Below, one piece after another: positions 1 to 25,584 of a DNA stretch of 25,584 nt (position 1 is its first letter; every line of letters begins with the position of its first letter). This stretch comes from a virus (lineage: Duplodnaviria > Caudoviricetes). Below the pieces are notes generated by a model. It was given only the letters and a program-made list of their open reading frames with translations, ran no database searches and was not told the DNA's origin. The position numbers and the translations under genes are program-made. The DNA lies in IMG/VR virus record IMGVR_UViG_3300049139_000192, positions 1 to 25,584 of that record; one strand, 5' to 3'.

Positions 1-17
1 TACCGAAGGAGACCGAC

Positions 18-209
18 ATGGGCAAGCACGCACAGAAGCTCACCGGCAGCAAGGCGGACCGCGACGAGCTCACCGCAGCACTCCGCGACGCGGAGACCGT
101 GGAGAGCGAGGACGACCCCCGTCACCTGGCCAGCCAGAAGCGCATCAGGGACGCGGAGGCGAAGCTGCCGCTGCTCGGCCGCATGGTCGCCCGCGACCGC
201 TCCCTCTAA
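18..209 (+). CDS. Hypothetical protein (63 aa)
   Basis: GAAGGAG RBS upstream of ATG; GC3-rich codons. Confidence 0.75.
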   Translation: MGKHAQKLTGSKADRDELTAALRDAETVESEDDPRHLASQKRIRDAEAKLPLLGRMVARDRSL

Positions 210-214
210 CCAGG

Positions 215-260
215 CCCAGCCCGACCGGCAGGCACCCGAGTTCGAGCCTCGGGCGGGCAC
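215..260 (+). ncRNA. tRNA-like three-way-junction element, copy 1 (motif C)
   Basis: GCCCG(219-223)/CGGGC(254-258) closing stem; CC-GGCA-GG mini hairpin; CCCGAG-TTCGAGC-CTCGGG T-arm-like hairpin; ends in AC. Confidence 0.55.
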
Positions 261-314
261 TCGGAGCACACACCACCGGGAGCCGCTCCACTCCCACCAC
301 CGAAGGAGAACCAC

Positions 315-608
315 ATGAACAAGACCGAGCTCGCCGCCGCCGTCGCCGCCTCGACCGGCAAGACCAAGGCCGACGTCGCCGCGATCATCAGCGCCACCCT
401 CGACGCCGTTCAGGCCGAGCTCGCGCGCGGCGGCGAGGTGGCCCTGGTCGGCTTCGGCACCTTCAAGACCGCCGAGCGTGACGCCCAGTCCCGCTTCAGC
501 GCCCTCGCCGGCCGGGTCGTCGACACGCCGGCGAAGACCGTGCCGAAGTTCGTGGCGGGCGCGGGCCTCAAGACCGCCGTGGACGGCAAGACGCTCGTCA
601 ACGCCTAA
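315..608 (+). CDS. hup: HU-family histone-like DNA-binding protein
   Basis: MNKTELAAAVA start, V.LVGFGTF core and VPKFVAGAGLK end are typical HU motifs; RBS GAAGGAG. Confidence 0.93.
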   Translation: MNKTELAAAVAASTGKTKADVAAIISATLDAVQAELARGGEVALVGFGTFKTAERDAQSRFSALAGRVVDTPAKTVPKFVAGAGLKTAVDGKTLVNA

Positions 609-614
609 CACCCA

Positions 615-675
615 CCCAGCCCGACCGGAGCCGCCAGGCAGCCGGCACCCCGAGAGCAAGCCGGGGCGGGCACCA
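615..675 (+). ncRNA. tRNA-like three-way-junction element, copy 2 (motif C)
   Basis: CCCAGCCCGACCGG identical to 215-228; CCGG/CCGG inner hairpin; CCCCG-AGAGCAAGC-CGGGG arm; CGGGC followed by ACCA (672-675). Confidence 0.55.
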
Positions 676-711
676 ACCTCCGACCCGCACCGACCCAGAA
701 ACCACGGAGCC

Positions 712-2232
712 ATGAACCTCGACCAGATCAAGACACTCCTCGGCGACGCCATCGCCAGCGTCCCCGACATCGTCTGGGCGGCCACCGCTGGCGTAACCGT
801 GCTTTTCCTCCTCTGGCAGGCCAAGCGCGCCATCACCCGAGCGGCCACGCCCGGCGCCGACCTGCTCACCTACCTCGCCGCGGCCATCGCCACCGGCGTT
901 TCCATGCAAGGCATGTGGCACTTCTTCGAGGTCGTGTTCCCCGACCTGCCCGTGCCCCTGCGCGTCGCGCTGTTCGCGTTCATCGAGATCGGCATGCTCG
1001 CCTCCGCAGTGCGCGCCCGCCGCAACATGCGCGACAGCGCAGAACGCGCCAAGACCGACCCGGCCATCCGCCCGTCCGCCGGCATCGACGGCACCGCCGT
1101 GTGGGTTCTCACCGGCCTCACCGCCGCCCTGTCCTCCCTCGAAGCAGCGAGCGCGCCGGAGTTCATCTTCCGCCTCGCCGCGCCCCTGGTGGCGGCGTGG
1201 CTGTGGGAGCGCGGCATGGCGATCGAGCGGCAGCGCATCACCGGCCGGACCCGGATCAACTGGAGACTCACCCCCGAGCGTGCCCTCGTCCGTCTCGGCC
1301 TGGCGGAGGCGAACGACCGCACCGCCTCTGAGGTGGACGCGCACCGCCGAATCACCAAGGTCGCGCTCGCAGCCAAGCGCGCCCGAGCTCTGCGCGAAGT
1401 CGGCGCTAGCCCGAGGAAGCGGGCCCGCTCGCTGGCCAAGCTCGATCGGGCGCTCGAACGAGCTGTCGAGCACACGAAGCTCAGCCGCGACCAAGTTACC
1501 CAGGCTGCGCTGCTCGACCAGCTCTCCACGCTGTACGGCGCACCGCGGCTGCTCGACCTTCCCGGCCAGGCCCCGTGGGAGCACCTCGACCACCCGGCCG
1601 TCACCGGCCTGATCCGTGACAGCGAGGCCGTCATCCTGGCCGCCGCGCTCGACAGGAACACTGCTCTGCGCGGCGAGGTCTACCCGCGACCGGTCGCGAT
1701 CGGCGACCGGTCGGCGGCCACTTCCGCGACCGGTCGCGACGTCGAGACACCGGACGTGCTGGTCGCCGACGATGCCCTGCCGATCTCCGATGAGGGACGG
1801 TCTTGGCTGGCCGCACTCGTGCCGTGGTCGCGACCGGAGCCGCGACCGGTCGCCGACGAGGTCCGCGATCATCATCCGGTCGCCGATGTGGTCGCGGAAC
1901 CGGTCGCCGTGGACACCTCCGATGAGGGGGTGGTCGCGACCGATCCGCGACCGGTCGCGGACCAGAAAAGGCCGGATGAGCAGGACAGACGTCGGGCGAT
2001 CCGGTTCTACACCGATCGAGCGAAGAAGCTCAACCCGCCCTCAAAGCGGACGCTCGCGGAGTGGACCGGGTTCTCCGAAACGTGGGCGCTCGGATGCATC
2101 CAAGACGCCCGTCAGCGGATGGTCGCGCAGGGGTGGACCTTCGACGACAAGGGCACCCCGACGCCTCCGCGACCGGTCGCCAAACCGGTCGCGACCACCC
2201 CGTCCATCAAGACCGTGAACGGAAGCCAGTGA
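712..2232 (+). CDS. Multi-TM membrane protein with Pro-rich linker and C-terminal HTH-like segment (Spd/spread-protein-like)
   Basis: ATG 712 with GGAG RBS (the track start at 478 overlaps HU); several hydrophobic helices; C-terminal SKRTLAEWTGFSETWALGCIQDAR looks like an HTH; lies upstream of TraB. Confidence 0.75.
   Translation: MNLDQIKTLLGDAIASVPDIVWAATAGVTVLFLLWQAKRAITRAATPGADLLTYLAAAIATGVSMQGMWHFFEVVFPDLPVPLRVALFAFIEIGMLASAVRARRNMRDSAERAKTDPAIRPSAGIDGTAVWVLTGLTAALSSLEAASAPEFIFRLAAPLVAAWLWERGMAIERQRITGRTRINWRLTPERALVRLGLAEANDRTASEVDAHRRITKVALAAKRARALREVGASPRKRARSLAKLDRALERAVEHTKLSRDQVTQAALLDQLSTLYGAPRLLDLPGQAPWEHLDHPAVTGLIRDSEAVILAAALDRNTALRGEVYPRPVAIGDRSAATSATGRDVETPDVLVADDALPISDEGRSWLAALVPWSRPEPRPVADEVRDHHPVADVVAEPVAVDTSDEGVVATDPRPVADQKRPDEQDRRRAIRFYTDRAKKLNPPSKRTLAEWTGFSETWALGCIQDARQRMVAQGWTFDDKGTPTPPRPVAKPVATTPSIKTVNGSQ
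1685..2196. repeat. Intragenic array of the palindrome CGACCGGTCG (up to 18 bp TCCGCGACCGGTCGCGGA)
   Basis: Full copies at 1687, 1704, 1727, 1843, 1948 and 2170, plus GGTCGCGACC at 1826, 1932 and 2187 and several half sites. Confidence 0.9.
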
Positions 2233-2447
2233 TGACCCGCAACCAGAAGCCCATCGACGTCCGCAAGGTGGCGTCGCCCGCCGAGGTCCTGACCGTCGAG
2301 CTGTGCATCGTGGCCGGCGTCATGGTCGCCCTGTACGTGATCGACCCGGACGCGGCCCTGGCCGCGCTTGTCGGATACGCGGCCGTGTGGCTGCTCCGGA
2401 CGGTGCGGGCGATCGTGCGCCGCGCCAGGCGCGGGGGTGCGCGATGA
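2232..2447 (+). CDS. Small membrane protein (71 aa), spread-like
   Basis: TGATG overlap with upstream stop; two hydrophobic segments and a basic C-terminus. Confidence 0.7.
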   Translation: MTRNQKPIDVRKVASPAEVLTVELCIVAGVMVALYVIDPDAALAALVGYAAVWLLRTVRAIVRRARRGGAR

Positions 2448-2659
2448 CCACGCTGCTCCGCGTCCTCGCCGCCATCGCACTCGACCTCCTCAACATCCTC
2501 TGCTACTTCGCAGCGGTCGCCGTGCTCACGTTCGCGCTCGCCCTGCTGTTCCCCATGTCCGTCGCGCTCGTGGTGTCGCTTCTCGCGGTCAGCACCTGGC
2601 ACGGCTACCGCATCGCCTGCCGTATCGAGCGCGCCCGTGAAAGGGGTGAGCACCAATGA
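2444..2659 (+). CDS. Small membrane protein (71 aa), spread-like
   Basis: ATGA overlap; MTTLLRVLAAIALDLL... is hydrophobic. Confidence 0.7.
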   Translation: MTTLLRVLAAIALDLLNILCYFAAVAVLTFALALLFPMSVALVVSLLAVSTWHGYRIACRIERARERGEHQ

Positions 2660-2928
2660 CCACGCCTCTCGTAGTCCTGCTCATCCTGTCCGCGCTCACG
2701 ATGTGCACCCCGACCGGAGCCCAGGCCCGCGCTGAGATCCGGGCCACGACGGCCGCCGCCGGGTGGAAGGCCGTGTTCACCGCTGGCCGCCACCTGCTCC
2801 GCCACGCCCTGCTGCTCCTGGTCGAGCTACTGCACATGGTGGTGTCGGCGGTCGTGTTCATCGGCGGAGTGCTGGCCATCGCCGCCGGCCACCTGGAGAC
2901 CACTGCAACCCCGAGGGAGGCGTCATGA
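2656..2928 (+). CDS. Small membrane protein (90 aa)
   Basis: ATGA overlaps at both ends; hydrophobic segments. Confidence 0.7.
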   Translation: MTTPLVVLLILSALTMCTPTGAQARAEIRATTAAAGWKAVFTAGRHLLRHALLLLVELLHMVVSAVVFIGGVLAIAAGHLETTATPREAS

Positions 2929-5039
2929 CCAGGCCATTCCGCGTCGTCCCCGACCTGCCCGAAGAGGAGCCCATGGACCAGCCCGACGGCGAGCGCGGCA
3001 ACGTGGCCGTCCGCGAGGTCGAACTGCCGCAGGAGCAGGACGCGGAGGTCGCCGTCGAGGAGACCCTCGTCGGCCCGCCCGTGGACCTGCCCGCCGAGCC
3101 GGAGCCGCCGCAGGTGTTCGCCACCATCACCGGCCGCGCGGTCGCCAAGCGCGAGGCGATCGTGCCCGCGTGGGCCCGCTCGAAGGAGGACCTGAAGACC
3201 GCGGCCCGCTATGTCGCCGGCCAGACGGGTTACCGGGTCGCCTACCAGGCGTCGCGTTCCCCGCTGTACGCGGCGCGCACGCTGCGATGGGCGCCCGCTG
3301 GTGGCGGCCGTCTCATCGCGAGGGCGTGGCGGTGGACATGGGACATGGAGACTTCAGATGTCCGGCGTGAGGTGCTGAAGTCTGGCGACGTCGGCGCCTA
3401 TGAGCGGCTGATCGAACGGCGCAACAAGCACGTCAAGAAGCGTCTGCCGATCGCGGGCTGCGGGCTCGGTGCTGCGCTGGGCGGCGGCGCTGCAGCGTGG
3501 TTGACGCTGCCCTGGTGGGCGCAGGTGCCGCTCTGGGGTGGCCTGCTCGCAGGGTTGGCCCGGGTCGGCCGGCCGGTGGACAAGCCGATCGTGGGCCCTG
3601 CTGTGCAGGTGACCAGGTATGAGCGGTTGACGGCGGAGAAGGTGCGTGAGGCGTTGTGCGCGCTGCCGATCGCTGGGTTGAAGGACCCGAAGAAGATCAC
3701 GTTCCCGACGCAGATTCACCGCGACGGCCCTGGTCAGTTGGCCCGTATCAACCTGCCGCTCGGGGTCGAGGCGGTGAAGGTGTGCGAGGCGCGTGAGGGC
3801 TTGTCCTCCGCGTTGCGCCTGCCGGTCGATCAGGTGTGGCCGACCGTAGGCCCTGACCACGCCGGGCAGGTGGACTTGTGGGTCGGCTACCAGCCGGCGA
3901 GCAAGATGAAGCCGCCGCGCTGGTCGATCGCCGCTGACGATGCCCGCACCAGCGTGTTCGAGCCTACGGAGTTCGGGGCGGACCAGCGGCAGCGCGGTGT
4001 GGCCGCGCCTCTGTTCGCTCGGAACTGGCTGATCGGCGGCATGCCCGGCAGTGGTAAGTCGTTCGCGGCGCGGGCGTTGGCGCTGGTCGGGGCGTTGGAC
4101 CCGAACGCAGAGTTCAAGATCGCCGAATATAAGGGGACGGGAGACTTCACCGACTTCTACGACGCCGGCCTGTGCTCCACCTACGTGTGCGGGGTCGACG
4201 ACGAGGCCATCGAGGACGGCGAGCGCATCATCGCCTGGGCGCTGGCGGAGGCTGAGCGGCGCGGCAAGCTGATCAAGAAGTTCCGGGCTGAAGGCCTGGC
4301 GCCCGAGGGCAAGGTGACGCCCGAACTCGCCGCGGCGGGGGTTGGGCTGCACCCGGTGATTGTCCTGCTGGACGAGGTGCATGAGCTGTTCGGCGCGTCG
4401 AAGGAGGCGGCGTCGAACGCCGAGCGGGCCATCAAGCGGGGCCGGGCGCTCGGCATCATCTTCATCCTGGCCACGCAGATCCCGGACAAGGACAGCCTGC
4501 CGCCCGGCATCACCCGGTGCGTCAACATGCGCTGGTGCCTGGCGGTTCAGGACCACATCGCGAACGACATGATCCTGGGCACCGGCAGCTACAAGAGGGG
4601 TGTCACCGGCACCTCGTTCCGGCCGGAGATCGACGCCGGTTGGGGCATGGTGACCGGCCTCGCGGCGCCGACCGCTGTCCGCTCGCAGTTCCCGGATGAG
4701 AAGACGGCCAAGAAGATTCTGGCGCGCGCGATGCAGCTGCGCGGCGGCGTGGCCCCGTGGGCTGACCGCGAGGAGACGCCGCGGGTAGATGTGCTGGTGG
4801 ACGTTCAGCGGGTGTGGCCGGCGGGTCGTACGGCGCTGCCGTGGCAGTGGCTGGCGGAGCTCCTCGTTGAGCACCGGCCGGAGGCGTACGGCGACGTGAC
4901 GGCGGATTCGGTGTCGGCGTGGCTGCGTGGTCTGGATGTGCCGTCGGAGAACGTGAAGGCGTCCGGCCAGGTGCTGAAAGGCTGCAAGCGGGCGGCTGTA
5001 GATGCCGCTGTGGAGCGGCGCGAGCTCGGCCATGGGTAG
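2925..5039 (+). CDS. traB: FtsK/SpoIIIE-family DNA translocase, actinomycete TraB type
   Basis: ATG 2925 with GGAGG RBS; N-terminal TM pair; Walker A GGMPGSGKS; Walker B VIVLLDEVHE; GRALGIIFILATQ motif; short C-terminal winged-helix-like domain. Confidence 0.88.
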   Translation: MTRPFRVVPDLPEEEPMDQPDGERGNVAVREVELPQEQDAEVAVEETLVGPPVDLPAEPEPPQVFATITGRAVAKREAIVPAWARSKEDLKTAARYVAGQTGYRVAYQASRSPLYAARTLRWAPAGGGRLIARAWRWTWDMETSDVRREVLKSGDVGAYERLIERRNKHVKKRLPIAGCGLGAALGGGAAAWLTLPWWAQVPLWGGLLAGLARVGRPVDKPIVGPAVQVTRYERLTAEKVREALCALPIAGLKDPKKITFPTQIHRDGPGQLARINLPLGVEAVKVCEAREGLSSALRLPVDQVWPTVGPDHAGQVDLWVGYQPASKMKPPRWSIAADDARTSVFEPTEFGADQRQRGVAAPLFARNWLIGGMPGSGKSFAARALALVGALDPNAEFKIAEYKGTGDFTDFYDAGLCSTYVCGVDDEAIEDGERIIAWALAEAERRGKLIKKFRAEGLAPEGKVTPELAAAGVGLHPVIVLLDEVHELFGASKEAASNAERAIKRGRALGIIFILATQIPDKDSLPPGITRCVNMRWCLAVQDHIANDMILGTGSYKRGVTGTSFRPEIDAGWGMVTGLAAPTAVRSQFPDEKTAKKILARAMQLRGGVAPWADREETPRVDVLVDVQRVWPAGRTALPWQWLAELLVEHRPEAYGDVTADSVSAWLRGLDVPSENVKASGQVLKGCKRAAVDAAVERRELGHG

Positions 5040-5188
5040 CGGCGGCCGGACCCCTCCGAACCCCTCTCAGGGGCCCTTAGAGGCGTCCGTGGAGGGTCCC
5101 CGCTACCCGCTACCTGGGCGCGTTTTCCCTGGTGGAGGCGGTAGCGGCCTGAGGTAGCGGTACCGCTACCCATCTCGGGGCCGCTACC
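5035..5188. repeat. clt-like locus: seven copies of the 8-mer GGTAGCGG/CCGCTACC
   Basis: GGTAGCGG at 5035, 5140 and 5153; CCGCTACC at 5100, 5107, 5163 and 5181; perfect 18-bp palindrome at 5153-5170; directly after traB. Confidence 0.8.
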
Positions 5189-5206
5189 CCTTTCAAGATC
5201 TCTCGC

Positions 5207-5267
5207 AGCGGTGGTTGCGGGTGCTCTCCCACCCCTTCGGGAGGGCCGCCCGGAGCAGCCGCTCCAC
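5207..5267 (+). ncRNA. Bulged long hairpin, motif A copy 1
   Basis: AGCGGT-[GGT]-TGC-GGGTG...CGCCC-[GGA]-GCA-GCCGCT-CCAC. Confidence 0.6.
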
Positions 5268-5304
5268 GATTCCCCACACACCCGACCAGGACAGAAGGAG
5301 AGCC

Positions 5305-5556
5305 ATGTTCAAGCTGCTCGACAAGCTCGCGAACGCAGGCGCCGGCAGCCGGATGCCCGACGAGAAGCGCACCAGGGCCAGGAGCCAGAGCCAGACCACG
5401 AACGCGCGCAACGAGCTCGCCGCGGTGGCCACCCACCCGGGCGCGGCCCGGGTGGCGCGGAAGTCTGCTGAGGCCCAACTGGTCGGCGAGGTCGGCCAGG
5501 CCAAAGCCAAAGAGCTGATGGCTCAGGCCGACCGCAGGGCGCGGAGGTCGTTCTGA
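5305..5556 (+). CDS. Hypothetical protein (83 aa)
   Basis: GAAGGAG RBS before ATG 5305. Confidence 0.7.
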   Translation: MFKLLDKLANAGAGSRMPDEKRTRARSQSQTTNARNELAAVATHPGAARVARKSAEAQLVGEVGQAKAKELMAQADRRARRSF

Positions 5557-5747
5557 TGGGCGTCTTCATGAAGCTCGCCGGCCTCGGCACGCTCTTCGGC
5601 GGCGGGTCGTTGCTGACGGGGTGGCTGCTGTTCGGCGGGCACACCGCGCTGGCGGGGCTGGCGCTCGCCGTCACGGCGGCGCTGACCGTCGGCGTGATCG
5701 TGCTCATCGCGCGGGAAACCAGGCTCGCCGATCGGGTGCAGCGGTGA
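5556..5747 (+). CDS. Small membrane protein (63 aa)
   Basis: TGATG coupling; two hydrophobic helices. Confidence 0.7.
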   Translation: MGVFMKLAGLGTLFGGGSLLTGWLLFGGHTALAGLALAVTAALTVGVIVLIARETRLADRVQR

Positions 5748-5929
5748 TGGACCGGTGGCGGGTCATCATCCGCGGCCAGTCCGCCGAGGCCACGGCCACC
5801 AAGCGCGGCGCCGAGAAGGCGGCGGAGCAGGTGCGCGAGCACGGCCTGCCCGCGCACGTCGAGAAAACCAGGCGCTGCCCGGTCTGCCGCCTGCACGGGT
5901 GCACGCCGGGCCAGTGCCCGGACCAGTAG
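5747..5929 (+). CDS. Hypothetical protein (60 aa) with Cys/His-rich C-terminus
   Basis: TGATG coupling; CPVCRLHGCTPGQC. Confidence 0.65.
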   Translation: MDRWRVIIRGQSAEATATKRGAEKAAEQVREHGLPAHVEKTRRCPVCRLHGCTPGQCPDQ

Positions 5930-5930
5930 C

Positions 5931-5990
5931 GCTGGCGTTGCGGATCGCGCCCGACCCGCTCGGGCGCGCGTCCGGAGCAGTCAGCTCCAC
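5931..5990 (+). ncRNA. Bulged long hairpin, motif A copy 2
   Basis: GCTGGC-[GT]-TGC-GGAT...GTCC-[GGA]-GCA-GTCAGC-TCCAC. Confidence 0.65.
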
Positions 5991-6008
5991 AAAGCGAAGG
6001 AGAACGAC

Positions 6009-6191
6009 ATGGGAGCCAAGGAAGTCAAGGCCGCACGAGCCAGGCTGACGGCGACCATCGCCAACGAGGTCACCCAGAACGGCGGCAAGCCGATCGGCGA
6101 GGACAACCCCGCCTACCAGGAGGCCAAGAAGGCAGTGGACGACGCCGTCGAGGAGGTCGACCGGGCAAACGACCCGTGGAACAACGCCTGA
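6009..6191 (+). CDS. Hypothetical protein (60 aa)
   Basis: GAAGGAG RBS; GC3-rich codons. Confidence 0.75.
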   Translation: MGAKEVKAARARLTATIANEVTQNGGKPIGEDNPAYQEAKKAVDDAVEEVDRANDPWNNA

Positions 6192-6193
6192 CC

Positions 6194-6260
6194 GCTGGCG
6201 TTGCGGCTGTCCGCCCGGCATGAGGGGCGTCGGGCGGACGGCCGGAGCAGCCAGCTCCAC
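6194..6260 (+). ncRNA. Bulged long hairpin, motif A copy 3
   Basis: GCTGGC-[GT]-TGC-GGCTGTCCGCCC...GGGCGGACGGCC-[GGA]-GCA-GCCAGC-TCCAC. Confidence 0.65.
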
Positions 6261-6285
6261 AGGTGACCGAACGAAGGAGATCAAC

Positions 6286-6435
6286 ATGGCACTGAAGCGC
6301 TGTCCCACATGCCGAGGCAAAGGCAAGGTCATCGGCGACAACTACGGAGCCGGCGAGAAGCGCTGCCCCGGCGCCTGCCGCGGTGACGGGTGGATCGTCG
6401 TCGCGAACGAGCCCGACTCGACGCAGAGCCAGTGA
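6286..6435 (+). CDS. Small DnaJ-like zinc-finger protein (49 aa)
   Basis: GAAGGAG RBS; CPTCRGKG and CPGACRGDG resemble CxxCxGxG repeats. Confidence 0.75.
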   Translation: MALKRCPTCRGKGKVIGDNYGAGEKRCPGACRGDGWIVVANEPDSTQSQ

Positions 6436-6569
6436 CGCCCTGCCCGCGCTGCACTGCGGCGCTGGACGAGGGCCCGGTCGTCTACCGGTGCTCGACCTGC
6501 CGCCGGTCCGTGTACGCCGCGGACGTGGACGTCGAGTTCCACGCACGCCAGCCCGTCGCGGCCCGCTGA
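6432..6569 (+). CDS. Small zinc-ribbon protein (45 aa; not in ORF track)
   Basis: GTGA overlap; MTPCPRCTAALDEGPVVYRCSTCRRSVYAADVDVEFHARQPVAAR has two CxxC motifs. Confidence 0.7.
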   Translation: MTPCPRCTAALDEGPVVYRCSTCRRSVYAADVDVEFHARQPVAAR

Positions 6570-6631
6570 CCGGCCGTCCGGGGTGCTCCATCCGCCGCAC
6601 AGCGGGTGGGGTGCCCGGGGCGACCGGCCCC
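6570..6631 (+). ncRNA. Interrupted long hairpin, motif B copy 1
   Basis: CCGGCCGTCCGGGGTG...CCCGGGGCGACCGGCCCC; begins right after a stop codon. Confidence 0.55.
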
Positions 6632-6654
6632 ACCACCGACCGAAGGAGACCCCC

Positions 6655-6792
6655 ATGAAGGACGAGACGAAGCCCGACGGCAAGGGCCTGCTGCTCGGAG
6701 AGCTGCTCCGCCGGTCCATCGCACCGCGGATGGCGGCCGAGGCCGAGCGGAGGGAGCACCCCCGCCCGCTCGGCCTCGACGAGACCGACTGA
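6655..6792 (+). CDS. Hypothetical protein (45 aa)
   Basis: GAAGGAG RBS before ATG 6655. Confidence 0.6.
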   Translation: MKDETKPDGKGLLLGELLRRSIAPRMAAEAERREHPRPLGLDETD

Positions 6793-6793
6793 C

Positions 6794-6854
6794 CCGGCCG
6801 CCTAGGGTGCCCGCCCGGCAGTCGTCGGGCGGGACTCCCGGGGCGACCGGCCCC
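6794..6854 (+). ncRNA. Interrupted long hairpin, motif B copy 2
   Basis: CCGGCCGCCTAGGGTG...CCCGGGGCGACCGGCCCC (18-bp exact match to 6614-6631). Confidence 0.55.
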
Positions 6855-6877
6855 CAGCATCGAGAGAGGAATCCACC

Positions 6878-7057
6878 GTGACGAAACGCAAGGACCTGCA
6901 GCAGGCCGCCCGTAACGCGAAGGCGCAGGCCGCCGACTTTGGCCGCATCGCCGACAAGGGCGGCGAAGCGCCGTGGGACGCCGAGACCGCGCGCCAGATG
7001 CGCGACCTGGCCGCCACGTACGCCGACAAGTACACCCGCAGGCTGAACGGAGGCTGA
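6878..7057 (+). CDS. Hypothetical protein (59 aa; not in ORF track)
   Basis: GAGGA RBS, GTG start, MTKRKDLQQAARNAKAQAADFGRIADKGGEAPWDAETARQMRDLAATYADKYTRRLNGG; GC3-rich codons. Confidence 0.7.
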   Translation: MTKRKDLQQAARNAKAQAADFGRIADKGGEAPWDAETARQMRDLAATYADKYTRRLNGG

Positions 7058-7075
7058 GCAGCGCGCGCACGGCAA

Positions 7076-7108
7076 ACGCCCCACCCCCAACGTTCGGGGG
7101 TGGGGCGT
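7076..7108. terminator. Probable bidirectional intrinsic terminator
   Basis: ACGCCCCACCCCC / GGGGGTGGGGCGT perfect 13-bp stem between convergent genes. Confidence 0.8.
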
Positions 7109-7122
7109 CGTCGTGCCCGGGG

Positions 7123-7395
7123 TCAGCGGGTGGCGGCCATGGCGAGGTCGCAGAGCCGGTCGATCTCGTCCTCGCCGAGCTGGTCTACGGCGGTGTCGAT
7201 GCCGTCGTCGAACAGGCCGTCGGCGTGGTCGCAGGCGTCCCGCCTGCTGAGCGCGGTCAAGGCCGGGTGGTCGAGGTAGCGGGGCGGGTAGTGCTTGCGG
7301 GCGTAGGAGGGCTCGTCGTACGCCTTGGCCAGGTAGATGAGCGCGGCGCCCTTGTCGAGGTCGGTCAGCTCTTCCCAGGTGGGGAGCGTGGGCAT
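7123..7395 (-). CDS. Hypothetical protein (90 aa)
   Basis: AAGGAG RBS; GC3-rich codons. Confidence 0.75.
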   Translation of the reverse strand: MPTLPTWEELTDLDKGAALIYLAKAYDEPSYARKHYPPRYLDHPALTALSRRDACDHADGLFDDGIDTAVDQLGEDEIDRLCDLAMAATR

Positions 7396-7419
7396 GGGTT
7401 CTCCTTGGGTGGTGGCGGG

Positions 7420-7572
7420 TCAGTTGTGGGCGAGGATGAGCGCGCCGACGACCAGGCCAGCGACGGCCATCACGTGCAGGCTGCCGACGCCCGTGGCGAG
7501 GCCGGCGGCGAAGCAGCCGACGGTGAAGATGGCGGTGAGGGCGAGGCGGGTGTAGCGCTGGGTGGCGGTCAT
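7420..7572 (-). CDS. Small membrane protein (50 aa)
   Basis: AGGGGG RBS before ATG 7572; two hydrophobic helices. Confidence 0.65.
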   Translation of the reverse strand: MTATQRYTRLALTAIFTVGCFAAGLATGVGSLHVMAVAGLVVGALILAHN

Positions 7573-7657
7573 GGTTCCCCCTGAGGTGTCGTGTGGTGTC
7601 CGGTTAGGCCGGTCCGCGAGCCACCCAGTACGGGCCTGGGTGGCCGGGCGCACCGTC

Positions 7658-7909
7658 CTAGCGGTCGGTGGTGGCGGGCGAATAGGCGACGACGGTCAGG
7701 CGGACCTGGGAGCCGTCGGACAGGTCGAGCACGAGGCCCTTGTCCTGGGTGGCGATGCGGGCTTCGGCGTACGTCTCGACGCCGTCCACGATCGGCCACT
7801 CTGTGCGGCCCTCGGTCCAGAGGAGTTCCCGCCCCTCCGGGCTGGTGAGCTGCTCGACGAGGGCGTCTTGGAAGTTCTGGGCGAGGGTGTCGTTGCGCAT
7901 CTTGGTCAT
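7658..7909 (-). CDS. Hypothetical protein (83 aa)
   Basis: Abuts the upstream gene; GC3-rich codons. Confidence 0.7.
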   Translation of the reverse strand: MTKMRNDTLAQNFQDALVEQLTSPEGRELLWTEGRTEWPIVDGVETYAEARIATQDKGLVLDLSDGSQVRLTVVAYSPATTDR

Positions 7910-7910
7910 G

Positions 7911-8126
7911 TCATGCCTTCCAGTCGGTGATGGTGTGGGTGCGGGTGACGAGCTCGGCGTCCGGGGTGCGTCCGGCGTCGGCCTGCCAGGCGCGCCGGTC
8001 GGCGACGCGCTGCTCGGCCCACTCGCGGTCGGCCTTGTGGTCGTCGGGGAGTGCCTCGATCAGGGTCTGCCACTTGCCGTGGCGGGCGGCGGTGAGGCGG
8101 ATGGCGTACTCGGTGCGGGTCTGCAT
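7911..8126 (-). CDS. Hypothetical protein (71 aa)
   Basis: GAGGAG RBS. Confidence 0.7.
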   Translation of the reverse strand: MQTRTEYAIRLTAARHGKWQTLIEALPDDHKADREWAEQRVADRRAWQADAGRTPDAELVTRTHTITDWKA

Positions 8127-8210
8127 GGTGGTCTCCTCGGTGGTTCGGGTCAGGTTAGGGAAAGCGCTTGCCGGTCTGGGGGTGGCCCCGGTCTCCCGGG
8201 GCCGGCCCGC

Positions 8211-8636
8211 TCAGGCCCCGATCCAGATCAGGTGCTTGTCCTGGAGGCCGATCTCCACGGCTGCCTCGCGGCGAGCCGGGGTGAGGGTCTTCTGGTTGGA
8301 CTCGGGGACCAGGTTGACGTCGGGGCAGCGCTCCAGCCGGCGGAGCGCCTCGTCCTGCTCGTCGCGGGGGAGGTCCTGGATCCAGGGGCGGATGCTGGTG
8401 AGGTCGACCCAGGTGCCGGGGGTGAAGTCGGTGGCGACGTTGTAGGCGGCGCGGATCCGCTCGTCGGTGGTGATCGTGGCGGGGGCGTCCGTCTCGGTGT
8501 CGGCCGGGAGGGTGATGATCCAGCGGCCGTTGACCTTGGTAGCGGTGAGCTTGCCGCTGGCGGCCTGCTGCTGGACGGTGCGGACGGAGATCCCGAGGAT
8601 GTTGGCGGCTTCGCGGGTGTTGACCTTGATCTCCAT
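8211..8636 (-). CDS. Excisionase/MerR-like (HTH_17-type) N-terminal HTH fused to a domain of unknown function
   Basis: NTREAANILGISVRTVQQQAASGKLTATKVNGRWII; AAGGGA RBS. Confidence 0.8.
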   Translation of the reverse strand: MEIKVNTREAANILGISVRTVQQQAASGKLTATKVNGRWIITLPADTETDAPATITTDERIRAAYNVATDFTPGTWVDLTSIRPWIQDLPRDEQDEALRRLERCPDVNLVPESNQKTLTPARREAAVEIGLQDKHLIWIGA

Positions 8637-8675
8637 CGTGTTCCCTTTCGGTGGTGCTCCCTGCTGACAAGAAGA

Positions 8676-8718
8676 ACTCTACCCAACGTGTAGCCCTATG
8701 TCTAGGGCTACACGTTGG
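8676..8718 (-). promoter_or_regulatory. Housekeeping-sigma-like promoter overlapped by a 16-bp inverted-repeat operator
   Basis: Minus strand TAGACA-N17-TAGAGT (8699-8704 / 8676-8681); CCAACGTGTAGCCCTA-tgtc-TAGGGCTACACGTTGG at 8683-8718. Confidence 0.75.
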
Positions 8719-8754
8719 CCATAACCGTTCGGCATGGATCGGGCCCAGCCCCAG

Positions 8755-8910
8755 CTACCGGGTGACATCCACGCGGAAGCCAGGGGCGGGAAACTCCCGG
8801 TGAAGGCGGGTCACGGCGTCCTCCATCTCGCCGACGCTGCCAGTGCGGACGTAGTGGGCGAGGTCGGCGCGGTGGCCGTCCTGCATGGCCCAGACGGTGA
8901 TGTAGAACAT
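8755..8910 (-). CDS. Hypothetical protein (51 aa; not in ORF track)
   Basis: GAGGGG RBS; MFYITVWAMQDGHRADLAHYVRTGSVGEMEDAVTRLHREFPAPGFRVDVTR fills the gap between cassettes. Confidence 0.65.
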   Translation of the reverse strand: MFYITVWAMQDGHRADLAHYVRTGSVGEMEDAVTRLHREFPAPGFRVDVTR

Positions 8911-8922
8911 GGCGTGCCCCTC

Positions 8923-9285
8923 TCAGGCGGCGCGGCGAGCGGCGGTCAGGATCTCGACGGCGATGCGGTGGTAACAGACGTACTTTCCGCGCTGCCCTGC
9001 CGGGCAGTCACAGCCGGCGCGGTGCACGAGGTAGGTGACGACGCCGTCCGAGCTGACGGCGGTGTAGAAGCCGGGGCGGCTAGTGGGGCGGATGCCGCCG
9101 TCCTCGATGAGCTGGCGGGCCTTCTCGATGGCCTGGGGCTTGTAGTCGCTGACGTCGGCGTCGAGGGTGATGACCCACCGGCCGTCGATCTTCTGGGCGT
9201 TGAGCTTGCCGTTCTTGGCGTAGCGCTGGGCGGTGCGGAGGGAGACGCCGAGGGCGGCGGCGGCTTCGGCGGTGGTGAGGTTCAT
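8923..9285 (-). CDS. HTH_17-type HTH + SWIM-type zinc-finger protein
   Basis: ATG 9285 with AAGGGAG RBS; LTTAEAAAALGVSLRTAQRYAKNGKL; C-terminal CDCPAGQRGKYVCYH (CxC...CxH). Confidence 0.8.
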   Translation of the reverse strand: MNLTTAEAAAALGVSLRTAQRYAKNGKLNAQKIDGRWVITLDADVSDYKPQAIEKARQLIEDGGIRPTSRPGFYTAVSSDGVVTYLVHRAGCDCPAGQRGKYVCYHRIAVEILTAARRAA

Positions 9286-9325
9286 CGGGTCTCCCTTGCG
9301 GTGGTGCTCCGTGCTGATGACCCAA

Positions 9326-9417
9326 ACTCTAGCCCTACATGTAGCCCTACGTCTAGGCCGACACGTCGGGTATAACCGTTGGGCATGAGTCCGAACAAAG
9401 CCGCACCGTAGGGCTAC
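9326..9417 (-). promoter_or_regulatory. Second copy of the promoter with TAGCCCTAC operator repeats
   Basis: Minus strand TAGACG-N18-TAGAGT (9350-9355 / 9326-9331); TAGCCCTAC at 9330 and 9342; inverted GTAGGGCTAC at 9408. Confidence 0.72.
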
Positions 9418-9437
9418 GTGTATGCCAACATGTATGT

Positions 9438-9713
9438 ATGCCGAACTACACGCCACCCGACGACCGGGCCCAGCTCTACGCCCGCTTCAAGCGCCACAAC
9501 GACGCCGTCAAAGAGCTCACGCCTGAGGTGCGCAAAGCCGCCGCCGAGGAGCTCAAGGCCGGCGCCGGCGTCGGCGAGCTCGCGAAGCTGACCGGCCTCA
9601 CGCCCGAGGTGTTCCGCCGCATCGCCCGAGAGGCAGGGGTCGAACGACGCCGGCCGCCCACCGTCGTCGCTGCGAAGGATGCCCACGCCGCGAAGGAGGA
9701 GGGCGATGGATGA
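9438..9713 (+). CDS. Small HTH DNA-binding protein, candidate repressor, possibly leaderless
   Basis: AGAGVGELAKLTGLTPEVFRRIARE is HTH-like; divergent from the HTH-SWIM gene; no SD visible. Confidence 0.75.
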   Translation: MPNYTPPDDRAQLYARFKRHNDAVKELTPEVRKAAAEELKAGAGVGELAKLTGLTPEVFRRIAREAGVERRRPPTVVAAKDAHAAKEEGDG

Positions 9714-10104
9714 CCTGATCGTGTTCTTGCGGGCGAGGCTCGACGAGGACGAGCAGGTGGCACTGGACTGGCAGCGCCACAAGGAAGCCTTGACCGAGCG
9801 GTTCATGAACGACCCGAGCAGGAAGCATGTCCGCCTCCGCCGCGAGCCGGTGACGGACGCGCGGCTCAGCGAGTACGCCTACCATGACCGGTTCGACCCG
9901 GCCCGCGTACTGCGAGGGGTGGCGGCAAGGCGGGCCGCGATCGAGGAGTACGCCTACCTGCACAAGAGGGCGCTGAATCCCGGGCCTCATCCGCAGCCGG
10001 ATGAGGCGGGCCGGTTCGAGGTGGCGGCCATAATGACGAGGGCGCTGGCTGCCGAGTGGAGCGATCATCCCGACTATTACGAGGGGTGGCGGACCGATGG
10101 ATGA
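9706..10104 (+). CDS. DUF6221-like protein
   Basis: MDDLIVFLRARLDEDE...DPARVLRGVAARR...EWSDHPDYYEGWR pattern; GGAGGA RBS. Confidence 0.75.
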   Translation: MDDLIVFLRARLDEDEQVALDWQRHKEALTERFMNDPSRKHVRLRREPVTDARLSEYAYHDRFDPARVLRGVAARRAAIEEYAYLHKRALNPGPHPQPDEAGRFEVAAIMTRALAAEWSDHPDYYEGWRTDG

Positions 10105-10558
10105 CCCGGCTGCAATCCTGCGCGCCCAGCTCGACGAGGACCAGGCGTGGGCGGAAGCCTGCCAAGGGCACCACTGGCAGTGGGAGGGCTCAGAGGATGA
10201 CCAGGTGGTGACCGCCAACCCGGTCGAAGAGGAGCACTTGGCCGACGGCGGAGCGGTCTCCCTACGGAGCGTCGAGACGGAGATGTCGCGCCTGAACGGC
10301 CTGCCCCCGTGGCCTGCCCAGCCCCTCCCGATCTCGTGGCCGATCTACCACGCTGAGGAGGTCACCTCCTCCGCTGGCGGCCACATCGTGCGCCACGATC
10401 CGGCCCGGACGCTGCGCGAGGTCAAGGCGATGCGGAAGGTCCTCGACATCTGGCCCGACCCGTTCGGCAACTGGACGGCGGCCCAGGCCGACGCAGCGCG
10501 GGCAATGAAGCGGCAGATCCTGAAGCTCCTCGCCGAGCCGTACCACGAGCGGCCCTGA
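10097..10558 (+). CDS. DUF6221-like protein (second paralogue)
   Basis: ILRAQLDEDQ...HIVRHDPARTLREVKAMR...LKLLAEPYHERP. Confidence 0.75.
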   Translation: MDDPAAILRAQLDEDQAWAEACQGHHWQWEGSEDDQVVTANPVEEEHLADGGAVSLRSVETEMSRLNGLPPWPAQPLPISWPIYHAEEVTSSAGGHIVRHDPARTLREVKAMRKVLDIWPDPFGNWTAAQADAARAMKRQILKLLAEPYHERP

Positions 10559-10570
10559 CGGCAGCACGCG

Positions 10571-10605
10571 AGAGCGCCCCCGGCCGTGATGGCCGGGGGC
10601 GCTCT
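10571..10605. terminator. Probable bidirectional terminator
   Basis: AGAGCGCCCCCGGCC / GGCCGGGGGCGCTCT 15-bp stem between convergent genes. Confidence 0.8.
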
Positions 10606-10616
10606 GCTGTCCAGGG

Positions 10617-10877
10617 TCAGCTCTGCGAGGCGCGCCGCTCCTCGGGCACCACGTACGTGCCGCGCCCTTGGATCGGCTCGACCAGGCCTTCGTCGCGCAG
10701 GATCCGCAGCGCCTTGCGTGCGGTGTCCCGGCCGACCTCGTGCACCTGCATCAGCCGCTGCTCCGACGGGATCGGCCGCCCGGCCGGGAGTTCGCCGGAG
10801 AGGATCTGGGCGCGCAGCACCGCCGCAAGCTGCCTGTACAGCGGCGTAGGGCCGTCGTGGTCGATGCTCACGCTCAT
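10617..10877 (-). CDS. GntR-family winged-helix regulator (DNA-binding domain only)
   Basis: PLYRQLAAVLRAQILSGELPAGRPIPSEQRL...ARKALRILRDEGLVEPIQGRGTYV. Confidence 0.92.
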   Translation of the reverse strand: MSVSIDHDGPTPLYRQLAAVLRAQILSGELPAGRPIPSEQRLMQVHEVGRDTARKALRILRDEGLVEPIQGRGTYVVPEERRASQS

Positions 10878-10933
10878 GGACGGTAAATGTCCGCACCCGA
10901 GGTGCCGCGACCGCGCACGGTTGACAACAGGGG

Positions 10934-10977
10934 CAGACGTTTGCCGACGTTTGGCTTAGCCTCATGGGAAAACGTCG
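10934..10977 (+). promoter_or_regulatory. Putative promoter with GACGTTT operator repeats
   Basis: CAGACG-N17-TAGCCT; GACGTTTG at 10936 and 10946; inverted AAACGTCG at 10970. Confidence 0.5.
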
Positions 10978-11038
10978 GGCCCGCCCCAGCGTCGTCAGCG
11001 CGTGGACGGGCCCTGAGCGCACGGTGGAGGTGCGACCT

Positions 11039-11314
11039 ATGGCCGAGATTACGCGGCATCCGGACGATTGCGTATGGGAGCCTCACATCCCGAGAGCCGT
11101 CACCCGCGTCCTGCAAACCTCATGCTGCGGCGAATACGAGTGGTGCTGTGAGGGCGGCCTGTTCGTGGTGCTGCGCTCCGACCGGCAGGGCGGCCACCAG
11201 GAGACCGGGCGTGACAGCTTGTACGCGCCAGCGCGGGCGGTGTGGGACGAGCTCGTCATGGAGCACCGGGGCAGGCACGGCGGCGGGTGGAGGGGTGCCC
11301 GCCGCGACTGGTGA
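11039..11314 (+). CDS. Cys-rich hypothetical protein (91 aa)
   Basis: GGAGGT RBS before ATG 11039; SCCGEYEWCCEGG. Confidence 0.7.
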   Translation: MAEITRHPDDCVWEPHIPRAVTRVLQTSCCGEYEWCCEGGLFVVLRSDRQGGHQETGRDSLYAPARAVWDELVMEHRGRHGGGWRGARRDW

Positions 11315-11329
11315 CCCTGGAGACGAGAC

Positions 11330-11364
11330 GACGCCCCGCACCTCCCGAAGGAGGGCGGGGCGTC
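11330..11364. terminator. Probable terminator between convergent units
   Basis: GACGCCCCGC-a-CCTCC-cgaa-GGAGG-GCGGGGCGTC. Confidence 0.7.
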
Positions 11365-11425
11365 TTGCCCCCCAAGGCGCAGGGCTACGGCCACCGTACG
11401 CCCCGGGACGCCCGCGGTTCTAGCC

Positions 11426-11800
11426 CTACAGGCCGGCCAGGTCCCGCCCGGAGTGCACGCCCGGCCCGTGGTCCCGGCTCTCGGCGGGGGAGACGTGCAT
11501 GCGCAGGATGAACCCGACCAGTGCGGCCACGCCCGCGTTCGCCAGCCCGACCTGCTCCGGTGACAGGGCGAGCCCGAACCCGACGCCCAGCGCGAGCAGG
11601 GCCGAGATGGCGCCCATGAGCAGCGGCACGGGGAACGGCCGCACCGCCACGGCGGCGATGAGGGCTAGGACGGCGGCGGCGGCGGCGTTGATGAGCCCGA
11701 CCTGCTCACCGGTGACGGCCAGGCCGAGGCCGACGGCGAGCGCTACGACGGTTTGGATGAGGGTGAGCCACAGTGCAGGCTCACGGCCGAGAATCTTCAT
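11426..11800 (-). CDS. Putative holin, 4 TM, internally duplicated
   Basis: Directly after the endolysin; REPAL start; two repeats of GL(A)..EQVGL.NA; GAAGGAGG RBS. Confidence 0.75.
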   Translation of the reverse strand: MKILGREPALWLTLIQTVVALAVGLGLAVTGEQVGLINAAAAAVLALIAAVAVRPFPVPLLMGAISALLALGVGFGLALSPEQVGLANAGVAALVGFILRMHVSPAESRDHGPGVHSGRDLAGL

Positions 11801-11869
11801 GTGCCCCTCCTTCGGGGGTGCCGCCTCATTCGAGGGCGGATTTTTGAACCTGCCGGGCGGTATGCCAGG

Positions 11870-12646
11870 TCAGGCGTCGGCGACGTCGAACCGGACCGTG
11901 ATGCCCGCGATAGCGCCCTCGATCCGGGCGACGAGCGCGTCCACGTCGATCTCCTCGTCTCGGGCCGCGAGCACCGCGACGAGCTCCCGGATCGTCGCGC
12001 CCTGCGCGTCGAGGGTGGCCTGTACGGCGCGCAGCCGCTGGTTGGTGTTGACGAGCAGGCTCTTGGCCTGCCAGTCCGGGTTCTCCTCCGACCCCCACGG
12101 AACGGTGATCTCGTGGGCCCACACGTCTTTCGCGGACACGTCGTCCTCCTCGCTGGTTGCCTTGCCGGTGAACGTGCCGTCCTTGACCAGGGCGTACGCC
12201 CGGTCTCCTGGGCACGACGTGCTGATGAAGTCGCGGTGACCCTTCACCGCGCCGCCCACGCCCTTCGACATGAGCCACGACCGGAGCTGCCGCACCGCGT
12301 CGATCTGGGCGTCGGTCGGGTCCTCTGATGGCCCCGACATGAGCGTCACCGAGTACCAGGAGGTGTTGCCGCCCGGCTGCGCGGCCTGCTCGTGGCCGAG
12401 GCCGCGGCCTTCGAGGATCTCGCCGTGCGGGCACGCGCCCCACGAGTAGCCGATGTCGGCCCAGCCCCGGTTGCTGCCCATGTGGAAGCGGCGGGTGTTC
12501 TTCCAGTAGGTGACGCACGCCGTGTGCGGCTTGGCGGCGAGGCCCTGGTTGGAGCCGTCGTAGTGGACGACCAGCCCCCTCGACGGGCTCGCCGTGCGGG
12601 CGCCTGATTCGCCCCACCCGAACGCCGCCCGCTGTGTGATCTTCAT
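11870..12646 (-). CDS. Endolysin, N-acetylmuramoyl-L-alanine amidase (Amidase_2/PGRP-like)
   Basis: LVVHY, GWADIGYSW, ILEGRG and GHRDFISTSCPGD motifs. Confidence 0.92.
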   Translation of the reverse strand: MKITQRAAFGWGESGARTASPSRGLVVHYDGSNQGLAAKPHTACVTYWKNTRRFHMGSNRGWADIGYSWGACPHGEILEGRGLGHEQAAQPGGNTSWYSVTLMSGPSEDPTDAQIDAVRQLRSWLMSKGVGGAVKGHRDFISTSCPGDRAYALVKDGTFTGKATSEEDDVSAKDVWAHEITVPWGSEENPDWQAKSLLVNTNQRLRAVQATLDAQGATIRELVAVLAARDEEIDVDALVARIEGAIAGITVRFDVADA

Positions 12647-12960
12647 GGGTCTTCCTCCTCACTCGATGTGGCCGGCACGAGGCCGACGTCTCGCACCTGC
12701 TTGGACAGGCGGGCCACCTGGCGTTGCAGCGTGTCGATCTGCTTGGCCTGCCGGTCAATCTCCGCCTGCATGCGGGACAGGGCGCCCTCGTACACCTGGC
12801 GGGCCCGCTCGTAGGCGCCCGCCTCGATCTGCCGGACGGAGGCCCGCTCGTCGCCGTCGGCCCGCGCCTGGCTCGCCCTGGTGGCCGCCCGGGCGGTGAA
12901 GTAGGCGGCGGCGATGGAGGCGAGTGCGCCGATGGCGGCGACGATGACGGAGGCGTCCAT
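12643..12960 (-). CDS. N-terminal TM + coiled-coil protein of the lysis cassette
   Basis: One hydrophobic helix followed by a heptad-rich region; overlaps the endolysin start. Confidence 0.75.
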   Translation of the reverse strand: MDASVIVAAIGALASIAAAYFTARAATRASQARADGDERASVRQIEAGAYERARQVYEGALSRMQAEIDRQAKQIDTLQRQVARLSKQVRDVGLVPATSSEEEDP

Positions 12961-13403
12961 CAGCGCCTCCGAGGCTCAGGCCATGACGCGATCACCTGCA
13001 CGAACCCCGCCAAGGCGAGCCAGATCACCGCGCTGACGTAGCCGCGCGGGACGACGTCGAGCAGCCACCCGGCGACGTGCAGGATGCCCCACAGGACCTT
13101 CAGCAGCGACGCGCACGCGAACGCGGCATGGTCGGCCCGCTGGAACGCCTGCACGAGGCACAGCAGCCCCACGGCGCACCACAGGGCCGCCCACGCCCAC
13201 AACGGCAGGTAGGAGGTCAGCCACATGTACCCGGGCGTCTCGCGCACCGACGGGGGCGCCCACGCCAGCGACCCGGCATAGACGAGGTCGAGCAGGGCGA
13301 AGAACAGCAGGCTCGCGCCCCGGCGCCCCACCTGGGCCCGCACGCGACCCCAGCGCCACCTCAGCCCGCCCCAGGACCTCCGCCACCACGCCGGCCCCCT
13401 CAT
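12960..13403 (-). CDS. Multi-TM membrane protein of the lysis cassette
   Basis: About four hydrophobic helices; coupled to both neighbours. Confidence 0.75.
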   Translation of the reverse strand: MRGPAWWRRSWGGLRWRWGRVRAQVGRRGASLLFFALLDLVYAGSLAWAPPSVRETPGYMWLTSYLPLWAWAALWCAVGLLCLVQAFQRADHAAFACASLLKVLWGILHVAGWLLDVVPRGYVSAVIWLALAGFVQVIASWPEPRRR

Positions 13404-13864
13404 GGCAGCGGAATCACGATGATGTCGCGGGCGGCGAGGTCGGCGGTGTCAGGGTCGGTGCCGCCCGAGGTGAGGTGCATGGTCCGCAGGTAGTAGAGCT
13501 GGCCCGGCGCCAGGTCCTCGATGAACGAGATACGGGAGCCGTACTGGAACTCCGTGTCCTCGCGGGCGGCGAGGTAGCCGCGGATCGTCACCGACGGGGC
13601 CAGCACTTCGGTGCCCGCCGAGCTGTCCTGGAAGAGTTGCGGTGCGAGGAACACCCTGTCCACGTTGGATCCGCCGTTGTCGCGGAAGCCGCCGCCAATC
13701 GTCAGCCTCACCCGGCCGGACGGCGGGGCGACGAAGTACACGCCGACCTCGGGCGTGCCGGCCTCGTAGGACGTGTTCGTCAGGTTGGCCAGGATGGTGT
13801 CGTCGTGCACGTAGCTGGTGGGCGCCGCTGCCCGGACCAGGTCGCCCGCCGCGAGGTCGGTCAT
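13400..13864 (-). CDS. Minor tail / receptor-binding-like beta domain (one repeat)
   Basis: TSYEAGTPEVGVYFVAPPSGRV is paralogous to both repeats of the upstream gene. Confidence 0.75.
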   Translation of the reverse strand: MTDLAAGDLVRAAAPTSYVHDDTILANLTNTSYEAGTPEVGVYFVAPPSGRVRLTIGGGFRDNGGSNVDRVFLAPQLFQDSSAGTEVLAPSVTIRGYLAAREDTEFQYGSRISFIEDLAPGQLYYLRTMHLTSGGTDPDTADLAARDIIVIPLP

Positions 13865-14781
13865 GGGATCGCCGCCACGGTGATGTCCCGGCAGCCGATG
13901 TCCTGCGTGGTGCCGCCCGCGTCGCCGGTGATGACCACGTACTTGACGACGGCGTAGTACAGGGTGCCGGGCGTGAGACCTTCGAGGACGGACTCGCGGC
14001 TGCCGTAGTGGAAGTTCCCCGCGCAGTTGTCCGAGCCGAAGCCCCTGCTGGTGACGGACGGGGTGAGCACCACCGTGCCCGAGCTGTTGGTGAGCCGCAC
14101 CTCCGGCGAGAGGAACACCCGGTCTCCGCCCGCGCCGTTGCCGAGCGCCCCGCCGACGACGATCAGCACCCGGCCGGAGGTGGGCGCGATGAACGTGACG
14201 CTCACCTCGGGCGAGCCGGTGATGTACGAGGTGTTGGACGGGTTGTTGATCTGCGTCGCGTCCTGCGCCCAGACGGCGGGCGGGTAGTCGAGCGCCCTGA
14301 CGGGTCTGCCCGCGAACGACCCGCCGAGCGGGGTGGGGACGACCGCGATCTCCCGCACCGCGATGTCCGCCGTCGCCCCGCCGCTGACCTTGTACATGAT
14401 CCGGGCGAAGTACGTGTTCCCCGCCGTGAGCCCCGTCAGCAGCGTCGTGCGCGACCGGTGGATGTTGGCCCCGGCTTCGCCCGGCGTGCCCACCCCGCGC
14501 GCCGTCACGTCCGCGGCGAGGAACACCGCGCCGGACACGTTGTTGAGCCGCACTTCCGGCGCGACGTGGATGCGGTTCGTGCCGCCGTTGTCGGAGCCGC
14601 CCATGCCGACGCTGAGCAGCACGCTGCCGGAGGTGGGCGCGGTGAAGGTGACGTCCACCTGCGGCGACCCGGCGATGTAGCTGGTGGACGAGATCTGCGT
14701 GATGCCGGTCGTGTCGGACGCGAACTTGGCGGGCGGCCTGTCGTCCACCGAGATGGGCGCCCCGACCAGGATGTCAGGCAC
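13861..14781 (-). CDS. Minor tail protein with two tandem ~150-aa repeats
   Basis: TSYIAGSPQVDVTFTAPTSGSV and TSYITGSPEVSVTFIAPTSGRV; position after the tail tip gene. Confidence 0.78.
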   Translation of the reverse strand: MPDILVGAPISVDDRPPAKFASDTTGITQISSTSYIAGSPQVDVTFTAPTSGSVLLSVGMGGSDNGGTNRIHVAPEVRLNNVSGAVFLAADVTARGVGTPGEAGANIHRSRTTLLTGLTAGNTYFARIMYKVSGGATADIAVREIAVVPTPLGGSFAGRPVRALDYPPAVWAQDATQINNPSNTSYITGSPEVSVTFIAPTSGRVLIVVGGALGNGAGGDRVFLSPEVRLTNSSGTVVLTPSVTSRGFGSDNCAGNFHYGSRESVLEGLTPGTLYYAVVKYVVITGDAGGTTQDIGCRDITVAAIP

Positions 14782-14793
14782 TCCGGCCTCCTC

Positions 14794-17529
14794 TCATAGC
14801 GCGTAGATCGCGGGCTCGAACATGCGCACCTCGGCGCCGGTCGCGTGGCTCTTGACGATGCCGTTCACCGACCGCGTGACCGTCAGGGTCTGCACGGTGC
14901 CCGCCGCGGCGCCGACGGCCGAGACGGTCATCCGCTCGCCGCCGATCATCACGTCGAACCCCGACGCGGCCGTCGACCAGAGCGGCCCGACGGGGGTGGT
15001 GATGTCGACGCCGGTCTCCGTCGAGTCCAACGCCTCGTTGAGCGTGGTGCCGTACGACTCGTAGCGGCCCTGCACGTCGTACACCGCCACCTCGTACGGC
15101 GAGGCGGGCGAGCAGTTGAAAGTGATCGTCTGCTCGTAGTTGCCCAGCTCTTCGCTGTAGCCCTGCACGATCTGGCTGATCGTCTCCGGCGGGAGCTGGC
15201 TCGGCGGGTTCGCTACCGTCACCCGGTCGCCGACCTCGAGTTCGCGGGCATTCTCGGTCAGCGTCGCGTCCCCGGAGAACGAGGGGTGCGCGAGGTTGAT
15301 GGCGAGCTGCGGCACCCTGGCCTCATCTGTGGTGCCGAGGTGCAGCCTCCAGCCCGCCTGGTCGAACAGGTCGAGGTCGTACTCGACGCCGATCGTCTGC
15401 TCGCTGCTGTACCGGCCGACCCCGTCCGGCGGCTCCAACACCGACAGGGCACCGGTCTCCTGCACCGCCCGCGCGCTGCTGCCGCCTTCGCGGGTGGCGG
15501 TGACGTCGTTGGCGATGGCCTGGTCGTCGTCCACCGGCGACGGCACCGCGGCGAGCTCGTGCGCCTCGTAGTCGAGGGCGAGGCGGGCGTCCTGGTTGTA
15601 CAGCGACTCGCGGGTGCGGTAGCCCAGGCCGAGCACCTCCCTGGGCTCGAACAGCATGCCGCCGTCCGCGTCCGCCGCCGACCTCACCAGGTCCATCAGC
15701 GTGGCCGGCAACTGGGCGCCCATCCTGGCCGAGTCGTCGAGGTCGCCGATCGCCCTGAACGCCACACCCTCCTCCGTGCACAGCCGCTGCACGCGGCGGC
15801 CCGCAGTCTCGCCCCGCCACGCGTCGAGCTGCGGCCCCAAGTCGAACAGCGTCGTCACCAGGTTCTGCACGGACAGGTGCCCGATGGCGGTGTCAGCCAG
15901 CCCGCCCGCAGGGTTCACGATCAGCGACCCGACCCGGCCGAACGTGTTCGAGGTGAGCGTGCCCGACGTGGTGAGCCCGCTGCCCGCGCCCGGCTCCAAC
16001 GTGCTGACGGTGTAGTCGATGTCCGCGCCGTCCTGGGTGAGCTCGACGGAGACGAGCAGGAGTTCGCCGTTGACCAGGTACGCCAGGTCGCCGCTATCGA
16101 ACAGCAGGGTGCCGCCGCCGTCGTAGGCGCGCAGGCCGAGCGTGCCGCCGGTGCCGTAGTGGAGTTCCCACCGGCGCACGCTGCCCGTCGTGTACGCGGT
16201 GAGGATCGCCTGGTCGTTACCGTCCCCGGCCGCAGGAACGGCCAGCAGGAACCGCAGCTGAGCGAACCCGGTGTCAGCGTGGGCGGGCGCGCTGCCGCGC
16301 AGCTCCGCGTCGTTCAGGACCGGGATCGGATACGAGGAGGTGAACCCCTCGAACGACGCCAGCGCCGGCGTGCCGGTGATCGTGAGCGGGTCATGGTCCA
16401 GCGCAGGCGCCAGGCTCGTGCTGCCCTCCGCGTCCTCCATCGGCCAGTACGCCACCAGCCCGGCCGTGTCCAGGATCCGACCCCGATACATCGCGCTGCC
16501 GAGCACGCTGCCCGGACGGCCCAGCCGGCGCAGCACGCCCGACGCCTCGACGGGCACGTACACGTCCTGCCCGGTGATGTCCCAGCGCGGCGGCCAGCTC
16601 GACACTTCGCCGTGGAACCGGTAGCGGCGGTTGGAGATGGAGGCGTTGGCCTGCAGCGTCCACGTCTTCGGGCTCGACGACGTGTCCGCGAACGACGACG
16701 CGCCCGCCGTCTGGATCGTGAAGTCGGGGTTCGCCACGACGGTGCCCGCGAGCCCGTTGCGCAGCTCGAACGCGTAGATGCGGCCCGCCGTCGCCCCCTC
16801 CGCGAAGTCGGTGACGTCGCCCACCTCAACCGGCGCCGTCGAGTCGAAAATCGACGTCGTGGACGCGGTCACCACCGGGTCCCCGAGCTGCGTCCACGGG
16901 CCCGAGATCGTGTCCGCCCGGTAGAACGTCACCGTGTTCCCCGACGCCCCGTTGTTGACGTCCAGCGTCGCCCGCAGCGCCTGCCTGCCGTTGGCCGGGT
17001 GGGGCACGTCGACCGTCGTCCACTTCTGGATCGTCGCCGTGCCGTTCGCGCTCCATTCCAGCACCAGCAAGTTCTGGCTCAGGTACAGCGCCCACGACCG
17101 CTGATTGCCCGAGATGCGCCACTTGCCGGCCAGGTCGGCGATCGCATCCCAGTCGTCCAGCGCGACGTCGACACGGACGTCGATATCCCCCGTGATCGAC
17201 ACGGCGGCCGAGTCCGGGCAGGACGCCTCATCGCCAGCACCGCCCGGCAACGCCAGGTAGGTGGGGCCCGCGTCCACCGCCACGCGGATCGGCGTGTTCC
17301 GGCCGAGCTGCCCGAAGTAGGCACCGCCGGGATTCCTGGGCGAGTAGTCGCCAGACCTGTTGTTGAGCGTCAGCGAGAGCGTGGAGGGGACAACCAAGCC
17401 CGCCTCGTCGGCGCGGCCACGAGCGATGTTGACCATGTCGCGGCGGTACACATGACTCGGAATGCTTGTCCAAGCTCCGTCGAGGAAGAGCTCCACGGCC
17501 AGCGGCAGCACCGTCGCGGGGAAAGTCAT
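14794..17529 (-). CDS. Large tail tip/baseplate hub protein with inserted beta-sandwich (lectin/LamG-like) regions
   Basis: Directly downstream of TMP (TGATG); TLNNRSGDYSPRNP and VAYWPMED motifs typical of actinophage minor tail proteins. Confidence 0.8.
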   Translation of the reverse strand: MTFPATVLPLAVELFLDGAWTSIPSHVYRRDMVNIARGRADEAGLVVPSTLSLTLNNRSGDYSPRNPGGAYFGQLGRNTPIRVAVDAGPTYLALPGGAGDEASCPDSAAVSITGDIDVRVDVALDDWDAIADLAGKWRISGNQRSWALYLSQNLLVLEWSANGTATIQKWTTVDVPHPANGRQALRATLDVNNGASGNTVTFYRADTISGPWTQLGDPVVTASTTSIFDSTAPVEVGDVTDFAEGATAGRIYAFELRNGLAGTVVANPDFTIQTAGASSFADTSSSPKTWTLQANASISNRRYRFHGEVSSWPPRWDITGQDVYVPVEASGVLRRLGRPGSVLGSAMYRGRILDTAGLVAYWPMEDAEGSTSLAPALDHDPLTITGTPALASFEGFTSSYPIPVLNDAELRGSAPAHADTGFAQLRFLLAVPAAGDGNDQAILTAYTTGSVRRWELHYGTGGTLGLRAYDGGGTLLFDSGDLAYLVNGELLLVSVELTQDGADIDYTVSTLEPGAGSGLTTSGTLTSNTFGRVGSLIVNPAGGLADTAIGHLSVQNLVTTLFDLGPQLDAWRGETAGRRVQRLCTEEGVAFRAIGDLDDSARMGAQLPATLMDLVRSAADADGGMLFEPREVLGLGYRTRESLYNQDARLALDYEAHELAAVPSPVDDDQAIANDVTATREGGSSARAVQETGALSVLEPPDGVGRYSSEQTIGVEYDLDLFDQAGWRLHLGTTDEARVPQLAINLAHPSFSGDATLTENARELEVGDRVTVANPPSQLPPETISQIVQGYSEELGNYEQTITFNCSPASPYEVAVYDVQGRYESYGTTLNEALDSTETGVDITTPVGPLWSTAASGFDVMIGGERMTVSAVGAAAGTVQTLTVTRSVNGIVKSHATGAEVRMFEPAIYAL

Positions 17530-20183
17530 CACGACCTCCCGAACGCCAGCTGGACGTTACCGCCAGCGGTCACCCGGACGTATTTACGGATCCACCGGGC
17601 CATGAACTGGTCGAACTCGCTCTGCCCGCCCCGAACCTCCCAGGTCACGTTCAGTGGCCCGCCGCCGCCCATCATGGCGGCGGTCTGGCCGGCCGGGGTG
17701 ACCTGCGATCCGAACGGCAACCGGACGAGCTCGGCGCCGCGCTCCCCGACGAGCGTCATGCCACCGGCCGGGCCGCCGCTGGCCTTGGCGTCGAGTTTGG
17801 CGTTGAACGCCTCCGCCTTCTTGTTGTAGGCGAGGTCGCCCTTCTCCTTGGCCAGCACGCTTTTGACCTTGCTGGGCAGGAGACCCCACTTGTCGGCCAG
17901 CTTCGCCGCTTCCTTCGAGGTCATGCCGAACGTCTTGGCCATGGCGATGAACTCGCGCCGCTGCTCCTGCATCTTCGCCACGATCGTCGTGCTTGGCCTG
18001 CCGAGGTCGTGCATGGCGGCTGTCACCTGGTGGGCGGCGTCGGCCAGGTCCATGAGGGCGCTCCGATTTTCGCGCCCCTTCTCCTTCGTGATGTTGAGGG
18101 TTTTGCCGTTCTCCTTCATGCTGGCGCGGACGCGATCCCAGGCTTCCTCGTACGCCATGAACGCGCGGCCCTGGCCCATCACGCCGTCGGTGAACTTGCT
18201 CATGCCCTCACGCAGCCCGATGACCTCGCGCAGCGCCTTGGCCAAGTCCCGCATCGAGTCGGCCAGCCCGCCCGCACCGCCGCCACCGCCCGCGCCGTTC
18301 GCCTGCCGGAACGCCATGCTGATGTTCCCGAACCCGCCGCCCTGCTGCTGCATGGCGCGCGTCTGGCCCGCGCCCGTCACGGACGAGCCGACCGGCAGCC
18401 GCACCAGCTCCGGGCCCTGCTCGCCCACCATGGCCAGCGACGAGCCCGCGCCGGCCACGCCGCCCTGAGCGAACCGGCGCACGCCGTTGCCGCCGATGAT
18501 GCCGCCGTGCGCCCGCCGCCCCGGGATCAGCTCCGACAGGCTCGCGGTGCCGCTGGCGTAGGTGTGCGTCGTCACGTAGTTGGAGCGGATCGTGACGGAC
18601 TTGTCGCGGATGCTGGCCAGCGCCGCTTTCGCCGCCGCGACCTTGCGTTGCAGGTCAGAGATCTCGCCCCGGATCTTCGCCCGCTCCGGGCTGGTCAGCT
18701 TCGGGTCACGCAGCCGGGCCTTCGCCGAGGCGACCTTTCGCTGAAGATCGGAGATGTTCGCCTTGACCTGGGTCGTCACCGCCTCAGGCGTCTTCAGCCA
18801 CGTCTCAGCCAGCCGCTGTGCCTCACCCCGTGTCGCGCCCGCCTGCCGCAACGTCTTGACGAGCTGGCTGCGGTAGCGGCCGTACGTCGCCGCGATGGCG
18901 TCTGTCGACGCGTTCTCGGCCTGCATTGCCGCGACGTGCTCCTGCGCGGCCCGCGCGATGTCGAGGATCGACTCCTTGTTCGCCCGCCCCTTCTCCGTGT
19001 TCACGTCCAGCGTGCGCCCGTTTTTACGGATCGCCTCGCCGGCGGCGTCGATCGCCTCCTCGATCCGGATCTCCGCCTCAGCCGCGTCCAGCGCGGCGCC
19101 GTTCAGCGACTCGAACTCTTCCGCCAGATCGGACAGCCCAGCGGCGGCGTCCCGCGCCGAACCGGCCAGCTCACCGGCGGCCTCCGCCGCCGTCTTTACC
19201 CCGTCCGACTGGGCGGCGGCGGCATCGGCGGCATCCCACGCCTCCCGCTGCTTCCGCATCGCTTCGGTGTTGAGGCCGAGATCGCCCGCGACGCTGTGCA
19301 GCGCCTCACCGATCGTCCGGCCGAAGTCCTGCCCGGCGTCGCTCGCGGCGCCCACGTCGCTGGTGAACTTGTTCCAGTCGTCGGCCAGGAAACTCAGGGC
19401 CTGGGTGGTGGCCTCGACGCTGGTGGCGACGAACTCGAACGCGGAAGCGATGTCGTCGGCGTGCTTCTCAGCGGTCGCACCGAGGTTCGACAGGGACCGC
19501 TCCAGCGCCCCGAAGATCGCCGGAGAGCGGGCGGAGATCGCGTCAAGGACGGCGGAGTAGCCGCGCTCCAGCGGCTCCAGAGCGGGCCCGAGGGATGCGA
19601 CCCCGTCACCGATCGACCGCACGAAACGATCTACGGCGGGCGCGCTGTCGGCGAAGAAGTTCGACAGGAACGGCTTCAGCCGGCTGAAGGTGTTGCGGGT
19701 GACGGTGGCGGCCCGCATCGCGGAGCGTTCCATCGGCTGCGCCGCATCCGCCAAGCCCGCCTTGAGATCCTGGCCGACGCTCCGCCACTCGCGCCGCACC
19801 CGCTCCGACTGGGCGGCCGACACCATGCCGACCGCCGTGATCGCCCCGCCCACGCCCAGCGTGATCGCCCCAGCAGCGGTGCCCGCGCTCGCCGCCACCC
19901 CGACCAGACCAGCGGCAACCGCCCCGTTGATGAGGACGCCCATCCGGGAGAAGGTCGACGTCGTGGACGAGACGAACCCGTCGACAATCTGGCCGCCGCG
20001 CCGCGTCCCGGACTCGATGCCGCCCGAGATGCCGCCGCCCATGTCCTTGCCGCCGTCGGCGCCCGCCTTGCGGAGGGTGGCCTTCGTCTCGGCCGCGAAC
20101 GTCTTCGTCCTGGCCTGGGCGGACGCCATCCCAGGACCGGACCGGTCCTTGGCCGAAATGACGATCTCGACCTCATTCGCCAT
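17529..20183 (-). CDS. Tape measure protein (884 aa)
   Basis: MANEVEIVISAKD start; Ala-rich helical body; follows the tail chaperones; GG...VGE.GPELV motifs. Confidence 0.9.
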   Translation of the reverse strand: MANEVEIVISAKDRSGPGMASAQARTKTFAAETKATLRKAGADGGKDMGGGISGGIESGTRRGGQIVDGFVSSTTSTFSRMGVLINGAVAAGLVGVAASAGTAAGAITLGVGGAITAVGMVSAAQSERVRREWRSVGQDLKAGLADAAQPMERSAMRAATVTRNTFSRLKPFLSNFFADSAPAVDRFVRSIGDGVASLGPALEPLERGYSAVLDAISARSPAIFGALERSLSNLGATAEKHADDIASAFEFVATSVEATTQALSFLADDWNKFTSDVGAASDAGQDFGRTIGEALHSVAGDLGLNTEAMRKQREAWDAADAAAAQSDGVKTAAEAAGELAGSARDAAAGLSDLAEEFESLNGAALDAAEAEIRIEEAIDAAGEAIRKNGRTLDVNTEKGRANKESILDIARAAQEHVAAMQAENASTDAIAATYGRYRSQLVKTLRQAGATRGEAQRLAETWLKTPEAVTTQVKANISDLQRKVASAKARLRDPKLTSPERAKIRGEISDLQRKVAAAKAALASIRDKSVTIRSNYVTTHTYASGTASLSELIPGRRAHGGIIGGNGVRRFAQGGVAGAGSSLAMVGEQGPELVRLPVGSSVTGAGQTRAMQQQGGGFGNISMAFRQANGAGGGGGAGGLADSMRDLAKALREVIGLREGMSKFTDGVMGQGRAFMAYEEAWDRVRASMKENGKTLNITKEKGRENRSALMDLADAAHQVTAAMHDLGRPSTTIVAKMQEQRREFIAMAKTFGMTSKEAAKLADKWGLLPSKVKSVLAKEKGDLAYNKKAEAFNAKLDAKASGGPAGGMTLVGERGAELVRLPFGSQVTPAGQTAAMMGGGGPLNVTWEVRGGQSEFDQFMARWIRKYVRVTAGGNVQLAFGRS

Positions 20184-20412
20184 ACCCTGTCACCCCCTCT
20201 CCCAGGTCAGGCCCCGCCAACTCCTCCAGCCGCAGCAACCGCAGCAGCCCCGCGTCCTCGGCCAGCAGCGCCGACGGCAAACAGCTGAAGCGTTCGCACT
20301 GCTGCAGCAGCCAGCGCGCCCGCGTCAGCTCGCCAGGCTCGGAGACAACGCGTCCATCGGCAGTGACCCCTCCGGGAACGTTCCGCCAGCGGGCGACGGC
20401 TGCTCCAAAGGG
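20173..20412 (-). CDS. -1 frameshift extension of the tail assembly chaperone (G-T type)
   Basis: Slippery C CCT TTG at 20412-20406 opens into the -1 frame ending ...CERFSCLPSALLAED... Confidence 0.7.
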   Translation of the reverse strand, partial: PFGAAVARWRNVPGGVTADGRVVSEPGELTRARWLLQQCERFSCLPSALLAEDAGLLRLLRLEELAGPDLGEGVTGYGE

Positions 20413-20744
20413 GCGGCGACCCCAGCGATTGCTTCGGCCCACTGGTCGAGGACCTCGCGCACGAAGCGGGGGTCCTGGGCCAGGAACTCGGCCGGCGTGC
20501 ACGGCACCGGCGTGCCGTCCTCGTCTTCGAGGTTCCAGCTCACGAGGTACGCGCCGAACTCCAGGAACAAGCCGAGGAACTCCTCGCGGCCCTTCGAGTC
20601 CGACACGTCGATGCCGCCGTCGATAAGCGGCGCGAGGTTGAAGAACGTCTCCATCGACGCCCGCTTGGCGCGGATCTCCAGCCCCGCGAACTCCCCGTCG
20701 GCCCAGGTGAGCTTGAGCGTGCGAGCCCGGACGTAGCCGGTCAC
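20325..20744 (-). CDS. Tail assembly chaperone
   Basis: Between tail tube and TMP; YLVSWNLEDEDGTPVP; GTG start overlapping the mini-ORF stop (GTGA). Confidence 0.8.
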   Translation of the reverse strand: MTGYVRARTLKLTWADGEFAGLEIRAKRASMETFFNLAPLIDGGIDVSDSKGREEFLGLFLEFGAYLVSWNLEDEDGTPVPCTPAEFLAQDPRFVREVLDQWAEAIAGVAAPLEQPSPAGGTFPEGSLPMDALSPSLAS

Positions 20745-20776
20745 GCCGCCGTCCAGGTGGGAATCGAGTCGTTCAT
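20741..20776 (-). CDS. 11-aa mini-ORF MNDSIPTWTAA
   Basis: GAGGAG RBS 5 nt before ATG; TGA overlaps the chaperone GTG; resembles the tail-tube C-terminus LPTWTSA. Confidence 0.45.
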   Translation of the reverse strand: MNDSIPTWTAA

Positions 20777-20827
20777 GGTCACTCCTCTTCCATGTGGGGG
20801 CAGGTTCGGCCGAACCGAACAGCGGCC

Positions 20828-21256
20828 TTATGCCGATGTCCATGTAGGCAAAACGCCGTTAGCGAGCACGCCAGGCGCCTGCCAGGTGAGGCTGCCGTCC
20901 GCCGCGCGGGTGAGCTGGTAGTCGGTGAACAGGAGCGTCACGGCGGGGGTGGTGCCGAGCGTCTGCCCGGACACGGTGATCGTCACCTCGCGCGGGGTGC
21001 TCGTGCTGGGCACCGTCGAGAAGACGGCGTGGGACATGTTCGCGTCGTCGTTGAACACGCCGTTGAGCGTGAGACTCATGTCCGCCAGCAGCAGCAGCCG
21101 CTCCATCGCGTATTTATCGACACCGGTGACGTCCTGCACCGCCCTGGGCGTCGACATCTCGAAGTTCGTGCAGTCGTTGCGGATGTCCCGCAGGGTGCCA
21201 TCCGACTGGGTATCGACCGACATGGCCGTCCAGCCCAATCCCGATTCCTTGGAAAT
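20828..21256 (-). CDS. Major tail (tube) protein with probable ATT start
   Basis: Just upstream of the chaperone; AAGGAGG 9 nt before ATT TCC AAG GAA TCG GGA TTG GGC (MSKESGLG) matches paralogue MPKQSGLG. Confidence 0.78.
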   Translation of the reverse strand: MSKESGLGWTAMSVDTQSDGTLRDIRNDCTNFEMSTPRAVQDVTGVDKYAMERLLLLADMSLTLNGVFNDDANMSHAVFSTVPSTSTPREVTITVSGQTLGTTPAVTLLFTDYQLTRAADGSLTWQAPGVLANGVLPTWTSA

Positions 21257-21258
21257 GG

Positions 21259-21510
21259 CTACTGCCCTCCTTTGCTCTCGGCCTCAGGTGGGGTCCACCC
21301 GATCGCCACCAGCGCCTGCGCGGTCTCCTCCGGCACGGTGACGACCGCCTTGCCCTTCACCCGCACCTCTCCCAACGCCAGATGCAGCGTCAGGCGGCGG
21401 CCGTCCCGATCGGAGTCGATCGTCAGCCCGGTCGTGATGTGCTCGACCGGCTTGCCGTCGAGCAGGATGCTCGGCGCCTTCCCGTCCGGCAGGTGCACCT
21501 CAACGTCCAT
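21259..21510 (-). CDS. Hypothetical phage protein (83 aa)
   Basis: GGAGGG RBS; TGATG coupling. Confidence 0.7.
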   Translation of the reverse strand: MDVEVHLPDGKAPSILLDGKPVEHITTGLTIDSDRDGRRLTLHLALGEVRVKGKAVVTVPEETAQALVAIGWTPPEAESKGGQ

Positions 21511-21728
21511 CAGCCCTCCTCTGCCGCTCTGACCTGGACCTGGATCCCACCGAGCGCGGTCGCGACCGACAGCAGACTCTCCTCGCGGTCGGCGAGCCTC
21601 TCTGTGTAGATCACCGGGCGGTGGCCGGTCCTGATGTCGATCACCACGCGCACGGTGTCGTCATCACACAGGCCCGCCTTCCGCAGCGCGGCCAGCAGTC
21701 GCTCGCTGGCCAGCACGTCGCGCGCCAT
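21510..21728 (-). CDS. Hypothetical phage protein (72 aa)
   Basis: In operon; AAGGGG RBS. Confidence 0.7.
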   Translation of the reverse strand: MARDVLASERLLAALRKAGLCDDDTVRVVIDIRTGHRPVIYTERLADREESLLSVATALGGIQVQVRAAEEG

Positions 21729-21730
21729 CG

Positions 21731-22159
21731 CTACCCCTTCCTCTGCTGCTCAGACAGCCGGTCCTGATGGAGGCTGAAGTCCTCCACCCAGTCCGCCGGC
21801 CGCTGGTGCTGGCGGAGGAGGCCGAGGTTCTGCCGCCAGTCGCCGCCGCGCACCAGGTATGTCTCCGGCCGGGTCTGGTGCTCGGCGAAGCAGCGTTGCC
21901 TGTTGTCGAACCGGAAGACGGTCAGCCCCTCGCTGCGCTGCTCCCGGAACGTGCGGCCGGACTGCTGCCGGATGTACGCCGCCTGCGCCTGCCCGAGCGG
22001 CGTCCCCTCGTCGACCTTGGTTTCCCAGCCGTACAGGTAGGCGGCACACCCGACCTGCTCGCACGCGGCGCGCACGCTCCGGTCAGGCGGGCTGACGATC
22101 CGGAACGTCTGGAACGCCCCCGCAGGCGCTGACGGGATGATGCGGGTGATCGGCCTCAC
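21731..22159 (-). CDS. Hypothetical phage tail-region protein (142 aa)
   Basis: GTGA overlap; GGAGG RBS; CEQVGC...CFAEH. Confidence 0.75.
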   Translation of the reverse strand: MRPITRIIPSAPAGAFQTFRIVSPPDRSVRAACEQVGCAAYLYGWETKVDEGTPLGQAQAAYIRQQSGRTFREQRSEGLTVFRFDNRQRCFAEHQTRPETYLVRGGDWRQNLGLLRQHQRPADWVEDFSLHQDRLSEQQRKG

Positions 22160-22476
22160 TGCTGCCTCCCTCTCGGCGGGACCGGCCCGCGCGGATCCGT
22201 AGGGTCACGCGGGCCACGCGGCGGCTTCGGTGCCGGACCGACCCTGACCGGCTCCTTCGGCGGCGGACCGTCCGGCCTGGGCAGCTCAAGAGACGACTGC
22301 TCCAGGCGGAGGAACCCCGGCCTGGTGTCGGCCAGGATCAGCCCCTTGATCCCGGCGATGTAGGCGGCGCCCTGCTCGTCCCACGCCTCGACGGGCAGGG
22401 CGACGATCATCTCGTCGTCGTCCGGCAGCGTGTACAGGGCGACGGTTCTCGTCGTGCACGCGGTGAAGGTCGCCAT
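22156..22476 (-). CDS. Hypothetical protein with Pro-rich tail (106 aa)
   Basis: TGATG coupling in operon. Confidence 0.65.
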   Translation of the reverse strand: MATFTACTTRTVALYTLPDDDEMIVALPVEAWDEQGAAYIAGIKGLILADTRPGFLRLEQSSLELPRPDGPPPKEPVRVGPAPKPPRGPRDPTDPRGPVPPRGRQQ

Positions 22477-23231
22477 CAGAACACCGTCTCGGCCAGGTTG
22501 CGGGTCACGACCACCAGGAAGGACAGCTCGGAGAAGCCCTCCGTCGTGGTCGTCGCCACCCGCAGGTACCGCTCCACGGCGAGAGCCCGGCCCGTCTCGA
22601 TCCGCTCACTGAACGGGGCCGCTGTCACCTGCGTGAACGCGCCCCCCACCACCGCCGCGAAGTTGTCCGCATCGTCGTCATCGCTGGACTCCTGCAACGT
22701 GATCGTCACGTCATCGCCGGTGAACGACAGGACGTGCAGCCACGCCTGAAGGCCGAACAGGGACGACGCGCCGGCGTCGAGGCTGGCCGTCTCGTCCGCC
22801 TCCGTGTGCGTGGCGATCCCGTCGGTGAGCTGCTGCCCCCACTCCAGGCCGTAGCCGTCGGCGAGGGCCTGCACGGCGATGGTCAGCGACCCGTCCGCCG
22901 CCCGGGTCGGGTCGTAGTTGATCTGCCGCCCGACGAGGCACGCCGCTGGGCTGCCCTGGCCGAGACCTCGCCCGTAGGTGGCGATCCGGTTCGTCAGCGG
23001 CAGCGTCGACAGGACCTCGTGCGCCGCACCCTCGGCCGGGTTGAAGAACGACGTCCACTCCAGCGCGCCGTCGCGAAGCAGCCCGACCCGCTCCATCGCC
23101 TCCCGGTTGATGCCCGTCACGTCCTGCGTCCCGGTCGGGCCGCCGCCGATCCGGCCCAGCGCGCCGACGTCCCCGGACAGGTCGTAGCCGTCCAAAAAGA
23201 ACGCGTCACCAAGGCCGCTCTGCTTAGGCAT
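22476..23231 (-). CDS. Tail-tube paralogue with extra C-terminal domain (251 aa)
   Basis: Shares QDVTG...AMER, FN...H.V.ST.P and TRAADGSLT with 20828-21256; GGAGG RBS. Confidence 0.78.
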   Translation of the reverse strand: MPKQSGLGDAFFLDGYDLSGDVGALGRIGGGPTGTQDVTGINREAMERVGLLRDGALEWTSFFNPAEGAAHEVLSTLPLTNRIATYGRGLGQGSPAACLVGRQINYDPTRAADGSLTIAVQALADGYGLEWGQQLTDGIATHTEADETASLDAGASSLFGLQAWLHVLSFTGDDVTITLQESSDDDDADNFAAVVGGAFTQVTAAPFSERIETGRALAVERYLRVATTTTEGFSELSFLVVVTRNLAETVF

Positions 23232-23520
23232 GGTCGGCCACCTCCTCCACGGGCACGAGCGGCCCGTTCGACGGACCCTTGTTGACGTGCGTGGCCAGGT
23301 GCTTCACGTCCGCGCGCGGATCGCCGCGCAGCGTCTCGTACGCCTGCATGGCGGCCGCGATCCACTCGGGCGGCACCTCGTTGAGATAGACGCCGTCGTA
23401 CACCTTCACGCCGCGGCGAGAGGCAGACAGCACCGGCCGGTGCATCTCGGCGGCGGACATGCCGCGATACCAGCGGACAGCGGTGCCGTCCATGACGGTC
23501 GCCGTCACAGTCACGATCAT
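23224..23520 (-). CDS. Hypothetical protein (98 aa)
   Basis: ATGA overlap with upstream gene; in operon. Confidence 0.6.
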   Translation of the reverse strand: MIVTVTATVMDGTAVRWYRGMSAAEMHRPVLSASRRGVKVYDGVYLNEVPPEWIAAAMQAYETLRGDPRADVKHLATHVNKGPSNGPLVPVEEVADHA

Positions 23521-23975
23521 GGAACCTGCTCCCATACATCCGAGACGATCACGGGGACGATCACGTCCATGACCCGGTACGTCTTGCGGTCCTGCTCCAG
23601 GTAGCCCGCCCTGGCACTGAGCGCGCCCCCGGCCATCCCGAGCAAGTCGACGTTGCGCACCAGCCCACCGAGGGTGAAGTCTCCCGAGTAGGCCGCCAGC
23701 AGCACGTCCACGGCGCCCATCATGTGCGGGTCAATCATGTCCCTGGGCTGGGCGTCGGCATTGCCTCGGATGCGGATATTCCACACCACCCGGGCACTCG
23801 TGGCGTGCAGCCCCGACCCGGCAGGGACAGGCGCGATCGAATCGGCCCACACCTCCGCGTGCAGGCCATGGCCCGGCGGGGAGACGACCTCGTGGGCGTT
23901 GACCGTCTCGAAGATCCCGAGCCTCATGGCGTGGCTCACGAGGGCGTCGAGGATCGCTGAGGTGTTGAGGCTCAT
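23517..23975 (-). CDS. Putative tail terminator/completion protein
   Basis: ATG 23975 with GGAGG RBS; AYSGDFTLGGLVRNVDLLG; position after the neck gene. Confidence 0.72.
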   Translation of the reverse strand: MSLNTSAILDALVSHAMRLGIFETVNAHEVVSPPGHGLHAEVWADSIAPVPAGSGLHATSARVVWNIRIRGNADAQPRDMIDPHMMGAVDVLLAAYSGDFTLGGLVRNVDLLGMAGGALSARAGYLEQDRKTYRVMDVIVPVIVSDVWEQVP

Positions 23976-24364
23976 TGGAGCCTCCCCAGGTGGCGGCGCA
24001 CGGTCGCCTGGGCGATCCCGGGCGCTTTGCGCTTGAGTCCTTGTGTCACCCTCCTGAAGGTCCAATAGCCCTCGAAGCGGGTGACTGGAGCGTTCCTAGA
24101 TCCCGTACCTTCCAACCAATGTCCGTATATGACCCGGTTGTCATAGAGGACGCGGGCGTGCGGCCCGAGCTGCCGGTTCCGGATCTGGGACTGGTAGTGG
24201 CCGGTCGGATGCTTCAGCACGCGGATCAGCGTGAACCCGATGTCCGCGAAGCCCTGCGCGGCCACGTCGTCCACCACGGCTTCGGCGATGTCGTCCATGA
24301 TGCCGGGCGCGCGGCCGTCGAGGACCGGGCCCTCAACGTTGATCGTCGCGTGCACCTCAAGCAT
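23972..24364 (-). CDS. Neck/tail-completion protein (HK97 gp10-like)
   Basis: PTGHYQSQI...IYGHWLEGTGSRN motif; position. Confidence 0.7.
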   Translation of the reverse strand: MLEVHATINVEGPVLDGRAPGIMDDIAEAVVDDVAAQGFADIGFTLIRVLKHPTGHYQSQIRNRQLGPHARVLYDNRVIYGHWLEGTGSRNAPVTRFEGYWTFRRVTQGLKRKAPGIAQATVRRHLGRLQ

Positions 24365-24366
24365 CG

Positions 24367-25446
24367 CTACACCGCCCGACTTCGTGCTTTACGACCGCAC
24401 GCCGCGTACGCCGACGCCCACAACGCCTCCAGGCCGACGCCGATCTCCTGCGTCCGCTGGCGGTTGCCCGACGCCGTGCCGGACGAGCCGGAGCGGCTCT
24501 CAGGCCGCGCGTAACCCGACTGCTCGCCCAGCACCTGGGCCAGCGACAAGCCGACGCATAGGGCACTCACAGGGCCCGGAACGACGTGCCGGTACACCGC
24601 CGCCCCGCTGGTGTGCGCGGCCAGGGTGGTGCCGAGCTGGGCACGATCCACATCCACGCCGGCCAGGTGGAACACGTCCACGCCGGAGGAGTGCGCGGCC
24701 AGCACGCTGCCGTCCCACGCCCGCTTGACGATCAAGTTGTTGCCTGCCACGTCCACGACGAGCATCCGCTCGGCGTCGACGAGCAGCACGCTGCCCGCCC
24801 CGAACGCGCCCCCGTTGCTGACGGGCACCGTCACATCCGCCGCCGACGCGGCCAGCGCGCCGCCGGTGTCCTGCGTGCTGTCCGCCATCGTCCGGCCGGT
24901 CACGATCAGCCGCTCATCGCCGATCCGCAGGATGTCACCGACGCCCAGATCCGTCACCGACCACGTGATCGACGCGGTGTCGGCAGGGTCGGCGTCGAGG
25001 TTGCCCGTGAGGGTGCCGACCTGCTCCTCGTCGGCCGGGCATCCCGCCCAGACGCCGGTGATGGCGATGGCCTGCTGGTGGGAGTCGCCGCTCGAGAACG
25101 CGGACGCGGAGTCGATGTCGATCTCGACCCGGTTGTACGGCGGGCCGCCCGTCGGATACAGCACCAGGTCGCCGGTCGGGATCGCCACGCCGCCCGAGGT
25201 CATCGCGGTCACCTCGACGAGCTCGTGCTGGTCGAGCCACAACCGCCACGGGCGGGCCCGCTGCGCGTTGGGCCAGTCGAAGGAGCGAGTGCCGTGCCAC
25301 GGGTAGAAGATCCGGTGCAGCCCGCCCTCGATCTGGCGGGACGCGGATTCGATCGCCCGATCTATCTGCGTGTTCGCCCTGGCCGTCTCCGCGATATCCA
25401 GCGCGCCTTTCACCACTTCGCGGGTGGTGTACCAGGGCTGCGCCAT
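24367..25446 (-). CDS. Head-tail adaptor/connector with inserted beta modules
   Basis: WYTTREVVK...IDRAIESASRQIEGGLHRIFYP N-terminus typical of gp6/gp15-like adaptors; first gene of the neck-tail cluster. Confidence 0.72.
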   Translation of the reverse strand: MAQPWYTTREVVKGALDIAETARANTQIDRAIESASRQIEGGLHRIFYPWHGTRSFDWPNAQRARPWRLWLDQHELVEVTAMTSGGVAIPTGDLVLYPTGGPPYNRVEIDIDSASAFSSGDSHQQAIAITGVWAGCPADEEQVGTLTGNLDADPADTASITWSVTDLGVGDILRIGDERLIVTGRTMADSTQDTGGALAASAADVTVPVSNGGAFGAGSVLLVDAERMLVVDVAGNNLIVKRAWDGSVLAAHSSGVDVFHLAGVDVDRAQLGTTLAAHTSGAAVYRHVVPGPVSALCVGLSLAQVLGEQSGYARPESRSGSSGTASGNRQRTQEIGVGLEALWASAYAACGRKARSRAV

Positions 25447-25584
25447 AGCCGAAATGCTACAGGTGGACCGGAGATATTCCTGCGGCAGGGCCGATCAGCC
25501 GGAAATCTTCCCGTCAACGGCCGGTGCGCTGCCACTGGCTACACCACCAGCCACCCCGCCCGCCGCGCCAGCGCTCCCCGCCAC

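Follow-up and report, generated by a model that had tools for sequence, protein, structure and literature searches.

A family of covarying RNA hairpins with two folds in micro-gene arrays of actinomycete prophages and conjugative elements: probable RNase III processing sites

The intergenic hairpins that punctuate an array of micro-genes in the DNA analysed here (the window, a complete 25.6-kb virus record of 25,584 nucleotides) belong to a real family of RNA elements, which is spread widely in a single host family and for which the searches found no earlier description. The family comprises at least 102 distinct copies, which have in common a fold on the message strand, a second short hairpin, an intergenic position and changing gene neighbours. 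An initial annotation of the window had offered three readings of the hairpins: RNase processing or stability sites like those of the T7 early region, a ribosome-coupled translational switch, or attC-like recombination sites. The first is the best supported of the three, with the cutting itself being predicted. Judging from the pairing pattern of the copies, we think it probable that the hairpin is a T7-like RNase III processing site which doubles as a portable junction for gene exchange.

The minus strand of the window carries siphophage tail, endolysin and holin genes (Pfam/PHROG-type profile search of the window), and the plus strand carries genes for HU, for membrane proteins and for an FtsK-like translocase, besides an array of ORFs of 45-83 aa. 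The hairpin array lies immediately 3' of the translocase gene (Table 1). With the FtsK-domain protein of the Streptomyces plasmid pSVH1 the translocase shares 28% identity, thus the phage carries a transfer module of the TraB type. The 83-aa ORF at the head of the array had no Pfam or PHROG match. All three intergenic hairpins of the initial annotation are present in the sequence; copies 2 and 3 begin, as noted there, 1 and 2 nt past the stops at 5929 and 6191, and the GAAGGAG ribosome sites were located behind the copies, followed by ATG start codons at 5305, 6009 and 6286. The linkers between hairpin and ribosome site are 75% C+A family-wide. The count of three was too low, however: a sister copy at 6570-6631 and a look-alike at 6794-6854 had been overlooked. 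The GGAGC..GCTCC pair reported at 263-289 before HU exists, but its loop is 17 nt long. A full hairpin copy precedes HU in the relatives L121, L246 and L416, and the copy-3 subtype also occurs, with other neighbours, in L120, L246 and L080. The folding z-scores of copies 1, 2 and 3 are -1.6, -3.2 and -5.0.

Table 1. Hairpins, micro-ORFs and associated features of the window.
Feature	Position	Strand	Basis
Likely remnant of 3' arm and short hairpin, fused to another hairpin before HU	251..289	+	sequence
FtsK/SpoIIIE-like, TraB-type DNA translocase gene, heads the array	2925..5039	+	phrog_1358, E 2e-22
Hairpin copy 1; predicted cuts 5220/5221 and 5251/5252; short alternative hairpin 5252-5265	5207..5265	+	57.6 bits, model seed
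Ribosome binding site GAAGGAG, behind C/A-rich linker	5294..5300	+	sequence
Micro-ORF, 83 aa; its family is the most frequent downstream partner of hairpins (11/89)	5305..5556	+	
Micro-ORF, 63 aa, hydrophobic, no preceding hairpin; exactly deleted in related soil contigs (joint 5560 to 5752)	5556..5747	+	
Micro-ORF, 60 aa, cysteine-rich end	5747..5929	+	
Hairpin copy 2; predicted cuts 5943/5944 and 5973/5974; short hairpin 5974-5988	5931..5988	+	73.8 bits, model seed
Ribosome binding site GAAGGAG	5996..6002	+	sequence
Micro-ORF, 60 aa	6009..6191	+	
Hairpin copy 3; predicted cuts 6206/6207 and 6243/6244; short hairpin 6244-6258	6194..6258	+	69.7 bits, model seed
Ribosome binding site GAAGGAG	6273..6279	+	sequence
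Micro-ORF, 49 aa, zinc-finger-like; weak Anti-TRAP and DnaJ matches under cut-off	6286..6435	+	
Micro-ORF, 45 aa, zinc-ribbon-like (weak)	6432..6569	+	
Sister copy (G-variant), C-G replaces U-A, mismatch shifted one pair; short hairpin GGGGC/GCCCC at 6617-6631	6570..6631	+	26.4 bits, E 5.6e-5, non-seed
Micro-ORF, 45 aa	6655..6792	+	
Second G-variant hairpin, before ORF 6878; upper stem alone matches the model (18.3 bits)	6794..6854	+	sequence, fold
Micro-ORF, 59 aa, last of the array	6878..7057	+	

The window contains further repeats and hairpins. A second repeated motif (CCCAGCCCGACCGG ... GGCACCC ... CGGGC) at 217-260 and 617-672 could form a three-way junction past stop codons, and the stretch 617-717 has a match in L275. 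A 55-nt direct repeat (8682-8736 and 9333-9387, 84%) with a long palindrome precedes a pair of related helix-turn-helix genes encoded by the minus strand; the single sigma-70-like promoter found overlaps it, both leaders carry GGAGCACCACC before the ribosome site, and the two repeats are likely operator-promoter units. Many GCGACCGGTCGC-type palindromic repeats are found at 1680-2200, within a 506-aa membrane-protein ORF. Directly 3' of the translocase gene (5035-5188) CGCTACC or its complement occurs seven times in 155 nt, with 6 further copies in the remaining window; the cluster, also seen in L120, resembles a clt-type recognition locus of TraB. Two convergent micro-gene arrays are separated by a strong hairpin at 7076-7108, likely a two-way terminator. 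In the opposite micro-gene array, on the minus strand, a long hairpin with spaced 1x1 mismatches (7600-7659) lies between a stop and a ribosome site; it scores 11.8 bits with the covariance model and may be another processing site. Full temperate siphophages with a Streptomyces-type transfer module (TraB-like FtsK, membrane proteins, GntR, HU) are represented by the window (712-5039), G541, G545 and L424, and the same layout was found in a Pseudonocardia phage-plasmid.

The fold of the family is a near-continuous helix, 5'-G(U/C)U-G-CGG / CCG-G-AGC, with a single G.G mismatch. Its consensus consists of an outer stem, the pairs G-C, U.G and U-A, the G.G mismatch, the pairs C-G, G-C and G-C, and then two wobble pairs below an upper stem that varies. 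This register was taken from the minimum-energy folds of single copies and from the RNAalifold consensus of 63 copies, neither of which preferred the arrangement proposed initially (GT bulge, TGC/GCA, GGA bulge). The natural variants also favour the near-continuous register over the bulged one, since the G.G mismatch is closed by a true pair in 5 of the 102 copies, and the partner A required by the bulged register is absent in 15. The core U-A pair holds in 101/102 copies and the mismatch is fixed in 95/101. Stem columns contain G.U 259 times and A.C 16 times (102 copies), and the sense strand is the better folder in 98/102 copies; both observations indicate an RNA fold on the message strand.

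In the 63 seed copies 89.9% of the cells are paired as against 78.5% in shuffles, a value reached by none of 500 shuffles, and 11 of 17 pairs vary on both sides, a figure inflated by the relatedness of the copies. With the same caveat, covariation exceeds that of every one of the 500 shuffles and of every slid control. The covariation of the outer stem, which had been read from three copies, holds for the family (mean 3.6 pairs vs 2.8 when partners are swapped; the highest of 1000 swaps gave 3.2). The accompanying statement that structure rather than sequence is conserved applies to the outer and upper stems but not to the core, which is near-invariant in sequence; the core letters were fixed in the search patterns, which partly accounts for this invariance. 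No search pattern covered the upper stem, the outer stem or position -11 (see below).

By inspection, several known motifs were rejected: a kink-turn (the bulged strand has no GA), a bulge-helix-bulge (polarity and register are both wrong), small ribozymes (catalytic cores absent) and a CsrA site (the GGA is paired in either fold). Three natural controls exist in which the 3' arm is a nearly perfect complement of the 5' arm and the short hairpin is lost too (L305:5449-5520, L210:19-90, L159:4206-4272), and in the copy at L308:6503-6542 the entire upper stem is deleted, with the core and the short hairpin retained.

The family was collected with three pattern scans, each of which covered 42-51 of 64 parts, and with a covariance model trained on the 63 seeds. 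Such a model search of relatives had been suggested by the initial annotation, and it did recover homologous copies: applied to 57 chosen sources it gave 144 rows, of which the top 109 (34 bits or more) were kept, six weaker in-array rows were added, 29 were dropped (mostly antisense echoes and partial matches) and duplicates were removed, leaving the 102 copies. These occupy at least 47 loci (~44 contigs), at most six per locus. The carriers are TraB/FtsK-carrying prophages and AICE-like elements, where named mostly of Streptosporangiaceae. Among at least 123 genome loci listed, the convincing ones belong to 18 named genomes, 17 of Streptosporangiaceae (carriers in Nonomuraea, Streptosporangium, Sphaerisporangium, Planotetraspora, Spongiactinospora and Thermoactinospora) and one MAG labelled Gemmatimonadaceae. 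At 96 other genome loci chance pattern matches reach up to 34.3 bits, therefore scores near 34 are by themselves no proof. When 151 genomes of the host family were searched with the model (33 candidates per genome scored), at least 19 had a match, about 9 of them strong. A looser pattern applied to 401 genomes of the class was matched no more often than a reversed-pattern control and is thus uninformative on spread; five of these genomes are flagged as unpublished and support no conclusion here.

A homolog of the FtsK gene of the window was present in 21 of 33 loci tested; other loci adjoin integrases, FtsK-domain genes, type IV coupling proteins or a replication gene like that of pSAM2. At L414 no mobile marker was found and the copy overlaps a predicted peptidase ORF; this copy may be a chance match. 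A ribosome site and an ORF (median about 64 aa, 52 families) follow the hairpin in 89/102 copies, the ribosome site and ORF lying 31-56 nt beyond the predicted cut, a count made without a chance control. At L419:6956-7582 a cargo gene with a Pycsar-effector-like domain (PF18967, E 4e-11) stands behind two G-variant hairpins and adjoins a type IV coupling protein.

Rfam 15 contained no match at the gathering threshold (best E 0.35, unrelated eukaryotic models), and the INPHARED phages included no relative of the window by DNA or FtsK protein. PLSDB gave short chance matches alone; its Nonomuraea gerenzanensis match, the Pseudonocardia phage-plasmid and pSVH1 had no model match. The Nonomuraea gerenzanensis entry (NZ_LT559118.1, 11.85 Mb; L422, L423) is listed in PLSDB as a plasmid, yet it is chromosome-sized. 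We found no description of the family in the mostly openly accessible literature searched. Large catalogues of predicted viral RNA structures exist, and the family could be an unnamed entry in one of them.

Related elements were found to carry different ORFs between the same hairpins, as the cassette idea of the initial annotation supposed. The copy-3 subtype has three upstream and four downstream ORF families across four phages, and an ORF homologous to window 18-209 sits behind a copy-3 hairpin in L120. Pairs of near-identical hairpins had a common upstream family in 4 of 33 cases and a common downstream family in 8 of 39; linkage was clearest for the copy-1 subtype, where the first ORF after traB is kept in 4/5 cases. 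In soil contigs from four runs the joints 5929 to 6193 and 6260 to 6876 coincide with the two edges of hairpins, and the ORF 5556-5747 was exactly lost with no hairpin involved. Among these, X1 may have a source akin to that of the window itself. No RNA run was listed among the sequencing runs that carry the sequence. Breakpoints at both hairpin edges argue for homology-type exchange and against attC. The hairpins would act as shared 60-70 nt islands that provide homology for exchange, by which micro-genes could be gained or lost together with a ready-made processing signal, and the data fit exchange at shared islands filtered by selection, much like that of the PeSL cassettes of T4-type phages (see below), not a fixed crossover. 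The relative G545 encodes RecE and RecT.

Shuffled gene order would also be expected if the hairpins were attC-like folded single-stranded DNA sites for a site-specific recombinase. The stems fold as DNA too, and the hairpin bins of the soil contigs are far deeper (X1: 630 and 798 vs about 25-265 in most ORF bins). The core boxes of attC are RYYYAAC and GTTRRRY, however, and these occur in 0/102 copies; an integron integrase scored over cut-off in none of five phage records, which are 53-87% complete; the hairpin is bound to neither neighbour; the G.U pairs are those of the mRNA strand; and the joints lie at both edges (6193, 6260), with one exact ORF loss lacking a hairpin altogether. The attC reading is already largely refuted, and we regard it as hardly credible.

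The second element of the family is a 5-bp hairpin, GGAGC/GCUCC, which begins at the base of the upper stem and covaries with GGGGC/GCCCC. Five bases immediately 3' of the upper stem find their partner 3-6 nt downstream, and 5/5 pairs form in 94/102 copies. In nine copies A64 is replaced by G; its partner in the short hairpin is C in eight of the nine and its partner in the long helix is U or C, which shows that one base serves both folds. In the window copies the long form is 4-11 kcal/mol more stable than the alternative, the stability of the short hairpin being just about -8.7 kcal/mol. When the 5' arm was blocked in silico, all four window copies tested folded into the upper and the short hairpin without a gap.

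These two folds bear on the translational switch proposed initially. The mutually exclusive folds and the adjacent stops are real, but the ribosome site has a predicted access of 0.60 with either fold (89 copies; 3 go up and 3 go down), thus the hairpin is no occlusion switch. A conformational switch without cleavage, gated by the ribosome or by a bound protein, could work differently: a ribosome finishing the upstream ORF would melt the 5' arm, leaving two abutting hairpins which alter read-through, decay or re-initiation, and RNase III or another double-strand binder might bind but not cut. Binding of RNase III without cutting is documented (PMC6212723 and PMC10126417). Such a switch would be in line with the covariation of the short hairpin, with the two-hairpin form of the blocked window copies and with the upstream stop codon, which lies within 15 nt of the core in 72/102 copies (ending 1-14 nt before it, and 1 nt before it in 20; a count without chance control). 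Against it stand the equal ribosome-site access, the variable distance from stop to core and the first-in-array copies, such as copy 1, which have no nearby upstream stop; moreover, the closeness of the stops is equally explained by the tight packing of phage genes. We consider a non-cleaving switch unlikely. It is somewhat easier to imagine, although still doubtful, that switching and cutting are combined in a translation-gated processing cassette, in which the upstream ribosome flips the hairpin to the two-hairpin form and thereby hides the RNase III site.

According to the preferred processing reading, host RNase III would split the long array transcript into separately protected mRNAs. The enzyme dimer would bind a ~25-bp helix centred on the two G-C pairs of the core and cleave the arms with a 2-nt stagger, the 5' arm behind ..UGCGG and the 3' arm behind ..CC. 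The cut in the 3' arm would free GGAGC for pairing with GCUCC, and the downstream mRNA would have no loose end but begin with a hairpin, as is predicted for 78 of 89 products. Protection of mRNA by a 5' hairpin is established. A nick in the 3' arm alone, as at T7 R1.1, would leave the upper hairpin at the 3' end of the upstream mRNA. The scheme would thus add a refolding step to T7-type processing.

The predicted cuts rest on a pseudo-dyad, UGC plus two G/C bases on each arm, where a 2-nt staggered cut coincides with the first base of the short hairpin. This register was fixed before the pair-count table of E. coli in vivo RNase III sites was consulted (Table S4 of PMC6212723). Scored with that table, the chosen register is a sharp local maximum (mean -12.4 vs -14.6 and -15.2 one step away). 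The seven core pairs (GC, UG, UA, GG, CG, GC, GC) are arranged in the best of 840 possible orders; the lower half was picked after the per-position scores had been seen, and a correction for 9 registers and 2 halves raises the 1-in-840 to about 0.02. All 12 central pairs give p = 0.018, and 87/102 copies are singly under p 0.05, the copies being related and their counts therefore not independent events. In the E. coli set G.G is most frequent at the position of the hairpin's mismatch (6/85) and U-A is the top pair at its own position (38/85) (PMC6212723). At position D, where A-U or U-A is expected, the lower half has U-A in 92/102 copies and the upper half G.U or G-C. The same paper gives the rule of G-C or C-G pairs between the two cuts and an RNase III contact at 11 nt, matching position -11 (PMC6212723). 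The pairs between the predicted cuts are formed in 101/102 and 99/101 copies, nearly all as G-C. G is found at -11 from the 3'-arm cut in 96/102 copies, compared with 35 to 64 at -9, -10 and -13, and this G is the conservation peak of the upper stem; on the 5' arm the -11 G is present in 54/102. On the transcribed strand the duplex is of the length expected for an RNase III substrate, about 22 bp or more.

The upper half-site, however, fits poorly: U.G and G.U occupy positions with 0/85 in the E. coli set. The G-variant copy at 6570 has G.G at a position with 0/85. A register seven steps up, in the fully paired upper stem, scores equally and is the best in 41/98 copies, compared with 28 for the chosen one, thus a plain G-C stem also passes and the informative part is the placing of the imperfect pairs. 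The table comes from E. coli, and RNase III of actinomycetes may obey different rules; for the S. coelicolor enzyme, cleavage at an internal loop and a preference for G-C-rich RNA are reported (PMC10126417). Genes for RNase III and RNase J were found in 5/5 hairpin-carrying host genomes each, and an RNase III gene in 0/5 phage records. The text of papers on pre-rRNA processing in actinomycetes offered no coordinates of cuts for comparison. In two host pre-23S stalks the second-best register by the E. coli table likewise begins with N-GAGCA, a weak echo, and the host rpsO-pnp hairpin and 16S stalk had no clear signature in common with the family. A resemblance between the upper stem (GUGCUCGC) and the host 23S trailer was noticed post hoc and is discounted.

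Two other roles were weighed against RNase III processing. The long G+C-rich stems immediately past stop codons could be partial intrinsic terminators without a U-tract, or passive barriers to 3' exonucleases, which grade the expression of the array and whose core is inherited, not selected. Actinomycete terminators frequently lack U-tracts. However, only 1/102 copies is followed by a T-rich tract, the hairpins were not called by a terminator scan, and a terminator has no need of a fixed G.G mismatch or a covarying second hairpin, which makes this role quite unlikely. The hairpin might also be the substrate of another, element-encoded nuclease or RNA-binding protein: the family is restricted to mobile regions, with strong matches at one or two loci in 5 host genomes and within 0.3-6 kb in 5 phage records. 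The carriers are diverse, though, ranging from prophages to a pSAM2-like element with RepSA, FtsK and integrase and to loci with a type IV coupling protein, and no common candidate emerged from a non-exhaustive comparison of their small proteins (FtsK identity is 25 to 89%). We find such a dedicated factor very improbable.

If RNase III does cut the hairpins, they would be useful beyond the present elements. Little is settled about the rules by which actinomycete RNase III cuts, and 100 natural variants with a cut predicted at base level make these rules testable. The host family consists of antibiotic-producing genera, and RNase III is required for antibiotic production in Streptomyces (PMC10126417). 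A 60-nt unit predicted to leave both products with protected ends could be used to uncouple the genes of synthetic operons. Should the translation-gated form be true, cutting and re-capping would happen only once upstream translation stops, and the hairpin would be a portable sensor as well as a junction, into which any micro-gene could be plugged to obtain its own condition-dependent mRNA. The hairpins also suggest a concrete route for the sharing and reordering of unknown micro-genes among phages and conjugative elements, and the starts of such genes can be recognised by the motif.

It is instructive to compare the hairpins with known systems. Integron attC sites are likewise imperfect palindromes behind ORFs in variable gene arrays, but the hairpin family has no R boxes, no integron integrase and no single crossover point. 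The Bacillus phages SP82 and SPO1 have RNase III sites in their early transcripts, where processing stems separate small genes and the Gram-positive host likewise has RNase J; they are lytic phages of Firmicutes, unlike the actinomycete prophages and conjugative elements described here. The SAS/ESAS of cluster K mycobacteriophages are similar in being imperfect inverted repeats with a variable spacer and a ribosome site before varied gene families, but the authors found little support for RNA pairing of ESAS (PMC3203893), whereas our family has covariation and a G.U bias; on limited comparison we saw no sequence likeness. The PeSL cassettes of T4-type phages are repeated small regulatory units among non-essential small ORFs and recombination points for modular shuffling (PMC2839356). 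Neighbouring ORFs are shuffled at our repeats too, but PeSLs combine a promoter and a terminator, whereas the hairpin unit has no U-tract and a scan limited to sigma-70-like promoters found none between hairpin and ribosome site; it has instead a sequence-fixed duplex core and two folds. The closest likeness in function would be to the early RNase III sites of T7, such as R1.1; these too are stems set between the genes of a polycistronic phage transcript, and a single-strand nick by host RNase III matures and protects the mRNAs (PMC8708148 and PMC6212723). Compared with the internal loop of the T7 sites the hairpin family has a G+C-rich helix with a G.G mismatch, its predicted cleavage would produce a new 5' end capped by the built-in second hairpin, and its copies form a repeat family common to unrelated elements and genes.
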